DNA of 64,000 nt from an uncultured Candidatus Saccharibacteria bacterium (GTDB taxonomy: Bacteria; Patescibacteriota; Minisyncoccia; Phycocordibacterales; UBA12088). Under the pieces are notes generated by a model, which saw only the letters and a list, made by a program, of their open reading frames with translations, searched no databases and had not been told where the DNA came from. The position numbers and the translations under genes were made by a program. Shown here piece after piece: positions 1 through 64,000 of the stretch. The stretch is taken from positions 138,813-202,812 of the forward strand of contig CAZMLK010000002.1 of the NCBI GenBank assembly GCA_964567265.1. Direction: 5' to 3'. Each line of letters begins with the position of its first letter. Positions within the stretch are counted from its first letter, which is position 1.

Positions 1-141
1 TGTGCTGAGGACATCGCGAAGCGCCTCAAGCACTCGCCAGGCTACTTGCCGGAAGGCATCCTCCTCGAGGATATCGTAAAACCGTCTCCGCATGCGGAGA
101 CGATCCTCAAGAATTTTTTGAGGACAGTCGCGAGCGATTAA
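1..141 (+). CDS. 3' end of an unidentified CDS (5' part outside window)
   Basis: Frame open from window edge to TAA at 139-141 (...EDIVKPSPHAETILKNFLRTVASD*); no motif recognised. Confidence 0.25.
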   Translation, partial: CAEDIAKRLKHSPGYLPEGILLEDIVKPSPHAETILKNFLRTVASD

Positions 142-1328
142 CGGCTCAAGACGTCGACCAGCGTTTTCGTAAGTTTTGGTGCAACGGCGGTGTTGAACGT
201 GCGCGCATAGGCAGCGAGATTGCTTTTAAGCAGGCTGTCGAGTGTGATGCCTGCGTTCTCGGAAAGATCCCGGTTCACATGCGCGAGCGTGATCGCGCGG
301 AGGTCGCGATCTTCCGTTTTTTCCGCGTCGGTGCTCGTGACGACGAGGCCGATCGCATCTCCGTTCGCATTGACCACGGTGCCGCCCGACGAGCCCTTCT
401 GCGCGATCACGGTGCCGCCGACCGACATGAGGTCGGCAGTGCCTTTCTGGAGATCGAACGTGTACATCTTCTTGACCGTCGAAATTGCCGAGGCGCTGTA
501 CAAATCTTTTTGGATCGTGATGCCTCCCAAGAATCCGGCAGGGTAGCCGGCGACGAGCACATTCGCGCCTTCGGCAGGCTCGTTGATTTCTGGATGGATG
601 AAGGGAACGGGGAAGGAGACGACGAGGTTCGGATCGGTGCGTCCTGTGATGCGGAGAAGCGCGTAATCATGCTCGCCGGTGCCGGTCGGATTCTGCTCGA
701 TGAGCGTCTCCTTGTTGTTCGCGATCCACTCCGGCGAGATGTACAGGAGCTCGAGCGTGTACATGTTGCGCGCGGGGCTGCCGGTCCGCGCCACGCACTC
801 GACGTAATTCGGCATGCCGTAATCCTTGAGGAGGAGATACTGGGCGACGTGCGCATTCGTGAGGATCACGCCCTCCGGGCCTATGACGAGTCCGCTCCCA
901 GAAATGGGATTCAGTGACCCGCCGCTTTTCGTCGTGCAGAGGATGTTCACGATGGCGTTCCGGACGGATGCGTTCACGTTCGTAAACGATGACGGGACAG
1001 GAGCGGTTTGAATCGGCGGCAGGAACGGTACCGTGATGGTCGTTGTTTCGGCCGGTTTTGTTTCCGTCTTTGGTTTTGTCTCTGGAAGCGCTTTTGGAAT
1101 CGGTGTCGCTTTCGTGACCTTCTTCGGAGTCGTCGTTGCTCGAATGGTCGATGACGCCACCTCCCCCACTCTTTCAGTGAGAGCGGTCACGATTGTGCTC
1201 GTTCCGGTCTGTGAAGTGCTCGTGGCCATGTTCTCGATCGGAGCCATCGGCCCAAACAAGACCATGGTCAGGGTTGTTACGACTGCCGTGAACGATGCAA
1301 GAAGTTGTAAGAGGAACGACGTAAACAT
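138..1328 (-). CDS. Membrane-anchored trypsin-like (S1/HtrA-like) serine protease, no PDZ domain seen
   Basis: 396-aa ORF; N-terminal hydrophobic anchor, Thr/Pro/Lys-rich linker, catalytic motifs LTNAHV (His), DYALLRI (Asp), KGSSGGTVV (Ser). Confidence 0.8.
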   Translation of the reverse strand: MFTSFLLQLLASFTAVVTTLTMVLFGPMAPIENMATSTSQTGTSTIVTALTERVGEVASSTIRATTTPKKVTKATPIPKALPETKPKTETKPAETTTITVPFLPPIQTAPVPSSFTNVNASVRNAIVNILCTTKSGGSLNPISGSGLVIGPEGVILTNAHVAQYLLLKDYGMPNYVECVARTGSPARNMYTLELLYISPEWIANNKETLIEQNPTGTGEHDYALLRITGRTDPNLVVSFPVPFIHPEINEPAEGANVLVAGYPAGFLGGITIQKDLYSASAISTVKKMYTFDLQKGTADLMSVGGTVIAQKGSSGGTVVNANGDAIGLVVTSTDAEKTEDRDLRAITLAHVNRDLSENAGITLDSLLKSNLAAYARTFNTAVAPKLTKTLVDVLSR

Positions 1329-1470
1329 GGACCCAGTATACCAAAGCCGGCGGGTTGCTTCCGCTTGCCGGTCATCTATGGTACAAACAGTGCACCTCTA
1401 GGTCGGAGGAGGGGTCCCTATTCGCCCGCTGTGCCCGAGCTTGTTCGGGACAGTTCTAACCACACACACC

Positions 1471-1608
1471 ATGTCTGATGTCACCACCACTCCTGCGGAT
1501 GTTGCCGCAGAGGAAGTAGCAGTCGCCCCTGAGGCGGAAGTTGCTGCTGAGGTTGAAGCGGAGGCCCCTGAGGCTGTCGTTGCCGAGGAGGCACCGGCTG
1601 CTGAGTAA
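1471..1608 (+). CDS. Candidate 45-aa hyper-acidic Ala/Glu/Val-rich small protein
   Basis: ATG 1471 to TAA 1606-1608 (MSDVTTTPADVAAEEVAVAPEAEVAAEVEAEAPEAVVAEEAPAAE); below ORF-track cutoff; possible promoter TTGCTT-N16-TATGGT upstream; strong terminator directly downstream. Confidence 0.3.
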   Translation: MSDVTTTPADVAAEEVAVAPEAEVAAEVEAEAPEAVVAEEAPAAE

Positions 1609-1622
1609 GCCGACCGACACTC

Positions 1623-1664
1623 AAAACGGAAGCGCCCCGCGATTTCGCGGGGCGCTTCCGTTTT
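1623..1664 (+). terminator. Intrinsic terminator
   Basis: 15-bp GC-rich stem CGGAAGCGCCCCGCG/CGCGGGGCGCTTCCG with ATTT loop followed by TTTT; flanked by A-run. Confidence 0.7.
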
Positions 1665-1713
1665 GGTCAGATTTTGCTAGGATAGCAAAGCGGTCGGGCA
1701 GAGACCCCAATTC

Positions 1714-1784
1714 GCGGGATTAGTTTAATGGTAGAACATCAGTTTTCCAAACTGAGAGCAGGAGTTCGATTCTCCTATCCCGCA
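1714..1784 (+). tRNA. tRNA-Gly (anticodon UCC)
   Basis: 71-nt cloverleaf folded by hand: acceptor GCGGGAT/ATCCCGC, D stem GTTT/GAAC, anticodon stem TCAGT/ACTGA with loop TTTCCAA, T arm AGGAG-TTCGATT-CTCCT, discriminator A; CCA not encoded. Confidence 0.9.
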
Positions 1785-1839
1785 CAGAAAGAGCGAAGCG
1801 ATTGAGGGGCAGGATAGGGAGCCGCCTTCGCGCCTCCCG

Positions 1840-1850
1840 TAGGAGAATCG
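1840..1850 (-). repeat. Inverted copy of the tRNA-Gly T-arm 3' segment
   Basis: TAGGAGAATCG is the reverse complement of CGATTCTCCTA at 1767-1777. Confidence 0.6.
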
Positions 1851-1970
1851 AAGACCTTTTCGATGCTTCTGAGCGACTCTGTCGCGAGGAAACCGAAAAG
1901 GTGTACTGGTCCTGTAAGGACCGATCGGGCAGAGCGTTTCAAGCAAGACAAAATGTTTAGCACCTGTGAC

Positions 1971-1982
1971 CGATTCTCCTAT
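1971..1982 (+). repeat. Direct repeat of the tRNA-Gly T-arm 3' segment (possible att remnant)
   Basis: CGATTCTCCTAT identical to 1767-1778 inside the tRNA, 204 bp downstream. Confidence 0.6.
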
Positions 1983-2034
1983 TTCTGGTATGCAGTACCA
2001 TATATAAACACCTGTAACGTTATTCCTGTTTACA

Positions 2035-2075
2035 CAAAGCCGCCGGTCGCGAAGCGACCGGCGGCTTTGCTTTGT
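2035..2075. terminator. Bidirectional intrinsic terminator
   Basis: AAAGCCGCCGGTCGC-GAA-GCGACCGGCGGCTTT hairpin with A-run before and T-rich run after; sits after stop of the minus-strand ORF at 2087. Confidence 0.6.
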
Positions 2076-2086
2076 ACCCCACCTAT

Positions 2087-2377
2087 CTACACTCCCTTTC
2101 CTCCGTCACCTTCAGTCGCAGGCCGGACCTGGATGGGACTCGGCACGCCGTCCGACGGAAGCTCCGTTTCGAGGACGCCGTGTCGTTCCTCATACTCTTT
2201 CATGTTTTTCTGGAGCAAGAGGAGGAACCGCTTCGCATGTTTCGGTGACAAGATGTAGGGCGCGATGTGGTCGCCCGAACGGAGGACGAAATAGACTTCC
2301 TCGCCGGATGGTGGCAAGAGAAGTGCGATGTTGTCGCAGTAGATCCGTTCAGGTTCCATATGTTTTTCTGGCGGCAT
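2087..2377 (-). CDS. Small hypothetical protein, DUF3467-like by recollection
   Basis: ORF 2087-2434; start placed at internal Met (MPPEKHMEPERIY...); block SPKHAKRFLLLLQKNMKEYEERHG resembles DUF3467 family; start uncertain. Confidence 0.4.
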   Translation of the reverse strand: MPPEKHMEPERIYCDNIALLLPPSGEEVYFVLRSGDHIAPYILSPKHAKRFLLLLQKNMKEYEERHGVLETELPSDGVPSPIQVRPATEGDGGKGV

Positions 2378-2488
2378 GCTGTGTGTGCTTATCGAATACC
2401 TGTTCTGTATGCGCCCATTTTGAAACGATGTCAACGGAGGATTCGTATGCTAGGATACCCCCAGCCATAGAAAGAAAGGAGTCACCCT

Positions 2489-3172
2489 ATGAGTACGGCC
2501 GAAAGACAGACCGCGTTGATTGTAGGAGGTACTTCCGGCATAGGTTTCGAGCTCGCCTTGAAGCTCGTCGGAACTCACGATGTCATCGTGACGGGACGTC
2601 ATAACCCAAACCGGCAGGATCTCGAATATCTCCCTCTGAATCTGGATGGACTGCAGGTGAATGCAGACATTGCAAAAGTCTGTGCCACTCTTCCGAAGAT
2701 AGACTGTTTCATATATGCCGCTGGGTATCAGCAACCTCAGACAATTGCCGGACTTACAGAGCGAGACATTGATTCGATGACGAGCGTCGGCTTCACCGCC
2801 TGCGCAAAAATTATTGCACGGATACTACGCGAGCAGGACCACTTGCCGGGGCTCATACTGATCAGTTCTTCTGCACAGTGGAAGCCGCTCGAGCGACATA
2901 TTCTGTATCGGGTCACGAAGCATGCGCTCGGGTATCTTGGTGAGTGCCTCTCACTCGATCCCGCTATCAGCAAGGTCCTGGTGTTCGGACCTGGTGGGGT
3001 GAACGGTACGGGATTCCGCAAAGACCACGTACCTGGATACATGGACGCGTCGGTAGTGGCAGATGCAATACTATATGCGTTCAATGAGGACATCCCCGGT
3101 GCTCCATTCAAGTACCGTGAAGTAGAGATGCCCCATGATACCGGCATTCCGCGCACACATCAGTGCCGTTAA
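2489..3172 (+). CDS. Short-chain dehydrogenase/reductase (SDR) family oxidoreductase
   Basis: 227 aa; Rossmann motif VGGTSGIGFELA, catalytic YRVTK (YxxxK); AGGAG Shine-Dalgarno 8 nt upstream. Confidence 0.85.
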   Translation: MSTAERQTALIVGGTSGIGFELALKLVGTHDVIVTGRHNPNRQDLEYLPLNLDGLQVNADIAKVCATLPKIDCFIYAAGYQQPQTIAGLTERDIDSMTSVGFTACAKIIARILREQDHLPGLILISSSAQWKPLERHILYRVTKHALGYLGECLSLDPAISKVLVFGPGGVNGTGFRKDHVPGYMDASVVADAILYAFNEDIPGAPFKYREVEMPHDTGIPRTHQCR

Positions 3173-3259
3173 GATCTCGCGCACACCTCTCTCTGGGCAA
3201 CCAGCGAGAGGTGCTTTTTTGATACTCGCCAAAATTTTTGGGAAGCGTAGACTGAATGC

Positions 3260-4429
3260 ATGCAACCGCTCGCTGCAAAGATCAGGCCGGAATCACTCGA
3301 CGACTATGTAGGGCAGGATCATTTGGTCGGGGCAGGGAAGCCGCTCCGGATCGCGATCGAGAACCAGCACCGCTTCTCATTCATCCTGTGGGGCCCGCCC
3401 GGTTCCGGAAAGACGACGCTCGCGCGCATCTATGCACGTGCGCTTGATGCACACCTCCATGAGCTCTCTGCTGTCTCTGCCGGCAAGGAAGATATCCGTC
3501 AGCTCTTGAAAGAAGATACGGGCGGCAAGCCGCGCGTGCTTTTCCTCGATGAGATCCATCGGTTCAATAAAGCGCAGCAGGATTTTCTCTTGCCGTATGT
3601 CGAGTCGGGCGAGATCACCTTGATCGGCGCAACGACCGAGAATCCGAGTTTTGAAATCATCCCTGCGCTCCTTTCGCGGGCGCGCGTGTTCGTGCTCTAC
3701 GCGGTCTCGCCGGACGGCATGCGCCGCATACTGCATCGTGCCGGATACGACATCCCCGACGAAGCGCTCGACTGGCTCGTGGAGATGGCGAATGGTGATG
3801 CGCGCGCCGCGCTCTCCGTTCTTGGAAATGCGAAGGAGCTCTACGGCGACATCACGCTGTCGTCGCTGAAGGAATCGCTGCAGTCCACCTTCCTCCGGTA
3901 CGACAAGAAGGGTGAGGAACACTACGATACCGTGAGCGCGTTCATAAAAAGCATGCGCGCCTCGCAACCCGACGCCGCGCTCTACTATCTGTCGCGCATG
4001 CTCCAGGGCGGCGAGGACCCGAAGTTCATCGCGAGGCGCATGGTCATCTTCGCGTCCGAAGACATCGGGCTCGCCCAGCCGACCGCACTCGTCGTCGCAA
4101 ACGAAGTCTTCCGCGCGTGCGAGATCATCGGCCTTCCGGAATGTGCGATCAATCTCGCGCACGGCGTCGCGTATCTCGCGCTCGCCAAGAAGGACCGGTC
4201 GGCATACGATGCGCTCCGCGAAGCGGAAGCAGATGCGAAGAAGCACGGCAATCTCCCGATTCCGCTTCCGCTCAGGAATGCGCCGACCAAGCTCATGAAA
4301 GACCTCAAGTATGGAAAGGGGTACGAGATGTACAGTGCCGAATCATTCCTGCCTGAAAAATTAAAAGGAAAGAAATATCTGAAGGACGGCGTTCCGAAAT
4401 CAAAGAAGAAGCCGGATGCTGACATATGA
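3260..4429 (+). CDS. rarA: Replication-associated recombination protein A (AAA+ ATPase RarA/MgsA)
   Basis: 389 aa; Walker [10 protein letters not shown], Walker [12 protein letters not shown], MgsA C-terminal block [27 protein letters not shown]; TAGACT -10 ends 6 nt before ATG. Confidence 0.9.
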
Positions 4430-4480
4430 ACAAGCGGCCCGCCTGGAAGGCGGGCCGCTTGTTTCGAAAAGAGATGGATG

Positions 4481-4753
4481 CTATTTGACAGCGTCCTTGA
4501 GGGCCTTTGCAGCGCGGAACTTCGGTACGCGCATCGAGGGAACCTTGATGGATTCACCGGTGCGCGGATTGCGGCCGGTGCGTGCCGGACGGACCTTCGT
4601 TGAGAAGATGCCGAGTCCTGCGATCGAGACTTCGTCGCCTGCCTTCAGGGTCTTCACGATTGATTCGATGACCATTTCGACTGCGCGCTCAGCATCCGCT
4701 TTCGTGGTGCCGATGACGCCCTGTACTTTTTCTGCGAGATCTTGTTTGTTCAT
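4481..4753 (-). CDS. hup: HU family DNA-binding protein
   Basis: 90 aa; MNKQDLAEKV...GLGIFSTKVRPARTGRNPRTGESIKVP, classic HU arm. Confidence 0.9.
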   Translation of the reverse strand: MNKQDLAEKVQGVIGTTKADAERAVEMVIESIVKTLKAGDEVSIAGLGIFSTKVRPARTGRNPRTGESIKVPSMRVPKFRAAKALKDAVK

Positions 4754-4983
4754 TGCATTTTTCTTAAAAAAGAATAAACCGTCGACCCAACCTGCACTCT
4801 TCTTGGCGGTGTGCCGGTACGGGGTGCCTTGAGGCAGTGCCCGACCCTAAAAGAATTATATAGTAGGCCATTTTTCACGCAATACATAGCCGTTTGCCGG
4901 GAAATTCATACTGCGCCTGTCAAATCGGAGCCGGCATAGCGGCGCTTGTGCCCCCTTTGACTCTCAAGGTATGCTTATTTCCT

Positions 4984-5541
4984 ATGAAACTTGGAATCTC
5001 AGGGGCAAAAGGCAGTTTTTCAGAGGAGGCGGCTGGTGAATACTGTAGAAAAGAAGGGATCGGGGACGCAGAGATCCAATACCTGGTGAGTGTCGAGAAT
5101 GTGCTCGAATCGGTAGAAAATGGCTCTATAGAGCTGGGAATTTTCCCTATCGAGAACTCGAACGGGGGCATCGTCATCGAAGCAGTCTACGCCATGGCCA
5201 AACACCGCTTCTCAGTCCTCAAGATGTTCGAGATCGACGTCCACCACATGCTCCTTGCGCTTCCGGGTACCAATCCCGACCAGATCACCCTCATTACTTC
5301 CCACGATCAGGCCTTGAAGCAGTGCCGGATGTACTTGAAACGGAAATGGCCGAGTGTGGATATCCAACCCTATCCGGACACCGCGAAGGCCGCAAAAGAC
5401 CTTTCCGAAGGAAATCTGCCGAAAACGGCCGCGGTCATCGCCCCCAAGTCTTGCGCTGCACTCTACAAACTCGACATTCTTGAAGAAAGCATCCAGGATC
5501 TCAAATTCAACTTCACGACGTTCGTCGCGGCGGCTAAATAG
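4984..5541 (+). CDS. Prephenate dehydratase-like protein (PDT domain only, no ACT domain)
   Basis: Start set at MKLGISGAKGSFSEEAA, typical PDT N-terminus; about 185 aa; ends before any regulatory ACT domain. Confidence 0.5.
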   Translation: MKLGISGAKGSFSEEAAGEYCRKEGIGDAEIQYLVSVENVLESVENGSIELGIFPIENSNGGIVIEAVYAMAKHRFSVLKMFEIDVHHMLLALPGTNPDQITLITSHDQALKQCRMYLKRKWPSVDIQPYPDTAKAAKDLSEGNLPKTAAVIAPKSCAALYKLDILEESIQDLKFNFTTFVAAAK

Positions 5542-5587
5542 TGTGTGTTTCTCATAAAAAAGTCGCGGGCGCCCAGGGCGCCCGCTT

Positions 5588-6037
5588 CTACTTTTTCGTC
5601 TTGTTGAACCTGAGAGTAGTTGGCGTCATTCTGCCTCTGACGTAGATGTCCATCTCTGCGTACTCTAAAACATGAGGGTCAGCGTTCGTCATATCCATGT
5701 GGATCGCGCACATGCGTGTGAATATCCCAGTCTCCTCGAGGTGTGTGATCACGATCACGTGGGGAAGTGGGAGCACCTTCTCTCGAAATAGGACTGTCGA
5801 TTCAGCCCAATTTGTGTCTATACGCCAGAGTTTGCGTATGTCCAACCCCCCAAAGACCCTGGAAACGATTTCGGCGGTCTCAATACCGCGACCCCATTCG
5901 GAGCAGATGATGACCGGATTTGTTTCGAGAAAGAATCGACGTGCGAATCGTGCTGAAAACAGTATCTCGTTCCTGCCGTATGGAGTGACCGCGTCATCCC
6001 AGTCCTGACCATGCCGCAGGATAGCAGCGATTTCCAT
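5588..6037 (-). CDS. Histidine phosphatase superfamily protein (SixA/PGAM-like)
   Basis: Start set at MEIAAILRHGQ (RHG catalytic motif); later VIVITHLE His; short, about 149 aa. Confidence 0.45.
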   Translation of the reverse strand: MEIAAILRHGQDWDDAVTPYGRNEILFSARFARRFFLETNPVIICSEWGRGIETAEIVSRVFGGLDIRKLWRIDTNWAESTVLFREKVLPLPHVIVITHLEETGIFTRMCAIHMDMTNADPHVLEYAEMDIYVRGRMTPTTLRFNKTKK

Positions 6038-6154
6038 GTGCCTGTCCTCCTTGGTGCTCGGACAAAGATGCCATTTCATGCGAAGGAAGTCAATTCATTG
6101 ACAACATACAAAGCCCCGCCAGCGCAAAGCGCTGGCGGGGCTTTGGTACGGTCA

Positions 6155-7684
6155 CTATCTTGCCATCTCGAGCACGCGCTGTTCGCGGATGACCAAGACG
6201 CGGATTTCTCCTGGGTATTTGAGCTCCTGTTCAATCTTGAGCGCGATATTGCGCGCGAGATCGCGTGCTTCAAGGTCAGAGATCGCATCAGGACGTACAA
6301 ACACGCGGATTTCGCGGCCCGCCTGGATCGCATACGCTTTATCGATCCCATTGAATGAGTTCGCGATCGCTTCGAGGTCAGCAAGGCGCTTGATGTAGTT
6401 CTCGACGGAATCGCGGCGCGCGCCCGGGCGCCCGCCCGAAATCGCGTCCGCAACCTGCACGATCACCGATTCGATGGTGTCATACGGATATTCCTCGTGA
6501 TGGGCGCGCATCGCGTGGATGATGGCCTCGCTCGCGCCGAATTTCTGGAGGATGCGGATGCCGATCTCGACATGCGAGCCCTGGACCTCATGGTCGACCG
6601 CCTTCCCGAGATCATGGACGAGCGCGCCTGCCCGCGCGACCGCTGGGTCAGCGCCGAGCTCTGAGGCCAGCATGCCTGAGATGTGCGCCATTTCAACCGA
6701 GTGCTGGAGGACATTCTGGCCGTAGCTGGTACGGAAGTAGAGGCGGCCGAGGACCGCGAGAATGCGCGGGTCGAGGTTGAGGACTCCGGCTTCGTACGCT
6801 GCCTGCTCGCCTTTTTCCTTGATAATGCGGCCAATCTCTTCTTCAGCTTTCCGTACCATCTCCTCGATCTTCGCAGGCTGGATGCGTCCATCGAGTATGA
6901 GGTTCTCGAGCGCGATCCGCGCGATCTGCCGGCGGACCGGGTCGAAGGATGAAAGGGTGATGGTACCTGGGGTATCGTCGATGATGACTTCGACGCCGGT
7001 CGCACGCTCGAAGGCCTTGATGTTGCGGCCCTCCTTGCCGATGATCTTTCCCTTGATCTCATCGTTCGGGATGGTGATGGTGGTCGTGAGCACGTCCGAA
7101 TTCACTGAATTCCCGAGCCGGTGGATGATCGAGGTCAGGATTTCCTGCGCCTTCTTTTCCAACTTCTCCCGTCCGACGCCTTCGAGCTTGCGCATGCGGA
7201 TGCCGAGGTCTTCCTCTTCCTCGCGCTCGATGCGCTTCATGAGCTCGTTCTTCGCTTCTTCGGTCGTGAGCTTCGCAACGCGCTCAAGTGCTGCATGCTG
7301 CTCCTCTTCCGCCTTCGCGATCTTCTCGCGGATGACCTTGATCTCCTCGATCTTCGATTTCACATGCTCGACTTCGCGCGTCACATCATTCTGGCGCTGC
7401 TCGAGGGTCTCCTCCTTCTTGATGAGGCGCTGCTCGCTCTTCTTGATCTCGTCTTCCTTTTCTTTCAATTCCGCGAGCTTCGCCTTCGCGGCGATCTCGC
7501 CCTTCCGCTCGCCTTCGTCGGTCAGCCGCTTCGCCTCCTCCTTGGCTTCGAGCATCATCTTCTTGATCTCGAGCTCGACCGAACCCTTCTTCCCGAGGGA
7601 GACGATCAGGCGGAGGAAGTAGCCGAACCCTATGCCGAAGAGGCCAGCGAGGCCGAGGAGCATCAGTATTAATTTTAGGGACAT
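6155..7684 (-). CDS. rny: Ribonuclease Y
   Basis: 509 aa; N-terminal TM helix, long Glu/Lys coiled coil, KH domain (GKIIGKEGRNIK), HD domain (LVHDLGKA). Confidence 0.9.
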   Translation of the reverse strand: MSLKLILMLLGLAGLFGIGFGYFLRLIVSLGKKGSVELEIKKMMLEAKEEAKRLTDEGERKGEIAAKAKLAELKEKEDEIKKSEQRLIKKEETLEQRQNDVTREVEHVKSKIEEIKVIREKIAKAEEEQHAALERVAKLTTEEAKNELMKRIEREEEEDLGIRMRKLEGVGREKLEKKAQEILTSIIHRLGNSVNSDVLTTTITIPNDEIKGKIIGKEGRNIKAFERATGVEVIIDDTPGTITLSSFDPVRRQIARIALENLILDGRIQPAKIEEMVRKAEEEIGRIIKEKGEQAAYEAGVLNLDPRILAVLGRLYFRTSYGQNVLQHSVEMAHISGMLASELGADPAVARAGALVHDLGKAVDHEVQGSHVEIGIRILQKFGASEAIIHAMRAHHEEYPYDTIESVIVQVADAISGGRPGARRDSVENYIKRLADLEAIANSFNGIDKAYAIQAGREIRVFVRPDAISDLEARDLARNIALKIEQELKYPGEIRVLVIREQRVLEMAR

Positions 7685-8019
7685 AGTGCGTCAGAACTTG
7701 CCGACACAGAGCATCCACTTTCAAACGTATCGCAAAATTTCCACGCGCGGTGAAGCAAGAAAAACCATATGTGGAGCGTTCATTTGAAGCATAGGCTAGA
7801 GGTAAGCAAGTTTGAGATTACAATATTTCAAATAAGGACAGCATCCTCGTTGGCGGTCAGGAGAGAGGGAGTCCGGGTGATACCGGCCGTCCATCACTTC
7901 GTCGGAGACATCAAGGATACATTCACACTGTACCAGTTTTTCCGGCTTTTTCAACAAACCCCCGCCCATAGCCTCGAGGGCTAAGGGCGGGGGTTTCGGC
8001 GACTCCCTGAAAGGAAACC

Positions 8020-8607
8020 CTATTTCTTCGACTTGTGGATCTCGTCGATGATGCCGTATTTCTTTGCCTCGTCCGCGTCCATGAAGTAGTCACGGTCGAC
8101 GTCCTTCTCGATCTTCGAGAGCGGCTGGCCGGTAGCCTTCGAAAGCATCTTGTTGAGGCGGTCCTTGGTCTTCAGGATCTGCTTCGCGGTGATCTCGATG
8201 TCAGTCGCCTGGCCCTGCGCGCCGCCCCATGGCTGGTGGATCATGATTTCGGCGTTCGGGAGCGCGTAGCGCTTGCCCTTGGCACCGCCGGCAAGGAGGA
8301 TGGCCCCGCCTGAAGCCGCGATGCCGACGCAAACCGTCGCGACATCCGGTTTCACGTAGTTCATGGTGTCGAGCATGGCCAGGGTCGCGGTCACCGAGCC
8401 GCCCGGAGAGTTGATATAGAGGAAGATGTCTTTCTTCGCATCCTCGCTCTCAAGGAAGAGAAGTTGGGCGATCACGAGGTTGGCGGTCGTATCCTCAATC
8501 GGGCCGCCCATGAAGATGATGCGGTCGCGGAGCAGGCGGGAGTAAATGTCGTATGCGCGCTCGCCAAATGGCGACTTCTCGATGACGGTGGGTACCAGAT
8601 AGCTCAT
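8020..8607 (-). CDS. clpP: ATP-dependent Clp protease proteolytic subunit
   Basis: 195 aa; [21 protein letters not shown], active-site region [16 protein letters not shown]. Confidence 0.95.
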
Positions 8608-8732
8608 ATATTGAATGATTAGGTGGCTAGTCGTGTCGTTCGTGTGGGCAGTGTATCAAATTCCGCTAATTTCGGGAATCCAAAAGAAGAATGCCCGGGC
8701 GCTGACGCGCCGGGGCACACATGCCGACATAT

Positions 8733-9392
8733 TTAGAATTCCGCCGTTCTCACCGAGCTCCGGGGACCAATGCTCGGAACCTCCTCGATCGTAGAGTACA
8801 GACAATCGATGCGGCGGATTACTTCCGCAGTGCCGACTGCCCACTGGTGAGTGACCCACCCGTCTCCTTCCCAAATCTGCATATTGCTTCCGAAGAAAGT
8901 GGGGAGGATGCGCATGTACAAAAGTGGGAGACGAGCATGATCGTGCTCTTCAGCGTACGGATTCCGCGTCCGTAGATCAAGGAAGACCACGATGCCTTCG
9001 GCGACCACCCACTTTCCGTCCACGCGCGTGTGGACCGGAGAACCCTCGATTTCCCAGGACACCGTTTGCCCGCGCTGCCTTATGCGCACGCTTGCTCGCC
9101 GCTCGAGGTTGTCGAGCGAGGCTAAGAGCGTTCCTTTGAGAATTTCAGCAGACCGGGTGGCGGTTCTCTTGAGAAGCCAGAATTTGAACCGATTTTGTAC
9201 CTGCTGTATGCCTCCGAATCGTATAGCCGCACCAATGGCCGTGGAAAATATCCCGAGAAAAAAAGCATAGTACGAGAATATGCCCCCTCCGTAGCCGATT
9301 CCGTCCCGATAGAGGGGAAAGCCGAGCAGCACGGCACCAAGAAATAAGGGTCCATAGCCAAAATCTCGTGTTTGCATCGGAAAGTCCTCCAA
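8733..9392 (-). CDS. Hypothetical 2-TM membrane protein (paralog of 12646-13326)
   Basis: Two N-terminal hydrophobic helices; shares KRTA...L..L....E(R/K)R and C-terminal IW(E/D)G..W...(L/I)(Y)..(I/L) blocks with the 226-aa ORF at 12646. Confidence 0.4.
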   Translation of the reverse strand: MEDFPMQTRDFGYGPLFLGAVLLGFPLYRDGIGYGGGIFSYYAFFLGIFSTAIGAAIRFGGIQQVQNRFKFWLLKRTATRSAEILKGTLLASLDNLERRASVRIRQRGQTVSWEIEGSPVHTRVDGKWVVAEGIVVFLDLRTRNPYAEEHDHARLPLLYMRILPTFFGSNMQIWEGDGWVTHQWAVGTAEVIRRIDCLYSTIEEVPSIGPRSSVRTAEF

Positions 9393-9473
9393 CCACCGCC
9401 CCCAATAGCGGGGCCGATATCTGGTCTGAGGTGACTATACCTTCAGCGCCATTAATTTCAATAGGCAAGCTAC

Positions 9474-9504
9474 TTGACTCTGACGTTGCGTGATAGTTTA
9501 TGCT
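9474..9504 (+). promoter_or_regulatory. Candidate MerR-type promoter with 19-nt spacer
   Basis: TTGACT (9474-9479), 19-nt spacer, TATGCT (9499-9504), about 57 nt upstream of the MerR-family gene. Confidence 0.35.
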
Positions 9505-9561
9505 CTGGTAGGGTGAGGTCGTCACTCAATATAGGAGTATCAGCCGGAGTCTCGCATCGAC

Positions 9562-10320
9562 ATGTACTACACCGTCCAACAACTTGCTACGCTCGCGAAT
9601 ATCAGCGTGCGCACGCTCCATCACTACGATGCGATCGGGCTTTTGCGGCCCTCGCGCGAGGAGAAGAACGGCTACCGCCGCTATGGGGAGGCAGAACTCC
9701 TTCGGCTCCAGCAGATACTCTTCTTCCGAGAGCTCGATTTTCCGCTTCCGGAGATAAAAGTAATCCTTGCTTCACCCACCTTCGACATGCGGGCAGCGCT
9801 CCGGGACCAGCGGAATCTCATCGAGATCAAGAGGAAACGTCTCACCGACCTCATGCAGACGATCGACGAGACGATTACCAGACTCAATACCAACAGCAAT
9901 ATGGACGACAAGAAACTCTATGACGGGTTCGATACCGGGGAGCAGGATCAATATGCGGACGAGGTGAAAGCGCGCTGGGGCAACACCGAAGCATACAAGC
10001 AGTCCAAGGAACGGACCAAGAACTGGACCAAGGCCGACTACGATCGGCTGAAGCAGGATGCTGACACCTGGATGAAAGCATTCGTGCTTGAGGTGCCGAA
10101 AGGCGCGAAGAGCCCGGAGGTGCAGAAGATGATCGCCGAGCATTACAACGCGCTCCGCAAATTCTACGAGCCGAACCTCAAGATGTACCGCGGCCTCGCC
10201 GACATGTACGTCGATGATCCGCGTTTCAGTGCCTACTATGAGAAGTACATGCCCGGGCTCGCGCTCTTCATGCAGGAGGCGATGCATTTCTACGCGGATA
10301 CTGAGGAGGCGAAGCAATAA
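9562..10320 (+). CDS. MerR family transcriptional regulator with TipAS-like C-terminal domain
   Basis: 252 aa; N-terminal HTH YTVQQLATLANISVRTLHHYDAIGLL; C-terminal antibiotic-recognition-like helical domain of TipA/Mta/SkgA type. Confidence 0.85.
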   Translation: MYYTVQQLATLANISVRTLHHYDAIGLLRPSREEKNGYRRYGEAELLRLQQILFFRELDFPLPEIKVILASPTFDMRAALRDQRNLIEIKRKRLTDLMQTIDETITRLNTNSNMDDKKLYDGFDTGEQDQYADEVKARWGNTEAYKQSKERTKNWTKADYDRLKQDADTWMKAFVLEVPKGAKSPEVQKMIAEHYNALRKFYEPNLKMYRGLADMYVDDPRFSAYYEKYMPGLALFMQEAMHFYADTEEAKQ

Positions 10321-10382
10321 GCCGAAGACCCCGGCAAAACAAAAAGCCCTTCAGGGCTTTTTGTTTTGCCGGGGTCTTCGGC
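10321..10382. terminator. 62-bp perfect palindrome acting as bidirectional terminator
   Basis: 29-nt arm GCCGAAGACCCCGGCAAAACAAAAAGCCC, loop TTCA, exact reverse-complement arm; fills whole gap between two convergent genes. Confidence 0.7.
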
Positions 10383-10774
10383 TACCGATAGTACGCCGCC
10401 TTCTCGTCTTCCGGCTCTTCGAGCGAGTTGTAGTCGATCAGGATTTCCTCGTCAGCCGCGATGTCGCGTGCAGCGAAATAGAGGAAGTCCGTATGGATCG
10501 CATTCGGCTCTTTCGAATGGTTCAGATACCAGCCGATCTGCATCTTGCCGAAATCCATCGGGCAGTGGAGCTCATTACCTTCGATGATGCAGTGCTGGAT
10601 GAATGATTCCGGGATATCGCTCCGCTTCAAGATGCGTACTTCCTCGCCCGCGTCGGCATGATCGCCGAAGAGTCGGAGCGGAGCGCCCTTTGCGATTGCA
10701 TGGGTCGCGAAGACGCCGACGCCGTGAGCGCCGGGCCTGAGGACGAATGAGAATTCAGTGGTCGTTGTTTCCAT
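10382..10774 (-). CDS. SET domain-containing protein (putative protein lysine methyltransferase)
   Basis: 130 aa; GVGVFATHAIAKGAPL, NHSKEPN (NHSxxPN), ARDIAADEEILIDY, hallmark SET motifs. Confidence 0.75.
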   Translation of the reverse strand: METTTTEFSFVLRPGAHGVGVFATHAIAKGAPLRLFGDHADAGEEVRILKRSDIPESFIQHCIIEGNELHCPMDFGKMQIGWYLNHSKEPNAIHTDFLYFAARDIAADEEILIDYNSLEEPEDEKAAYYR

Positions 10775-10843
10775 GAGGTCAGTATATACAATCCCCCGCC
10801 GTTTTTGCTTCGCAAAAACGGCGGGGGATTGTATTTCCTCTAA

Positions 10844-11410
10844 CTATCGAATCCCGCTGTCACACGAGATATGCGCCTCGGTCGCTTGTCCTGCGGTGAC
10901 GGTTATCATCACATCCATGCAACTCGGAAGCACTTCAGCAGCTATGGGGTGGAGCGTGTATGCGCCTGGGGCGAGCGATACCATGAACCTGCCGGACTTG
11001 TCGCTTTTCACGGTCCCTGCGAGTACCATCGACTCCTGCCGATATATCTCAATTGTGGTGGAGTACGGCCGCGGCGCGCAGCCTGGCTCCGGCGGCACCC
11101 TCTCGACAGGGCATGTCGGCGAGACATCGACAAGACCGGTCACATCGCCCTTGGCGACGGTGCTGCCGATGCGGCCGGTAGTGCCTGCGGAGGTGCCAGG
11201 GCACTCAGCAAAGCTGCAGTTCGGGCCCGTGCGTCCAACGGAGCTTCCATCGGGGCATATCTTCGCATCAGCATCGCAGACCTGGCCGCCGATTACGTCC
11301 GGTCCGGGTGCCATCGCGTGACGGACGCTCGCACCATAGAGGGCGAAGATGCCGACACAGAAGAGAAGGAGTCCCGATACGATGATGCCGAATAAATGCT
11401 TGTGGTTCAT
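10844..11410 (-). CDS. Membrane-anchored secreted protein with 4-Cys module and Ig/carboxypeptidase-regulatory-like C-terminal domain
   Basis: 188 aa; N-terminal TM; C-x6-C-x12-C-x4-C motif VCDADAKICPDGSSVGRTGPNCSFAECPG; C-terminal KSDKSGRFMVSLAPGAYTL beta-sandwich-like pattern. Confidence 0.6.
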   Translation of the reverse strand: MNHKHLFGIIVSGLLLFCVGIFALYGASVRHAMAPGPDVIGGQVCDADAKICPDGSSVGRTGPNCSFAECPGTSAGTTGRIGSTVAKGDVTGLVDVSPTCPVERVPPEPGCAPRPYSTTIEIYRQESMVLAGTVKSDKSGRFMVSLAPGAYTLHPIAAEVLPSCMDVMITVTAGQATEAHISCDSGIR

Positions 11411-11682
11411 TGGATTTCGATTGATCCTTCAACGGCGGCGCCAGCTCCCGGACACTCAGCAAAGCTGCAGTTCGGGCCCGTGCGGCTTACATAACTTCCA
11501 TCCGGGCACTGCTTCGCGTCCTGTGTACAGATCTGACCGCCCGTGAATTCCTCGGGACCATTTCCTATCCCGCGATTTACCTTTGCCGCATAGAGCGCGA
11601 GGACGCCGACCCCGAAGAGAAGGAGGCCGACCACGATCATGATAAAGAGTGAATGAGGCTTCATGCGGGTCATACGATTCAA
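11407..11682 (-). CDS. Small membrane-anchored protein with the same 4-Cys module
   Basis: 91 aa; TM then ICTQDAKQCPDGSYVSRTGPNCSFAECPG; 32-nt DNA identity with downstream paralog; 4-nt overlap with next gene. Confidence 0.55.
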   Translation of the reverse strand: MNRMTRMKPHSLFIMIVVGLLLFGVGVLALYAAKVNRGIGNGPEEFTGGQICTQDAKQCPDGSYVSRTGPNCSFAECPGAGAAVEGSIEIQ

Positions 11683-11684
11683 GA

Positions 11685-12074
11685 TTACGAAATAAGGGTA
11701 CTAAAATATCCCTGCGAGAAATATGCACCTGCGAGGCCGACAATGACCGCGACGACGAAGTACGCGAAACTCTTGAGAGTCCGGACCGACGACAGCTGCC
11801 TGACGACCATGCCCCCCAAGGGAGCAAGGATGATGTACGGGGCCGCCATTGTCGCGAATCCGTATGCCGCCATCTGTCCGCCATTATAGCCTGAGAGCTT
11901 GATAATTTCCCCGGCCAGCTTCGATCCATACTCGAGGACCTCCTTCGGGCCGAAGAAGAGCATGAGACCGGCAACGAATCCGAACGCGATATTGATAATG
12001 ATGCTGAGCAGGTTAGTTTCATCCGGAGACGCGAACGCATTCGGCATCATGGGGTTCATCTGGAACGGGTCCAT
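11685..12074 (-). CDS. Hypothetical integral membrane protein
   Basis: 129 aa with four hydrophobic segments; tightly packed upstream of the two 4-Cys genes (probable operon). Confidence 0.5.
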   Translation of the reverse strand: MDPFQMNPMMPNAFASPDETNLLSIIINIAFGFVAGLMLFFGPKEVLEYGSKLAGEIIKLSGYNGGQMAAYGFATMAAPYIILAPLGGMVVRQLSSVRTLKSFAYFVVAVIVGLAGAYFSQGYFSTLIS

Positions 12075-12175
12075 ATAGGTAGAGTATATTGGCGAACCAC
12101 TGTTTCAGGAACAGGCGTTATGCACCGAGAGGGGGAGCATTGCATGCGCACCCGTTCGGCATATACTGTCGGCAT

Positions 12176-12526
12176 ATGGAAACAAACACACAGATGGTGC
12201 CGCACAACATGGTGACGACAGGCTTCGAGCTCCCGGAGCACAAGGTCATTAAGAACCTCGGGATGACGCGGGGGATTGTCGTCCGCTCGCGCTCGATCAT
12301 CGGCTCGATCGGTGCCGGCCTCCAGACCATCCTCGGCGGAGACATCACCCTCTTTACCAGTCTCTGCGAGAAGACGCGCGAGGATGCGTACAATCTCATG
12401 CTCCAGCATGCTGCTGCAATGGGCGCGAACGCGGTCATCGCGGCCCGCTATGACGCCACCGAGCTCGGCGGCGGCATCACCGAAGTCCTCGCGTACGGCA
12501 CGGCAGTTGTTGTGGAGTCGAAATAG
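12176..12526 (+). CDS. ybjQ: YbjQ/UPF0145 family protein
   Basis: Start at METNTQ; [13 protein letters not shown]...[22 protein letters not shown]...NAVIAARYD matches the UPF0145 pattern; TATACT ends 8 nt before ATG. Confidence 0.8.
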
Positions 12527-12539
12527 TTTCCGTACGTTT

Positions 12540-12583
12540 GAAACGGCAGAAGCCCGCGCGTGAGCACGGGCTTCTGCCGTTTC
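12540..12583. terminator. Intrinsic terminator
   Basis: GAAACGGCAGAAGCCCG ... CGGGCTTCTGCCGTTTC 17-bp stem. Confidence 0.7.
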
Positions 12584-12645
12584 AACACATCCAAAATAGA
12601 AAGCCCCGGATGCGTGCGCATCCGGGGCCACTTCACGATCTCGAT

Positions 12646-13326
12646 TCAGCTTCCAGTGCGGACGGTTCTCCCGCCATCGATCACTTGAAGTTGAGTGGAA
12701 CTATTCGGCGCGAGTAGTTGGTTATAGAGACTCTCCAGAGCCGCAATCGCCTTCGGGTAGGTGGGATACTCGCTCCAGCTCTTCCCGTCCCAGATCCACC
12801 ACGTACGTCTTTCCGAAATGGTGCTCGAGTTAAGCGGGAGCACTTGCACCCGGATCAATTCCTGCGCCCTCTGAAGAGGATCGCCGTTGCTGTTTCCGGG
12901 GTCCGGCACCTTGTAGGTGAGGGAGATACGGAACTCTTCACCTTGGAGCCACTGCCTGGTACTGCTCCGGCGGTCGAGTAGTGCGACGGGGATGCCGACG
13001 CACTTCAAGTGGATTGATGTCGAATGGGGGAAGTTGGCCTCCCATCGTTTCTCGACTCCCCTGGAGAAATCGACCAAGGCTTCCTCAAGAAGTACCGCGG
13101 TCCGTTTCGCCGCATATGATCGTTTGAAATACCCGAAGGTGTTTCGGAACATCCGGGCCCACTTGGGGTACGTGGCACTAGCGAGCGACATGCCAGCCAA
13201 TGTCCAGGTGTGCCAAGTAAAGCCACCTGACCAGGTCCACTTGGCGGTAGAGGCGAAGAGAAACCCAAGCAGGATTGAACCCATGATGTAGGCATTCTGC
13301 TCAACCCAGTCACGCAGAGCGTCCAT
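12646..13326 (-). CDS. Hypothetical 2-TM membrane protein (paralog of 8733-9392)
   Basis: 226 aa; two N-terminal helices and shared sequence blocks with 8733-9392. Confidence 0.45.
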   Translation of the reverse strand: MDALRDWVEQNAYIMGSILLGFLFASTAKWTWSGGFTWHTWTLAGMSLASATYPKWARMFRNTFGYFKRSYAAKRTAVLLEEALVDFSRGVEKRWEANFPHSTSIHLKCVGIPVALLDRRSSTRQWLQGEEFRISLTYKVPDPGNSNGDPLQRAQELIRVQVLPLNSSTISERRTWWIWDGKSWSEYPTYPKAIAALESLYNQLLAPNSSTQLQVIDGGRTVRTGS

Positions 13327-13422
13327 TCACATTCCTCCAGTCGGGCCGACCTCACCACGAGGTGGCGTCTGAATCTGTCAGGATTTTGACATATTCCTAA
13401 GAAATGTCAAATAGTCGGAGCT

Positions 13423-13950
13423 TTACGGCACGTAGATTTCCTCGATCTTCGTCACGATGTTCCCTTGGACCGTGAGGTGGTAGGGAAGGGTGTTCCAGTG
13501 GAGGGACTTGTCGTCGATGAGCTTGGCGAATGCCGCAATGTCGATCTCGTGCGGAGCGACACCCTTGGTCTCCATGTCCAAGGTCTGCATGATGACTTTC
13601 GCAGACGGGCTGGTCTCATAGAGAAGCGGGGTCGAGGTCGACGGGTTGTCGATGAAGTAGTCATTCGGGAGGCATTCATCGCGTGTTTCCTCGGTACAGA
13701 CGCCGGCCCGGATCGCCGCATCCTCGCCCGCCTTGCCCGAAAGCCACTCGGCTTCATCAAACGCGATCCGGACATCCTTCGAGGTATCAACGTAGCGGAT
13801 GAATCCGAGCGTCGTGGTCGCGCTCTCAGTGTCCTCAGGAGTCGGCACCTCAGCCTGCTGCTTGAGAGTGTTCGCATACCAAAACCCAGCTCCAGCGATG
13901 CAGAGGATGAAAAGCGAAGCAGATAGAAAAAAGCGTTTAGACATGTACAA
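13423..13950 (-). CDS. Hypothetical signal-anchored secreted protein
   Basis: 175 aa; N-terminal hydrophobic helix FFLSASLFILCIAGAGFW; no recognised domain. Confidence 0.5.
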   Translation of the reverse strand: MYMSKRFFLSASLFILCIAGAGFWYANTLKQQAEVPTPEDTESATTTLGFIRYVDTSKDVRIAFDEAEWLSGKAGEDAAIRAGVCTEETRDECLPNDYFIDNPSTSTPLLYETSPSAKVIMQTLDMETKGVAPHEIDIAAFAKLIDDKSLHWNTLPYHLTVQGNIVTKIEEIYVP

Positions 13951-13985
13951 AGTCTAAACGCTTTTCCAAAGACTGGCTATAGATT

Positions 13986-14624
13986 CTAATCAAGCAATTT
14001 GAAGCTTTTCCAGATCCGATCAAGATCTGCCATCGGAATTCCGCGTGTCGTTATGCGGTAAAAATATCCTTTCCAAATGAAAAGTGTTGTGCGCTCCTCA
14101 TCTTGCTCAGCCACGGTATGTACGGGATCTTTGGACATGTCGAACTTCCTCGTCAACGCAGGAACGCCAGAAACGGTCGTCTGCCCGATAAGATAATTTT
14201 CTTCATTGCCAACCCAGTGGTGGTATTCATCCGACAGTGATCCAGTCGCTGCTTGGGAGTTTACGGTAAGGATCCTCTCCTTCCCGGTCATATCATTTGC
14301 AATGAGCGCATAGGATGTATATTGATTCGGGTCGCCTTCGCCTACTAACATGCCGGAGGGGCGAAATTCCATATCGGAAGGCGCGTCAACGGAAAAGTGA
14401 AGAAAGTCATTTTTGTAGCGAACCCATTCACTAGAGAGCTGGGTGGATGACCCAGTGAATGATGTCGGAAGTTCATCTGCGCGTAATGTCCGACTTCCTT
14501 GCATACTCACACTCTGTGGAGCCTTACCAGAGTTCATTTTTGCAGCGAAATAAATAATACCCCCTGCGATAACGAGGGCCCCGAGAAAAATAAATGTAGC
14601 GACGCTGAGGTTTGATTTTTTCAT
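13986..14624 (-). CDS. Hypothetical signal-anchored secreted protein (AT-rich gene)
   Basis: 212 aa; N-terminal TM VATFIFLGALVIAGGIIYF; visibly lower GC than flanking genes. Confidence 0.5.
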   Translation of the reverse strand: MKKSNLSVATFIFLGALVIAGGIIYFAAKMNSGKAPQSVSMQGSRTLRADELPTSFTGSSTQLSSEWVRYKNDFLHFSVDAPSDMEFRPSGMLVGEGDPNQYTSYALIANDMTGKERILTVNSQAATGSLSDEYHHWVGNEENYLIGQTTVSGVPALTRKFDMSKDPVHTVAEQDEERTTLFIWKGYFYRITTRGIPMADLDRIWKSFKLLD

Positions 14625-14692
14625 GTGGATGCAATGATAGCAATAAGAAATTTTGGATTTAAAAAAAGTAGTTGCCCTATCTTACATGGAAC

Positions 14693-15553
14693 TTAATGCA
14701 ATTCGACATGTCCAAATGGTGATTTTTCCACTCTAACGCAAGGCAATGTCTGGGCAATTTCGTTGATCGTTTCCAATTGCGCTTGGCTCTTGGATGGGGG
14801 CCATGCTCCCTCAATCGACAATGCCCATTCACCCACATCCTCCAAAACATAAGTGTAAGTCACTATTTTTGCACCTCGTTTCTCGTGGATGATGATGGTT
14901 TGCGTCGTAACCTCTTTGATGGAGTCAACCAACTGCTGAACGACCTCACTGCGTGCATCTGGTGGAATTTCAAAAATAATGCTTGGCGCGTCAGCAGTTG
15001 TTGCTCGGTCGTAGTAGGAAGTCACTACTGCAATATTCCTTGAGTCAATTTTCTTACTGGTGATTGATTTCCAGATTGCAATAATTATTCCGTCTCGCAC
15101 TATTTCCCACATTGCTGAATCTATATCAGCTTGAATGTGAGCAATGGCCCAGTCTTTTATAGGAATGAGTATTGTTATGGCGTGGGAAGCGAAGTCCACC
15201 AGACCTATCATTTCTGCGCTCACCCCTCCTCCATATCCATGGGTATGCCAATTTAGCTCGTATTGATACTTCCCATCTATGTGTTCTTTGGCATGCTCAA
15301 CAGCCGCATCATCCACAATTGTCACCTCCAACCCCGTTTGTTTTGAGGTCAATTCAGAGACTAAGGGTGTAAGTAGGGAGTTCTCGATTTTTATGCGAAG
15401 TTTCAAGTCCCCGTTGCCAATAATGTTCTGGGCCGATTCTCTTGCCGCCTCAAGTTCTGCGTAATATTTTTGTGAAAAATCAAACACTCTAGCAGATTTT
15501 CGCTGTTCTAGGATACGGAGTAAAAAATTTTCGAGTTGTTCAAAAATTCGCAT
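14693..15553 (-). CDS. Hypothetical cytoplasmic protein (AT-rich gene)
   Basis: 286 aa, no TM, no motif recognised; visibly lower GC and weak GC3 bias. Confidence 0.5.
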   Translation of the reverse strand: MRIFEQLENFLLRILEQRKSARVFDFSQKYYAELEAARESAQNIIGNGDLKLRIKIENSLLTPLVSELTSKQTGLEVTIVDDAAVEHAKEHIDGKYQYELNWHTHGYGGGVSAEMIGLVDFASHAITILIPIKDWAIAHIQADIDSAMWEIVRDGIIIAIWKSITSKKIDSRNIAVVTSYYDRATTADAPSIIFEIPPDARSEVVQQLVDSIKEVTTQTIIIHEKRGAKIVTYTYVLEDVGEWALSIEGAWPPSKSQAQLETINEIAQTLPCVRVEKSPFGHVELH

Positions 15554-15594
15554 ATATTCGTAAACAGGCCTCCTTGCGGAAGCCTGTTTCTTTT

Positions 15595-16746
15595 CTACTC
15601 TTCTTTTTTGTCAGCTTTGCCTTCGAGGATTTCAAACACTTTCTCGTTACGCATGATGGTTTCGACGTACATGCGGACCGAGTCGGGGTTTGCTTCCTTG
15701 TAGTGCTCGAGGACGTGGTTCACGTCGCGGGCGACCTTGTCCTCAGGGAGGAGGATGGTCTCCTTCTCGCTGATCGCGTTCAGGATGAGCTGGAGCTTGG
15801 CGCGCTTCTCGGCTTCTGGCTCCCATTCCTTGCGGATGTCCTCAGGCGATTTGCCGAGGTGCTGGAAGTAGGTTTCCGGCTCGACGCCCATGCGCTCGAT
15901 CTCGGAGCGGAACTCGCCCATCATCTTGTCGAGCTCTGAGTCCTTGAGGATCTTCGGGAGGGCGATCGTTGCTTTCTCGACGAGCGCTTCGACGATGGCG
16001 AGGCGACGCTTCTCCTTTTCCTTCATTTCTTTCTCGGATTTGATGTTCTCACCAATCTTGGTGCGGAACTCGGCGACGGTGCCGAATGAGCCGAGCTTCT
16101 GGACGAACGCGTCGTCGAGCGCAGGAAGGTCCTCGTCCTTGATGTCGCTGCCGTCGTGCGCGCCGTGTTCGCCGGCTTCGTGACCTTCTTCGTCCTCATG
16201 CGCGTGATGCTGCTCGTAGTGCGCCATGCGGCGGCGGATGGCGAGAATGGCCTCATCCACTTCTGCTTCGGTTGGGTCGGCGACCGTGCTCTCCATCTTC
16301 TTCACGATCTTCTCGGAGATTGCCTTGTAGTCGGGGAGCTCGAAGGTCGGGACGACCGCCGTTTTCGCGACGAAGGAGACGGGGTTGCCGCGCGCGAGCT
16401 TGGTGATCGAGATATGCGGCCGGCCGATCACATCGAGCTCGTTGTCGATGATGATCGCGGGATACACGTCGGCGAGCGCTCGCTCGGCCATTTCTTCCAT
16501 GATCGCCATCTCGCCCACCTGCTTCACGAGCACCTCCTCAGGAACATGTCCTTTGCGGAAGCCGTCGATCTCTACCCGCTCGCTGACATACTTCACGGCC
16601 GCCTTCCGGTAGCTGTTGATGACTTCGACCGGGATATCGCCGCGGATTTCAAGCTCTGACTGCTCGAGCTTGATGATCTCGAGGTTGGTATATGGCTGAT
16701 TTCCTGGCTTCTTTACTTCGTTTGTTTCCTCGTGTGAGTCTTGCAT
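15595..16746 (-). CDS. tig: Trigger factor lacking the FKBP/PPIase domain
   Basis: 383 aa; ribosome-binding signature GFRKGHVP; C-terminal TF arm region; PPIase position occupied by about 30 aa His/Glu-rich linker HYEQHHAHEDEEGHEAGEHGAHDG. Confidence 0.8.
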   Translation of the reverse strand: MQDSHEETNEVKKPGNQPYTNLEIIKLEQSELEIRGDIPVEVINSYRKAAVKYVSERVEIDGFRKGHVPEEVLVKQVGEMAIMEEMAERALADVYPAIIIDNELDVIGRPHISITKLARGNPVSFVAKTAVVPTFELPDYKAISEKIVKKMESTVADPTEAEVDEAILAIRRRMAHYEQHHAHEDEEGHEAGEHGAHDGSDIKDEDLPALDDAFVQKLGSFGTVAEFRTKIGENIKSEKEMKEKEKRRLAIVEALVEKATIALPKILKDSELDKMMGEFRSEIERMGVEPETYFQHLGKSPEDIRKEWEPEAEKRAKLQLILNAISEKETILLPEDKVARDVNHVLEHYKEANPDSVRMYVETIMRNEKVFEILEGKADKKEE

Positions 16747-16828
16747 AGGCCCGACTATAGCAGAAAAACCACGCGCCCGTCCATGTGTGGACGGGCGCGT
16801 GGTTTTCGTCTATTTCAGGTCGTGGACA

Positions 16829-17269
16829 CTAGTTCCCGGACGTAGTATTGACTCCCTGCATGTCGCCATCGAGCGATTCGACATTGGTTGCGTTCAAGTC
16901 TGCTTCGATCGATGAGGTCTCGTCTGACGAGCTCTGCGTTTGAAGGGCTTTCACTGCCGGATCCTCTGAAGCGCCATTGCTGGTGCTGGTCGGCGGCGTC
17001 TGCGCCTTCTGATCTGGGACCGCACTGTTCTGCTCGTCGGAGAGCATCTGCTGGTTGAGGCGCATGCCCCAATAGTAGAGGCCTCCGATCGCGACCAGTG
17101 CGACGATGATGATCGCGCCGATCATCTGGCCGACGCTCGAGGAACCTTTCGGTGCCTCTGGAGGGGCGGCAGGCGGGACCATCATGTTCGGCACGCTGGT
17201 CGCCGGGGCAGGGGTTGGCGCTGCGGGAGCCGGAGCTACTCCTGGGGCGGAAGGCGTTTGTTCGTCCAT
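16829..17269 (-). CDS. Hypothetical single-pass membrane protein, Pro/Ala-rich N-terminus
   Basis: 146 aa; central TM MIGAIIIVALVAIGGLYYW; low-complexity flanks. Confidence 0.45.
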   Translation of the reverse strand: MDEQTPSAPGVAPAPAAPTPAPATSVPNMMVPPAAPPEAPKGSSSVGQMIGAIIIVALVAIGGLYYWGMRLNQQMLSDEQNSAVPDQKAQTPPTSTSNGASEDPAVKALQTQSSSDETSSIEADLNATNVESLDGDMQGVNTTSGN

Positions 17270-17295
17270 AGCGGATGTTTTACGGATTTTTAATA

Positions 17296-18285
17296 CTATT
17301 CACCGGCATGCTCACCCTCATTGCTCTCCCTAGTCGTCGTCGCGGTCGGAGCTTTTTTCTTCGGTTCGAACGTTTTGAGGAGTCGGACGGCAGCTTCGAG
17401 CTCGCTCTGCGCTGTCTTCAGGTTCCCCTTGATGCTCTCGACAAGGTCGCGCACCTTCGAGAACTCGCCTTCAGGATCATCGGATGCAATCACGGTGGCG
17501 AAAGTCGTCTTGATGTTCCCGATGCTCGACTGTGCTGCCGCAAGCGCTGCGCGGGCAGTGATGACATGGGACTTCGCTTCCCCGACATCCTTGCCGTCGG
17601 CTTCAAGCTTCGCGATCCGTGAATCGATACGGTCTGCGATCTTGAGGAGGCGGCCGTACGCGACATCGAGGCGCGCGGCGACATGGCTCACTTCATCGGC
17701 AACCTTCGCCTTTATGCGCTCCCTTGTCGACGACGCGATCTTCTGCCACATCTCCTGGCGCTTCTCGCGAAGCTCATCGAGCGGTCCGCCGTTCCCCTTC
17801 ATCTGGCCAGGGAATACTGCTGGCCGCGTGCCGGTCGCCATGCCCGGCTTGGTCGTTGAGGCCATGCGCATGCGCATCTCCTTCTCGCGCATTTCCATCA
17901 TATTTGAAGCCGTCGTTGATGCTTGGATCTTCTTCAACATCTCTGGGGTCGGCTTCTGGAGCGGACGATTCGTCGTTGACCCTTCTGATCCCCTTGCCGG
18001 CGGCATCGGAGGCGGGGGTACGTCGCCCTCAACATGGTCTCCGCCAGTCCGTGCTCCCGTCGGAGGCTTCGCGGTGGCCGCTCCCGGACACTTCGCGAAT
18101 TCGCAGTGCGGGCCGGTGCGTCCGACGGCGCTGCCGTCTGGACACATCTTCGCTTCCGCGGTACAGATTACGCCGGCACTCGCGTCGGCGTCCGCCGTCT
18201 CGTCAGCAAGCGCGAACGATACGCCGAACAAAAAAACAAATCCAATGGACAGGAAAGTACTGCCCAGTACGCGCATTCTCGTCAT
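17296..18285 (-). CDS. Secreted protein with 4-Cys module and C-terminal coiled coil
   Basis: 329 aa; signal/anchor; ICTAEAKMCPDGSAVGRTGPHCEFAKCPG (third copy of the module); helical C-terminal half. Confidence 0.55.
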   Translation of the reverse strand: MTRMRVLGSTFLSIGFVFLFGVSFALADETADADASAGVICTAEAKMCPDGSAVGRTGPHCEFAKCPGAATAKPPTGARTGGDHVEGDVPPPPMPPARGSEGSTTNRPLQKPTPEMLKKIQASTTASNMMEMREKEMRMRMASTTKPGMATGTRPAVFPGQMKGNGGPLDELREKRQEMWQKIASSTRERIKAKVADEVSHVAARLDVAYGRLLKIADRIDSRIAKLEADGKDVGEAKSHVITARAALAAAQSSIGNIKTTFATVIASDDPEGEFSKVRDLVESIKGNLKTAQSELEAAVRLLKTFEPKKKAPTATTTRESNEGEHAGE

Positions 18286-18414
18286 AGCTATTACCTTAGT
18301 AGTAAGAATCTTCTCAGAGATTGAAAAGATCGGGAACCAGTGGTGTTGTATGTAGTATACAAACGAGCGCTCGCATATGCGAGCGCTCGTTTGTTGATAA
18401 CTCAGGGGTTTCGC

Positions 18415-18939
18415 CTACTTCGCGAACTTCTCGTTGTAAAGCTCGAGGCTCTTCTCGAAGTCCTTCTTTGCGTCAGCGGCGCCGCGGAAGCCCTTTACCT
18501 CCACTTCCTTGTTCTGGAGCTTCTTGTAGGTCGAGAAGAAGTGCTCGATTTCCTTGAGGGTGTGCTTGTTGATGTCGGAAAGGTCCTTCACATCGCTCCA
18601 CCGTGGGTCTTTGACCGGCACGGCGATTATCTTGTTGTCGGATTCGCCGTCATCCACCATGTCCATGACTGCGACTGGCCGGACGCGGACCAGGATGCCG
18701 GGCGCGAGCGGGTAGGTCGTGAGGACGAGCGCGTCGAGCGCATCCTCGTCGTACCAGTACGACTGCGGAATGAAGCCATAATCGAACGGATAGTCCTGGG
18801 AAGTATGCATCGCGCGGTCGAGGGCGATCAAGCCCGTTTCCTTGTCGATCTCGTACTTGTTCTTCGAGCCCTTCGGGATCTCGATGATGACATTCATCTC
18901 GTCAGCCGTTCCCGGCTTCACATCGTGCCAATAGTTCAT
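18415..18939 (-). CDS. ppa: Inorganic pyrophosphatase (family I)
   Basis: 174 aa; IIEIPKGSKNKYE, YPFDYGFIP, DEDALDALVL, DDGESDNKIIAV. Confidence 0.9.
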   Translation of the reverse strand: MNYWHDVKPGTADEMNVIIEIPKGSKNKYEIDKETGLIALDRAMHTSQDYPFDYGFIPQSYWYDEDALDALVLTTYPLAPGILVRVRPVAVMDMVDDGESDNKIIAVPVKDPRWSDVKDLSDINKHTLKEIEHFFSTYKKLQNKEVEVKGFRGAADAKKDFEKSLELYNEKFAK

Positions 18940-19002
18940 AGTTCTAGTCTTTAAGTGCTTAGTCTGTAGTCTATAACCAGTCCTTTGGAGGAGAAAGGGG
19001 GA

Positions 19003-20193
19003 TTACTCCTCGGTTTTCTCTGCTGCTGCCTCCTCAGTCGCGGCTTCTGCCGGCGCTTCCGGGGCGGCTTCCTCTTCCGAAGCTTCATCTGCGGCTACGG
19101 TCGGCGCTTTTGCGGAGTGGATGTCGATCTTCCAGCCGGTCAGCTTTGCGGCGAGGCGGACATTCTGTCCGGCCTTGCCGATCGCGAGAGACTGCTGGTC
19201 TTCCGCGACCTCGACGAGCGCGCGGTGCGCGCCGTCGTCGATGACGACATTCATGACCTTTGCAGGGGAGAGTGCGTCCTCGACGAACTGCTTCTGGTTC
19301 TCAGACCACTCGATGATGTCGATCTTCTCGCCACCGAGCTCGCTCATGACGGTCGAGACGCGCACTCCGCGCTGGCCGACGAGGGAACCGACTGGGTCGA
19401 TGTGGGTATCGGTCGACGCGACGGCGATCTTGGAGCGGCTTCCCGGCTCGCGGGCGATCGCCTTCACGACGACGGTGCCGGAAACGAGCTCAGGCGCCTC
19501 GAATTCGAAGAGCTTCTCGAGGAATTTCGGGTGTGAGCGTGAAAGGCGGAGGAAGACGCCGCGTGGTCCTTCCTCGACATTGTAGAGGTAAGCGCGGAGG
19601 CGCTCTCCCTGGCGGAATCGCTCGCCGGGGATCTGTTCGTCATACGGGAGGATGCCGGTCGCGCGGCCAAGGTCGATGTAGATGTTGCCGCGCTCGATGC
19701 GCTGGACCGAACCGCTCACGATATCGCCTTCGCGCTCGCCGAATTCGTTGAGCACGGAGACCTTTTCCGCTTCGCGGATCTTCTGGATGATGACCTGCTT
19801 GGCAGTCTGGGCGGCGATGCGTCCAAAATCATCCTGCGGCTCGAGCGGGAAGACGATCTCGTCGTCGAGCTCGGCGCCTTTCTTGATGCGGCGTGCATCC
19901 TCGAGGAGGATGTGGTGTTCCGGGTTGAAGCGGACGCGCTCGTCGTCTTCCGGAGCGTCTTCCTCGTCCATGCGGACCTGGGTATCATCAACGACCAGCT
20001 TTACCTGGTAGAACTCGGTCGAACCGGTGCCAATGTCGAACTTGGCACGCACGATCTGGCCGCGCTTGCCGAATTCCTTGCGGTACGCGGTCGCGAGCGA
20101 CTGCTCGATCGCCTCGATGACTTTCGCGCGGGGGATGCCGCGCTCTTCCTCGAGCTGGTCGAGGACGGAATTGATTACTTTGAGATCAAACAT
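19003..20193 (-). CDS. nusA: Transcription termination/antitermination factor NusA
   Basis: 396 aa; N-terminal domain, S1 (GDIVSGSVQRIERGNIYIDLG), two KH domains (VGQRGVRV, IGKAGQNVRLAAKLTGWKIDI); acidic C tail. Confidence 0.9.
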   Translation of the reverse strand: MFDLKVINSVLDQLEEERGIPRAKVIEAIEQSLATAYRKEFGKRGQIVRAKFDIGTGSTEFYQVKLVVDDTQVRMDEEDAPEDDERVRFNPEHHILLEDARRIKKGAELDDEIVFPLEPQDDFGRIAAQTAKQVIIQKIREAEKVSVLNEFGEREGDIVSGSVQRIERGNIYIDLGRATGILPYDEQIPGERFRQGERLRAYLYNVEEGPRGVFLRLSRSHPKFLEKLFEFEAPELVSGTVVVKAIAREPGSRSKIAVASTDTHIDPVGSLVGQRGVRVSTVMSELGGEKIDIIEWSENQKQFVEDALSPAKVMNVVIDDGAHRALVEVAEDQQSLAIGKAGQNVRLAAKLTGWKIDIHSAKAPTVAADEASEEEAAPEAPAEAATEEAAAEKTEE

Positions 20194-20360
20194 GGTTGTG
20201 TTGGTTATGAATTGGGTGGGCTCTTAAAAAAACGTGCCCGCCAAAGGCGGACAGGTCAGATAGCAAAACTATAGGCTTGCATCCGGCTTCTGTCAAGTCT
20301 GTCTGTGTTCCCCGATATCCGCATTGTAAGCCTGCTGTACACAAAAGAGAATCAACACCC

Positions 20361-20371
20361 TTTGCTATACT
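20361..20371 (+). promoter_or_regulatory. Candidate extended -10 promoter element TTTGCTATACT
   Basis: TGcTATACT 22 nt upstream of the pilB GTG; identical 11-mer recurs at 34952-34962 upstream of rnhA. Confidence 0.4.
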
Positions 20372-20393
20372 AATGAACGAATAGAAACTTGCT

Positions 20394-22145
20394 GTGTACG
20401 TTAATACAGAACAACTGAAGGAGTTTGTCCTCGATTCGGGCCTGGTGTCCCGGAAAGACTTTGAGGCTGCGGAAAAGGCGGCTGAAGAGAAGGGGGTGAC
20501 GGTCGAGCAGGCGCTCATGAATGCGGGCAAGGCGAGCGAGGACGACATCCGCCGTGTCCAAGCCTACGTGCTCGGGATCCCGTTCATCAACCTCAAGAAG
20601 CAGAAGATCGATTTCGATATCCTCTCCCTGATCCCCGAGCCGATCGCCCGGAAGCACAACATCGTCGCCTTCAAGAAGGCGGAAGGGGCGCTCGAGGTCG
20701 CGATGCTCGACATCGACAACCTCCAGGCGATCGAGTTCGTGAAGAAGAAGGTGGGTCTCAAGATCTTGCCACGCCTCACCGACGCGGATTCCATCAAGGA
20801 ACTCCTCCTGCAGTACCAGAAGACACTCAAGGACGAATTCGGCGACCTCATCAAGAAAGAATCTGCAACACTCGACGTGCTGCCGGAAGGGGAGGACGCG
20901 TCCGTCTCCGAGAAGGACCTCAAGAAGATCGCGGAGGACCTGCCGGTGGTGCGCATCGTGAATTCGCTCCTCAAGCATGCGATCATCCAGGACGCATCCG
21001 ACATCCACATCGAGCCCATGGAGAACGAGGTGCTGGTGCGGTACCGCATCGACGGCCTCCTCCATGACGCGATGACGCTTCCGAAGAACGCAGGCGCGTC
21101 GATCACCGCGCGCATCAAGGTGCTTTCGAACCTGAAATTGGATGAGAAGCGCCTCCCGCAGGACGGCCGCTTCAAGATGCGCATCGACAACGACAAGGTG
21201 TCATTCCGCGTCTCGATCCTCCCGACGTATTTCGGCGAGAAGACCGTGATGCGCCTCCTTCGCGAGTCGGGCGGCGGCTTCACACTCGAAAGTCTCGGCT
21301 TCCACGGCGAAGGACTGGAACGCATCCATGCAGCGACCAAGCTCGCCACCGGCATGATCCTCACGACCGGACCGACCGGAAGCGGCAAGACGACGACGCT
21401 CTATACCGTGCTTGATATCTTGAATACGCCGGATGTGAACATTTCTACTATCGAGGACCCGATCGAGTACCAGATGGCGCGTGTCAACCAGACGCAGGTC
21501 AAGCCGGAGATCGGATTCACGTTCACGAACGGCCTCCGCTCGCTGGTGCGCCAGGACCCGGACATCATCATGGTGGGAGAAATTCGCGACGGAGAGACGG
21601 CGTCGCTCGCCATCAATGCGTCTTTGACCGGCCACTTGGTGCTTTCGACGCTCCACACCAACAGCGCTACGGGAACCATGCCGCGCCTCATCGACATGGG
21701 CTGCGAGCCGTTCCTGATCGTTTCCACCTTGAATGTGGTCATTGGCCAGCGCCTCGTGCGCAAGCTGACCGGGGGGAAGGAGGAATACAATCTCTCGTCC
21801 GCGGAAATCAAATCATTGTCCGAGCATGCCGATCTCGACCTAGTCTTGAAGACATTGAAGGATGAGAGCATCGTCCCCAAGAACGCCACCTTCGACAAGA
21901 TCCCGTTCTACAGGCCGGTCGCCTCTCCCGAAGCAGGGGATGGCTACAAGGGTCGTATCGGCATCCACGAGGTGTTCAAGATGACGCCGACCATCCGCGA
22001 GATGGTGATGCAGGGAAAGACCGCGGCTGATATCGAGGTGCAGGCGAAGAAAGAAGGTATGCTCACGATGCTCGAGGACGGCATCTTCAAGGCTGTCGAG
22101 GGCGTGACGACGATCGAGGAGGTCTTGCGCGTCGTCAGCGAATAA
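20394..22145 (+). CDS. pilB: Type IV pilus / type II secretion assembly ATPase (PilB/GspE family)
   Basis: 583 aa; GTG start; N-terminal GSPII domain; Walker A GPTGSGKTTT, Asp box, Walker B IIMVGEIRD, His box TGHLVLSTLHTN. Confidence 0.9.
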   Translation: MYVNTEQLKEFVLDSGLVSRKDFEAAEKAAEEKGVTVEQALMNAGKASEDDIRRVQAYVLGIPFINLKKQKIDFDILSLIPEPIARKHNIVAFKKAEGALEVAMLDIDNLQAIEFVKKKVGLKILPRLTDADSIKELLLQYQKTLKDEFGDLIKKESATLDVLPEGEDASVSEKDLKKIAEDLPVVRIVNSLLKHAIIQDASDIHIEPMENEVLVRYRIDGLLHDAMTLPKNAGASITARIKVLSNLKLDEKRLPQDGRFKMRIDNDKVSFRVSILPTYFGEKTVMRLLRESGGGFTLESLGFHGEGLERIHAATKLATGMILTTGPTGSGKTTTLYTVLDILNTPDVNISTIEDPIEYQMARVNQTQVKPEIGFTFTNGLRSLVRQDPDIIMVGEIRDGETASLAINASLTGHLVLSTLHTNSATGTMPRLIDMGCEPFLIVSTLNVVIGQRLVRKLTGGKEEYNLSSAEIKSLSEHADLDLVLKTLKDESIVPKNATFDKIPFYRPVASPEAGDGYKGRIGIHEVFKMTPTIREMVMQGKTAADIEVQAKKEGMLTMLEDGIFKAVEGVTTIEEVLRVVSE

Positions 22146-22292
22146 CTCACCATACTAAAAAGATTCGCCGCGGGCCCCTTTGGGGCCCGCGGCGTTTCGC
22201 TACGATACAGGTTCTTCCATATCGAACTCTATCTGGCGCACGGGGATACTAGTGCCCGGTATTCGCTCGCAAGCAGCGAAGAAGTCGCGATT

Positions 22293-22325
22293 ATCCGCAT
22301 TTCTCGCGTAGCGAGAAATGCGGAT
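22293..22325. repeat. Perfect 15-bp inverted repeat directly upstream of pilC
   Basis: ATCCGCATTTCTCGC-GTA-GCGAGAAATGCGGAT, 21 nt before the pilC ATG; not followed by a T-run. Confidence 0.6.
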
Positions 22326-22346
22326 TGCTCTTACAATTGAAATGCA

Positions 22347-23567
22347 ATGGCGATCTTTACGTACAAGGCGACGAACAAGGAAGGGGAAGAGTATGAAGGG
22401 ACCGCGACCGTCGCCGACCGATTCGAGCTCTACTCGCATATCCAGAAGGAAGGCGGCACGATCATTTCCTATGCCGAGGGTAGTGCGGGCGGCGGTTTCA
22501 CGCTCGATGCGCTCATTAGCAAGATTTTCGGCCGCGTGAAGGAAACGGACAAGATCGTTCTTACAAGGAATCTCTCCGCGATGCTTACGGCAGGACTCTC
22601 GCTCACGCGCGCGATGGCCGTGATGAACCGCCAGACCAAGAACAAGAAGCTCAAAACCATCCTTGGGATGGTCGAGGGCTCGATCGAGAAGGGCGGCACC
22701 TTCCATGAGGCGCTGATCCCGTACCCGAACGTATTCAGTCCGCTCATGGTCGCCATGGTGAAGGCGGGCGAGGAAGGCGGCCGCCTCGCGGAATCGCTCT
22801 CGACGATCTCGAACCAGCTCGACCGCTCGTACAACCTCAAGAAGAAGATCCGCGGCGCGCTCATCTATCCCTCGATCGTCATCTTCGCGCTCGTGGTCGT
22901 CGGCATCCTGATGCTCATCTTCATCGTGCCGACCTTGACGAAGACCTTCACCGAGCTCCATGTTGAGCTCCCGGCCAGCACGAAGTTCGTCATCGCGTCG
23001 AGCAATTTCCTCACGCACCATACAGCCACCGCCGTCGCGATCGCCCTCCTCATCGCGGGCGGGGTCTGGATGGCGCTGCGGACCAAGAACGGCCGGCGCA
23101 CGTTCGAGTGGCTCCTTCTCCGCATCCCGATCATCGGCACGCTGGTCCGCGAGACGAATGCCGCCCGCACTGCGCGCACGCTCTCCTCGCTGCTTTCGTC
23201 GGGCGTCGAGATCGTCCGCTCGCTCGAGATCACCGTCGAGGTGGTGCAGAACTCGTACTACAAGGAAGTGATCGTCGAGGCGGGGGAGCGCATCCAGAAA
23301 GGACTCCCGCTCTTCGAGGTGTTCAACAAGTACGAGTCGTTGTACCCGCCCTTGGTCGCGGAACTGATCGCGGTCGGCGAGGAGACTGGAAAGCTCCCGG
23401 ACATGCTGCTCCAGATCGCGGATTTCTACGAGCGCGAAGTCGAGCAGAAGACGAAGGATATGTCGACCATCATCGAGCCGTTCCTCATGATCATCGTGGG
23501 CTCGGTCGTCGGCTTCTTCGCGGTCTCGATGATCACGCCGATCTACTCCATCACGGAGAATATTTAA
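22347..23567 (+). CDS. pilC: Type IV pilus platform protein (PilC/GspF family)
   Basis: 406 aa; duplicated GspF domains, three TM segments, LSRAMAVM / LSSLLSSG repeats. Confidence 0.9.
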   Translation: MAIFTYKATNKEGEEYEGTATVADRFELYSHIQKEGGTIISYAEGSAGGGFTLDALISKIFGRVKETDKIVLTRNLSAMLTAGLSLTRAMAVMNRQTKNKKLKTILGMVEGSIEKGGTFHEALIPYPNVFSPLMVAMVKAGEEGGRLAESLSTISNQLDRSYNLKKKIRGALIYPSIVIFALVVVGILMLIFIVPTLTKTFTELHVELPASTKFVIASSNFLTHHTATAVAIALLIAGGVWMALRTKNGRRTFEWLLLRIPIIGTLVRETNAARTARTLSSLLSSGVEIVRSLEITVEVVQNSYYKEVIVEAGERIQKGLPLFEVFNKYESLYPPLVAELIAVGEETGKLPDMLLQIADFYEREVEQKTKDMSTIIEPFLMIIVGSVVGFFAVSMITPIYSITENI

Positions 23568-23596
23568 TGCAGGCGTAATCCTGGCATTCTGCCGCA

Positions 23597-25357
23597 ATGA
23601 CTTTTCGCACCACACATTCGGCCGCGCGCGGCTTCTCACTCATCGATACCATCATCGGCATCGCGCTCATGACCATCGTCTTCTTCGCGCTCTTCGGCGC
23701 GTTCCGCTTCAGCTTGATCCTACTCGGCATCGCGAAGGCAAAGATCAGCGCGATCGCGCTCGCGAACGAGCAGATGGAATACATCCGCTCCATCGATTAC
23801 GACTCGGTCGGTACCGTGTCCGGCATCCCGGCAGGCGCGATCCCTCAGATAGAGAATTTCACCTACAACAATATCGCCTACACGCGGCGCGTGCTGGTGC
23901 AGTACGAGGATGCGCCGCAGGACGGGCTCGGCGCCGCCGACTCGAACAGTCTCACCGCCGACTACAAGCGCATCAAGGTCACGGTCTCGTGGACGGCGCG
24001 CGGCCGCGCGTTCGAGTACTCGCTCATCTCGACCATGGTGCCGCGCGGCGTCGAGAGCGTCGCGGGCGGCGGTACGCTCCGCATTTATGCGCTCTCAGCG
24101 CTCGGCGCGCCGCTCGATGATGCGACCGTACGAATCCAGAACCCGTCAACAACGCCCGCGATCGACGTCACGGTGAATACGAACAGCGCCGGCAAGGTCG
24201 AATTTCCGGGCGGCACGCCGGCCGCGAGCGGCTACCAGATCACCGTCTCGAAGAGCGGATACAGCACGGCGAAGACGTATTCGGTCACGGCCGCGAACCC
24301 GAGCCCAAGCCCTGGCCATCTCACGGTGGTCGCCGGCGGCACCACGAGCTCGACCTTCTCGATCGATCAGACGGCGACGAATACCATCCGCACCTTCATC
24401 CCGCTCCAGGCAGGCAGCTTCTCGGATTCGTTCCCGAACAGCGCGCAGACATCGCTCCTCGCCTCGACGACGGTTGCGGGAGGCGAGGTGGATCTCGTGA
24501 TTGATCCAGATACCAGCGATTATGCGCCGCAGGGGGAGGTGCGCTCGACGACTGTGAATCCGTCATACCTGTACTCGTGGGAATCGTTCTCCTGGACCGA
24601 CGACCGGCCAGCGGGCACGGATATCCGTTATCGCGTGTACTACGATACCGGTTCTGGATACGCGCTCGTGCCGGATAGCGCCCTGCCGGGAAATGCGCTC
24701 GGCGCGACGACTTCACCGATTGTGCTCACGACGCTTGCAACGACCACCTATCCGCGCCTCCGGCTCTCGGCAACACTTGCGGCCTCTGTGGGATCAACTA
24801 CGCCGAGCGTCCATGACTGGGATCTCTCATACAAAGGCGGCCCGACGCCGCTTCCGAATATCGCATTCACGCTCCAGGGTGCGAAGACTATCGGCACCAA
24901 TGGCGTCGGCACGCCTATATATAAGTACTCGCAGAGCCTGAATACGGGCGCGAGCTCCGTGGTTGCGGTTCCCGGCCTCGAGTGGGACAACTACACCATC
25001 ACGCTTTCAGGCGGCACCTATGACATCGCGGAATCCTGCAAGCCGCAGCCGGTCGGCGTGACGCCCGGGAGCATGATCACGACTGATCTCACACTTGCGG
25101 CGCATACCACGAACTCGCTCCTGGTCGCGGTCCGTGACAATGCCGGCGCACTCGCTTCTGGCGCGACGGTGCGCCTCTATGGCGGCGCGACCGACATCAC
25201 GAAGACAAGTTCCGAATGCGGGCAGGCCTTCTTCAGCAGCCTCTCTTCAAGCCTTCCGTACACGCTCGAGGTGTCGAAGTCTGGCTTCCAGACGACCACC
25301 ATCACGCCGGTCAATGTGGGCGGGAACCAGAGTATGAGCGCGACCATCAATCCGTAA
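23597..25357 (+). CDS. Large prepilin-type N-terminal domain protein with carboxypeptidase-regulatory-like repeats
   Basis: 586 aa; class III signal-like RG/FSLIDTIIGIALMTIVFF (Asp instead of Glu at +5); two segments TVRIQN...VSKSGYSTAKT and TVRLYG...VSKSGFQTTTI resemble CarboxypepD_reg folds. Confidence 0.65.
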   Translation: MTFRTTHSAARGFSLIDTIIGIALMTIVFFALFGAFRFSLILLGIAKAKISAIALANEQMEYIRSIDYDSVGTVSGIPAGAIPQIENFTYNNIAYTRRVLVQYEDAPQDGLGAADSNSLTADYKRIKVTVSWTARGRAFEYSLISTMVPRGVESVAGGGTLRIYALSALGAPLDDATVRIQNPSTTPAIDVTVNTNSAGKVEFPGGTPAASGYQITVSKSGYSTAKTYSVTAANPSPSPGHLTVVAGGTTSSTFSIDQTATNTIRTFIPLQAGSFSDSFPNSAQTSLLASTTVAGGEVDLVIDPDTSDYAPQGEVRSTTVNPSYLYSWESFSWTDDRPAGTDIRYRVYYDTGSGYALVPDSALPGNALGATTSPIVLTTLATTTYPRLRLSATLAASVGSTTPSVHDWDLSYKGGPTPLPNIAFTLQGAKTIGTNGVGTPIYKYSQSLNTGASSVVAVPGLEWDNYTITLSGGTYDIAESCKPQPVGVTPGSMITTDLTLAAHTTNSLLVAVRDNAGALASGATVRLYGGATDITKTSSECGQAFFSSLSSSLPYTLEVSKSGFQTTTITPVNVGGNQSMSATINP

Positions 25358-25364
25358 GAGCGAT

Positions 25365-25988
25365 ATGAACCCTTTTTTCAAACATGAGGATACCGGCGGG
25401 GTGCGCGGCATGACGCTCATCGAGATGCTCGTCGTGATCGCGGTCGGTACCGCCGCGTCTCTCGTCCTCAGCGCGAACATCATCTATCTCTACAAGATCA
25501 ACCAGATCAGCTACGAGCAGGGCTTCGCCCTCGAGAGCGCGCGCCGCGGCATCGAGCTTTTGGTGCGCGATATCCGCGAGGCGACCTATTCCGACGACGG
25601 CTCGTTCCCGATCGTCGCCATGAGCCCGTACTCCTTGATCGTCTACAGCGACACCGACCGCGATTCGAGCGTCGAGCGCATACGCTATTTCATTTCAGGA
25701 ACCAACCTGAAGCGCGGTATTGTAGATGCGACGGGCACGCCGCTCACGTATCCGACTGCAAATGAGAAGGTGACGCTCGTTTCCGACTACGTGCGCAATT
25801 CCGAGCAGAGCATTCCTTCGTTCACGTACTACAACGCGGCAGGGGCGGAGATCACCGATTTCACCGATGTCTCCGACGTGACCTTCGTGAAAGTGAATCT
25901 CATCGTCAACATCAGCCCGACGCACCTGCCTGACGAATTCCTACTCCGCTCGAGCGCGGCGGTGAGAAACCTTCGCCCAAACCCTTAA
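25365..25988 (+). CDS. Prepilin-type minor pilin/pseudopilin
   Basis: 207 aa; canonical G/MTLIEMLVVIAVG prepilin cleavage-methylation motif. Confidence 0.7.
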   Translation: MNPFFKHEDTGGVRGMTLIEMLVVIAVGTAASLVLSANIIYLYKINQISYEQGFALESARRGIELLVRDIREATYSDDGSFPIVAMSPYSLIVYSDTDRDSSVERIRYFISGTNLKRGIVDATGTPLTYPTANEKVTLVSDYVRNSEQSIPSFTYYNAAGAEITDFTDVSDVTFVKVNLIVNISPTHLPDEFLLRSSAAVRNLRPNP

Positions 25989-25993
25989 CAGGT

Positions 25994-27421
25994 ATGCACT
26001 TCTTCCCAAAAGCAGGACGCGAGAAGGGGAGTCTCATCCTCCTCACCTTGGTATTCGCGGGCATCTTCACCATGATCGTCGCGTCCTTGGCATCATTCCT
26101 CATCGTCCAGCAGAAGGTGGAGCGCGGGAAGGAAGCGCGCGAGCAGGCGATCCAGATCGCAGAAGGCGGGCTCGACTATTACAAATGGTTCCTCGCGCAT
26201 TACCCGAACGACCTCAAGGACGGCACAGGCGTCGCAGGACCGTATGTTCACGACTATACCGATCCGGAGGGCGGCTCGATCGGCAAGTTCTCGCTCTCGG
26301 TGTCAGGAAATTCTCAGTGCGGGTCGGTCGCGTCTATCGACATCACTTCGACCGGCTGGACCAATGACCGGGCCGAGCTGAAGCGTACGGTCTACGGACG
26401 CTATGCGCGGCCATCAGTCGCGGAATTCTCACATATATTGAACAGCAGTGTCTGGGCCGGAAGCGACCGTGAGATCTACGGGCCCTACCACTCGAACGGC
26501 GGCATCCGCATGGATGGCACCAACTATTCGAAGGTCACGAGCGCCGTCTCGACCTGGTCGTGCACCGCGAGCTTCGGCTGCTCGCCGACGGCGACCAAGA
26601 ACGGCGTATTCGGGAGCGGGCCGAACGCGAGCCTTTGGCAGTTCCCGGTCGCGCCGGTCGATTTCAACGGGCTCACGGTGGACCTGGTCGCGATGAAGAA
26701 TCTCGCGCAGACCCAGGGCGGCGTCTATTATCCGCCGGCAGGAAAGGGATATCACATCATCTTCAACGCGAATGGCACCATGACGGTGTACCGCGTGAAT
26801 AACACTTCCACGGTCTGGAGCTATTCCACTGAGGATGGGTGGGTACAAGACCCGCAGATCATCACGAACCAGACAAATCTCGGGACCATTGCCGTTCCGG
26901 CGAACTGCAAGGTCATCTTCGTCGAGGACAATCTGTGGCTTGAAGGGATCGTTTCTGGGAAAGTTGCGATCGCTGCCGCGAACGTGATCAACGCGACCAT
27001 CTCGCCGCGCATCCTCCTTTCGGGAAATATCACGTACGTGACCGGCGGCACGACGGATGGCCTTACCGCGATCGCCGAGGATTCCGTGTTGATCCCGCTC
27101 CAATCGCCGACGAACATGGAGCTCCACGGCGTATTCATTGCCCAGAATGGACGGTTCGCGCGCGACCACTATGTGACCTCGGGTACCAACCAAGTGCCGA
27201 GCGCCTACGATTCCTACGTGCAGCAGAATGACCTCATCATGTACGGCACCATCGTCTCGAATGGCCGCGTCGGGACCCAGTGGACCTGCGGCGGCACCTT
27301 CTGCTCCGGCTATGCGAACCGTGAGAATTACTACGACCGCAATCTCGCGACCTCGCCGCCGCCCCTTACCCCGCACACGAGCGAGGACTACCGGTTTATC
27401 GAGTGGCGGGAGAATGACTAA
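25994..27421 (+). CDS. Pilus-associated protein with N-terminal hydrophobic helix (PilX-like position)
   Basis: 475 aa; KGSLILLTLVFAGIFTMIVASLASF anchor; last gene of pilus cluster; no other motif recognised. Confidence 0.5.
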   Translation: MHFFPKAGREKGSLILLTLVFAGIFTMIVASLASFLIVQQKVERGKEAREQAIQIAEGGLDYYKWFLAHYPNDLKDGTGVAGPYVHDYTDPEGGSIGKFSLSVSGNSQCGSVASIDITSTGWTNDRAELKRTVYGRYARPSVAEFSHILNSSVWAGSDREIYGPYHSNGGIRMDGTNYSKVTSAVSTWSCTASFGCSPTATKNGVFGSGPNASLWQFPVAPVDFNGLTVDLVAMKNLAQTQGGVYYPPAGKGYHIIFNANGTMTVYRVNNTSTVWSYSTEDGWVQDPQIITNQTNLGTIAVPANCKVIFVEDNLWLEGIVSGKVAIAAANVINATISPRILLSGNITYVTGGTTDGLTAIAEDSVLIPLQSPTNMELHGVFIAQNGRFARDHYVTSGTNQVPSAYDSYVQQNDLIMYGTIVSNGRVGTQWTCGGTFCSGYANRENYYDRNLATSPPPLTPHTSEDYRFIEWREND

Positions 27422-27486
27422 GAGTGCGCGCTGCCTCGCAAGGCCAGCCGGACCCTTCGGGTCCGGCTGGCCTTTTCTAAACATGG

Positions 27487-27492
27487 TATTAT
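27487..27492 (+). promoter_or_regulatory. Candidate extended -10 (TGgTATTAT) giving leaderless tpiA mRNA
   Basis: TATTAT ends 7 nt before the tpiA ATG; preceded by terminator hairpin GGCCAGCCGGACCC-TTCG-GGTCCGGCTGGCC. Confidence 0.45.
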
Positions 27493-27499
27493 AGGCCGG

Positions 27500-28270
27500 A
27501 TGAAAAAGCCGAAACGGATCGTCGCCGCCAACTGGAAAATGAACCCGGACACCCTGTTCCGGGCCAAGAAGATATTCGAGCCCTTGAAGCGGAACGCCTC
27601 CAAACTCCGGAATGTGAATCTCCTCCTCCTGCCGCCCTTCCCGTACCTGGCACCGCTCCGCGAATCCTACAAAGGGAAGAGTGTCGCGTTCGGGGCGCAG
27701 GACGTCTTCCCTGAGCTCCGCGGTTCGTTTACCGGCGAAGTCTCGCCGCTCATGCTCCAGAGCGTCGGTGCGTCTCATATATTGGTAGGCCATTCCGAGC
27801 GCCGGGCGCTCGGCGATACCGACGAGAAGGTCCACAAGAAGCTCCGCGGCGCGCTTGATAACAAGTTCGCAGTCATTCTTTGCATTGGGGAACATGAGCG
27901 CGACCATGGCGGCCACTATCTCGGCTTCCTGCGCGACCAGATCGTGGCTGCCCTCAAAGGTGTCACCGTGAAAGAATTGAAGGACATCACGATCGCGTAC
28001 GAGCCGATCTTCGCGATCGGCAAATCCGCCGACAACGCGATGAAGCCGTTCGAGATCCACGAGACCGTCCTCTTCATCCGTCGCGTCCTCACCGAGATCT
28101 ATGATCGGGACAGCGCGTTCCGCCTTCCGATTCTGTATGGTGGTTCTGTCGAGGTGTCGAATGCTGAAGGGATTCTCCGCGACGGGGAAGTGCAAGGATT
28201 TCTCGTCGGCCACGCGTCGCTCGTCCCGGACGAATTCCTGGAAATCCTCCGCATCGCGGACCGAACATGA
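27500..28270 (+). CDS. tpiA: Triosephosphate isomerase
   Basis: 256 aa; AANWKMN, VGHSERR, YEPIFAIG, GGSV. Confidence 0.9.
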   Translation: MKKPKRIVAANWKMNPDTLFRAKKIFEPLKRNASKLRNVNLLLLPPFPYLAPLRESYKGKSVAFGAQDVFPELRGSFTGEVSPLMLQSVGASHILVGHSERRALGDTDEKVHKKLRGALDNKFAVILCIGEHERDHGGHYLGFLRDQIVAALKGVTVKELKDITIAYEPIFAIGKSADNAMKPFEIHETVLFIRRVLTEIYDRDSAFRLPILYGGSVEVSNAEGILRDGEVQGFLVGHASLVPDEFLEILRIADRT

Positions 28271-29409
28271 ATCTTCCAACACTTGAAAGTCTGGGTGATC
28301 TCTCCGGCAAGCGTGTCCTCCTGCGTACGTCTTTGAATGTGCCCCTCGATGAAGGCGATGTCCGCAACGACTACCGGCTCCAGAAAGCACTTCCGACCAT
28401 CGACTATTTGAGAAACGCCGGGGCGAAAGTGCTGATCCTCGCGCACCTCGGCCGCGACGGCAACTCGCTCCTCCCGATTTTCGAGGCGCTCACAAAGACG
28501 CACCCGATGCTGTTCGCCCATGATTTTGAGAGCGATGAGACGAAAGTGCGGGTCGGTGGCATGAAGAATGGCGACGTGCTCCTCTTCGAGAATGTCCGCC
28601 GCGACCCCCGTGAGGAAGCGAACGATCCCGCATTTGCGGCGATGCTCGCGCACTTCGGCGATGCGTACGTGAACGACGCCTTCGCGGATTCGCATCGCGC
28701 GCATGCGTCGATCGTCGGCATCCCCCCGCTCCTTCCGTCTGCTGCAGGACTCCTCATGATCGAGGAAGTGCAGCATCTTTCGCGCGCGCTCAGCCCCGTC
28801 CACCCATCCCTCTTCATCCTCGGAGGCGCCAAGTTCGAGACGAAACGGCCGCTCCTCGAGAAATGCCTCCCGCTGTATGACCATGTCTTCACCGGCGGCG
28901 CGATCGCGAACGATTTCTTCAAGGCAATGGGCTACGAAACGGGTACCTCGCTCGTGTCTCCGAACATCGCGGGCGCCTTCGACACCTTGCGCGCGCATGG
29001 CAATCTTCTCCTCCCGCTCGACGTCACCGTCACGAAAGATGGAGCCGCACGCACCGCGACTCCGGAGACCGTGGCGCGCGATGAGATGATCGTCGATGCC
29101 GGCCCGGCGACCTTGGAAGCCCTAACCCATCACATTAACGAAGGGAAGTTCATCCTCTGGAACGGCCCCTTAGGGAACTACGAGCTCGGATTCAATACCA
29201 ACACCGAAGCGGTGGCGCACGCGATTGCAGGATCGAGCGCGACCTCGATCGTCGGCGGCGGCGACACCGTCGCAGCGATCGCGAAACTCGGCCTCTCTGA
29301 CAAATTCACCTTCCTCTCGACCGGTGGCGGCGCGATGCTCGACTTCCTCGCGACGGGTACGTCACCCGCGATCGATGCGCTCCTTGCTCCAAAAACTTCT
29401 GCCGCCTAG
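28267..29409 (+). CDS. pgk: Phosphoglycerate kinase
   Basis: 380 aa; RTSLNVPL, ILAHLGR, NVRRDPREE, WNGPLG, STGGGA; 4-nt overlap with tpiA. Confidence 0.95.
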   Translation: MNLPTLESLGDLSGKRVLLRTSLNVPLDEGDVRNDYRLQKALPTIDYLRNAGAKVLILAHLGRDGNSLLPIFEALTKTHPMLFAHDFESDETKVRVGGMKNGDVLLFENVRRDPREEANDPAFAAMLAHFGDAYVNDAFADSHRAHASIVGIPPLLPSAAGLLMIEEVQHLSRALSPVHPSLFILGGAKFETKRPLLEKCLPLYDHVFTGGAIANDFFKAMGYETGTSLVSPNIAGAFDTLRAHGNLLLPLDVTVTKDGAARTATPETVARDEMIVDAGPATLEALTHHINEGKFILWNGPLGNYELGFNTNTEAVAHAIAGSSATSIVGGGDTVAAIAKLGLSDKFTFLSTGGGAMLDFLATGTSPAIDALLAPKTSAA

Positions 29410-29430
29410 TCATTTTCCATACCAAGCAAT

Positions 29431-29991
29431 ATGTTTCTCGATATCGGCGTCGGCATCCTGGTCGCTCTCTTCGTCGGAAAAGTGTTCGCGCTCCCGGTAA
29501 GTGCAGCGCTTGTACTCGTCGGCATCTTATTCTCGCTCCTCGTTGACGCTGATTTCATCATCCACAAGCTGAATCCGCACATCATCGGCAAGGACCACCA
29601 GCACCGCGACCTCTTCCACTACCCACTCCTCTACATCTCGATCGGCGCCGTCCTTCTCTCGGTGATCGCGAGTCCGGCGATCGTCCTCATCTTCGTACTC
29701 TCTTCCTTCCTCCACTTCGTCCACGACAGCATCGGGATCGGCTGGGGCGTGCAGTGGCTGTACCCATTCGACACCCGGCACTTCTCATTCCTGTACATCT
29801 ACCAGCCGCGCCACAAGGAGCCGCACCCGAAACAGCTCGTCTATATCTGGAAGCATGAGGAGATCAATGAGATCAACCACAAGTTCGGCGATCCGGAGTG
29901 GGTCAAGAATGTCTACTTCAAGCTCCATCCGTATGCGCTCGTCGAATTCCTCGTGTTCGTCGTGGCGCTCATCGCGCTTTTGTCCTCATAA
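29431..29991 (+). CDS. Integral membrane protein, possibly DUF457/YdjM-like metal-dependent hydrolase
   Basis: 186 aa; multiple TM helices with conserved-looking His/Asp (LVDADFIIH, HQHRDLFHYP, HFVHDSIG). Confidence 0.4.
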   Translation: MFLDIGVGILVALFVGKVFALPVSAALVLVGILFSLLVDADFIIHKLNPHIIGKDHQHRDLFHYPLLYISIGAVLLSVIASPAIVLIFVLSSFLHFVHDSIGIGWGVQWLYPFDTRHFSFLYIYQPRHKEPHPKQLVYIWKHEEINEINHKFGDPEWVKNVYFKLHPYALVEFLVFVVALIALLSS

Positions 29992-30217
29992 TTTTTTCAT
30001 CGGCGTTTTGCTTTCATACGCGTAGGGTGTACCAAATCCCTAAGGATGCTTCCCATGTATCCAACACGGGAGAGCGCTGGCAAGCTTTTGAGCATAGGAG
30101 GTCTGCGAAATCGGTCGCTGCATGACCGCCGAGTGTTAAGGCCGACACACGGACTCGAAAGAAGCGTCAGCGCTTCTTCTTGCCTCACTCCGGAAAACAG
30201 AAGATACTGGGCGGTAC

Positions 30218-30706
30218 ATGCAAGATCCTCATCCAACGGTCGCAAAGATAGAAGCGCTCCTCACGGAGCGCGGCGTCGCGTATGAGAAGTTTGAGCACGA
30301 GCCGGTTCGCACGAGCGAGGAGGCGGCTGCGATCCGTCCCGGCTTCACGCTTCAGGAAGGGGCGAAGGCACTCATCATCCGCGTGAAGAAGGGCGGCGAG
30401 AAGTCGTTCGCGATGGTCGTCGTCCCCGGCGACAAGAAGTTCGACTCCGGGAAGGTGAAAGCGATCCTCAGCGCCTCGGACATCCGCTTCGCGACTCCTG
30501 AAGAAGTCGGAGCCATCACTGACGGCGTCCAGCCTGGCGGAGTGCCTCCGTTCGGGAATCTCTGGAATCTCCCGGTTCTCGCTGACGAATCACTGTTCAA
30601 GAACGACCGCATCATCTTCAATGCGGGCGACCGCGGCGTTTCGATCACCATTCCGTCCGAAGTGTATCGAGCAGTCGTCGCGCCCAGAACGGCAGATATT
30701 TGCTAA
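30218..30706 (+). CDS. YbaK/ProX-type aminoacyl-tRNA deacylase domain protein
   Basis: 162 aa; KALIIRVKKGGEKSFAMVVVPGDKKFDSGKV...PGGVPPFG pattern typical of YbaK/EbsC family. Confidence 0.65.
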   Translation: MQDPHPTVAKIEALLTERGVAYEKFEHEPVRTSEEAAAIRPGFTLQEGAKALIIRVKKGGEKSFAMVVVPGDKKFDSGKVKAILSASDIRFATPEEVGAITDGVQPGGVPPFGNLWNLPVLADESLFKNDRIIFNAGDRGVSITIPSEVYRAVVAPRTADIC

Positions 30707-30720
30707 CCAGACAACAATCC

Positions 30721-31287
30721 ATGAATAAAAATCAGGTCATCGCGTTCGCAGTTTTTGCTGTCTTCCTCAATCTTGGCGTATTTTTCCTTTTGAATAGGTC
30801 AGAAGAGGTGGTTCCAACTCCGAATCCGGAGAACAACCCACCTGTAACATCGGCAACGACCACGTCGCCGATCGGAACAACGTCTGTGAAGATCGCGCTT
30901 CTCGATACCACCGGGAACGGAACCGGCAAATCACGAGGCTGCGACACGGTGACCGTGGTCACGCGTACCGTGGCGACTACAACCGCGCCCCTCACTGCAG
31001 CGCTCAAGGAATTGTTCGCATACCCCGAAGGAATGCAGCCAAGCACAACGTACAATTTCATTGCCCGGACGAAGGGAACACTCAAATTCGATCATGCGAC
31101 CGTAGAGAATGGAGCCGCGAATATCTATCTCACGGGCTCGCTCTCAGGTCTCGCAGGCGTCTGCGATGACCCGCGTGCCGCCATCCAGCTCGAAGAAACC
31201 GCGCTCCAGTTTCCAACCGTCGAGAAAGTGCAGCTCTATCTGAACGGAACGGCGACCACGCTCACACCGAACGAAAAAGGGGAATAG
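30721..31287 (+). CDS. Signal-anchored protein, GerMN-like domain suspected
   Basis: Start at MNKNQVIAFAVFAVFLNLGVFF; C-terminal LTAALKELFA...ANIYLTG...VQLYLNG resembles GerMN pattern. Confidence 0.4.
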   Translation: MNKNQVIAFAVFAVFLNLGVFFLLNRSEEVVPTPNPENNPPVTSATTTSPIGTTSVKIALLDTTGNGTGKSRGCDTVTVVTRTVATTTAPLTAALKELFAYPEGMQPSTTYNFIARTKGTLKFDHATVENGAANIYLTGSLSGLAGVCDDPRAAIQLEETALQFPTVEKVQLYLNGTATTLTPNEKGE

Positions 31288-31342
31288 GCGCCGTAGGAGG
31301 GATCCACACTTTGAAGATTATCGCTTTTGTTATACTTACCGC

Positions 31343-31795
31343 ATGCAAAAGATACACCTTACAACGTTTATCAATGCCCCGCGGGAGAAGGTTTGGAACA
31401 CGATGCTTGAGGATGCGACGTACCGGGAATGGACGAGCGTGTTTAGCCCGGGCGGGTATTACAAAGGTAGCTGGGAAACGGGCTCGAAAATACTTTTTGT
31501 CGGCACTGACCCGGTAACCGGACTCGAGGGCGGCATGGTGAGCCGCATTGCGGAAAATCGGTTACACGAATTTGTCTCGATTGAGCATCTGGGTATTGTT
31601 GCAAACGGTGTCGAGGACACCACCAGCGAGTTGGCAAAAAAGTGGACCCCTGCATTTGAAAACTATACCTTCGCCCACAAAGACGGCGGTACGGAGCTGA
31701 CCATCGACATGGATATTACAGAGGAAGAGAAAGAACCGATGGAAGAGATGTGGAAGAAAGGACTCGAGAAGCTCAAAGAGATTTCGGAACAATAG
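31343..31795 (+). CDS. SRPBCC/AHSA1 (Aha1-like) domain protein
   Basis: 150 aa; INAPREKVWNTMLEDATYREWTS start typical of AHSA1/SRPBCC; TGtTATACT ends 6 nt before ATG. Confidence 0.7.
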   Translation: MQKIHLTTFINAPREKVWNTMLEDATYREWTSVFSPGGYYKGSWETGSKILFVGTDPVTGLEGGMVSRIAENRLHEFVSIEHLGIVANGVEDTTSELAKKWTPAFENYTFAHKDGGTELTIDMDITEEEKEPMEEMWKKGLEKLKEISEQ

Positions 31796-31863
31796 CGGAC
31801 AAAGCAAGAAAACGCCTAGGCGTTTTCTTGCTTTGTAATCGAGTTATTCTCAGCAGCATTCAG

Positions 31864-32271
31864 CTATTCGAATGCGTGGCGGATTTGCTCGGCAAGTTGT
31901 TCGAGTTCAACATCGTCGGCCATCGCGCCGGGGTGCGGATCGAGTGGCTCGCCTGCGGGGACAGGGTAGAGGCGGATGTGGGTATGGGGCACCTGGAATC
32001 CTTCGATGACGACGCAGACGCGCTTCGGCTTGAAAGCGGCGTCGAGCGCCTTTGCGATCTTCTTTGATACTTCGAAAAGATGTGAGTATAGGGGATCGGG
32101 GATGTCGAAGATATAGTCTATCTGTTCCTTCGGGATCACCAGCACCTGACCCTTCGTGGAAGGGAACTTGTCCATGAGGACGATGACGGACTCATCCTCG
32201 AAGACACGGACGCCGGGGATTTCGCCCTTGATGATCTTGGTGAAAATGGATGGCTCGGGGGTGTTTTCCAT
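31864..32271 (-). CDS. HIT family (histidine triad) protein
   Basis: Start at MENTPEPSIFTKIIKGEIP; histidine triad VPHTHIRLYP. Confidence 0.8.
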   Translation of the reverse strand: MENTPEPSIFTKIIKGEIPGVRVFEDESVIVLMDKFPSTKGQVLVIPKEQIDYIFDIPDPLYSHLFEVSKKIAKALDAAFKPKRVCVVIEGFQVPHTHIRLYPVPAGEPLDPHPGAMADDVELEQLAEQIRHAFE

Positions 32272-32342
32272 CGCTCCAGTATACCGAGTTTTAGAGAGTG
32301 GAAAAGAAAACCGGCGCGCCACACTGAGGTGGCGCGCCGAGT

Positions 32343-32621
32343 TCAGGGAGCGACTGCATCCGAGGGTTGGACTTTGAACGCTGCTTGGAGTGCTTCAAAG
32401 AGATGGGCACTTTTCCGCTCTTCGCGGAGGATTCCCATTACGTATTCGATGTACCGCACCGGCACTCGGATTCCTTGGGTCCCATAGAGCGTGAATTGAA
32501 AAAGACGCGTGTCCATCAGCTCGAGGAGAAGATAGACCAGCTGCTTCCGCTCTGCGGGGTCAATGACCAGAAGGTCGACTTCTTGCCCGACGATGACGAC
32601 TTGGTTCTGCACGTTCTGCAT
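32343..32621 (-). CDS. Hypothetical protein
   Basis: 92-aa ORF, natural-looking composition, no motif. Confidence 0.35.
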   Translation of the reverse strand: MQNVQNQVVIVGQEVDLLVIDPAERKQLVYLLLELMDTRLFQFTLYGTQGIRVPVRYIEYVMGILREERKSAHLFEALQAAFKVQPSDAVAP

Positions 32622-32701
32622 GAGTGGTCTCCAGTTGCTGGCTTCATACTAGCGGAAGCGCGCATTTCTGCAAGGATTTATATTTCAGGTACAATACCCC
32701 G

Positions 32702-34399
32702 ATGAGTTACACCGTCCGCGAGGCAGTTCCTGAAAGCGTGAGTACCGAACTCTCCGCGTACGACCCCTTGCTGCAATCCCTCCTCTACGGACGCGGTATC
32801 GAGACGGCAACTGATGCCGCTTTCTTCCTCAATCCCGACTACGAGCTCCATACCCATGATCCGTACCTCTTCCTCGACATGGAGAAAGCGGTTCAGCGTA
32901 TCGTGACTGCAATTAAAAAAGACGAGCGTATCGTCATTTGGAGCGACTATGACACCGACGGCATCCCGGGCGCGGTCATCCTCCATGACTTCTTCAAGAA
33001 GATCGGCTATGACAATTTCGAGAATTACATCCCGCACCGGACGCTCGAAGGCTTCGGGCTCAATATCGCGGGCATCGAGGAACTCAAAGAGCGCGGCGCG
33101 AACGTAATCATCTCGATCGACTGCGGCATCACCGATGTCGCTCCGGTCGCCCGCGCCCGCGTGCTCGGCATCGACGTCATCATCACCGACCACCACCTTC
33201 CGCATGGCGTGATCCCGGATGCCTTCGCGATCGTGAACCCGAAGCAGGAAGCGTGCGCGTATCCGGAGAAGATGCTCTGCGGTGCGGGCGTCGTCTACAA
33301 GCTGGTGCAAGGGCTCGTGAAGAGCGGCGCATTTGATGTGCCCGTCGGCTGGGAAAAATGGCTTCTCGATATGGCTGGCCTCGCGACGCTCTCCGACATG
33401 GTGCCGCTCCGGGGCGAGAACCGCGTCTTCGCACGCTACGGCATGCAGGTGCTTCGGAAGTCACGTCGGCCAGGACTCCAGACCTTGCTTCGGAAACTCA
33501 AGATCGACCAGCGGACCCTCTCAGAAGACGACATCGGATTCATGATCGCGCCGCGCATCAATGCGGCGTCGCGCATGGGCGTGCCGCAGGATGCGTTCCG
33601 CCTGCTCGCGACGAGCGATACAGGCGAAGCAAGTGTCCTCGCCGCGCACCTCGACCAGATCAACAACGAGCGGAAAGGCCATGTTGCTGCGATGGTGAAG
33701 GAAGCGAAGCATCGACTTGAGGAACTCGGCGAGCCGCGTGCGGTCATTGTGCTCGGGAGCATCGATTGGAAGCCTTCCTTGCTTGGGTTGGTCGCGAACA
33801 CGCTCGTCGAAGCCTACGGCCGGCCGGTGTTCCTTTGGGGCCGCGAGACGGGTACCGTCATCAAGGGCTCATGCCGCTCAGATGGTTCGGTGAACTTGGT
33901 CACGCTCATGGACGGCGCACGCGAGATATTCATCGACGCGGGCGGCCATGCGTTCTCCGGCGGATTCTCGATCACCTCGGAAATGCTGCATCTTCTTGAA
34001 GATCGGCTCGTCGAGGCATATCCGAAAGCCCGCGACGCAGACGGCGGGCTCCAGGTACTCCGCGCGGATGCGGAGGTGACGCTCGGCATCGTGAACGAGA
34101 AGACCTGCAAGGTCTTGGATCAGCTTGCGCCGTTTGGGGAAGGGAATCCGAAGCCGATCTTTCTGTTCAAGGGTTCGCGCATTGCGTCCATGCGACAGTT
34201 CGGGAAGGAGGCGAATCATTTGGAATTGATGCTTGAGGACGGCGGCCCCGCGAAAAAGGCGATCGCCTTTTTCGCGGGGCCCGCGAGCTTCGCGAAGCCC
34301 GCCGAAAAAGGAACGGTTGCCGACATCCTCGGCACCATTGAGCGCTCCAGTTTCGGCGGCAAGACCGAGGTCCGGCTCCGACTTCTTGGCATCTTTTGA
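32702..34399 (+). CDS. recJ: Single-stranded-DNA-specific exonuclease RecJ
   Basis: Start at MSYTVRE; DHH motifs IWSDYDTDG, ISIDCG, IITDHH; DHHA1 GGHAFSGG; TACAAT ends 6 nt before ATG. Confidence 0.85.
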   Translation: MSYTVREAVPESVSTELSAYDPLLQSLLYGRGIETATDAAFFLNPDYELHTHDPYLFLDMEKAVQRIVTAIKKDERIVIWSDYDTDGIPGAVILHDFFKKIGYDNFENYIPHRTLEGFGLNIAGIEELKERGANVIISIDCGITDVAPVARARVLGIDVIITDHHLPHGVIPDAFAIVNPKQEACAYPEKMLCGAGVVYKLVQGLVKSGAFDVPVGWEKWLLDMAGLATLSDMVPLRGENRVFARYGMQVLRKSRRPGLQTLLRKLKIDQRTLSEDDIGFMIAPRINAASRMGVPQDAFRLLATSDTGEASVLAAHLDQINNERKGHVAAMVKEAKHRLEELGEPRAVIVLGSIDWKPSLLGLVANTLVEAYGRPVFLWGRETGTVIKGSCRSDGSVNLVTLMDGAREIFIDAGGHAFSGGFSITSEMLHLLEDRLVEAYPKARDADGGLQVLRADAEVTLGIVNEKTCKVLDQLAPFGEGNPKPIFLFKGSRIASMRQFGKEANHLELMLEDGGPAKKAIAFFAGPASFAKPAEKGTVADILGTIERSSFGGKTEVRLRLLGIF

Positions 34400-34951
34400 A
34401 ATATTCTCGGACTCTGTTCTGTAAGAAAGGGGAGAGGAGTGCGTCACCCCAAATAGGACCACTCTATAAATGGCTAAGTTGAGCCATAACTGGGAGCTAC
34501 ACAATGCTTGCCACCGTTCTTTCTCGAATCGTCGCCGTTACTGGTTTGACCACGAAAAGTCCCCCCACCACCACTGATTTCACTATGAGCATCAAATCTC
34601 ATGTGGGAGCGCCTTTCGACGCCAAACTCATTGAACGCCGCCGCAATCGCCGACCGCGCATAGGAAGCACTCGCCACCTCATCGCCGTCTGGTGTCATGA
34701 GACGAAGCAGCAGTACCGCATCATCGTCCGCCGTTCGTTGATCGAAAAATTGGCTCGCGGCAAGTCGGTCATCGCCAACGTCTATCATCCTGATCTTGGA
34801 CGTGCAGGCGCGCTTCCCGCCGAGCTTATACTCCGCTTCAACCACGCCGAGCCCGGTCTCGGCGCGACTACCGCGCAGCTCTTACATCTGCTTCACTAAC
34901 CTGAAGCATTCCCACATCCCGTGGCCGCATCCTGCGGCCACGGGATTCCTT

Positions 34952-34962
34952 TTTGCTATACT
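34952..34962 (+). promoter_or_regulatory. Candidate extended -10 promoter TTTGCTATACT (leaderless rnhA)
   Basis: TATACT ends 7 nt before rnhA ATG; preceded by plus-strand terminator hairpin CCCGTGGCCGCA-TCC-TGCGGCCACGGG plus T-run. Confidence 0.45.
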
Positions 34963-34969
34963 GCTCAGC

Positions 34970-35404
34970 ATGGAATCACCAAAACAGACAATCACGGTCT
35001 ACACTGACGGCGGCGCGAGAGGAAATCCGGGTCCCTCCGGCATCGGCGTCTTCATCGTCGGTGCAGACGGGAAGCCGCTCAAGGCCGTTTCAAAATATCT
35101 CGGCAAGCAGACCAACAACTTCGCTGAATACGAGGGCGTTGCGCTCGGACTCGAGACCTTGAAGAAAATGTTCGGTACAAAAACGAAGTCGATCCACGTT
35201 TCCGTGAAGCTCGACAGCGAGCTCATAAAGAAGCAGCTTACGAACGAATACCAAATCAAAGAAGAGACGCTCTGGCCGCAGTACATCAAGGTGCACAACC
35301 TCATCGTCTCCTCGTTCCCGCACATCTCATTCACCCATATCCCGCGCGCGGAGAACGCGAAAGCAGATGCGCTCGCGAACGAAGCGATGGACAGGGCTGC
35401 GTAG
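34970..35404 (+). CDS. rnhA: Ribonuclease HI
   Basis: Start at MESPKQTITVYTDGGARGNPGPSG; NNFAEYEG, ADALANEA (DEDD residues). Confidence 0.85.
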   Translation: MESPKQTITVYTDGGARGNPGPSGIGVFIVGADGKPLKAVSKYLGKQTNNFAEYEGVALGLETLKKMFGTKTKSIHVSVKLDSELIKKQLTNEYQIKEETLWPQYIKVHNLIVSSFPHISFTHIPRAENAKADALANEAMDRAA

Positions 35405-35470
35405 GAAAGCAACGCAGGAATGCACACGCCGCCGGGCATACTTGCCCGGCGGCTTTGTATAATGATTCCC

Positions 35471-36925
35471 ATGTTTCTCTATCCACTCATCGGTGGATTC
35501 GCAACAGGCGTCCTCCTCCGGTCCTTCCTCGTGATCGGGCTTCCGGGAGTCGGTTTCGGTGCCGTGATCGCGGCTGCACTCCTCGCGCTCGGTTTCCGCC
35601 GGGGCGAGCGATCGCTCACCCTCGCGGCGATTGTCTGTTTCGGTATCGTGCTCGGCATCTGCCGCTACACGCTTGCAGAGGATGCGCTCCCGTACGCGCT
35701 CGTCGATTCTCTTGGCGAAGGGCGCATGGTCGGGGCGGGCGTCATTGTCGCCGACCCGGATCTCCGCGAAGGGAACACCAAGCTCACCATCGATCTCGAT
35801 ACCATGAACAGCGCGACGACGACGCTCCGCATCCTCGCAACCGTGGATCGTTTCCCTCGCTTTGCATACGGGGATCGTGTGCAGTTGAATGGCATCCTCA
35901 AAAAACCCACAGCATTTTCCGGCGACACGGAGCGCGTCTTCGATTATCCCGCATGGCTCAAGAAAGATGGCATTGTCGCCGTCATGTCATATCCGCGCAT
36001 CGAACGCATCGAGGACGGAGGAGGCAACATCATTTTTCGATACCTGTTCCGCATCAAGCACGCCTTCCTCTCGAATATCGAGGAGCGCATTCCGGAACCG
36101 GAATCGGGACTCCTCGCGGGGCTCTTGGTTGGCTCGAAGCAGTCCTTGGGGAAGGAGCTCCAGGATACGTTCCGCGTCGCGGGTGTCATCCATATCGTCG
36201 TCCTCTCAGGCTACAACGTGACCATTGTCGCGGAAGCCATCATGCGGGCGCTCGCATTCCTGCCGCGCATGCTCTCCTATGCCGCAGGAGGGGTAAGTAT
36301 CATCCTCTTCGCGATCATGGCGGGCGGCTCGGCGACGGTGGTCCGTGCGAGCATCATGGCGGTCCTTGTCCTCATCGCGCGTGCGACGGGACGCACCAAT
36401 GATCTCCTTCGCGCGCTCCTTGTGACCGGCTTCGTGATGCTGATCCACAACCCCTTCATCTTGGCGTTCGATCCCTCGTTCCAACTCTCGTTCCTCGCGA
36501 CCTTCGGCCTCATATTGATCGCCCCGAAGCTTGAGACGCGGGTCACGTGGATTCCGGCAAGATTCGGCATTCGCGAGATTGTCGTCGCGACGCTCTCGAC
36601 GCAGCTCATCGTCTTGCCGCTCCTCCTCTGGATGACCGGTATCTTCTCGGTCGTCGCGCTTCCGGCGAACCTCCTTATCCTCGGCGCGGTGCCGCCCGCG
36701 ATGCTGTTCGGCTTCCTCGCCGGAATGCTCGGGTTCGTGAGTACCTGGCTCGCGCTCCCGTTTGCGCTCATCGCGGATGCGATCCTCCGTTACCAGCTTT
36801 TCGTCGTCCACGTGCTTGCTGGGCTTCCGTTCGCGGCCTTCACGCTCCCTGCCTTTCCGTTCTCAGTATCGCTGGTTGCGTACGTGCTCTTGGCGCTCGT
36901 CTATGTGCGCGTGTCGAAAAAATAA
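35471..36925 (+). CDS. comEC: ComEC/Rec2 DNA internalisation channel protein (DUF4131 + competence domains, no MBL domain)
   Basis: Start at MFLYPLIGG (TATAAT ends 7 nt upstream); OB-like N-domain; competence-domain block GLLAGLLVGSKQSL...FRVAGVIHIVVLSGYNV; many TM helices. Confidence 0.8.
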   Translation: MFLYPLIGGFATGVLLRSFLVIGLPGVGFGAVIAAALLALGFRRGERSLTLAAIVCFGIVLGICRYTLAEDALPYALVDSLGEGRMVGAGVIVADPDLREGNTKLTIDLDTMNSATTTLRILATVDRFPRFAYGDRVQLNGILKKPTAFSGDTERVFDYPAWLKKDGIVAVMSYPRIERIEDGGGNIIFRYLFRIKHAFLSNIEERIPEPESGLLAGLLVGSKQSLGKELQDTFRVAGVIHIVVLSGYNVTIVAEAIMRALAFLPRMLSYAAGGVSIILFAIMAGGSATVVRASIMAVLVLIARATGRTNDLLRALLVTGFVMLIHNPFILAFDPSFQLSFLATFGLILIAPKLETRVTWIPARFGIREIVVATLSTQLIVLPLLLWMTGIFSVVALPANLLILGAVPPAMLFGFLAGMLGFVSTWLALPFALIADAILRYQLFVVHVLAGLPFAAFTLPAFPFSVSLVAYVLLALVYVRVSKK

Positions 36926-36963
36926 GAACGGCCGCGCGAAGCGCGGCCGTTCTTATTTTTTTT
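36917..36963. terminator. Bidirectional intrinsic terminator
   Basis: 21-bp arms AAAAAATAAGAACGGCCGCGC / GCGCGGCCGTTCTTATTTTTT between convergent comEC and sod. Confidence 0.75.
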
Positions 36964-36971
36964 AGAAAGTA

Positions 36972-37556
36972 TTACGCAATCTTCTCGAACCTTGCGGCGA
37001 TCGTCTCCATATTGAGCGCCGCGAGATACGCGTCGACATACTTCATCTTGTCGCCAGGAAGATAGTCGACCATATAGGCGTGCTCCCACACATCGAGGGC
37101 GACGACGACGGGAAGCGTGGCGAGCTGACCCTCGTCGTGATTGGTAACCCAGTTCATGTGGAGGCACTTCGCGATCGGATCGTAATTGAGGAGCGCCCAG
37201 CCGCTGCCGCGCGCGACGATCTTCTTGAATGACTCCTTCCAGGCATCCACCGATCCGTATTCGGCGATGAGGAGGTTCGAGAGCGGGCTTGCGGGTAGTA
37301 CTTTCGGGCCGCCTTCCAAATCCCCGAAATAGTATTCGTGGAGGCGCATGCCGTTGAACTCGAATCCGAGCCGGCGGCGGAGTTCCTGCATCAGGTGGCC
37401 GTTCTTCGCGGCATCCGCTCCGAGTTCCTTGAGTTCGTCATCGATCAGGTTCACGTGCTTCACGTAGCCCTGGTACAGCTTCACATGTTCCTCGATCTGC
37501 TTTGCGGAGACGCCGGGCACTTCGGGAAGTGTGAATATTTTGGCTTCGTATTTCAT
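36972..37556 (-). CDS. sod: Fe/Mn superoxide dismutase family protein (divergent N-terminus)
   Basis: 194 aa; C-terminal metal-ligand motif DVWEHAY, GWALL; N-terminal domain lacks the usual HHxKHH block. Confidence 0.8.
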   Translation of the reverse strand: MKYEAKIFTLPEVPGVSAKQIEEHVKLYQGYVKHVNLIDDELKELGADAAKNGHLMQELRRRLGFEFNGMRLHEYYFGDLEGGPKVLPASPLSNLLIAEYGSVDAWKESFKKIVARGSGWALLNYDPIAKCLHMNWVTNHDEGQLATLPVVVALDVWEHAYMVDYLPGDKMKYVDAYLAALNMETIAARFEKIA

Positions 37557-37596
37557 GGACGGGTTTGGTTAGCTGGTCTCGAAAAGTATACACCAA

Positions 37597-37628
37597 AGAA
37601 AAAAGCCAGGGTCCGGGTGGACCCTGGC
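37597..37628 (-). terminator. Intrinsic terminator (minus strand), copy 1
   Basis: GCCAGGGTCC-N4-GGACCCTGGC followed on the minus strand by TTTTTTCT; 41 nt upstream of the sod start codon. Confidence 0.75.
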
Positions 37629-37742
37629 AAGTAAGATCAGGGAGGCTAAACGTCTGGGAGGAGATAAGCACGCGGCAATGCGTGTGCCCCAAGTCATGTG
37701 AATGACCAGGTGGGCTTGAAGCCCAGGAACCGCAAGTCCACT
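37597..37742 (-). ncRNA. Candidate ~145-nt structured small RNA or sod leader/attenuator
   Basis: Minus-strand TTGACA (37772-37777), 17-nt spacer, TACAAA (37749-37754); several hairpins; ends at terminator copy 1; no ORF. Confidence 0.35.
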
Positions 37743-37808
37743 GACACCTTTGTACCAGTGTCTTGGAATGCTGTCAATGCCGCGTGAGTGAGGGGTGCGG
37801 GGGAAATG

Positions 37809-37837
37809 AAAAAGCCAGGGTCCGGAGGGACCCTGGC
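37809..37837 (-). terminator. Intrinsic terminator (minus strand), copy 2
   Basis: Same 10-bp stem GCCAGGGTCC/GGACCCTGGC, loop differs, TTTTT on minus strand. Confidence 0.7.
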
Positions 37838-37860
37838 AGTCAGTCGAGGAACTGGGAGGC
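37809..37860 (-). ncRNA. Candidate ~50-nt small RNA
   Basis: Minus-strand TTGACA (37891-37896), 18-nt spacer, TATGGT (37867-37872); transcript would run only about 50 nt into terminator copy 2; contains GCCUCCCAG. Confidence 0.3.
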
Positions 37861-37981
37861 ACGATTACCATAGCAGTCTTCATGATATTTTGTCAATTAA
37901 CCAGGCGTTTTTACAGGTAATCCACATGACAGGCCAAGCGATTCCTAGAGCGGAAACGGGGCCATGGTACCATTTCCAGAT

Positions 37982-38185
37982 ATGCGTACCGCCCTTTTCT
38001 TCATTACTATCCTTGCGGTCGTCGTCGGCGCCTTTCTCTATCTGAACCGGACGCCGTGCGAGGGGAAGTGCCCTGAATCAGCGGGCAAGGAATACTGCCG
38101 AAGCCTCGACAAACGCCGCAAGAATACAGAATTCAACCTCTCATATGGCGACCGTGTCCGCATGGTCATAAACGGCTGCTACTAG
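37982..38185 (+). CDS. Small membrane protein, Cys-rich tail
   Basis: Start at MRTALFFITILAVVVGAFLYL; 67 aa; CEGKCPESAGKEYC; directly upstream of MBL gene. Confidence 0.4.
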   Translation: MRTALFFITILAVVVGAFLYLNRTPCEGKCPESAGKEYCRSLDKRRKNTEFNLSYGDRVRMVINGCY

Positions 38186-38191
38186 GCTTTC

Positions 38192-39049
38192 ATGACATTC
38201 TCTCCGCTCCGGATTCGGATCGGCACACTCGCGCTCCTCGCCGGCGTGACCATTTTCATCTGGTACCTCGCGCTCCAGGCGACGTCCTCTCAGCTCACGG
38301 TCGCATTCCTCGATATCGGACAAGGAGATGCGATTTATATCGAGGGGCCGAACGGGAATCAGATTCTCATCGACGGCGGTGCGGACACCAAGGTGCTTGC
38401 CCGCCTCGGGGAGGTGATGCCGCTCGGCGACCGCTCGATCGATGTCGTCATCGGGACGCATCCAGACAAGGATCATATCGGCGGACTGCCTGACGTCTTG
38501 AAACGCTACGATGTTTCCTATGTATTCGAGCCCGGCATGGCGAATGATACGGCCGCATGGGACGCGTTCCTTCAGGCGATCGCGGACGAACACGCCGGGC
38601 ACATCATCGCGCGCCGGGGAATGGAGATCGATCTCGGACAGGGTGTCATGCTTTCGATATTGTTCCCGGACAAGCAGATCGCCGGCAAGGAGACGAACGC
38701 GGCTTCGATCGTCGCGAAGCTCTCGTATGGCGCCGTCGGCGTGATGCTGACTGGCGATGCGCCGCAGTCAGTCGAAGATCATCTTGTTACCTTGGATGGC
38801 GGGAATCTGAAAAGCGACATCCTCAAGGCAGGGCACCATGGATCGAAAACCTCAAGCGCTCCGCAGTTTCTCGATGCGGTCCGCCCGGCGTACGGGATCA
38901 TTTCCGCAGGGAAGGGAAATTCCTATGGCCATCCGCACAAGGAGGTCGTGAGCGCGCTCACGGAACGGAATGTGCGCACTCTGAGCACCATCGACAGGGG
39001 GACCATCATCTTTACTTCGGATGGGACGGCCGTCGCCTTACAGGAGTAG
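38192..39049 (+). CDS. Membrane-anchored MBL-fold hydrolase, ComEC C-terminal-domain-like
   Basis: 285 aa; N-terminal TM; FLDIGQGDAIYIE, GTHPDKDHIGG, GHHGS, typical of the ComEC beta-lactamase-like nuclease domain. Confidence 0.8.
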   Translation: MTFSPLRIRIGTLALLAGVTIFIWYLALQATSSQLTVAFLDIGQGDAIYIEGPNGNQILIDGGADTKVLARLGEVMPLGDRSIDVVIGTHPDKDHIGGLPDVLKRYDVSYVFEPGMANDTAAWDAFLQAIADEHAGHIIARRGMEIDLGQGVMLSILFPDKQIAGKETNAASIVAKLSYGAVGVMLTGDAPQSVEDHLVTLDGGNLKSDILKAGHHGSKTSSAPQFLDAVRPAYGIISAGKGNSYGHPHKEVVSALTERNVRTLSTIDRGTIIFTSDGTAVALQE

Positions 39050-39108
39050 GGCTCCAAAACAAAACCCCGCCGCAAGCACTCGTGCTTGCGGCGGGGTTTT
39101 GTTTTGGC

Positions 39109-39351
39109 CTAGATAACCCCTGCGTCCTTGAGCGCCTTGAACGGGCCCTTCTTGGTGATGGTCCGGAGACCCTTCGTGGAGACGGTGATCGTCACAAACT
39201 TCTTGAGTTCAGGGACGTAGAAGCGCTTCTTCATAAGGTTGGAGTGGCGCGTGACCTTTCCAGTCGGGTTGAACTGGGTAGCGCGAACACGGTTGGAGTA
39301 GCGGCCTCCGACCTGGGTTCCTTTATTGGTGATTGCGCAGACACGTGCCAT
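39109..39351 (-). CDS. rpmB: 50S ribosomal protein L28
   Basis: Start at MARVCAITNKGTQVGGRYSNRVRATQ; 80 aa. Confidence 0.85.
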   Translation of the reverse strand: MARVCAITNKGTQVGGRYSNRVRATQFNPTGKVTRHSNLMKKRFYVPELKKFVTITVSTKGLRTITKKGPFKALKDAGVI

Positions 39352-39457
39352 AGCCAGAAGACTGTACCACAGCCCTAAAAAAGAGACAAATCGAGAGGGT
39401 GGTCGGCAATCCTCTTCGATTCGGGGCAAAGGGGTTTCGTGCTACAAATAGTGGTGC

Positions 39458-40087
39458 ATGGATCCGTTCGTCATATTCCATCTCCTGGTGCTCATCCTCT
39501 CCATCGTCATCCACGAGGTGTCGCACGGCTATGCCGCGCTCGCGCTTGGGGACGCGACAGCCAAGTATCAGGGCCGCCTGACCCTGAATCCGTTGAAGCA
39601 CATTGACCCGGTCGGCTCTGTCGCTATCCCCGCCATTCTCATCCTCACGCATTCTTCCTTCCTCTTTGGATGGGCGAAGCCAGTACCCTATAATCCATAT
39701 AATCTCCGCAATCAGCGCTGGGGCGAGGCCTTTGTTGCTGCTGCCGGCCCCCTGGTAAACCTCACGATCGCGCTCTGTTTCGGGCTCCTCATCAAGTTCG
39801 GGGGAGGGGCACTCTCTTCGTCATTTGTGGATCTCGCCGCCCAGATCGTCTACATCAACCTCCTTCTCGGGATCTTCAACCTCATGCCGATCCCGCCCAT
39901 GGATGGGTCAAAGATCCTTCGCGCCGCGCTTCCATTCCGCCTGGCATTGTCCTTCCAGCGCCTCGAGGATCGCCTGTTCATGTTCGGCCCGGTCGCGGGA
40001 TTCATCCTCGTCTTCCTGGTCGTCTCCTTCCTCTGGCCGATCTTTTCGCCTCTCGTCGGTGCCCTATTCACCCTGCTTGTCGGGTAG
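39458..40087 (+). CDS. Site-2 protease (M50) family zinc metalloprotease
   Basis: 209 aa; HEVSHG (HExxH) in first TM region, multi-[15 protein letters not shown]. Confidence 0.75.
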
Positions 40088-40200
40088 ATTGCGACTCTCT
40101 GGCATTTGCCTGCAACAAAGCGTCTTGCCTTTTTAGAGCGCACATAGTAGAGTATTCGGCGTGGGCATTTGGCCCTTTTCTTTTATCGAAGCCAGGCGAA

Positions 40201-40614
40201 ATGACAACAATCAACCAGCTCATCCGCAAGAATCGCAAGACCCCGGTCAGGAAATCCAAGACCGTGGTGCTTCGCCGTGGTTTCAACACTCTCGAGAACC
40301 GTCCAACCTTCTACCCATCGCCTTTCAAACGCGGTGTCTGTACGAAGGTCACGACCAAGACTCCTCGTAAGCCGAACTCAGCTATCCGTAAGATCGCCCG
40401 CGTCCGCCTCACGAACGGCATGGAAGTGACTGCATACATCCCGGGTATGGGCCACAACCTCCAGGAGCACTCTGTGGTGCTTCTCCGCGGCGGCCGCGTT
40501 AAGGACATTGGCGTCCGCTACACTGTGGTTCGTGGCAAGCTCGATGCAACCGGCGTTGCCAACCGTAAGACCTCACGCTCAAGCTATGGCGCAAAGCGTG
40601 CTAAGAAAGCATAA
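40201..40614 (+). CDS. rpsL: 30S ribosomal protein S12
   Basis: 137 aa; [31 protein letters not shown]. Confidence 0.97.
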
Positions 40615-40619
40615 TCACC

Positions 40620-41087
40620 ATGCGACGCCCACTCAAGAAAAAACTGACCGTAGCTCCGGATGTCATCTACCAGTCTGAAAAGGTAGCGAAATTCGTAAAC
40701 TCGATCATGCAGGACGGCAAGAAGGTTGCTGCCCGCAAGATCGTGTACGGCGCGCTCGACATCATCAAGGAAACGGATGGACTCGATCCTCTCGAAGTCT
40801 TCGAGACGGCGCTCCGCAATGTCGGTCCGTCTGTCGAAGTCCGCTCACGCCGCGTCGGCGGTGCCAACTACCAGGTGCCCCGCGAAGTCCGTCCTGAGCG
40901 CCGTTCAGCACTCGCGATGCGCTGGATCATCACCGCGGTCCGCGCAAAGAAGGGCGTGAAGACCGCAAAGTCCCTGGCCGAAGAACTCATCGCCGCATCG
41001 AAGAACGAAGGAACGGCCGTGAAGAAGAAGGAGGATACGCACAAGATGGCAGAATCGAACCGCGCGTTCGCTCACTTCGCCTGGTAA
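40620..41087 (+). CDS. rpsG: 30S ribosomal protein S7
   Basis: 155 aa; [22 protein letters not shown]-terminus. Confidence 0.97.
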
Positions 41088-41099
41088 TTTCACAAAATC

Positions 41100-41140
41100 A
41101 AAACAAAACCACGCCGGCTCCGCCGGCGGGGTTTTGTTTT
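41100..41140. terminator. Bidirectional intrinsic terminator
   Basis: AAAACAAAACCACGCCGGC-TC-GCCGGCGGGGTTTTGTTTT between rpsG and convergent orphan gene. Confidence 0.7.
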
Positions 41141-41154
41141 GAGACGCCAATCAA

Positions 41155-41994
41155 TTACTCTGCCTCCGCATGCACCTCGTGGATGCGCTCGACGTCATCA
41201 TGGAGCCGTGAGAGCCGCGGCCCGATCCGATCGACGAGCTCGCTTCCAAATACCACAAAGGGGACGAGATCCTTGCTCTGGAACAGTGTTCCGTTCTCGA
41301 TCACGTACATGCGCTTGTCGCGCATCTCGATCGAGTAGGCGCTCCCGCGATCGATGAGGAATTCCATGATCTCCGGCGTGAGGATTTCGAGTGCCTCGAT
41401 CTCCAGATCTTCAGCGACGTACAGGTTGAACCGCTTCGCGAATCCCGCATCCAGGGTCAGCGATTTGTGATAGGTGTCTGCAAGCGCCTCTCCCTCAAAA
41501 AACCGATTTTCCTCGAGGATGAGATCAGGCAGGGGACCACTGAAATCGAAGCAGCAGACGGTATAGAAATGGCTCTGGCTGTTCTTCCCGCTCCCGGTGG
41601 TGTACTGGAAATGGAACAGCTCGAAGGCAGTCGCCCCGTATTCACCGCTCACCACGTTCGCGATTGCACGGGAGTGACCCTTCTTAAAGAGCATGCTCGC
41701 GTAGGAATCGTCGAGGTCAGAGTACGACGCGTACTCAAAGCCGCACGCGTCGGCAAAACGGCGCATGGACTCTGCCTGGTACCGGCTCGCCCGGTAGCTC
41801 GCGTAGAGGAAGAGGGGAAGGAGGACTCCGTACAGGAACACGTTCAGCGGCTGGCCAAGCCCGAACAGCGAAAGGAAGAGTGCAATGACTCCGAGCACGA
41901 TCCCGATAAGCGCGATCTTCCGGAGTTCTCCGACCACCATGGCACGTGTCATATTCGCGGGGAATGATGCGCCGGGTTTGGGGCCGATTGGCAT
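41155..41994 (-). CDS. Hypothetical 2-TM membrane protein inserted between rpsG and fusA
   Basis: 279 aa; two N-terminal TM helices then soluble domain; TATACT -10 ends 10 nt before ATG. Confidence 0.5.
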   Translation of the reverse strand: MPIGPKPGASFPANMTRAMVVGELRKIALIGIVLGVIALFLSLFGLGQPLNVFLYGVLLPLFLYASYRASRYQAESMRRFADACGFEYASYSDLDDSYASMLFKKGHSRAIANVVSGEYGATAFELFHFQYTTGSGKNSQSHFYTVCCFDFSGPLPDLILEENRFFEGEALADTYHKSLTLDAGFAKRFNLYVAEDLEIEALEILTPEIMEFLIDRGSAYSIEMRDKRMYVIENGTLFQSKDLVPFVVFGSELVDRIGPRLSRLHDDVERIHEVHAEAE

Positions 41995-42073
41995 AGATAG
42001 CGTCAGTATAGGCTAATTGCGGATTTGGTAAATAAAGAAAGCGCCGGCCCGAATTTTCGGGCCGGCGCGGCGG

Positions 42074-42544
42074 CTAGCAGGTGCCAGAACAGATGTACAT
42101 GGCCATAAGTCTGTGGGACGTGCGCAAGGCGCGCTCACCGATTGCTGTCCCAGGATAGCGCTCGGAAAGATCCTTATAATACTTTGCCAGCTTCCAGAGC
42201 GACCTTCGCGCTTCTCCAAGGTGAACATAGAGGTCGATCTCAGGGAGACCGGCGTCGCCATTTCTCCCGTGTGGATCCCTCCAGGTTGTCGTTCTCAGGT
42301 GGATCGGTTTCGGCATCCCCCCGCGCCAAAAATAGAAATCGATGCGACGGCGGAGCAGGCTTTGGAGTGGACTTACGATGACCACTGTTTCCGGGGGTGC
42401 CGCCACCTTCGCGAGGAGGTCTTTGCAGAGAGCGATTCCCAAGCCGTCCATTTTGTCTAAGGATGCGGACTGGGCCCTCCATGTAATCAAATCGAGCTTG
42501 GGGCGATGATATCCCCTGAGGGAGGTGGTTGAGTTCGATGACAC
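42074..42544 (-). CDS. Hypothetical protein inserted between rpsG and fusA
   Basis: 156 aa, Trp/Arg-rich, no motif; minus-strand terminator hairpin (GCGCCGGCCCGAA/TTCGGGCCGGCGC) directly after its stop supports orientation. Confidence 0.4.
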   Translation of the reverse strand: MSSNSTTSLRGYHRPKLDLITWRAQSASLDKMDGLGIALCKDLLAKVAAPPETVVIVSPLQSLLRRRIDFYFWRGGMPKPIHLRTTTWRDPHGRNGDAGLPEIDLYVHLGEARRSLWKLAKYYKDLSERYPGTAIGERALRTSHRLMAMYICSGTC

Positions 42545-42699
42545 GCATGCGGCCTTCTCCTGATGCTCTGAGGTCTGTGAAGCAATCTCTCACAGCTCCT
42601 CTATATTGTCTATTTCCCGAATTTGATTTATAGTCCTCCTACAAGCGCAAAGCGCCTTTTTGTTTCTTATAAGCCGCCGCCTCATCATTTAGCACCACT

Positions 42700-44853
42700 A
42701 TGGAAGGAAGAGATTATCCGCTCGAGAGAGTACGAAACTTCGGGATCATCGCCCACATCGACGCCGGAAAGACCACCACGTCCGAGCGTATTCTGTATTA
42801 CACCGGCGAATCCCATAAGATCGGCGAGGTGCACGAGGGCGAGACGGTCACCGACTGGATGGAACAGGAGCGCGAGCGCGGCATCACCATCACTGCAGCG
42901 GCCATCACCTGCTTCTGGACCAAGACGGATGAGGATCCAGCAGACAAGGCCAAGAAGCAGCGCTTCAACATCATCGACACCCCGGGACACATCGACTTCA
43001 CCGTCGAGGTGAAGCGCTCACTCCGTGTGCTCGACGGCGCGGTCGTCGTCTTCGACGGCGTTGCCGGCGTCGAACCGCAGTCTGAGACCAACTGGCGCTA
43101 CGCAGACGAGGCAAAGGTGCCGCGTATCTGCTTCATCAACAAGCTCGACCGCACCGGCGCATCATTCGAGCGCTCGTACCAATCCATCCTCGACCGCCTC
43201 AACAAGAAGGCGGTCCGCATGCAGCTCCCGATTGGCGACGAGGATGCCTTCTCAGGCGTCATCGACCTCCTCAAGATGAAGGCATTCACCTTCACCGGCG
43301 AGCTCGGCAAGATCGTCGTCGAAGGCGAGATCCCTGCAAACATGATGGCCGAAGCGGAGAAGTACCGCGCAGAACTCATCGAGCGCATCGTCGAACACGA
43401 TGACGAGCTCATGAGCGGCTACCTCGAAGGGAAGATCCCGACGATGGAAGAACTCAAGAAGACGCTCCGGAAGGCAGTGATCGCGAACGATATCTTCCCG
43501 GTCTACACCGGCTCAGCGCTCAAGAACAAGGGCGTCCAGCTCGTCCTCGACGCGGTCGTCGACTATCTCCCGTCTCCCTTGGACATGCCGCCGGTCACAG
43601 GCATCAACCCGAACAACGGCGAGGCGATCGAGCGCCATGCGGATGATTCCGAGCCGTTCTCAGCGCTCGCCTTCAAGCTCCAGGCAGACCCGTTCGTGGG
43701 CCAGCTCACCTTCTTCCGTGTCTACTCAGGTACGATCGAAGCGGGTTCATATATCTACAATTCAACCACCGGCGACAAGGAGCGCCTCGGCCGCATCGTC
43801 CGCCTCCAGGCGAACGACCGCGAAGAAGTAAAGAAGGTCTACGCCGGCGAGATCGCCGCAGCCGTCGGGCTCAAGAACACCCGTACCTCGCACACGCTCT
43901 GCGACGAGAATGATCCGATCATCCTCGAAGAGATCGTCTTCCCGGAGCCAGTCGTGTCGCTTCGCATCGAACCGAAGACAAAGGCTGACCAGGAGAAAAT
44001 GGGCATCGCGCTCAAGAAGCTTTCCGATGAGGATCCAACCTTCCGCGTCACCTCTGATGCTGAGACCATGGAAACCATCATCGCGGGCATGGGCGAGCTC
44101 CATCTCGAGATCCTCGTCGACCGCATGAAGCGCGAATTCAACGTCGAAGCGAATGTCGGCAAGCCGCAGGTCGCGTACCGCGAGACCATCCAGCGCGAAG
44201 CCGAGGCAGAACACAAGTACATAAAGCAGACCGGCGGTCGCGGCCAGTACGGTCACGTGAAGATCCGCGTGAAGCCGATGGAAGCATGGCCGGAAGACAA
44301 GAAGATGCCAAACAACGTGAAGCGCGAAGATCACTTCGAGTGGATCAACAACATCAAGGGAGGCGTCATTCCGCAGGAATACATCCCGGCTGTCGAGAAG
44401 GGCGTGAAGGAAGCAATGGAGCGCGGTATCGTCGCCGGCTACAAGCTCGAGGATGTCTCATGCGAACTCTACGATGGCTCGTACCACGATGTGGACTCAT
44501 CCGAAATTGCCTTCAAGATCGCAGGATCCCAGGCGTTCCAGGAGGCAGCCAAGAAGGCGGGCGCCGTCATCCTCGAACCGATCATGCGCGTCGAAGTCGT
44601 CATCCCGGAGAAATTCATGGGCGACATCAACGGCAACCTTTCCTCGAAGCGCGGTCAGATCGAAGGCATGGAAGATCGCGGCATGCTCCGCGTCGTGAAG
44701 GCCAAGGTCCCGCTCTCCGAAATGTTCGGATACACGACGGCGCTTCGCTCCATGACGGAGGGTCGCGGTTCCATGACCATGGAATTCGACCACTACGAAG
44801 TGGTTCCGAAGAACGTCTCCGACACCATCGTCGCGGCACGCGGAGGGAAGTAA
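42700..44853 (+). CDS. fusA: Elongation factor G
   Basis: 717 aa; [21 protein letters not shown], full domain set. Confidence 0.97.
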
Positions 44854-44869
44854 CTCTGAATCAAACAAC

Positions 44870-44909
44870 ACAAAGCCGGCGCGAGCTTTGCTCGCGCCGG
44901 CTTTGTTTT
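44870..44909 (+). terminator. Intrinsic terminator of fusA
   Basis: AAAGCCGGCGCGAGC-TTTG-CTCGCGCCGGCTTT plus TTTT. Confidence 0.75.
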
Positions 44910-44920
44910 CACCCTCCATA

Positions 44921-44964
44921 CAAAAAACACCCCGGAAATTGGCTGAAAGCCAATTTCCGGGGTG
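44921..44964 (-). terminator. Intrinsic terminator of the minus-strand orphan gene
   Basis: CACCCCGGAAATTGGC-loop-GCCAATTTCCGGGGTG followed on minus strand by TTTTTTG. Confidence 0.7.
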
Positions 44965-44971
44965 CAAAGAC

Positions 44972-45406
44972 TCAAGCAATAATCCGCTTCCGCACCCTCT
45001 CAAAGTAGAGAAGAGAGGCGAGGAAAGTGGCGATGGTGGGGAGCATTGTTGCACCGATTATAAATCCAATCGGATCCTGTATTGCTTCTGTCCGAGTAGC
45101 CACGTTTACCCAGCTCAGGTGAAGCATTATGGATCCCACCGCAGCCACCAGCAAACTTAAGGCGATCTGCAGGAGAAAGGAGTCGCCCTCAACGACATAG
45201 TCAGCGATGACCAATGACGCGAAGACCAAGATCGTCACAATGAGGACTGTCGAGATAGCCCCTCCGCCGAGCTGCCACCCGGGCCGGTCCAAGACCACGG
45301 CCATGGTTTCTGGGGCACTGTTTCTGAGAAAGAGCACCAGCATCGTCAAGCAGGTGAGTATGCTGGCGATTAACGAGCGCACAAAAGCACCTCTCATTTT
45401 CGGCAT
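44972..45406 (-). CDS. Hypothetical 4-TM membrane protein inserted between fusA and tuf
   Basis: 144 aa, four hydrophobic helices, no motif. Confidence 0.5.
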   Translation of the reverse strand: MPKMRGAFVRSLIASILTCLTMLVLFLRNSAPETMAVVLDRPGWQLGGGAISTVLIVTILVFASLVIADYVVEGDSFLLQIALSLLVAAVGSIMLHLSWVNVATRTEAIQDPIGFIIGATMLPTIATFLASLLYFERVRKRIIA

Positions 45407-45506
45407 CCTTCCGTCGGTTCAGTACTCGTGCCAGCATGCCGGCGTCTCCGCGACGAATCAAGCCGTCCTCCGGGAGGGTACCGAAGCCTTCACCCCTGCC
45501 CGTTTA

Positions 45507-45535
45507 TTGACGTACCCCTTGCTTTCCGCTATTAT
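45507..45535 (+). promoter_or_regulatory. Candidate tuf promoter
   Basis: TTGACG, 17-nt spacer, TATTAT; implies about 170-nt leader. Confidence 0.5.
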
Positions 45536-45709
45536 CTCGCTACCGCAGTTGTTGCGTCCTTTTTTGTCATTGGACCTTGTCATTTGGAGGGCCTTGGGAG
45601 AAAGGGAGGTAGAAAAGGTGGTAGGTGTTCATTATAAATCGCTACCGTCTCGAATTGAGCCCTGGTTCTCGCGCGCTCATACGGGACAGTAGCCAAACAA
45701 GAAAATCAT

Positions 45710-46909
45710 ATGGCAGGTACATTCGATCGCTCGAAGCCCCATGTCAACGTCGGCACCATCGGCCACGTCGACCACGGCAAGACGACCCTCACAGCCGGCA
45801 TCCTCCACGTGCTCCACATGGCGGGGAATGGCTTTGGCGCATCCGAGAAGGGTGTTGACCAGATTGACAACGCGCCTGAAGAAAAGGCACGTGGTATTAC
45901 GATTTCGCTCTCGCACTCTGAGTACGAGACCCCGAACCGTCACTACGCGCACATCGACGCGCCAGGTCACGCTGACTACATCAAGAACATGATCACGGGC
46001 GCAGCCCAGATGGACGGTGCGATCCTCGTGGTCGCAGCGACCGACGGCATGATGCCCCAGACGCGCGAACACGTCCTCCTTGCAAAGCAGGTTGGCGTGC
46101 CTCGCATGATCGTCTTCATCAACAAGGTGGACATGGTCGAAGACCAGGACCTCGTTGACCTCGTCGAAGAGGAAATCCGCGACCTTCTCACGAAGCAGGG
46201 TTTTGATGGCGCAAACGCACCGATCATTCGCGGTTCAGGCCTCAAGGCCCTCGAATCGAAGTCGGTTGACGATCCGTACGCTCAGAAGATCATCGAACTC
46301 GCAAAGGCACTCGATGAATACATCCCGATGCCGGTTCGCGAGACTGAGAAGCCGTTCCTCATGCCGATCGAAGACATCTTCTCGATCGAAGGACGCGGTA
46401 CCGTCGTTACCGGACGCATCGAGCGCGGCCAGGTGAAGGTGGGCGAGGATGTTGAAATCATTGGCCTCCAGCCAACCGCGAAGACGACCATCACGGGTAT
46501 CGAAATGTTCAACAAGCAGCTTGATAGCGGTATGGCAGGCGACAACGCCGGCATCCTCCTCCGCGGAACCAAGAAGGAAGACGTGCACCGCGGACAGGTC
46601 CTCGCAAAGACGGGATCAGTTACGCCGCACACTGAATTCGAGGCAGAAGCATACATCCTCAAGAAGGAGGAAGGAGGCCGCCACACGCCGTTCTTCACCG
46701 GTTACAAGCCGCAGTTCTATGTCCGCACCACGGACGTGACGGGCGACGTGACCCTCCCAGAAGGTGTTGAAATGGTCATGCCAGGCGACACCACGAAGTT
46801 CAAGGTGAAGCTCGTCGCACCAATCGCGCTCGAAGAGCAGACCCGTTTCGCCATCCGCGAGGGCGGCAAGACGGTCGGTGCAGGCGTCGTCACCAAGGTG
46901 ATCGCCTAA
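45710..46909 (+). CDS. tuf: Elongation factor Tu
   Basis: 399 aa; [25 protein letters not shown]. Confidence 0.98.
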
Positions 46910-46958
46910 CCCACAAAGTACTTACCAAAACCACTACTAGGACCTTTGACAACACGAT

Positions 46959-47339
46959 ATGGCAACGAAAGAAACTACAGAAGCTCCGAAGCGCGCCAAG
47001 CGCGCGGCGAAAGCTGTCAAAGGAGTTGAAGCCGTCTCCAAGCTCCGCATTCGCGTGCGCGCCTATGAGCACAAGCTCCTCGACGCATCCGTAAAGCAGA
47101 TCATGGACACCGCGCTTCGCTTCGATGCCACCATCGTCGGTCCGATCCCGCTTCCGACGGAAATCAAGAAGTACACGGTGAACCGCGCCGCATTCGTCTA
47201 CAAAGACGCGCGAGAACAATTTGAAATGCGAGTGCACAAGCGCCTCATCGACATCCTGAATCCGTCCGCGAAAGTCATCGAGTCCCTGACCAACCTCACC
47301 CTCCCATCCGGCGTCAACATCGACGTCAAGATGGTTTAG
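46959..47339 (+). CDS. rpsJ: 30S ribosomal protein S10 with Lys/Ala-rich N-terminal extension
   Basis: 126 aa; core KLRIRVRAYEHKLLD...GPIPLPT; about 25 extra N-terminal residues. Confidence 0.95.
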   Translation: MATKETTEAPKRAKRAAKAVKGVEAVSKLRIRVRAYEHKLLDASVKQIMDTALRFDATIVGPIPLPTEIKKYTVNRAAFVYKDAREQFEMRVHKRLIDILNPSAKVIESLTNLTLPSGVNIDVKMV

Positions 47340-47384
47340 GTAAAAGGAGTCAAACAAAAAATCCCCTCACGGGGATTTTTTGTT
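47319..47384 (+). repeat. rpsJ 3' end plus terminator, repeat copy 1 (native)
   Basis: ATCGACGTCAAGATGGTTTAGGTAAAAGGAGTCAAACAAAAAATCCCC-TCAC-GGGGATTTTTTGTT. Confidence 0.85.
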
Positions 47385-47426
47385 ACACTATGGAGGATTT
47401 CTTTTACATACTAACCGTTCAATCTC

Positions 47427-48131
47427 ATGTCAGAAGGATTCCACGAGGCGAGTGCAGAAAAATCACCCAAGGAGGCATTTACAGAAAAATTCCTTGATCA
47501 GCCTTACGGGAACCTGACAGAAGAACAGCAGGCGATGCTTCGTACGCATGTTGAGGGGCGGGAGGGTCCATGGACAACGGTGCCGAACATATTCGATGTA
47601 ACTTGGGATGATGAAGCGAAACGGATTGTCATCGAGCTGTCTGAGGGAGGAAGCCAAACGTTTATATACGACCCCTTCGTGCCGAAGGTGCCACAAGCTG
47701 CACCACCTGTAGAATCAAGAGGAGACTCCGAGCCGAGTGGCGCAGTAAAAGTCGGGGAAGAACCCGTCTCAGTTGTGACTCAGAGCAACGAGGCGTTGCG
47801 CACCGTGATCCCTGGCGGGGAATGGATCGATTTGTCTGGGAAAAAGATCGTAACCGATCAGGCTGGCTTGTATTCAGGCAAAGAACTGGTCATGAAAACG
47901 GGTGCCGCGAACACGATGAATTTTGTCGGCAAATATAATTTCCACGAGGGAACGATGATCGTTGGAGGGCCCGATGGCTCACTGCACGCGGCTCCGTACT
48001 CGGCAGAGAGAGAGGAGGCGCTCAAAAGCGCAGGGTACAAGCAAGAGTTCGAGCTGGTGCCGAGTTTAACAGGTCATCAAAGGTTCGAAGACGAGGAGAC
48101 CCAGAGGGTATTTGAAGCGCTAAAAAACTAG
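47427..48131 (+). CDS. Hypothetical protein (cassette 1 of rpsJ-rplC island)
   Basis: 234 aa, acidic, no TM, no motif; flanked by repeat copies 1 and 2. Confidence 0.45.
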   Translation: MSEGFHEASAEKSPKEAFTEKFLDQPYGNLTEEQQAMLRTHVEGREGPWTTVPNIFDVTWDDEAKRIVIELSEGGSQTFIYDPFVPKVPQAAPPVESRGDSEPSGAVKVGEEPVSVVTQSNEALRTVIPGGEWIDLSGKKIVTDQAGLYSGKELVMKTGAANTMNFVGKYNFHEGTMIVGGPDGSLHAAPYSAEREEALKSAGYKQEFELVPSLTGHQRFEDEETQRVFEALKN

Positions 48132-48191
48132 CTTCACTCTTCCTAGAAGTCAGGCGCTTCACGTGCGGGTGTTCTGTGTCACGGTACCGGA

Positions 48192-48272
48192 ATCGACGTC
48201 AAGATGGTCTAGGCGAAGGAGTCAAACAAAGAATCCCCCCAAGATAATTTCTCTAGGGGATTTTTTGTTTTT
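48192..48272 (+). repeat. rpsJ 3' end plus terminator, repeat copy 2
   Basis: ATCGACGTCAAGATGGTCTAGGCGAAGGAGTCAAACAAAGAATCCCC...GGGGATTTTTTGTTTTTT; by eye 4 substitutions and one 1-nt indel over 48 nt versus copy 1. Confidence 0.85.
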
Positions 48273-48401
48273 TAAGAAAATAGAGATTCCGCAGAAAGGG
48301 AGGATCGGATCAAATAGAGACATTGACAAATCTATTATATGTGGTATATAATACCGCCAGATAAAGTCCTTCAATCATCGCGCTTCGGACGGAGAAAACC
48401 C

Positions 48402-48866
48402 ATGCGCCTTTCCTTGATTCTGGCCTTCGTACTCGGTCTCCAGAGCGGTTTTGTCGGCAATTCTGCTCACGCAGAGATTGCGACACCCGCCGATCTGCCC
48501 GCAGACTATGCTACCTGGCAAACGTTGCATGAACTCTCTTGTGAACCGCTGTCGATCAAAGTGTATTCGACAATCACGCCGGATGCCGAGATGGAGCTTC
48601 TGACCTACACCCTCGGCAAGAATCTGGTCGCGTACTCGATGTCATCATCCACAAATGCTGGCAAGGTAATCACCGACCATGGCCTCTACAAAGGGGAATG
48701 GAAATCGGTCGATGGCACCGATGCCAATAAGGAGAAATCGGAGCGTCTCGTGAATGCCGCCCTTCTCGATAACGGTGGACAGCCTGCTCTCGTTGCGTTC
48801 GGCCAGTGTAAGCAGGAGCTTGTGCGTAAAATCATAAAGGCTTTCTTTGCACCACTTGGCAGGTAA
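48402..48866 (+). CDS. Hypothetical secreted protein (cassette 2)
   Basis: Start at MRLSLILAFVLGLQSGFVGNSAHA (signal peptide, AHA-E cleavage site likely); own terminator CCCCCAGTCCA-CGC-ATGGACTGGGGG plus T-run. Confidence 0.5.
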   Translation: MRLSLILAFVLGLQSGFVGNSAHAEIATPADLPADYATWQTLHELSCEPLSIKVYSTITPDAEMELLTYTLGKNLVAYSMSSSTNAGKVITDHGLYKGEWKSVDGTDANKEKSERLVNAALLDNGGQPALVAFGQCKQELVRKIIKAFFAPLGR

Positions 48867-48951
48867 AACGGAGCCCATTGCATCAGTGTGTGTTCCTCGC
48901 CGTTGATACCCGCCCCCAGTCCACGCATGGACTGGGGGCTTCATTTTTTTG

Positions 48952-48969
48952 CCTCATGGGGATTTTTTG
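48952..48969 (+). repeat. Partial third copy of the rpsJ terminator right half
   Basis: CCTCATGGGGATTTTTTG versus CCTCACGGGGATTTTTTG at 47365-47382 (17 of 18). Confidence 0.6.
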
Positions 48970-49155
48970 ATTTTTGTTGAAAATAGAAAAAGCCGAAATG
49001 CGCTGTTTCGGCTTTCTTCCTCGTGCATGAGGGTCACGGGTTCGGTGGTTAGTATAGTCTGCCACGAACAGGCATTGGTACAGCTTCTCATTGGACGTAG
49101 CGTTGCTAAAGCAAAAGAAAATCGCTGCGGGCCCGATGGTCCGCAGCGACATCCG

Positions 49156-49767
49156 TCATGCGCTCTGAGGGAATGAGGGCGTCAGAGTGGTGCGACGTCC
49201 CCAGAGATACATACAGAGGAGGATAAGTCCCGAAACGACGAGCAGGATCCCGCCAATTGCAGGGATGAGCCATGCTTGGCGCGTTCCGTCCGAATAGAAA
49301 TCGAACGTGAGATTTTCTCGGTCAACGCGCACTTTCCCCACGTAGGTGAAAAAAGTGTAGTCAGGAAGTGGCACTGCCGCGCTGATGTAGGTCGATAGGC
49401 CGTTCTCCAGCCTGACCAATGCGGTATATTCGACCACCCCATGGAGACCTTTGCCGTCCATGCTCCCGTCGTCCCGCCACCCATTCTGGATTACCACGAA
49501 TGTTGGAACGCTATTCCCCGTTCGTTGCTGAAAATCCTGCATTGGCAATTCTGCCGAAGGCGTACCGTTCTCGAAGGAAAGCACGCTGAGGGTCGTTGAA
49601 TTGTTCGGCTTCCACAACTCGACGTGTATCGGATCAGGCATAGGACTTGCAGTCCATCCAATCAGCATCCATGCACCGAGGGCAAAAATGCCCAGAGGCC
49701 ATCGATAGGTTTTCCACGCACATTTCAGTATCTTTCGAAACGGCTTTCTCTTCGAATTACCAGTCAT
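49156..49767 (-). CDS. Hypothetical membrane protein with N- and C-terminal TM helices (cassette 3)
   Basis: ORF 49156-49803; start tentatively at MTGNSKRK; TM1 WPLGIFALGAWMLIGW, TM2 LIPAIGGILLVVSGLILLCMYLW. Confidence 0.45.
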   Translation of the reverse strand: MTGNSKRKPFRKILKCAWKTYRWPLGIFALGAWMLIGWTASPMPDPIHVELWKPNNSTTLSVLSFENGTPSAELPMQDFQQRTGNSVPTFVVIQNGWRDDGSMDGKGLHGVVEYTALVRLENGLSTYISAAVPLPDYTFFTYVGKVRVDRENLTFDFYSDGTRQAWLIPAIGGILLVVSGLILLCMYLWGRRTTLTPSFPQSA

Positions 49768-49915
49768 CTTCCATGCTCCATGGATAGAGTGAACCCACGC
49801 CACCGTACCATCCGATCTTCAAAATGTAAATAAATATCTTCGCCCTCTGTGCGTAGACCGAGGGCTCCGTCGTTCCATGGTTCCTGAAAGCCGTTTGGTG
49901 CTATGCTACGGAGTC

Positions 49916-50377
49916 ATGAAGCAGAAGCTGAAAGCGCTATTCAAGTTCGCCTCCCCGGCCATCCTGCTGGTATTCCGGACGTACTACTTCATCTTCCGCC
50001 CGAAGGGGGAGAGCGTGAAGTGCGTGATCCGGAACGGTGGCAACATCCTCCTCATCCGCAATTCGTACGGCGCGAAGTTCTGGACGCTTCCCGGTGGCGG
50101 CGTGAAGTCGAGCGAGACCCTGGAACAGGCGGCCGTCCGCGAAGCACATGAGGAAGTCGGCATCGAGATCCGCGAGCAGGACCTCACCAAGCACGGCAAG
50201 GTGCGCTACCTCCTCGACTTCCGCCGCTCCACGGTCTGGGTGTTCAGCGTCACGGTGCCGTCTCCCGCATTCCACCTTCATGGCGTCGAGATCGAGGAAG
50301 CGAAGTGGTTTCCCGAGAACGCAATCCCCGGCATGCGCTCGCATCTCCTGGAACGTTTCCTCGATTTGGCGAAATAA
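49916..50377 (+). CDS. NUDIX hydrolase (cassette 4)
   Basis: Start at MKQKLKAL (TGcTATGCT ends 8 nt upstream); Nudix box GGGVKSSETLEQAAVREAHEEVGI. Confidence 0.8.
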   Translation: MKQKLKALFKFASPAILLVFRTYYFIFRPKGESVKCVIRNGGNILLIRNSYGAKFWTLPGGGVKSSETLEQAAVREAHEEVGIEIREQDLTKHGKVRYLLDFRRSTVWVFSVTVPSPAFHLHGVEIEEAKWFPENAIPGMRSHLLERFLDLAK

Positions 50378-50433
50378 CCGACCGATTTTAGAGTCGGTAT
50401 TGACTATGAAATTAAATTCGTCATGCTGGCACA

Positions 50434-51069
50434 ATGACTAGGTCCACAGAGGAATCACTTGAAATCATCTCAAACCAATTTGTCGTGAAGCGTCGGTTTA
50501 CCACGGGTACATTCAACCTTATATTGGGTGCGGTACTAGGCGCCACTTTGACTTTTTTAGTAGGAGCTATTAATTCTTACATCTCCAACCAAACCTTACG
50601 TCAAGCGGTTGCAAAGAGCATCTACATTGAAATTGAGCATAATAAAATTTTTTTAAATAGCTCTGTATCTGATTTAAACAGCGCAGTTTTAGATTGGAAA
50701 GGCAACAAAGGAAATAAATTAAATATGCAAGTATTCGCCCTGCATAGAGAAGACTTCTACCAAATTTATCTCCAAGATTTAACTCTATTAGATAAAAACA
50801 CTCTAGATGAAACCTACGAATTTTACGGAAGACTTAGGACCATTGATTACCTAACAAAATTAATCACTGATGATTTTGATCTCTATTACAGAAATGAAAA
50901 TCTAATTTCTAGAGCTGATATCTTGTCCCGACTAATGGAATTACAGCAGGATGTGGATGAGGCGCTTCGGAATGCTGACAAAATCCAAAGAGATTTAATT
51001 ACTAAATATGATGTTAACAGTGTTCAGAGTTCCTGTAATCCAACCAATTGTCTAACAAACTCTTGGTAA
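50434..51069 (+). CDS. Hypothetical single-TM protein, strongly AT-rich gene (cassette 5)
   Basis: 211 aa; TM FNLILGAVLGATLTFLVGAI then Asn/Leu/Asp-rich helical region; composition clearly unlike flanking genes. Confidence 0.45.
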   Translation: MTRSTEESLEIISNQFVVKRRFTTGTFNLILGAVLGATLTFLVGAINSYISNQTLRQAVAKSIYIEIEHNKIFLNSSVSDLNSAVLDWKGNKGNKLNMQVFALHREDFYQIYLQDLTLLDKNTLDETYEFYGRLRTIDYLTKLITDDFDLYYRNENLISRADILSRLMELQQDVDEALRNADKIQRDLITKYDVNSVQSSCNPTNCLTNSW

Positions 51070-51075
51070 AGAGAG

Positions 51076-51104
51076 TTGCATCCTTTCAGACCTTCCTGTA
51101 TAGT
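51076..51104 (+). promoter_or_regulatory. Candidate rplC operon promoter
   Basis: TTGCAT, 17-nt spacer, TATAGT. Confidence 0.45.
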
Positions 51105-51110
51105 CCATTT

Positions 51111-51249
51111 ACTCTCGTTCTGAGAGATTCTATGTCCCAATAGGGACCAATGGACTGAAATCCGCAAGGGATTCGTCCTTGGCGGTATTTTTAATACCAA
51201 AAACGATCAAAAGACGGTAGAAATCTTCAAAAAACCTATAAAACTCAAC
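51111..51249 (+). promoter_or_regulatory. Structured 5' leader of rplC-rplD-rplW-rplB (possible r-protein autoregulatory leader)
   Basis: Four consecutive hairpins: CTCTC/GAGAG, GTCCC-AATA-GGGAC, AATCC-GCAA(G)-GGATT, GGTATT-TTTA-ATACC. Confidence 0.3.
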
Positions 51250-51861
51250 GTGAAATTCATCCTCGGCACAAAAGAAGAAATGACGCAGGTCTTCGATGAG
51301 AAGGGCGTCGTCCACGCAGGAACCATCCTCAATGCAGGTCCTTTGACCGTCACCAAGGTCCTCACCAAGGACTCTGACGGATATGAGGCAGTCCAGGTCG
51401 GATACGGCGTCCGCAAGGAAAAGCATGCATCGAAGCCAGTCATGGGCCAGACCAAGGCGTTCGGTATCTTCCGGACCCTCAAGGAGTTCCGCGATGTCGA
51501 GGGCATGACCGCAGGCGACAAGATCGATGTCTCGGTCTTTGCCCCAGGCGACACCATCCAGGTCTCAGCGATCTCGAAGGGTAAGGGCTTCCAGGGCGTC
51601 GTGAAGCGTCATGGTTTCCATGGCGGTCCGCGTTCGCACGGCCAGAAGCACTCCGAGCGCTCCCCGGGTTCTATCGGCGGCGGCGCGCGTGCCGGAGGCC
51701 GTGTCGCGAAGGGCATGAAAATGGGTGGCCGCATGGGTACTGACCGCGTCACGGTCAAGAATCTCAAGGTGCTCGTTGTCGATGCTGCCGCGAACACCAT
51801 CATCGTGTCAGGAGCCGTTCCGGGTCGTCGCGGAACGCTCGTTGAAGTAGTTTCAAAATAA
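51250..51861 (+). CDS. rplC: 50S ribosomal protein L3
   Basis: 203 aa; GTG start; KGKGFQGVVKRHGFHGGPRSHG. Confidence 0.96.
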   Translation: MKFILGTKEEMTQVFDEKGVVHAGTILNAGPLTVTKVLTKDSDGYEAVQVGYGVRKEKHASKPVMGQTKAFGIFRTLKEFRDVEGMTAGDKIDVSVFAPGDTIQVSAISKGKGFQGVVKRHGFHGGPRSHGQKHSERSPGSIGGGARAGGRVAKGMKMGGRMGTDRVTVKNLKVLVVDAAANTIIVSGAVPGRRGTLVEVVSK

Positions 51862-51865
51862 AATC

Positions 51866-52642
51866 ATGGAAGCGACAATTTACAGCATGGACGGAAAGAA
51901 GACGGGCGCTCTCACGCTCCCGGAGAGCCTCTTCGCGCTTCCGTGGAACGCAGACCTCGTGCACCAGGTGACCGTCTCTGAGGCGGCAAACCTCCGCACG
52001 CCGGTTGCAGACACCAAGGGACGCGGCGAAGTACGCGGCGGCGGCAAGAAGCCGTGGCAGCAGAAGGGTACGGGCCGCGCACGCGCAGGTTCCCGTCGTT
52101 CACCAATCTGGAAGGGAGGTGGTGTTTCTCATGGTCCAAAGGCTGAGAAGGTCTTCGCACAGAAGATCAACAAGAAGATGAAGTCGAAGGCGCTCTTCAC
52201 CGTCCTCTCGAAGAAGTTCAAGGATGGCGAGGTTCTCTTCGTCGACCAGCTTTCATTCTCAGCACCAAAGGCGAAGCTCGCCAAGGAGACGCTGTTTGCA
52301 CTCGCAAAGGTCTCTGGTTTCGAGAAGCTCGCAACCAAGCGGAAGAATGCAGCACTCATCGGCCTCGGTACGCATGATTTGAATGCAAAGAAGAGCTTCC
52401 GCAACTTCGGCAATGTCGAACTCGGCGAGATCCGCAACTGGACCGCGTCTGACCTCCTCAAGTACAAGTTCCTCATCGTCGGGACTCCGGACGCGTCGAT
52501 CGCGCTCCTCCAGTCACGTGCAGAGGGTGGTGCCGCACCGGCAGCAGCTGTGGTTGCACCGAAGAAGTACGCTCCGAAGAAGGTTGCGGCAAAGAAGCCG
52601 GCAGCCAAGAAAGCGGTAAAGCCTGCAAAGGCCGCAAAATAA
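51866..52642 (+). CDS. rplD: 50S ribosomal protein L4 with Ala/Lys/Pro-rich C-terminal tail
   Basis: 258 aa; GGGKKPWQQKGTGRARAGS; tail AAPAAAVVAPKKYAPKKVAAKKPAAKKAVKPAKAAK. Confidence 0.96.
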   Translation: MEATIYSMDGKKTGALTLPESLFALPWNADLVHQVTVSEAANLRTPVADTKGRGEVRGGGKKPWQQKGTGRARAGSRRSPIWKGGGVSHGPKAEKVFAQKINKKMKSKALFTVLSKKFKDGEVLFVDQLSFSAPKAKLAKETLFALAKVSGFEKLATKRKNAALIGLGTHDLNAKKSFRNFGNVELGEIRNWTASDLLKYKFLIVGTPDASIALLQSRAEGGAAPAAAVVAPKKYAPKKVAAKKPAAKKAVKPAKAAK

Positions 52643-52646
52643 ACAT

Positions 52647-52994
52647 ATGGCACTCTTCAGCAAGAAAAAGGAATCAGGAGCAGCACCGAAAACGACAACC
52701 GGCACCATTCGTGATATCGGCAGCGCGATCATCCGCCCGCACATCACGGAGAAGGCGGCTATCCAGACCGGCAACGATGTCTATGTCTTCGAGGTGACCT
52801 CGAAGGCGACCAAGATGGAGATCGCGAAGGCAATCGTCGCCCTCTACAAGGTCGTTCCGGTGAAGGTCAACATCGTCACCAAGTCGCCACGCCGCGTCGC
52901 ATCACGCACGCGCCGCGGGATCATGGGCACAAAGACGGGCATGAAGAAGGCCTACGTCTACCTGAAGAAGGGCGACAAGATCGAATTTGTATAA
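52647..52994 (+). CDS. rplW: 50S ribosomal protein L23
   Basis: 115 aa; IIRPHITEKA...VFEV...ATKMEIAKAI..LYKV.PVKVN. Confidence 0.93.
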   Translation: MALFSKKKESGAAPKTTTGTIRDIGSAIIRPHITEKAAIQTGNDVYVFEVTSKATKMEIAKAIVALYKVVPVKVNIVTKSPRRVASRTRRGIMGTKTGMKKAYVYLKKGDKIEFV

Positions 52995-52998
52995 ACAT

Positions 52999-53841
52999 AT
53001 GAAGACCTACAAGCCAACAACACCGTCGCGCCGCCACATCTCGAATCCGAACTACAAGGAGCTTTTGTCTGCGACGACTCCGCACAAGGCGCTCACGAAG
53101 GGACGGAAGCGGAACATGGGCCGCAACAAGGACGGACGCATCACCACCCGCCACAAGGGAGGAGGCAGCAAGCGCCGTTTCCGCGATGTGGATTTCCTCT
53201 ACTCCAAGAAGGACATCGTCGCGAAGATCGAGAGCATCGAATACGATCCGAACCGTACTGGCTTCATCGCGCTCGCGCTCTATGCTGACGGAACCCGCTC
53301 GTACGTCCTCGCACCGAAGTCTCTCAAGGCCGGCTCAACCTTCCTCGTTTCAGAGAAGGCCAAGATCCAGCCGGGGAACCGCCTCCCGCTCGCGAATATC
53401 CCGGTTGGTACCTTTGTGTACAACCTCGAGATCAAGCCGGGAAATGGCTCGAAGATGGTCCGCTCAGCAGGAAACTACGCTGAGGTCATTGCGCAGGACG
53501 GCATTTATGCCCTCGTGAAGATGCCATCGACCGAAGTTCGCAAGTTCCTCGGAAGCGCATGGGCATCGGTTGGTGAGGTCTCAAACGATGAGCACCACCT
53601 CGCGAATGTCGGAAAGGCAGGACGCTCACGCAACAAGGGTATCCGCCCAACGGTTCGCGGTACTGCCATGAACCCAGTCGACCACCCACACGGAGGCGGC
53701 GAAGGAAAGTCTGGACGCGGTCACCGCCGCGCACGCTCTCTCTGGGGCAAGCCGACCGGCAAGGGTCACAAGACTCGCACGCCGAAGAAGTACTCGAACC
53801 ACCTCGTCGTTTCTCGCCGCAAGGTTGGAAAGAAGAAATAA
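52999..53841 (+). CDS. rplB: 50S ribosomal protein L2
   Basis: Start at MKTYKPTTPSRR; RGTAMNPVDHPHGGGEGK. Confidence 0.96.
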   Translation: MKTYKPTTPSRRHISNPNYKELLSATTPHKALTKGRKRNMGRNKDGRITTRHKGGGSKRRFRDVDFLYSKKDIVAKIESIEYDPNRTGFIALALYADGTRSYVLAPKSLKAGSTFLVSEKAKIQPGNRLPLANIPVGTFVYNLEIKPGNGSKMVRSAGNYAEVIAQDGIYALVKMPSTEVRKFLGSAWASVGEVSNDEHHLANVGKAGRSRNKGIRPTVRGTAMNPVDHPHGGGEGKSGRGHRRARSLWGKPTGKGHKTRTPKKYSNHLVVSRRKVGKKK

Positions 53842-53859
53842 GATCAAGACACGGGAAGA

Positions 53860-53898
53860 AACAAAAGGGCCGCGCGAACGCGCGGCCCTTTTGTTTTT
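53860..53898 (+). terminator. Intrinsic terminator after rplB
   Basis: AAAAGGGCCGCGCG-AA-CGCGCGGCCCTTTT plus GTTTTT. Confidence 0.75.
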
Positions 53899-53913
53899 GA
53901 TTGGAAATGATCA

Positions 53914-53957
53914 TAAAAAGATGAAGCCGCCGGCGTGCGTACGTGCGCCGGCGGCTC
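53914..53957 (-). terminator. Intrinsic terminator of the minus-strand cassette
   Basis: GCCGCCGGCG...CGCCGGCGGC hairpin, followed on minus strand by TTCATCTTTTTA. Confidence 0.65.
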
Positions 53958-53980
53958 TTCAATTACACCCGGAAGGGGAG

Positions 53981-54262
53981 CTATCTTTTGCCGTTCTCGG
54001 CCGATAGCAGAAACGCCGTCTTGTCGTTGCGGACGGGACGCGCAGTCATCCTGTTGCCTGTAAGGGCTGCTAGGAGACGCGCAATCTGCTGGAGCTGGCC
54101 TTCGTCGGCGATCGTCACATCAGAACGCATTCCATCCACCAAAAGGTAGATTTGATTATTGCCCCTCATGATGAGCAGGGTGCCGCCGGGAGCCGAGACA
54201 ACGTCCCCCTCTTGGGGTGCTGTGGATCCGAGCTCACCATTGCATCTCAGTTCACATGCCAC
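53981..54262 (-). CDS. Hypothetical protein inserted between rplB and rpsS (gene B)
   Basis: ORF 53981-54289 begins at TTG; start tentatively at GTG 54262, 8 nt after AGGAAGG; no motif. Confidence 0.4.
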   Translation of the reverse strand: MACELRCNGELGSTAPQEGDVVSAPGGTLLIMRGNNQIYLLVDGMRSDVTIADEGQLQQIARLLAALTGNRMTARPVRNDKTAFLLSAENGKR

Positions 54263-54343
54263 AATTAGTACCTTCCTGCAGTTTTCCAAGTGACATTAAG
54301 AAGCAATCTGACGATTTGTCAAATTTCTTCTTTAGGGAAGCCC

Positions 54344-54381
54344 TAAAAAGATACGCCCCCGAGCTGCTCTGCAGCTCGGGG
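54344..54381 (-). terminator. Intrinsic terminator between the two cassette genes
   Basis: CCCCGAGCTGC-AGA-GCAGCTCGGGG followed on minus strand by GCGTATCTTTTT; a TTGACA box follows. Confidence 0.6.
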
Positions 54382-54390
54382 TACGTGTGT

Positions 54391-54765
54391 TCAGTAGGGG
54401 AGGGTCATTTCTCCCTGACGCGGCATCTGTGGTTCAAGAGGGACGGAGGACTTGAGCTCCTTCAGCTTGCAAACAAGCCTGAACGCCCTACCTATTTCCT
54501 GCGCCATGCGGTACTTCTGCTTGCCCTTCAGCAATATCGGCGTTTCCAAATAGAAGCTTGCTTCTGCCCTGGACCAGAAACAACGTCGTACCCGTTTCCG
54601 GCCAAGTATCCTGATGGCAACCGCAATTGCCACGGCTTCGAAGTAAGGACGCTCGACAACATAAAGCCCTTTGCACCGGATGAGGAGAAACTCGCAATTG
54701 GTCGTGGCATCTCGGCACCCAAAGTCGCGAACGCTCACGCGCTTGGGGGAAAACGCCTTGGTCAT
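54391..54765 (-). CDS. Hypothetical basic protein inserted between rplB and rpsS (gene A)
   Basis: 124 aa, Arg/Lys/Cys-rich, no motif securely recognised. Confidence 0.45.
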   Translation of the reverse strand: MTKAFSPKRVSVRDFGCRDATTNCEFLLIRCKGLYVVERPYFEAVAIAVAIRILGRKRVRRCFWSRAEASFYLETPILLKGKQKYRMAQEIGRAFRLVCKLKELKSSVPLEPQMPRQGEMTLPY

Positions 54766-54861
54766 CCACTTTCCTCCAGAAAAGGCGGTAAAGAACAGCC
54801 GATATTAAAAACTCTATACGCCAATCTGTCAAGGGTAAGGAAAGAGGAAAGCGCCTTTTGT

Positions 54862-54890
54862 TTGACAGAAACCCCCGTTTTGCGTACTAT
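54862..54890 (+). promoter_or_regulatory. Candidate promoter restarting the S10-operon remainder at rpsS
   Basis: CCTTTTGTTTGACA context; TTGACA, 17-nt spacer, TACTAT; 39 nt before rpsS ATG. Confidence 0.5.
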
Positions 54891-54929
54891 GCTTCCCAAG
54901 CTCTCTCGCGAGCTATTTTCTTTACAGAA

Positions 54930-55280
54930 ATGACACGATCACTCAAAAAAGGCCCATACGTCGACGAAAAGCTCCTCAAGAAGATCGAGGGGAAGAAGGC
55001 TGGCACCACCGGCCCGATTAAGACGTGGGCACGCCGCTCGCAGATCGCCCCAGAGATGGTCGGCTTCACGTTTGGCGTTCACAATGGCAAAGACCATGTC
55101 CCGGTCCTTGTGAGCGAAGAAATGGTCGGCCATCGCCTTGGAGAGTTCTCTCCGACAACCAAGTTCGTCCGCCACGGCGGTAAGATGCAGAAGGAGCTTG
55201 AATCCAAGCGCAAGGAGGCAGAAGTCGCAGCAGCAAAGGCCGCAAAGGCTCCCGCAGCCGCGCCTGCTAAGAAGAAATAA
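54930..55280 (+). CDS. rpsS: 30S ribosomal protein S19 with Ala/Lys-rich C-terminal tail
   Basis: Start at [11 protein letters not shown]; [10 protein letters not shown]; tail [22 protein letters not shown]. Confidence 0.95.
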
Positions 55281-55285
55281 GGCAT

Positions 55286-55720
55286 ATGAAGGCTTCCCTC
55301 AACAACTACCGCCAGGCACCTCGCAAGGTCCGCCTCATCACCGATTCCGTCAAAGGGAAGCGCGTTGAGGTCGCACTTGTCGAACTGACCCATGCCCAGA
55401 AGAAGGGAGCCGACCAGATCAAGAAGCTCGTCGCCTCAGCCGTCGCGAACGCGAAGGTCCAGGACAGTGGCCTCAATGTCGCCGAGCTCGTCATCAAGAA
55501 CATCACCGTCGACCAGGGCGTCACTCTCCGCCGCTTCCGTCCGCGCGCCCGCGGACGCGCAGCGCCGATCAATCACGAATCCAGCCATGTCCGCGTGGTC
55601 CTGATGAAGGCAGCGGTCAAGGAAAAGGTCCGTGAGGTCTCTGGAAAGGAGGAGGCAGCAGCGCCAAAGGCAGCCAAGAAATCTGCCAAGATGGCTCCAA
55701 AGGCGGAGACCACCGAGTAA
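55286..55720 (+). CDS. rplV: 50S ribosomal protein L22 with C-terminal extension
   Basis: 144 aa; RQAPRKVRLITDSVKGK, RFRPRARGRA. Confidence 0.95.
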   Translation: MKASLNNYRQAPRKVRLITDSVKGKRVEVALVELTHAQKKGADQIKKLVASAVANAKVQDSGLNVAELVIKNITVDQGVTLRRFRPRARGRAAPINHESSHVRVVLMKAAVKEKVREVSGKEEAAAPKAAKKSAKMAPKAETTE

Positions 55721-55741
55721 TTTTCCTATACACCAGACACC

Positions 55742-56515
55742 ATGACACACATTGTCCATCCATATGCACACCGCCTCGGAATCCTTCGCGAATGGAAGTC
55801 GCGCTGGTTTGCCGGCAATCCGAAGATGTTCGCGGAATATTTGAAGTGCGACACCATGCTCCGTGAGTACCTCACGAAGCGCCTTCGTACCATGTACATT
55901 GGCGGACTCGAGTTCGAACGGAATGGTAATACGCTCCGCATCATCATCAAGACATCCCGCCCGGGCATGATCATCGGACGCTCAGGCGAGGGTGCAACCA
56001 AGCTGAAGAGCGACATCGAGAAGGTCCTCTCGAAGCTCAAGCTCTCTGAGAAGCCGGAGCTCAAGATCGACGTCGAGGAAATCCGCAATCCGGAGGCAAA
56101 TGCTGCCATCGTCGCCTACATGGTCGCTGAAGGACTCGAGAAGCGCCTCCCATTCCGCCGCGTGATGAAGCAGACCATGGAGAAGGTTATGGCGAGCCGT
56201 GATGTGCTCGGCTGCCGCATCGTTCTCTCTGGCCGCCTCGGCGGTGCTGAAATGGGTCGCCGCGAAGAGCTCAAGAAGGGACGCATTCCTCTTCAGACCC
56301 TGCGCGCGGACATCGACTTCAAGCGTGAGAAAGCCTACCTTCCGTACGGCGTCGTCGGCGCGAAGGTGTGGATCTACCGCGGCGATGTCTTTGATGCATC
56401 TTCGAAGGACACCCAGGCCCCAAGCAATGACCGCCGCCCGTCATCATCTGACCGCCGCGATTCAGCTCCTCGGAGCGACCGCCCGCGTTCAAGCGCCCCA
56501 GTAAAGCGCTCATAA
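55742..56515 (+). CDS. rpsC: 30S ribosomal protein S3 with Ser/Arg/Asp-rich C-terminal tail
   Basis: 257 aa; HIVHPYAHRLG, KH domain GMIIGRSGEG, GRLGGAEMGR. Confidence 0.96.
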   Translation: MTHIVHPYAHRLGILREWKSRWFAGNPKMFAEYLKCDTMLREYLTKRLRTMYIGGLEFERNGNTLRIIIKTSRPGMIIGRSGEGATKLKSDIEKVLSKLKLSEKPELKIDVEEIRNPEANAAIVAYMVAEGLEKRLPFRRVMKQTMEKVMASRDVLGCRIVLSGRLGGAEMGRREELKKGRIPLQTLRADIDFKREKAYLPYGVVGAKVWIYRGDVFDASSKDTQAPSNDRRPSSSDRRDSAPRSDRPRSSAPVKRS

Positions 56516-56522
56516 AAACACC

Positions 56523-56948
56523 ATGCTTTTCCCAAAGAAAGTAAAATTCAGGAAGTGGCAGCGCCAGCGGAAGAACCCGCTCAAGGATACTTCGGCGTCC
56601 CGCGGCACCAAGCTCGCATTCGGCTCGTTCGGCATGAAGGCGATCACCCCTGCGCGCATACGCTCGAATCAGATCGAGGCTGCTCGCAAGGTCCTCGCCC
56701 GCCACATGGGCAAGACCGGCCGCACCTGGATCCGTATCTTCCCGGACCGCCCATGGACCCAGAAGGCCGCGGAAGTGGGCATGGGCAAGGGAAAGGGTGA
56801 TGTGCAGGGCTTCGAGTTCGAAGTCTGGCCAGGACGCCTTCTCTTCGAAATCGATGGCGTGCCCGAGAAGGTCGCCATGGAAGCCCTCATATCGGCATCG
56901 TCGAAACTGCCGGTGAAGACAAAGATTGTGCGTAGAACCGAAGCATAG
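56523..56948 (+). CDS. rplP: 50S ribosomal protein L16
   Basis: 141 aa; MLFPKKVKFRKWQR, RMGKGKG. Confidence 0.96.
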   Translation: MLFPKKVKFRKWQRQRKNPLKDTSASRGTKLAFGSFGMKAITPARIRSNQIEAARKVLARHMGKTGRTWIRIFPDRPWTQKAAEVGMGKGKGDVQGFEFEVWPGRLLFEIDGVPEKVAMEALISASSKLPVKTKIVRRTEA

Positions 56949-56952
56949 TAGT

Positions 56953-57138
56953 ATGGCCGACACTCAGAACAAAACAGTCGAAGAGCTCCAGAAGCTCCTG
57001 GCAGAGAAGCGCGAAGGCCTTCGAAGCTTCCGCTTCGGGATTACCGGCTCAGGAACGAGGAACGTCAAGGACGGACGGAACTCGAAGCGGGACATCGCAC
57101 GCATCCTGACCGAGCTCCGGAAGCGCGAGCAGGCATAA
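56953..57138 (+). CDS. rpmC: 50S ribosomal protein L29
   Basis: Start at [28 protein letters not shown]. Confidence 0.9.
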
Positions 57139-57158
57139 GACGGAAGAAACCAAACACC

Positions 57159-57419
57159 ATGGCAACCAAAACCACAACAGAACAGGTAGAAAAGGCGGGC
57201 AAGCGCTTCAGTGGCGTTGTCGTGTCGACCAAGATGAAGGACACGGTTGTGGTGTCTGTGGAGCGCTACGTGAAGCACCCGAAGTACCAGAAGTACATCA
57301 AGCGCGCGAAGAAGCTCCATGCGCATGATCCAGGGAACACCAAGGCGCTTGGCGACAAGGTGACCATCAAGGAGACTCGCCCGATTTCGAAGACGAAGAA
57401 TTTCATCGTCGTAAACTAA
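57159..57419 (+). CDS. rpsQ: 30S ribosomal protein S17
   Basis: 86 aa; [29 protein letters not shown]. Confidence 0.95.
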
Positions 57420-57420
57420 T

Positions 57421-57792
57421 ATGATCCAGCCACAATCACTCGTGAAGATCGCAGATAACTCCGGCGCCAAGATCGGACGCGTCTTCAAGATTCTTGGCGG
57501 CTCGAAGAAGCGCTACGCGGAGATCGGCGAGATCGTGGTCTTTTCAGTACAGACGGCAGAGCCGCGCAAGATGGTCAAGAAGAAGGACATCCTTTATGGC
57601 CTCGTCGTCCGCCAGACCAAGCCGCTTCGCCGAAAGGATGGCTCGTACATTCGCTTCGACGAGAATGCGGTCGTCGTGATGGAAAAGGGAAAGCCAGAGC
57701 CACGCGCAGGACGCATTTTCGGCCCGATCCCACGCGAGATCGCAGAACTCGGCTACCAGACCATCGTGTCTCGGGCCCCGGAAATCGTGTAG
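57421..57792 (+). CDS. rplN: 50S ribosomal protein L14
   Basis: 123 aa; MIQPQSLVKIADNSGAK. Confidence 0.97.
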   Translation: MIQPQSLVKIADNSGAKIGRVFKILGGSKKRYAEIGEIVVFSVQTAEPRKMVKKKDILYGLVVRQTKPLRRKDGSYIRFDENAVVVMEKGKPEPRAGRIFGPIPREIAELGYQTIVSRAPEIV

Positions 57793-57808
57793 TCGATTCT
57801 ATAAATAT

Positions 57809-58117
57809 ATGAAGATCAAGAAAGGCGACAAAGTAATCGTTTCAACCGGCAAGGACAAGGGCAAGACAGGCTCTGTGCTCAAGGTCTTTCCTCGTGAGGA
57901 TCTCGTCCTCGTTGAAGGGGTGAATATTCGCAAGCGCCATCAGAAGGGCACCCGCACCGGACAGAAGGGCCAGATCGTCGAGAAGGCGATGCCGATCCAC
58001 ATTTCAAACGTGATGGTGAAGGACGACAAGACCGGCAAGGGAACCCGCGTCCAGTACAAGATGGAAGGAGACAAGAAAATCCGCGTCGCTCAGAAGAGCG
58101 CTGCTAAGATCGGCTAA
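57809..58117 (+). CDS. rplX: 50S ribosomal protein L24
   Basis: 102 aa; KIKKGDKVIVSTGKDKGKTG KOW motif. Confidence 0.95.
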   Translation: MKIKKGDKVIVSTGKDKGKTGSVLKVFPREDLVLVEGVNIRKRHQKGTRTGQKGQIVEKAMPIHISNVMVKDDKTGKGTRVQYKMEGDKKIRVAQKSAAKIG

Positions 58118-58126
58118 TCTACCACT

Positions 58127-58660
58127 ATGGAAATGGTTCAGGAAAAACAGAATAGCGCCTTCGCAACCCTCAAGGGAGATTTCGGATACACGAACAAGAT
58201 GCAGTCACCGAAGCTCGTGAAGGTGGTCATCTCGGTCGGAACCGGCTCAAACAAGGATAAGGAGAAGATCAAGGTCATCGAGAACCGCCTGCCGAAGATT
58301 ACAGGCCAGAAGGCTGCACAGCGGACGGCGAAGAAGGCTATCGCCTCATTCAAGACACGCACCGGCATGGTGATCGGCTACCAGGTGACGCTCCGCGGCC
58401 AGCGCATGATGGACTTCCTCAACAAGCTCATCCACGTCGCCCTCCCGCGTACGCGCGACTTCCGCGGCCTCTCCGCAAAGTCTATCGATGACATGGGCAA
58501 CTACACCCTCGGCATCAAGGAGAACACCATTTTCCCAGAGACATCGGACGAAGACTTGAAGGATGTGTTTGGTCTCGCGATCACGATTGTGACGACTGCG
58601 AAGTCGAAGCCGGAAGCAGAAGCCTTCCTCCGCCACATCGGCATGCCGCTTCAGAAATAG
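58127..58660 (+). CDS. rplE: 50S ribosomal protein L5
   Basis: 177 aa; YTNKMQSPKLVKVVISVG, ALPRTRDFRG. Confidence 0.96.
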   Translation: MEMVQEKQNSAFATLKGDFGYTNKMQSPKLVKVVISVGTGSNKDKEKIKVIENRLPKITGQKAAQRTAKKAIASFKTRTGMVIGYQVTLRGQRMMDFLNKLIHVALPRTRDFRGLSAKSIDDMGNYTLGIKENTIFPETSDEDLKDVFGLAITIVTTAKSKPEAEAFLRHIGMPLQK

Positions 58661-58679
58661 ACCCAGAAATTTTAAAGAA

Positions 58680-58720
58680 ACAAAAGGCCCCCGGCGCTTC
58701 GCGCCGGGGGCCTTTTGTTT
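58680..58720 (+). terminator. Intrinsic terminator after rplE
   Basis: ACAAAAGGCCCCCGGCGC-TTC-GCGCCGGGGGCCTTTTGT plus TT, fused to a TTGACA box. Confidence 0.75.
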
Positions 58721-58747
58721 GACAAGCCGCCAAATCATCAGTACCAT
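58719..58747 (+). promoter_or_regulatory. Candidate promoter of small basic ORF
   Basis: TTGACA, 17-nt spacer, TACCAT. Confidence 0.4.
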
Positions 58748-58803
58748 CGATTTTTGGAACGATAGCCGGGCAATTCCGCCCCTATCCATCCGGAGAGTTT
58801 CAG

Positions 58804-58986
58804 ATGCCGACCAAGGGTTCGCCGATGAAGCGGTTCCGTCCGAATCGGGGCCAGCAAACACCAGGACAGCGTGCTTCAGCGCTCCGAAAACTGCGGCAAC
58901 GAGGGCACAAAGTAGCAACCCGGACCATCGAGGACGCGAGACGCGCGGCATATGGCGCTCGAAAGGCAAATTTGACTGCCGACTGA
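58804..58986 (+). CDS. Candidate 60-aa highly basic protein inserted between rplE and rpsN
   Basis: MPTKGSPMKRFRPNRGQQTPGQRASALRKLRQRGHK...; GGAGAG 8 nt upstream of ATG; own promoter and terminator; overlapping alternative frames exist. Confidence 0.35.
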   Translation: MPTKGSPMKRFRPNRGQQTPGQRASALRKLRQRGHKVATRTIEDARRAAYGARKANLTAD

Positions 58987-59012
58987 TCATTCACGCTAGG
59001 AGCTGGTAACGT

Positions 59013-59049
59013 ACACCGGCCGAGGTTCCCTCGGCCGGTGTTTGCTTTT
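59013..59049 (+). terminator. Intrinsic terminator
   Basis: ACACCGGCCGAGG-TTC-CCTCGGCCGGTGT plus TTGCTTTT. Confidence 0.7.
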
Positions 59050-59075
59050 GACAATGGCTGAGAAGGTCGTACTAT
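59048..59075 (+). promoter_or_regulatory. Candidate promoter of 59109 ORF
   Basis: TTGACA, 16-nt spacer, TACTAT. Confidence 0.45.
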
Positions 59076-59108
59076 CGTCAGTAGTGTGCTCTGTGCGGAG
59101 GGGATGAG

Positions 59109-59516
59109 ATGACACAGGTAAGCATGTTCGGGTTGCCGACGCTCGCAGTCGAGATCGTGGGTGACCATGTCCACAGCCTTACGCACTACTTGTTCGAGAC
59201 GAGTCGGATGGTCGGGGAGGATGGGGCCGTTTCCCATTACGCAGCAGTCGTGTACGCCAGGCTTCCGTTCGGATTAGATGCGGTGTATCGGAATGAGGGA
59301 GCTGCCAGCGTTCCAACCAGCAGGCTGATCGAATCCGGCTCCCGTGACCCCATTTTGGCGGCGGTACCAGGGCTTTTCAAGTATCAGGCCGATACGAAAG
59401 CATCCTGGGACGCATTTCTCCGGGAAAAGCTCCTGCCGTATGTGCCTGCCGGCAGAATTCTAGTCCTTTGGATCAGTGAAGACGGCGCCACTGAGACCTC
59501 GTTTGTCGTATCGTAG
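59109..59516 (+). CDS. Hypothetical protein inserted between rplE and rpsN
   Basis: 135 aa, soluble, no motif; GGAGGGG upstream of ATG; own promoter and terminator. Confidence 0.45.
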   Translation: MTQVSMFGLPTLAVEIVGDHVHSLTHYLFETSRMVGEDGAVSHYAAVVYARLPFGLDAVYRNEGAASVPTSRLIESGSRDPILAAVPGLFKYQADTKASWDAFLREKLLPYVPAGRILVLWISEDGATETSFVVS

Positions 59517-59533
59517 CCGCCCCTTGAGACTAC

Positions 59534-59570
59534 GCCGCCGGCCAGGTTTCCTGGCCGGCGGCTCTCTTTT
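59534..59570 (+). terminator. Intrinsic terminator
   Basis: GCCGCCGGCCAGG-TTTC-CTGGCCGGCGGC plus TCTCTTTT. Confidence 0.7.
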
Positions 59571-59580
59571 CCGCCTTTGT

Positions 59581-59609
59581 TTGACAATGTATATTCAGGC
59601 TGTTAGTAT
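59581..59609 (+). promoter_or_regulatory. Candidate promoter restarting the spc-operon remainder at rpsN
   Basis: TTGACA, 17-nt spacer, TAGTAT. Confidence 0.5.
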
Positions 59610-59666
59610 AGCCGGAAGCTCGTTTAGGGCTTTCTTTTTTAGTTAGGCCTCGAAGAAGCACGCCAC

Positions 59667-59852
59667 ATGGCAAAGACATCAGTAAAGGTCCGGGCAGCCC
59701 GGACACCGAAGTTCGCAAGCCGCGTCGTACGACGCTGTTTCCGTTGTGGCCGCAAGCATGCGTTCATGCGCGATTTCGGACTTTGCCGCATCTGCTTCCG
59801 CGAACAGGCTAACGAAGGAAATATCCCAGGAATCAAGAAATCATCATGGTAA
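59667..59852 (+). CDS. rpsN: 30S ribosomal protein S14, short zinc-ribbon type (S14Z)
   Basis: 61 aa; [20 protein letters not shown]. Confidence 0.95.
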
Positions 59853-60241
59853 CCGACCCGGTAGCAGACCTGATCACGCAGATCAACAATGCGAGCCGCG
59901 CCAAGAAGGCGCTGGTGTCGGTTCCGTACTCTGCCCTCAAGTTCGCGATCGCGCTCAAGCTCGTCGAGACAGGGTACGTGAAGACTGCCGTGAAGCACGG
60001 CAAGAAGGCGCGCAAGAATCTCGACATCGAGCTCAGCTACGATGCTGCAGGTGTTCCTCGCATCGAAAAGATGATTCGCGTCTCGAAGCCAGGAAAGCGC
60101 GCATACAAGAAGGTCGCTGACATGCAGCCGGTCAAGGGTGGTATGGGGTCTCTTTTCCTCACCACGCCGAAAGGAATCCTCACGAATGACGAAGCCCGCA
60201 AGGAAAAAGTCGGCGGCGAAGCCCTCTTCACTGTTTGGTAA
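59846..60241 (+). CDS. rpsH: 30S ribosomal protein S8
   Basis: 131 aa; [13 protein letters not shown]; start overlaps rpsN stop (ATGGTAA). Confidence 0.96.
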
Positions 60242-60247
60242 AAACAT

Positions 60248-60793
60248 ATGAGCCGCGTAGGAAAACAACACATCCAAATCCCAGCACAGACAACCGTGAC
60301 CCTCGCGGACGGCGTGCTTTCGGTGAAGGGTCCACTGGGCGCGCTCTCGAAGCCGGTCAAGGATACGATCGTCATCACCATTGCTGAGAAGGAAGTCACC
60401 TTCATGCCGAAGGGCGGAGAAGAAGCAAAGAAGGCAGACCGCTCCCTCTGGGGCACCTACGCCTCGCACCTCGACAACATGATCGAGGGTGTCACGAAGG
60501 GATTCTCGAAGAAGCTCATCCTCGAAGGCATCGGCTACCGCGCCGAAGTGCAGGGCAGCACCATGGTGTTCGCGCTCGGCCTCTCGCATCCGGTCCGCCT
60601 CCCGATCCCGGAAGGCATCAAGGTCCTCGTCGAGAAGACGGCGATCACGATCTCAGGAATCAACAAGGAGCAGGTCGGCCAGTTCGCCGCGACCGTCCGC
60701 GACCTGAAGCCGCCAGAGCCGTACAAGGGCAAGGGCATGCGCTATGACGGAGAAATCATCCGCCGCAAGCAGGGCAAGAAGTCCACCGCATAG
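60248..60793 (+). CDS. rplF: 50S ribosomal protein L6
   Basis: 181 aa; MSRVGKQHIQIP, PEPYKGKGMRY. Confidence 0.96.
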   Translation: MSRVGKQHIQIPAQTTVTLADGVLSVKGPLGALSKPVKDTIVITIAEKEVTFMPKGGEEAKKADRSLWGTYASHLDNMIEGVTKGFSKKLILEGIGYRAEVQGSTMVFALGLSHPVRLPIPEGIKVLVEKTAITISGINKEQVGQFAATVRDLKPPEPYKGKGMRYDGEIIRRKQGKKSTA

Positions 60794-60827
60794 GCAACAC
60801 CTCCAACGCGTTTCAAACCAACCGACC

Positions 60828-61181
60828 ATGAACCACAAAGCAACGACAAAGAAAGAGAAGCGAGACATGCGCCACAACCGCATCCGGGCGCGTGTGTCTG
60901 GTACGGCTGACAAGCCGCGCCTCGCGCTCTACAAGTCGAACAAGGCGGTATACGTCCAGCTTATCGACGACACGGTCGGCAAGACCATCGCGGCGGCTTC
61001 AAGCATGAACGAGAAGAAGGGTACGATGACCGAGAAGGGAACCGCAGTCGGCGTCGCGATCGCGAAGGCTGCTGCTGAAAAGAAAATCACCACCGCAGTA
61101 TTCGATCGCGGCGGCTTCCTCTATACGGGAGTCGTAAAGGCGGTCGCTGACGGCGCGCGCGCCGGCGGACTCAACTTTTAA
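60828..61181 (+). CDS. rplR: 50S ribosomal protein L18
   Basis: Start at MNHKATTKKEKRDMRHNRIRARVSG; FDRGGFLYTGVVKAVADGAR. Confidence 0.93.
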   Translation: MNHKATTKKEKRDMRHNRIRARVSGTADKPRLALYKSNKAVYVQLIDDTVGKTIAAASSMNEKKGTMTEKGTAVGVAIAKAAAEKKITTAVFDRGGFLYTGVVKAVADGARAGGLNF

Positions 61182-61184
61182 TAT

Positions 61185-61817
61185 ATGGCAGAGGAACCCA
61201 TGACAACAGAAGACACACTCGTGACCCCGACAGAAACGGATGCGGTTCCGGCCGTGGACGGTGTTGCCGATGAAGTTGCCGCTCCTGAGGCTGCTCCCGC
61301 AGAAGCTGTACGCGCACCACGCGCTGCATTTTCGAAGAACCGCCGCGAGCCGAGCCGCTCACGCCGCACTCCGCGCGAGCGCGTCCGTCCTGAATTCGAT
61401 CAGAAGATGATCTCGATCCGTCGCGTTGCCCGAGTGGTCGCCGGAGGCCGCCGCTTCAGCTTCTCCGTCGCGCTCGTCGCGGGAGATCGCCGCGGACGCG
61501 TCGGTGTCGGACTCGGGAAGGCGGGCGATACGTCGCTCGCGATCGAGAAGGCGCTTCGCGCCGCAAAGAAGGCGATGATCACTGTTTCTCTCACTGAAAA
61601 CAAGTCTATTCCGCATGATGTCGACGCCAAGTATGCGAGCGCGCGCATCATGATGCGCCCGGCTCCAGGTCGCGGTCTCGTCGCCGGCAGTGCCGCTCGT
61701 ACGGTCCTTGAACTCGCAGGCATCACCGATGTCTCCGCAAAGATCCTCTCCGGCAGCAAGAACCGCCTCTCGAATGCGATGGTTGCGATCGAAGCGCTTA
61801 AGAAATTCAGCGCGTAA
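61185..61817 (+). CDS. rpsE: 30S ribosomal protein S5 with acidic/Ala-rich N-terminal extension
   Basis: 210 aa; VARVVAGGRRFSFSVALVAGD, GVGLGKAGD; about 60 extra N-terminal residues. Confidence 0.95.
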   Translation: MAEEPMTTEDTLVTPTETDAVPAVDGVADEVAAPEAAPAEAVRAPRAAFSKNRREPSRSRRTPRERVRPEFDQKMISIRRVARVVAGGRRFSFSVALVAGDRRGRVGVGLGKAGDTSLAIEKALRAAKKAMITVSLTENKSIPHDVDAKYASARIMMRPAPGRGLVAGSAARTVLELAGITDVSAKILSGSKNRLSNAMVAIEALKKFSA

Positions 61818-61826
61818 CCTACTATC

Positions 61827-62276
61827 ATGCAAAGCAACACACTCAAGCGTCATACACCGAACGAGGGATCGCGCCGCGTTGGACGTGGCGGCAAGCGCGG
61901 AAAGACCTCGGGTCGCGGCGGCAAGGGCCAGACCGCGCGCGCAGGCTCACGCCTCCGCCCGGAAATGCGAGATACGATCAAGCGCCTTCCGAAGCTCCGC
62001 GGTCACGGCAAGAACCGTTCGCACACCGTGAAGAGCGAGATGGCGCGCATCGTCCCGGTGAATCTCCGCGTGCTTGAGACCCATGTCTCAGTCGGCGACA
62101 CCGTGAACCCGGCATACCTCGTCCAGAAGGGTATCGTGAATGCAGCCCGCGGCCGCGCGCCGAAGGTGAAGATCCTCGGTGTCGGCGAGCTCACGAAGAA
62201 GATCACGATCTCCGGATGCGCAGTCTCCGAGTCCGCGAAGGCGGCAGTCGAGAAGGCAGGCGGTACGGTACTCTAG
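61827..62276 (+). CDS. rplO: 50S ribosomal protein L15
   Basis: 149 aa; GRGGKRGKTSGRGGKGQTAR; only 9 nt after rpsE, so no L30 gene. Confidence 0.95.
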   Translation: MQSNTLKRHTPNEGSRRVGRGGKRGKTSGRGGKGQTARAGSRLRPEMRDTIKRLPKLRGHGKNRSHTVKSEMARIVPVNLRVLETHVSVGDTVNPAYLVQKGIVNAARGRAPKVKILGVGELTKKITISGCAVSESAKAAVEKAGGTVL

Positions 62277-62298
62277 ACCAACACTCCCCAGAAACCCC

Positions 62299-63570
62299 AT
62301 GTCGGTTTTCATACAGAAACTCAAACTCATTTTCTCAGACCGGGTGCTCCGCTCCCGGGTTCTGTTCGTGGTCGCGATGCTCGGCCTTTTCCGCCTCTTG
62401 GCAGCCATCCCAGTTCCAGGCATTGATGCGGCGCAGCTGAAGGCCCTCCTCGAAGGCAACCAGTTCCTCGGCCTCCTCAATATTTTCTCGGGAGGCGGCC
62501 TTTCGACCCTCTCGATCATGATGCTCGGCGTCTCGCCGTACATCACCGCGTCGATCATCATGCAGCTCTCGACCATCATGGTCCCGCAGCTCAAATCGAT
62601 GTACCAGGAAGAAGGGGAAGCGGGCCGCGCGCGCTTTGCGCAGTACACACGCCTCCTCTCGGTCCCGATGGCGCTCCTCCAGGGCTTCGGCTATGCGGTC
62701 CTGCTTTCACGCCAGGGCGTCCTCGTCGGGCTTGATACCTTCGGCTTCGCGACGGTCATCATCGTCATGACTGCCGCTTCCGTCCTCCTCATGTGGATCG
62801 GCGAGCTGATCACTGAATTCGGCATCGGCAACGGCGTTTCCCTCATCATCTTCGCCGGTATCGTCGCGCACCTCCCGACCGTGGCTGGCCAGGCGCTCTT
62901 CAGCTTCGATGTCTCCCAGATACCGCTCTACATCGGCTTCCTCGTCGCCGCACTCCTTGTCGTGACTGCAGTCGTTGTCATTACCGAAGCAGAACGCCCG
63001 ATCCCGATCACCTACGCGAAGAGCGTCCGCGGCGCAAAGAGCTTCGGCGGCTCCTCGACGTACCTGCCGCTCCGCGTGAACCAGGCCGGCGTGATCCCGA
63101 TTATCTTCGCGCTCTCGATCCTCCTCTTCCCGCAGATGATCCTCAACCTCGCGATTCGATTCATGACCGGCCCCGCTGCGGGGTACGCCACGGAGGCGCT
63201 CCAGTTCCTCTCGAATCAGTACGTCTACGGCATCCTCTACTTCATCCTCGTCTTCTTCTTCACGTACTTCTACACCGCCGTCACCTTTGATCCGGATTCC
63301 ATCGCCAAGAACCTCCAGCAGACGGGCGCGTTTGTGCCGGGTGTCCGCCCAGGTGCTCCGACGTCCGAATACATTGCCAACATCCTGACCCGCATCACGC
63401 TCGTCGGCGCGGTCTTCCTCGGACTCATCGCGATCCTCCCGCTCGTCATGCAGGCCATCACCGGCCTCCAGTCGCTCGCTATCGGCGGCACGGCGCTCTT
63501 GATCGCGGTCTCCGTGATCCTCGACCTCGTTCGAAAGATTGACGCGCAAATCTCAATGCGCGAGTATTAG
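62299..63570 (+). CDS. secY: Preprotein translocase subunit SecY
   Basis: Start at MSVFIQKLKLIF; 10 TM pattern; GVSPYITASII, GELITEFGIGNG. Confidence 0.95.
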   Translation: MSVFIQKLKLIFSDRVLRSRVLFVVAMLGLFRLLAAIPVPGIDAAQLKALLEGNQFLGLLNIFSGGGLSTLSIMMLGVSPYITASIIMQLSTIMVPQLKSMYQEEGEAGRARFAQYTRLLSVPMALLQGFGYAVLLSRQGVLVGLDTFGFATVIIVMTAASVLLMWIGELITEFGIGNGVSLIIFAGIVAHLPTVAGQALFSFDVSQIPLYIGFLVAALLVVTAVVVITEAERPIPITYAKSVRGAKSFGGSSTYLPLRVNQAGVIPIIFALSILLFPQMILNLAIRFMTGPAAGYATEALQFLSNQYVYGILYFILVFFFTYFYTAVTFDPDSIAKNLQQTGAFVPGVRPGAPTSEYIANILTRITLVGAVFLGLIAILPLVMQAITGLQSLAIGGTALLIAVSVILDLVRKIDAQISMREY

Positions 63571-63574
63571 AAGA

Positions 63575-64000
63575 ATGGATACCAACACTATCGTTTTCAT
63601 GGGGCGGCCCGGTTCTGGCAAGGGCACGCAGGCAAAGCGCATTGCTGCGCATTTCGGCTACGACTACTTCGGCACGGGCGCGCTCTTCCGCGAACTCAAG
63701 GCGGAAGACTCCATGCTCGGGCGTAAAGTCGCCTCGACCATCGATGAGGGACACCTCATGCCCCATTGGTTCGCGTCCCATCTCGTCGTCGACAAGCTTG
63801 TCACGACGCCGCTTGAGACCGGCATCGTCTTCGATGGTTCCAACCGAACGCTCGCGGAAGCGGAACTCTTCTTCGAGGTCGCGACCTGGCTCGGGCGTCC
63901 GTACCGCGTCATCTGCCTCGCGGTAAGCGAGGAGACGATCGCGAAGCGGATCCAGATCCGTGGAGAGCAAAGCGGCCGCCCAGAGGACGCGCTCGCGATC
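63575..64000 (+). CDS. adk: Adenylate kinase (3' end outside window)
   Basis: MDTNTIVFMGRPGSGKGTQAKRIA P-loop; open to window end. Confidence 0.9.
   Translation, partial: MDTNTIVFMGRPGSGKGTQAKRIAAHFGYDYFGTGALFRELKAEDSMLGRKVASTIDEGHLMPHWFASHLVVDKLVTTPLETGIVFDGSNRTLAEAELFFEVATWLGRPYRVICLAVSEETIAKRIQIRGEQSGRPEDALAI

Follow-up and report, generated by a model that had tools for sequence, protein, structure and literature searches.

The S10-spc ribosomal-protein cluster is a textbook case of frozen gene order and serves as a backbone of CPR phylogenomics and binning. In model bacteria, the junction between its genes rplB and rpsS is normally a few nucleotides long. According to the available portion of a 2019 study (PMC6735719), multigene insertions are rare in Gammaproteobacteria and Bacilli, as are breaks in the concatenation of operon with operon. 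Hotspots that are free of mobile genetic elements (MGE) and flanked by recombining core genes are also a known kind of locus (Oliveira, Touchon, Cury & Rocha 2017, PMC5635113). In addition, the com genes are conserved across the CPR, and Saccharibacteria are naturally transformable (PMC10633639). No prior description of ribosomal-operon insertions in Patescibacteria was found in the literature searched.

The window analyzed here is a stretch of 64,000 nucleotides of contig CAZMLK010000002.1, from an uncultured Candidatus Saccharibacteria bacterium. In this window, rplB and rpsS are separated by a spacer of 1,088 bp, which runs from the end of rplB at 53841 to the rpsS ATG at 54930 (not 54932) and contains two minus-strand ORFs, ORF A and ORF B. 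An RBS, a promoter-like site, and a terminator of the hairpin/T-run type accompany each of them (Table 1). The ORFs, the terminators, and the TTGACA box listed by the first-pass annotation were all located where it had placed them, and its description of antisense ORFs inserted at the rplB-rpsS junction was borne out; this coding DNA looks foreign. The promoters and terminators in the spacer are consensus matches, i.e., sequence signals. The promoter-like site of ORF A was read from the sequence; the rule of the scan tool (an A at position 2 of the -10 box) passed over it. This site and the rpsS promoter are arranged back-to-back, and ~29 bp separate their -35 boxes. The rplB terminator, T1, is predicted to form a hairpin of -35.9 and -31.9 kcal/mol on the two strands (z = -7.9 and -7.8, respectively). 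The rpsS leader is kept in the sister species L003, with 96% identity over the 50 nt just upstream of rpsS, and a 76-nt block shared between L003 and the window extends into rpsS. An Rfam search at a permissive threshold returned sub-threshold terminator look-alikes only.

Table 1. Coordinates of the features in and around the rplB-rpsS spacer (positions in the window).
Feature	Position	Strand	Description
rplB (L2)	52999..53841	+	Left core-gene flank; from ORF list and translation; RplB relatives found
T1, rplB terminator	53859..53896	both	Perfect 18-nt arms, A-tract and T-tract
Slot-1 cassette (RBS, ORF B, and T2)	53898..54280	-	Delimited by blastn and sequence comparison
T2, ORF B terminator	53925..53956	-	GC-rich hairpin followed by TTCATCTTTTT; -27.1 kcal/mol, z = -3.0
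ORF B	53981..54262	-	GTG start, 93 aa
Inter-slot scaffold	54294..54385	-	Slot-1 promoter and T3 hairpin
Slot-1 promoter-like site	54322-54317 (-35), 54299-54294 (-10)	-	TTGACA, N17, TTAATG
T3, ORF A terminator	54357..54381	-	Perfect 11-bp stem, 3-nt loop, T-run; -28.9 kcal/mol, z = -4.9
ORF A	54391..54765	-	124 aa; GGAGG RBS at 54777-54773
ORF A promoter-like site	54804..54832	-	-35 TTGACA at 54832-54827, 17-nt spacer, -10 TTTAAT at 54809-54804
CCTTTTGTTT motif, then rpsS promoter	54854..54890	+	TTGACA at 54862-54867, N17, TACTAT at 54885-54890
rpsS leader	54899..54924	+	Short hairpin and T-run, ending 15 nt before the ATG
rpsS (S19)	54930..55280	+	Right core-gene flank of the hotspot

The junctions of the S10 cluster were surveyed in the loci of the 80 best RplB relatives (Paceibacteria-type species), with gap ORFs called mechanically. 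The rplB-rpsS gap had a median length of 715 bp and ranged from 58 to 5,668 bp, exceeding 300 bp in 51 of 67 loci; in the other 13 of the 80 loci, no rpsS was found downstream, and seven of these had 2.9-6 kb of downstream sequence. The rpsJ-rplC gap had a median of 337 bp and a maximum of 3,803 bp, and ten other junctions never exceeded 342 bp. Among the 80 relatives, extra DNA was seen at rpsJ-rplC and rplB-rpsS alone, and the S10 cluster of this clade is split into the units rpsJ, rplC-rplD-rplW-rplB, and rpsS-rplV-..., with an equivalent of the rpsS promoter in 48 of 67 relatives. The first-pass statement that the rplB-rpsS junction is normally a few nucleotides long holds for model bacteria but not for this clade, in which the minimum is ~58 bp and most relatives have a consensus promoter before rpsS.

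The expanded junctions contain 0 to ~9 called ORFs on either strand, mostly without recognizable relatives. The 132 gap ORFs, together with three query proteins, fell into 107 clusters, 92 of which were singletons. Junction ORFs matched 45 Pfam families with miscellaneous content, including defense-like or HEPN/MNT genes in the rplB-rpsS junction of a few relatives; no recombinase was present among the 25 listed of these 45 families, nor in ten insert ORFs scanned individually. Pairs of close relatives with 80-95% flank identity differed by an empty versus an occupied junction or by replacement of its content, and remnants of the rplB 3'-end were found inside the junction in L055 and L061. A search of the JGI metagenomes with a 32-nt rpsS probe returned other species only. 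Across genomes, the accessory content varies between one and the same pair of core genes, and the pan-genome of the spot is diverse with high turnover, both of which are marks of a hotspot. These results suggest that the rplB-rpsS spacer is probably an accessory-gene island at an operon boundary and a gene-turnover hotspot throughout the clade, free of recognizable mobile elements and placed at an unusual site.

For ORF A, the predicted protein of 124 aa is basic (pI 10.1) and contains five Cys residues. The first-pass annotation had made the coding status of the two ORFs depend on conservation among relatives, and ORF A passed this check. The frame is intact in three strain variants with dN/dS values of 0.22-0.5, 19 of the 32 differences among the variants fall at third codon positions, and the comparison of synonymous with nonsynonymous differences gave a Fisher p of 3e-5. 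All other frames of this region were broken or exhibited a dN/dS above 0.75. The plus-strand ORF at 54217-54933, which had been put forward as possibly the real gene, carries an in-frame stop in L001 and has a dN/dS of 3.8, and is thus not the gene. These substitution patterns indicate that ORF A is a genuine gene under purifying selection.

The homologues of ORF A found in a full HMMER search of 1.84e9 representatives were near-identical ones only, and a word-indexed search of 5.8e9 proteins matched near-identical strain variants only. The proteins P0005 and P0006, which appeared in the former search, were rejected as spurious: they are repeat proteins (HTH repeats and TPR), and their E-values are sums over 14 and 9 repeats, respectively, each scoring 8.6 bits or less. 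No relatives of ORF A were found by tblastn against phage and plasmid collections, in IMG/VR, or in the JGI metagenomes, and no match was found among PDB sequences. In accordance with the first-pass annotation, which had recognized no family motif in either protein, searches of Pfam, NCBIfam, PADLOC, and PHROGs with ORF A, ORF B, and the plus-strand ORF gave nothing at an E-value below 0.09. AF2 single-sequence modeling gave poor models for both proteins (pLDDT 52 for ORF A, 49 for ORF B), and Foldseek comparison with the PDB gave E-values of 0.2 or worse. The best guess for ORF A, made with low confidence from charge alone, would be a nucleic-acid-binding role. The codon scores of ORF A (-0.01) and ORF B (-0.08) are to be compared with those of true-gene chunks, for which the average is 0.46 and the 5th percentile is -0.04; the codon usage of both ORFs appears foreign-like.

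For ORF B (NCBI gene call P0002), the protein is 93 aa long from the GTG, or 102 aa from a TTG at 54289, and is near neutral. The word-indexed search of 5.8e9 proteins returned ORF B itself only, and the IMG/VR scan found no relatives. Being carried by no relative, ORF B failed the conservation check that ORF A had passed. It is the gene-like layout alone, namely the promoter-like site, the AGGAAGG RBS (54277-54271), the ORF, and the terminator, that speaks for ORF B, which appears to be private to this strain and may be a young or marginal gene. Among PDB sequences, residues 19-52 of ORF B showed a weak match (E = 0.022) to the designed beta-propeller Pizza6.

In the strain variants L001 and L002, the region 53898-54280, which contains ORF B, is replaced wholesale by an unrelated 431-bp segment with a 113-aa ORF, as shown by blastn, with the left breakpoint at 53897/53898. 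The flanking genes of these two strains are ~99.9% identical to those of the window. Between the window and L001, rpsS shows no mismatch and the ~2.3 kb of rplC-rplB a single one; rplB is the same over 280 codons. The 113-aa protein showed no similarity to ORF B. Its family occupies the same slot in the sister species L003 and L089 and is under purifying selection (omega = 0.15).

In L003 and L089, the rpsS-proximal ORFs are related neither to ORF A nor to one another. The proteins L003_128 and L089_117 were considered as diverged orthologues of ORF A; since the local alignments were marginal (shuffle p of 0.03-0.06) and the nucleotide homology of L003 and L089 ends at the T3 hairpin, the three are treated as unrelated. 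A scaffold of ~90 bp, comprising the ORF A terminator and the slot-1 promoter, is conserved in the window, L001, L002, L003, and L089, among which the ORFs on both sides of it differ. In the alignment, the T3 stem of this scaffold exhibited a compensatory change in L089. These comparisons show that the coding sequences flanking the scaffold are exchanged independently.

The strains are mosaics with sharp breakpoints: L002 agrees with L001 at 54457-54529 but with the window at 54541-54873 (max-chi2 p = 5e-5). The synonymous divergence (pS) is 0.20 in ORF A versus 0 in rplC, rplD, rplB, and rpsS. These mosaics, seen in three strain-level haplotypes of which two lie on short Logan contigs, point to homologous recombination as the probable mechanism. 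Turnover would then proceed mainly by homologous or homology-facilitated recombination, probably after DNA uptake, and would be anchored in the scaffold and in the ribosomal-protein genes, which hardly vary. Insertions would be tolerated at this boundary because, with a terminator and a promoter of its own, it would protect the expression of ribosomal proteins from polar effects. The products of ORF A and ORF B would act independently of each other, as strain-variable accessory proteins. The recombination model gives no account of where new cassettes first arise.

An extension of this model, which is speculative and judged unlikely as it stands, is that rpsJ-rplC and rplB-rpsS are natural "landing pads," at which small orphan genes are continually inserted, expressed, swapped by transformation and recombination, and discarded, so that the locus would generate diversity or act as a gene nursery. 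The conserved promoter/terminator scaffolds would here lie amid those genes of the genome that are the most conserved and, for that reason, the most recombinogenic. The locus might be under frequency-dependent selection that is tied to the interactions of these episymbionts with hosts or phages.

The first-pass annotation had regarded ORF A and ORF B as one two-gene cassette, reminiscent of a toxin-antitoxin or nuclease-immunity module in which a basic toxin or nuclease is paired with a small neutralizing partner. The two ORFs are indeed small, adjacent, and on the same strand, one product being very basic (pI 10.1) and the other near neutral; such modules are typically strain-variable, and the few defense-like or HEPN/MNT genes in this junction of relatives would fit. 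However, toxin, antitoxin, nuclease, and defense families in Pfam, NCBIfam, PADLOC, and PHROGs were not matched, and the two ORFs are separated by 128 bp that contain a strong terminator and a promoter-like site. Cognate pairs are expected to be co-inherited, whereas ORF B is swapped for the unrelated 113-aa gene in strains that retain ORF A (90% aa identity), and in L003 and L089 the gene of the middle slot is kept and the rpsS-proximal gene differs. Because the ORFs form separate, apparently monocistronic units, and because the partners are replaced independently, the toxin-antitoxin or nuclease-immunity reading is not supported, and insertion as one such module is most unlikely. It is also very unlikely that ORF A is not cargo but a small DNA-binding regulator of the divergent rpsS operon or of itself. 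The basic charge, the back-to-back promoters, and a faint, non-significant likeness of residues 60-120 to the XRE-type HTH repeats of P0005 would favor such a role; the single-repeat matches are, however, those of 8.6 bits or less noted above, with the E-value arising from the sum of 14 repeats, and ORF A matched no HTH family. Moreover, its position is taken by unrelated proteins in the sister species and by none in many relatives, while the rpsS promoter and leader are kept. Somewhat unlikely, in turn, is that most of the island is non-functional, i.e., DNA that is in decay or was acquired at random where insertions are neutral. ORF A would then be the only gene and ORF B a fortuitous feature, as might be the matches to promoters and terminators. 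For ORF B, the lack of a homologue in the searches made, the codon usage below the 5th percentile of true-gene chunks, and the pLDDT of 49 are consistent with this reading. A chance ORF of ~100 codons in 383 bp of DNA with 56% GC is mildly improbable (about 0.05-0.1 by a rough estimate), which also leaves room for it. Against it, the AGGAAGG RBS is correctly spaced, ORF B has a strong terminator of its own, its conserved upstream promoter is common to the 113-aa gene of the other strains, and that allelic alternative in the same slot is under purifying selection.

The ends of the insert bear on another origin, namely a mobile or site-specific cassette of ~957 bp (53897-54853), whether integron-like, MITE-like, or integrase-mediated with a recombinase in trans, which would have entered an ancestral fused terminator-promoter unit and duplicated a 10-nt target. 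CCTTTTGTTT is present at 53887-53896 and 54854-54863 as an exact 10-nt direct repeat flanking the insert, and it is strongly over-represented in the window (five copies versus 0.08 expected). A fused terminator-promoter unit of the same sequence, ...CCTTTTGTTTGACA-N17-TACCAT, is intact at 58678-58745. In addition, each unit of the insert ends in a hairpin, and the rplB 3'-end duplications of L055 and L061 resemble att-site footprints. Conversely, the same motif, CCTTT(T)GTTTGACA, also stands upstream of a further promoter, at 59573, without being the hairpin tail there. Since CCTTTGTTTGACA thus precedes an unrelated promoter as well, the motif may belong to promoters, and the CCTTTTGTTT repeat may represent an element upstream of promoters and not a duplicated target site; alternatively, a site-specific or transposition-like event could have left it as a footprint. 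The first-pass idea that the insertion split an original terminator-promoter unit is accordingly plausible but unproven: the fused unit exists, but the motif also stands before the promoter at 59573. No terminal inverted repeats bound the insert, its hairpins are perfect terminator stems and not attC-like, and no recombinase or transposase was found in the insert, in the 25 listed of the 45 junction Pfam families, or in the ten scanned insert ORFs. As the two slots also change independently, with breakpoints inside the insert, a single mobile cassette is considered quite unlikely.

The gene-turnover hotspot is the preferred reading. Two junctions of the S10-spc cluster prove hypervariable across a large clade of the CPR, even between strains, which bears on the use of this cluster as a syntenic marker block. 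The junction would provide a defined place to mine strain-specific accessory genes in small genomes that are thought to be streamlined, as well as a clean, small system for the entry of orphan genes into a genome and their exit from it. Both junctions could also serve as natural neutral, expressed insertion sites, with promoter and terminator in place, for the engineering of Patescibacteria, now that these bacteria are known to be transformable.

Among known systems, type II toxin-antitoxin loci resemble the locus in that two small genes lie side by side on one strand, that one product is basic, and that their presence varies between strains, but ORF A and ORF B are predicted not to be co-transcribed, show no family homology, and are replaced independently. 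In the case of IS/MITE insertions, the 10-nt direct repeat flanks the insert without bounding terminal inverted repeats, and it matches a recurrent terminator-tail/promoter-upstream motif. Integron cassette arrays share with the locus the exchange of short ORF-plus-hairpin units at a fixed chromosomal place, and the slot-1 cassette likewise has no promoter of its own and uses a conserved upstream one. In contrast to these arrays, no intI or attI was seen at the junction, which holds ORF A and ORF B only. T-runs follow the perfect or near-perfect GC stems of the hairpins, as in intrinsic terminators and without attC features, and no GTTRRRY cores were seen at them by eye. The rpsS-proximal cassette, moreover, brings its own promoter, and the mosaics resemble homologous recombination.

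The ribosomal super-cluster insertions, as far as the available portion of PMC6735719 describes them, similarly place foreign or relocated genes between transcription units. Here, the breaks lie inside the stretch that elsewhere forms the S10 operon (rpsJ-rplC and rplB-rpsS) and occur in most of 80 species, with turnover even between strains. The MGE-free hotspots (PMC5635113) have in common with the locus diverse accessory content between the same pair of core genes, rapid turnover, and a plausibly transformable lineage; the lack of a recombinase among the listed families and scanned insert ORFs, and the possible signs of homologous recombination at and inside the flanks, may be further points of likeness. 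The rplB-rpsS locus differs from them in that its flanks are adjacent S10-cluster genes, which are among the most conserved bacterial gene orders, that its cargo is mostly tiny orphan ORFs, and that a conserved internal terminator-promoter scaffold divides it into slots that are exchanged independently.

Both minus-strand ORFs reported between rplB and rpsS by the first-pass annotation, ORF A (rpsS-proximal slot) and ORF B (rplB-side slot, slot 1), are present in the 1,088-bp spacer, each with its own minus-strand hairpin and T-run behind it and with a TTGACA box between them (Table). The separate start signals and terminators, as read from the sequence, indicate that the island is organized as two monocistronic antisense units, not as one bicistronic cassette. 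The ORF B start agrees with the NCBI gene call; an alternative TTG at 54289 would yield 102 aa. The rpsS promoter and the ORF A promoter-like site stand back-to-back.

Table. Features of the ribosomal-protein cluster and its two islands.
Feature	Position	Strand	Details
rpsJ	46959-47339	+	S10 ribosomal-protein cluster
rpsJ-rplC island	47340-51249		3.9 kb, five genes
Island gene 1	47427-48131	+	
Island gene 2	48339-48866	+	
Island gene 3	49156-49803	-	
NUDIX hydrolase	49877-50377	+	sole Pfam match among the five
36%-GC ORF	50434-51069	+	genomic background ~57% GC
rplC	51250-51861	+	S10 cluster
rplD	51866-52642	+	S10 cluster
rplW	52647-52994	+	S10 cluster
rplB	52999-53841	+	S10 cluster
rplB terminator	53859-53896	both	perfect, bidirectional; z ~-7.8 each strand
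ORF B terminator	53925-53956	-	GC-rich hairpin + T-run; z -3.0
ORF B	53981-54262	-	93 aa from GTG
ORF B start signals	TTGACA 54322-54317	-	17 nt, TTAATG; AGGAAGG 8 nt ahead of GTG
ORF A terminator (T3)	54357-54381	-	11-bp perfect hairpin + T-run; -28.9 kcal/mol; z -4.9
ORF A	54391-54765	-	124 aa, pI 10.1, 5 Cys
ORF A start signals	TTGACA 54832-54827	-	17 nt, TTTAAT; GGAGG 7 nt ahead of ATG
rpsS promoter	54862-54890	+	TTGACA-N17-TACTAT
rpsS	54930-55280	+	S10 cluster
rplV	55286-55720	+	S10 cluster
rpsC, rplP, rpmC, rpsQ, rplN, rplX	downstream of rplV	+	S10 cluster

RplB relatives place the organism with the Patescibacteria (CPR), of the Paceibacteria/Parcubacteria type, the closest species-level match being only 79% identical. 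Many of the nearest genomes (among L003-L082) were deposited as 'uncultured Candidatus Saccharibacteria' (TPA MAGs); since their RplB groups with Kaiser-, Adler-, Nomura- and Paceibacteria records, these labels are probably generic or wrong.

Two more ORF A alleles were found in Logan assemblies of strain variants, L001 (a 4.1-kb contig with the same rplB...rpsS context) and L002. The ORF is intact in all three alleles, with dN/dS of 0.22, 0.26 and 0.52 (Nei-Gojobori); third codon positions hold 19 of the 32 differences between the window and L001, and the comparison of synonymous with nonsynonymous differences gives a Fisher p of 3e-5. These results indicate that ORF A is a genuine gene, conserved as coding sequence. 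The competing plus-strand ORF 54217-54933, raised in the first-pass annotation as the possible real gene, carries an in-frame stop in L001 and a dN/dS of 3.8, and was rejected. For ORF B, no relative carrying it was found; the gene may be young or only marginal. Codon usage scored -0.08 for ORF B and -0.01 for ORF A. Compared with 100-codon chunks of true genes (mean 0.46), both fall around the 5th percentile (-0.04) or lower, yet above the decoy mean (-0.25), a pattern that fits foreign or young genes. Similar scores were obtained for the genes of the rpsJ-rplC island.

Neither protein matched Pfam, NCBIfam, PADLOC or PHROGs, a PDB sequence search gave nothing meaningful, and no relatives of either were found in IMG/VR, nor of ORF A in phage collections, plasmid collections or JGI metagenomes. 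An exhaustive HMMER search of ORF A against 1.84e9 representatives returned only its 90% allele and two repeat proteins; the latter were rejected as relatives, their E-values being the sum of many sub-threshold repeats of <=8.6 bits apiece. The AF2 models were poor (pLDDT 52 for ORF A and 49 for ORF B), and Foldseek on these low-confidence models gave no match below E 0.2. The charge of ORF A suggests, with low confidence, that it binds nucleic acid.

The two slots are replaced separately. The window and L001 belong to the same species (1 mismatch over ~2.3 kb of rplC-rplB, 0 in rpsS), and window 53898-54280, comprising the RBS, ORF and terminator of ORF B, gives way in L001 to an unrelated 431-bp segment that encodes another ORF, of 113 aa, and supplies an RBS and a terminator for it. 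The 113-aa gene is also found in L002, and its homologues occupy the same slot in the sister species L003 (148 aa) and L089 (135 aa), the latter two being 66% identical with an omega of 0.15; the 113-type gene thus probably held the slot before ORF B arrived. For the rpsS-proximal slot, no relationship was detectable among ORF A and its L003 (L003_128) and L089 (L089_117) counterparts, and L003/L089 nucleotide homology ends at the terminator hairpin. The ~90-bp scaffold between the slots (54294-54385; T3 hairpin and slot-1 promoter) is kept in all four lineages, and the L089 stem shows a compensatory change from C-G to T-A. The first-pass annotation had likened the pair to a toxin-antitoxin or nuclease-immunity module; since either partner is replaced independently, the transcription signals are separate and family homology is absent, such a module is not supported.

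Part of ORF A, together with its promoter, forms a divergent tract (54457-54873, 41 differences, ~10%) with near-identical sequence on both sides. pS is 0.20 for ORF A, 0.11 for rplV and 0 for each of rplC, rplD, rplB and rpsS. L002 is a mosaic: between 54457 and 54529 it shares the L001 state at 13 of 14 informative sites, and between 54541 and 54873 the window state at 22 of 24 (breakpoint, max-chi2 permutation p = 5e-5). Thus, the three samples represent three haplotypes with essentially identical flanks. The 11 sites that differ from L001 in rplV 55324-55633 look like another recombination tract within the ribosomal-protein cluster of this population.

The proposal that the insertion split an original terminator-promoter unit is plausible but unproven. 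An exact 10-nt direct repeat, CCTTTTGTTT, occurs on both sides of the insert, and an intact fused unit downstream of rplE (58678-58745; hairpin, then CCTTTTGTTTGACA-N17-TACCAT) has exactly the structure expected if the rplB terminator were joined to the promoter of rpsS. Fused units in which the T-tail CCTTTTGTTT of a perfect hairpin leads straight into a TTGACA -35 box recur at 59535-59615 and also at 47345-47385, and the window contains 5 copies of CCTTTTGTTT versus 0.08 expected. However, CCTTTGTTTGACA is also found ahead of a promoter at 59573 without forming the hairpin tail there, and the rpsJ terminator is followed by a related box, suggesting that the motif may be a promoter-upstream element. 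The proposal would fit either a target-site duplication or convergence of two functional motifs.

Every cluster junction was surveyed in the best 80 RplB relatives (species representatives, RplB 62-79% identical to the window). The rplB-rpsS gap has a median of 715 bp (58 to 5,668 bp), exceeding 300 bp in 51 of 67 relatives and 1 kb in 24; at 7 additional loci, rpsS is absent within 2.9-6 kb of rplB. The only other junction expanded across the clade is rpsJ-rplC (median 337 bp, up to 3,803 bp, longer than 1 kb in 20 of 71), the site of the second island in the window; the L089 junction contains a NUDIX gene too. The ten other junctions have medians of about -15 to 69 bp, and a single one of ~600 gap measurements exceeds 300 bp (342 bp, the maximum, at rplW-rplB).

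TTGAC(A/T/C)-N16-18-TAnnnT was found upstream of rpsS in 48 of 67 relatives, even in the shortest rplB-rpsS gaps; across the clade, this junction thus appears to separate two transcription units. A hairpin and T-run, differing in sequence and usually ending 7-20 nt ahead of the ATG, precede rpsS in 32 of 67. The rpsS 5' leader of the window (54883-54929) has a short hairpin (54899-54914; no match in Rfam) and a T-run ending 15 nt ahead of the ATG, and could be an attenuator or an autoregulatory ribosomal-protein leader. The 50 nt immediately upstream of the ATG and a 76-nt block running into rpsS are each 96% identical to L003, though RplB is only 79% identical.

The 132 gap ORFs called (median 126 aa; 73 plus and 54 minus with a duplicate locus removed) formed, with three query proteins, 107 clusters, 92 of them singletons. 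Their Pfam matches are mixed (diacylglycerol kinase, OMP decarboxylase, phosphoribosyltransferases, DUF559, HEPN/MNT, ResIII, DnaA_C-like and others); a few match defence models, and no recombinase is among the families listed for the 80 relatives. Close pairs with flanks 80-95% identical show either an empty versus an occupied junction (L021/L025, L045/L061, L005/L004) or full replacement (L053/L054, L055/L075). Two islands contain rplB remnants, a 3' end at L055:7677-7714 (38 nt, 95% identical to its own rplB) and VGKRGKKQ* at L061:5879-5905, resembling the rplB ends of other lineages; these resemble traces left by recombination or integration events anchored in rplB. In L003, the nearest species, a 108-aa stand-alone DnaA domain-IV-like protein (6901-7227, minus strand; Bac_DnaA_C, E 1.7e-15) adjoins rplB in the junction. 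In one subclade (L007, L008, L040, L042, L043, L052), the gaps measure 2.5-5.7 kb and hold a shared gene set, among them a prokaryotic diacylglycerol kinase and another conserved family. Fixation at the boundary is thus possible for stable housekeeping-type genes as well as for orphans.

With its own terminator and promoter, the rplB-rpsS boundary would tolerate insertions, since the ribosomal-protein genes would be spared polarity. Turnover probably proceeds by homologous or homology-facilitated recombination, for which the scaffold and the near-invariant ribosomal-protein genes would serve as anchors, the same behaviour as that known for MGE-free hotspots between core genes that recombine (PMC5635113). 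Such turnover is plausible in CPR, since com genes are conserved there and Saccharibacteria members are naturally transformable (PMC10633639). No earlier description of such insertions was found in the searched literature. What is unusual here is the site, the prevalence (most of 80 species), the strain-level turnover and the slots on a conserved terminator-promoter scaffold. Two reports describe insertions that fall between operons in the ribosomal-protein super-cluster of Gammaproteobacteria and Bacilli (PMC8046335, PMC6735719); the present site lies inside what is elsewhere the S10 operon.

Follow-up and report, generated by a model that had tools for sequence, protein, structure and literature searches.

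Two putatively insulated, probably accessory genes in a variable islet between rplE and rpsN of Paceibacteria

The S10-spc cluster of ribosomal genes is textbook-invariant and normally uninterrupted. Gene insertions and internal promoters in the larger str-S10-spc-alpha cluster have been surveyed for the Gammaproteobacteria and the Bacilli, and in Streptococcus the segment rplE-rpsN-rpsH has been documented to undergo replacement by recombination (PMC8046335). The insertions detailed in that survey are located mostly between operons (PMC8046335). The locus described here resembles them in harbouring foreign genes within the conserved ribosomal cluster. In contrast, the break lies inside the equivalent of the E. 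coli spc operon and is class-wide in Paceibacteria, where rpsN is equipped with a promoter and a leader of its own. Searches of the literature turned up neither this rplE-rpsN arrangement nor proteomic or cryo-EM data for the lineage.

The window, i.e. the whole stretch of 64 kb of DNA that was analysed, had been the subject of a preliminary description that reported three consecutive terminator-then-TTGACA-promoter units and two independently transcribed orphan genes between rplE and rpsN, the first of them encoding a 60-residue, highly basic protein. In the rplE-rpsN gap (58661-59666), a promoter of the form TTGACA-N16/17-TAnnAT follows each of three strong hairpin terminators, and the gap also contains the open reading frames ORF60 and ORF135. 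All three units were confirmed at the coordinates in Table 1 and are conserved in the relatives L003 and L005 (labels such as L001, L003, L005, L006, L059, L060 and L064 designate the compared loci of relatives). The ribosomal anchors on both sides are well conserved, the L5 protein being 100% identical in L001-L003 and the rpsN protein 95-100% identical in L003-L006. Both rpsN and ORF60 were missed by the gene callers in public records.

Table 1 Features of the rplE-rpsN junction, in coordinates of the window
Feature	Position	Strand	Remarks
rplE (uL5)	58127-58660	+	Pfam Ribosomal_L5 / L5_C; closes the upstream ribosomal transcription unit; left conserved anchor
T1, predicted intrinsic terminator 3' of rplE	58680-58718	+	-38.1 kcal/mol, z -7.8
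P1, predicted sigma-70-type promoter of ORF60	58719-58747	+	TTGACA-17-TACCAT
Structured 5' leader of ORF60	58751-58796	+	-19.1 kcal/mol, z -3.7
ORF60	58804-58986	+	60 aa, Arg-rich; GGAGAG at 58792-58797
T2, predicted intrinsic terminator of the ORF60 unit	59013-59041	+	-27.9 kcal/mol, z -7.3
P2, predicted promoter of ORF135	59048-59075	+	TTGACA-16-TACTAT; both hexamers kept in L003 and L005
ORF135	59109-59516	+	135 aa, soluble, acidic (pI 5.2); Shine-Dalgarno GGAGGGG at 59097-59103
T3, predicted terminator of the ORF135 unit	59534-59562	+	-31.7 kcal/mol, z -6.0; 98% identical in L003 and L005
P3, predicted promoter restarting rpsN-rpsH-rplF...	59581-59609	+	TTGACA-17-TAGTAT, TG before the -10; 100% identical in L003 and L005
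rpsN leader	59614-59640	+	5' hairpin GGAAGCUC-GUUUA-GGGCUUUC, then U6; AUG without Shine-Dalgarno
rpsN (uS14, 61-aa zinc type)	59667-59852	+	Pfam Ribosomal_S14; opens the downstream unit; right conserved anchor

T1 to T3 were predicted as intrinsic terminators, each combining a stable GC-rich hairpin with a directly following U-rich run and a conserved structure; the tail of T3 (UCUCUUUUCC) is the weakest of the three. T1 consists of an A-tract, a GC hairpin and a U-tract and is therefore potentially bidirectional. Its U-tract extends into the -35 element of P1, its hairpin is kept in L003 and L005 despite changed letters, and its flanks are shared with the rplB terminator at 53856-53896. The stem of T2 carries a paired change from A-U to G-C in L003 and is longer in L005. 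The CCGCCGG...CCGGCGG stem of T3 persists in L006, L059, L060 and L064 with a variable upper stem and loop, and T3 is the ancestral terminator before the rpsN promoter.

P1, P2 and P3 each match the sigma-70 consensus at 10 of 12 positions, and their hexamers are conserved in L003 and L005 amid randomised spacers. Five promoter motifs of this type occur in the window against 0.15 expected, three of them within a single stretch of 900 bp in the rplE-rpsN gap. P1 is 93% identical in L003 and L005, compared with 24-44% for the neighbouring spacers; in the comparison with L005, the spacers inside the islet are 24-37% identical. P1 is as near to the consensus as the ribosomal promoters, and the rpsS promoter region at 54853 contains its GCCTTTTGTTTGACA unchanged. 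The site equivalent to P3 is occupied by a promoter before rpsN in most Paceibacteria loci. Clear promoters 5' of the ORF60 homologues in L006, L059 and L060 were looked for and not found. That the three terminator-promoter units are plain duplicates of one module was not established, the GTTTGACA that they share being the class-wide promoter consensus. Since the units and their stems are conserved while the spacers are saturated, the monocistronic, insulated expression of both genes and the restart at rpsN, as proposed in the preliminary description, are well supported in silico, and transcription would start from P1, P2 and P3. As judged from these predicted signals, the S10-spc cluster in Paceibacteria is split into independently promoted units.

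Two of the transcripts would begin with a structured leader. The hairpin and U6 of the rpsN leader are near-identical, with one loop base different, in L006, L059, L060 and L064, and an analogous hairpin plus U-run is located 5' of rpsN class-wide. In the leader of ORF60, UUUUUGGA pairs with UCCGGAGA to form a basal stem that covers the Shine-Dalgarno motif. This leader is conserved to 89-91%; its fold recurs in L005 (z -3.3) and is weaker in L003, where one G-C pair is changed to A-U. The hairpin thereby probably restrains the translation of ORF60. Searches for Rfam families, made for the rpsN and ORF60 leaders, gave nothing beyond sub-threshold, chance-level matches in 58000-60200 and none at gathering score in 13 related loci; a scan of JGI metagenomes with a DNA pattern of the rpsN leader gave no match. 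The ORF60 leader resembles FourU-type and other Shine-Dalgarno-sequestering hairpins in that a conserved hairpin brings a U-run into pairing with the purine-rich Shine-Dalgarno motif. It differs from them in having no Rfam match, and its three distinct sequences lend minimal covariation support; the likeness would be one of possible working and not of family membership.

ORF60 encodes a protein of pI 12.0 with 16 lysine and arginine versus 3 aspartate and glutamate residues (net charge +13). Its frame, start and stop are conserved in three diverged lineages (the window, L003 and L005), and the substitutions are biased towards synonymous ones: the differences at codon positions 1/2/3 amount to 4/2/16 for L003 and 15/11/39 for L005, with dN/dS values of 0.10 and 0.14. 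The overlapping frames that the preliminary description had named as competitors, 58719-59009 (+) and 58346-58990 (-), contain stops in the orthologues or have a dN/dS above 1. A further frame, 58800-59237 (-), has a low dN/dS because it is the antisense register of ORF60, and it is interrupted by stop codons in L005.

Homologues of ORF60 occupy the same rplE-rpsN slot in L006, L059 and L060 (BLASTP E=1e-11 for the slot protein of L059). The family alignment comprises six sequences, and a profile search recovered members in this slot only, both within the clade of the window and in the loci L006, L059 and L060. The members have in common a disordered basic N-terminus and a core, R..R..R...(T)PGQ..A.LRK...R...V....L..A...A.G, predicted as a long helix; their C-terminal tails are unrelated. 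For ORF60 itself, residues 1-19 were modelled as disordered and residues 20-58 as one long helix (AF2 pLDDT 80, in a single-sequence model, for which a lone helix is a common default). A Foldseek search with this helix found no match in the PDB, and neither ORF60 nor the family matched Pfam (E up to 10), NCBIfam or the PDB in a sequence-profile search. A word-seeded search of 5.8e9 proteins returned nothing for ORF60, which had never been called as a gene there, and ORF60 peptide patterns found no match in the JGI metagenomes. A likeness of its N-terminus to bL34 or bL35 (MKRxF.P, KRF) was borne out by no profile search. No member of the family occurs in about 50 further Paceibacteria loci or in L064, a close relative with an unrelated ORF in the slot. 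By these searches, ORF60 belongs to a small arginine-rich family that had not been described before; its charge and the single-sequence model suggest that it most likely binds nucleic acid.

ORF135 also keeps its start and stop in L003 and L005 and behaves as protein-coding sequence under purifying selection (dN/dS 0.23 and 0.09), so that both frames proposed in the preliminary description are genuine genes. Its homologues, 99, 82 and 69% identical, are always located between rplE and rpsN. The word-seeded search of 5.8e9 proteins recovered only three syntenic orthologues of ORF135, and it is absent from the 63 Paceibacteria loci fetched outside the window's own clade. A HMMER profile search of 1.84e9 representative proteins returned its own cluster and a single repeat protein (P0004, E=1e-4), which matches through a 26-residue repeated motif and was judged a spurious relative. 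On the basis of these searches ORF135 is restricted to the genus-level clade of the window. The designation as orphan thus stands for ORF135 outside its genus and only partly for ORF60, which has its small family. For both proteins, Pfam, NCBIfam, PHROGs and PADLOC gave no match at meaningful E-values, and no relatives were found in phage and plasmid collections (tblastn) or among IMG/VR viral contigs.

Across 39 Paceibacteria loci, rplE and rpsN are 97 to 3402 bp apart, and in 17 of the loci the distance exceeds 400 bp. The cargo of the slot is unrelated between loci and includes RVT_1 with bAvd (a DGR reverse transcriptase), an ECF sigma factor, a ROK kinase, and PaaX-like and DKNYY proteins. 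Sequence comparison over these 39 loci marks the junction both as a boundary between operons and as a hotspot of insertion. L059 and L060 are 90-100% identical in the flanks, including 230 nt 5' of the small gene, versus 25-44% in the coding sequence of the small gene itself. Between the window and L005, a 2.4-kb metagenome contig whose mosaic pattern could conceivably stem from an assembly chimera, dS is 0.14-0.36 in the ribosomal genes and approximately 2.4 in the orphan genes. An orphan dS ten times that of all ribosomal genes is true of the comparison with L005 and untrue of that with L003. Codon usage sets the two genes apart as well: CGC accounts for 1 of 11 arginine codons in ORF60 versus 126 of 160 in the ribosomal genes (p=5e-6), and the CAI is 0.37 for ORF60 and 0.41 for ORF135 versus roughly 0.55-0.8 for better-supported ORFs. 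Both orphans are preceded by a Shine-Dalgarno motif; among the 13 flanking ribosomal genes checked, 11 have no such motif and two a weak partial one.

The reading that we favour, and hold to be probable, is that both genes are accessory cargo in an islet exchanged by recombination, and that neither encodes a core ribosomal protein. The ribosomal super-operon of this lineage would have been cut up, with rplE stopping at its terminator and rpsN restarting from its own strong promoter and short hairpin-U leader. The spacer between the rplE terminator and the rpsN promoter would then offer a non-essential safe-harbour slot, and the conserved ribosomal flanks may serve as anchors for homologous recombination, by which the content of the slot could be gained, lost and swapped among related strains; we infer this mechanism of exchange from the sequence comparisons. 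In the window's clade the slot would have received two accessory genes, each as an insulated cassette of promoter, Shine-Dalgarno motif, ORF and terminator, with ORF135 as a later addition that arrived with the second terminator-promoter unit.

The steep divergence of the coding sequences could instead reflect diversifying selection on function and not neutral allele swapping. The slot genes would in that case be cargo of genetic conflict (a toxin/immunity pair, phage defence or anti-defence), with ORF60 as basic effector and ORF135 as its acidic partner. Hypervariable coding sequence sharply bounded by near-identical flanks is consistent with this, as are the conserved N-terminal core and swapped C-terminal tails of the ORF60 family, the contrasting pI values of the neighbours (12 and 5.2), and the DGR in the slot of another genome; atypical codon usage suggests a foreign or accessory origin. 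Nonetheless, the pairwise dN/dS values are well below 1, and the two genes are parted by T2 and have promoters of their own, unlike typical toxin-antitoxin pairs. ORF135 is also missing from sister lineages in which ORF60 homologues persist. The searches of PADLOC, PHROGs and the phage, plasmid and viral collections described above returned neither a defence model nor a relative, and the toxin and antitoxin hints in Pfam were single-member matches at E=0.07-0.15. We consider this reading, and with it an assignment to type II toxin-antitoxin or defence systems, unlikely.

The suggestion in the preliminary description that ORF60 could be a lineage-specific ribosome-associated protein, which would entail its recruitment to the reduced CPR ribosome, fares less well, and we regard it as improbable. 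With the small basic ribosomal proteins bL34, bL35, bL36, bS21 and bTHX, ORF60 shares its size (60 aa), an extreme pI (12), an extended or helical character (a disordered basic tail plus helix, as in many small ribosomal proteins) and the neighbourhood of ribosomal genes. It is under purifying selection, adjoins rplE in at least four lineages and has a strong consensus promoter whose extended -35 region is common to the rpsS promoter. Its position is nevertheless uninformative because the slot carries unrelated cargo in other Paceibacteria. ORF60 differs from the above proteins in being hypervariable and patchy: the family is missing in L064 and about 50 loci of the class, and in L059 and L060, whose L5 proteins do not differ, the C-terminal two thirds show no homology to each other. 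The slow, uniform evolution in step with the flanks that marks ribosomal proteins was not found, and neither was a match to a ribosomal family or a solved structure in Pfam, NCBIfam or PDB sequences. Moreover, the codon usage is non-ribosomal, the Shine-Dalgarno motif gives ORF60 an initiation context unlike that of the ribosomal genes, and terminators insulate it from the ribosomal units. The near-consensus P1 would fit an abundant protein, which weakens the argument from codon usage against a ribosomal role.

As a long shot, the ORF60 family may represent a new small arginine-rich class that targets translation or transcription in reduced CPR cells at the level of the machinery, either as a strain-variable ribosome-associated factor or as an RNA-binding modulator of the terminators and leaders by which the ribosomal gene cluster is partitioned, with its rapid diversification resulting from conflict, e.g. 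with phages or episymbiotic hosts, and not from neutral allele swapping. More improbable still is a role of ORF60 as regulator of the nearby units, be it as an arginine-rich-motif RNA binder that would modulate termination or read-through at T1 to T3 or at the rpsN and rpsS hairpin-U leaders, or as an autoregulator via its own structured leader. The case is purely circumstantial: an arginine-rich, disordered N-terminus plus helix, a location amid three terminators and near conserved hairpin-U leaders, and a conserved, structured leader of its own that covers the Shine-Dalgarno motif. In the family and profile searches ORF60 showed no resemblance to known antiterminators, and the rpsN leader, being conserved in many Paceibacteria without an ORF60 homologue, cannot depend on ORF60. 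Lastly, the notion that ORF60 is a chance frame in a non-coding RNA or spacer, which could appeal to its shortness, its atypical codon usage and the failure of gene callers to annotate it in any public contig, is effectively refuted, since the same gene callers skipped the bona fide rpsN, the frame, ATG, stop and Shine-Dalgarno motif are conserved where neutral sites are saturated, third positions account for 16 of 22 and 39 of 65 differences, a dN/dS of about 0.1 is confined to this frame and its stop-containing antisense mirror, and protein homologues are detected at E=1e-11 even though the DNA can no longer be aligned.

ORF60 and ORF135 represent new, narrowly distributed families, and their individual importance is probably modest. 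The junction matters more widely for work on CPR genomes: guilt-by-association annotation is unreliable there, gene callers systematically overlook its small genes, and both binning and phylogeny with ribosomal markers must handle mosaic segments within the marker block. For an uncultured class, the locus also offers a clean, compact collection of conserved elements, namely promoters, leaders and terminators.

If they are exchanged accessory cargo, the two genes find a close counterpart in flexible genomic islets, which are small cassettes of variable genes that occupy fixed sites amid conserved core genes and are exchanged through homologous recombination in their flanks. In our case, too, the slot is fixed between conserved genes and its content is unrelated across lineages, with sharp identity breakpoints at the edges of the cassettes, a divergence that is mosaic relative to the flanks, and atypical codon usage. 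In contrast to those islets, the one described here is approximately 1 kb in size, neither an integrase nor a tRNA or repeat boundary was noticed, and it is located inside the normally uninterrupted S10-spc cluster, where each of its genes is equipped with a complete consensus promoter and a terminator as predicted from the sequence.

The S10/spc ribosomal gene block occupies the last 9 kb of the window on the plus strand, with a gap of 1006 bp between rplE and rpsN (see table). As claimed in the preliminary description, this gap contains units of a terminator followed by a promoter together with two orphan reading frames, the basic ORF60 (60 aa) and ORF135 (135 aa), all found where they had been placed. 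The pattern TTGACA-N16-18-TAnnAT occurs five times in 64 kb (0.15 expected); three of these matches lie within the gap and a fourth precedes rpsS. Upstream of each promoter-like site (P1, P2, P3) lies a GC hairpin ending in a U-rich tail; the folding energies of these terminators are -38.1 (T1), -27.9 (T2) and -31.7 (T3) kcal/mol (z-scores between -6 and -8).

Features of the ribosomal gene block in the window, ORF60 homologues and gap cargo in related Paceibacteria loci (L-numbers); identity refers to L005, a contig with diverged orthologues
Feature	Position	Strand	Identity to L005	Description
Terminator after rplB	53864-53895
Second palindrome	53927-53954			CCGCCGG...CCGGCGG
Orphan ORF	53981-54289	-
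Terminator between orphan ORFs	54381-54357	-
Orphan ORF	54391-54765	-
Promoter upstream of rpsS	54862-54890			TTTGTTTGACA
rpsC	55742-56515	+		S10/spc block
rplP, rpmC, rpsQ, rplN, rplX	between rpsC and rplE, in that order	+
rplE	58127-58660	+		left side of gap
T1			83%	terminator
P1	58719-58747		93%	TTGACA, 16-17 nt spacing, TACCAT
ORF60 leader			89%
ORF60	58804-58986			GGAGAG Shine-Dalgarno upstream
T2			74%	terminator
P2	59048-59075		75%	TTGACA, 16-17 nt spacing, TACTAT; both hexamers intact
ORF135	59109-59516			GGAGGGG Shine-Dalgarno upstream
T3			98%	terminator
P3	59581-59609		100%	TTGACA, 16-17 nt spacing, TAGTAT
rpsN leader			93%
rpsN	59667-59852	+		61-aa zinc type
rpsH, rplF, rplR, rpsE, rplO, secY	after rpsN, in that order	+
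ORF60 homologue, L059	3749-3991			81 aa
ORF60 homologue, L060	3095-3391			99 aa
ORF60 homologue, L006	4665-4931			89 aa
Gap cargo, L010	about 2269-3654			DGR-like pair (RVT_1 reverse transcriptase, bAvd-like accessory) within ribosomal cluster of a Paceibacteria MAG
Gap cargo, L050				ECF sigma factor
Gap cargo, L027				ROK kinase
Gap cargo, L043				PaaX-like protein
Gap cargo, L008				DKNYY protein

Homologues of ORF135 form three clusters at 99, 82 and 69% identity, and in every carrier contig (L001-L005) the gene sits between rplE and rpsN/rpsH. Because ORF60 had escaped every gene caller, the protein collection contained no match to it; the DNA of the ORF135-carrying contigs is alignable over the entire gap, ORF60 included. 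Compared with the diverged orthologues in L003 and L005, ORF60 retains its ATG, stop and Shine-Dalgarno, with pN/pS of 0.042/0.338 and 0.236/0.699, dN/dS of 0.10 and 0.14, and differences at codon positions 1/2/3 of 4/2/16 and 15/11/39, respectively. For ORF135, dN/dS was 0.23 and 0.09. The ORF60 frame also held against the two overlapping frames named as competitors in the preliminary description: frame 58719-59009 (plus) is interrupted by a stop in L005, with dN/dS at 2-3, and frame 58346-58990 (minus) by one in L003, with dN/dS at 2-8. It follows that ORF60 and ORF135 both encode proteins and are under purifying selection. An antisense frame (58800-59237), which only mirrors the codon phase of ORF60 and stops in L005, was likewise rejected. 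Public gene calls omit ORF60 and the 61-aa rpsN in L001-L005, L055-L060, L064 and L069 (rpsN in every locus).

A profile of the three ORF60 orthologues gave its best other match in the same slot of the close sister locus L006 (E=0.02, small database), and bridging sequences were obtained from contigs with uL5 about 80% identical. ORF60 and the L059 protein share 50% identity across 38 residues (BLASTP E=1e-11); the common core of the family (alignment A3) is R..R..R...(T)PGQ..A.LRK...R...V....L..A...A.G. All members are very basic (pI 10.9-12). The C-terminal tail is lacking in the window clade, of one type in L060 and L006, and of another in L059. In L064, an equally close relative, the slot is filled by an unrelated Cys-rich 70-aa ORF, and the profile found no member outside the slot and none in roughly 50 other Paceibacteria loci. 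ORF135 was found in the window's own clade only. The L059 homologue has been called at 104 aa from 3680, a start that is probably over-extended relative to 3749, which lies behind a AAGGAAAGG Shine-Dalgarno.

Gap stretches without assigned function are randomised relative to L005 (37% identical in the spacer after ORF60, 24% after ORF135), whereas the signals are conserved. The terminator stems are preserved: that of T2 is extended and carries a paired change from A-U to G-C, and that of T1 persists via wobble pairs and one tolerated mismatch. Three insulated transcription units thus have good in-silico support, and the earlier proposal of two independently signalled genes followed by a restart of rpsN from its own promoter stands as a prediction.

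The history of this islet appears to differ from that of its anchors, as indicated by two comparisons. L059 and L060 have identical uL5 and flanks 90-100% identical, including the 230 nt directly 5' of the small gene; identity falls to 25-44% a few codons into its coding sequence and recovers at T3. Between L005 (a 2.4-kb contig, compared with window 58600-60800) and the window, rpsN, rpsH and rplF have dS of 0.14-0.36 versus about 2.4 for ORF60 and ORF135, with saturated spacers. Relative to L003, orphan synonymous divergence (0.34-0.45) falls in the upper part of the ribosomal-gene range (0.05-0.41). The window is nearer to L005 than to L003 in rpsH, and the reverse holds for the orphans. 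The mosaic pattern of L005 points to recombination, or perhaps to a chimeric assembly of this short contig, and diversifying selection could also underlie the orphan divergence. These data are consistent with alleles being replaced through homologous recombination within the conserved flanks.

Classical spc operons have a tight rplE-rpsN junction. By uL5 (57-81% identity), every one of the nearest species representatives belongs to the Paceibacteria-type Patescibacteria (Kaiserbacteria, Adlerbacteria, Paceibacterota and similar). In 39 loci of this kind that contain rplE and rpsN alike, the two genes are 97 to 3402 bp apart; the junction is never tight, and the distance is above 400 bp in 17. 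Most loci have a (G)TTTGACA-type promoter, then a short hairpin and U-run immediately before an rpsN without Shine-Dalgarno, which marks rplE-rpsN as an operon boundary predicted for the class as a whole. Larger gaps are occupied by unrelated cargo (table) or assorted orphans, and therefore adjacency to ribosomal genes says nothing on function. Since the unit of T3, P3 and rpsN leader is found in all sister relatives (L006, L059, L060 and L064), it represents the ancestral boundary, and ORF135 with T2/P2 a later addition.

The arrangement of own promoter, short 5' hairpin, U-run and AUG without Shine-Dalgarno occurs in the window (59610-59666), in these four sister loci and in about 30 others. 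Its stems vary (GCUCC/GGAGC, AAGCUU/AAGCUU, ACGCC/GGCGU, GAAGCUC/GGGCUUUC), which hints at covariation; it matched no Rfam family and could represent a type of ribosomal-gene leader, or of 5' stabiliser, that has not been described before. A second conserved leader type, AGGAGnnAAGUCAYS...YGUGAUACUnnCUC, lies about 30-70 nt upstream of rpsN in L008, L017, L018, L026 and L027, and a third, likewise conserved, GCCGCUUAGUCGCAAGGCGAGGCAAACC...AUCAUAACUCCC...GGGGAGU, precedes rpsN in L010, L015, L019, L028 and L048. Both may be autoregulatory ribosomal-protein leaders; seven loci scanned (L010, L015, L017, L018, L019, L026, L027) gave no Rfam match at gathering score. Relative to L006, L059 (3533-3600) and L060 (2877-2945) carry an extra terminator hairpin at the rplE end, with about 12 nt of the rplE 3' end duplicated around it (CTTCAGAAGTAA ... 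CTTCAGAAATAA), suggesting that terminator hairpins may themselves be insertable with target duplication. The rplB-rpsS junction (53842-54914) is broken like rplE-rpsN; its two orphan ORFs had no Pfam match, and its promoter is followed by a leader hairpin (AGCUC-UCUCGC-GAGCU) and U-run.

Neither ORF60 nor ORF135 matched Pfam, NCBIfam, PHROGs, PADLOC, PDB sequences or phage, plasmid and viral collections, and ORF135 had no relative among 1.84e9 representative proteins. ORF60 is predicted to consist of a disordered basic N-terminus (residues 1-19) and one long helix (20-58; pLDDT 80, single sequence); ORF135 gave no usable model (pLDDT 42), its fold matches being noise. Codon usage sets both apart from ribosomal genes: the Arg codon CGC accounts for 126/160 in ribosomal genes, 1/11 in ORF60 (Fisher p=5e-6) and 0/7 in ORF135, and CAI with a ribosomal reference is 0.37 and 0.41, respectively, versus roughly 0.55-0.8 for better-supported window ORFs. 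A Shine-Dalgarno precedes each orphan. Most of the ribosomal genes around them lack one, their start codons often following ...ACACC. Across the ribosomal genes at 55742-62276, mostly without Shine-Dalgarno and several beginning after a recurring ...(A)CACC AUG, CGC makes up ~80% of Arg and AAG ~90% of Lys codons. Two further ORFs, 50434-51066 (plus; GC3 0.35, CAI 0.25) and 11459-12040 (minus; GC3 0.50, CAI 0.27), are of strikingly atypical composition, fall below that same CAI range and could be foreign genes or spurious. The ORF60 leader (58750-58800) contains a conserved predicted hairpin (-19.1 kcal/mol, z -3.7) whose basal stem covers the GGAGAG by U-run pairing, suggesting restrained or conditional translation; its mode of action may resemble that of fourU-type translational switches. 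L005 keeps the fold; L003 has a weaker version with one G-C to A-U paired change.

On balance, we favour, with reasonable but not firm confidence, a reading in which ORF60 and ORF135 would be accessory cargo of a safe-harbour islet at an operon boundary, swapped through its conserved ribosomal anchors, with ORF60 a small Arg-rich protein that probably binds nucleic acid. A conflict-related role for the slot genes is unlikely. The earlier suggestion, from position and charge, that ORF60 is ribosome-associated gained no support from any test run, and the hotspot context, patchy distribution, strain-level hypervariability, non-ribosomal codon usage and predicted transcriptional insulation make it improbable. 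A local regulatory role is somewhat less probable still.

Variable islets between conserved genes are a known phenomenon. The searchable literature yielded no description of the ORF60 and ORF135 families or of the class-wide rplE-rpsN break with its promoter and leader, all of which appear undescribed; the islet has some practical value for annotating CPR genomes. Insertions into the ribosomal cluster and recombination in the rpsN region have been documented in other phyla (PMC8046335).
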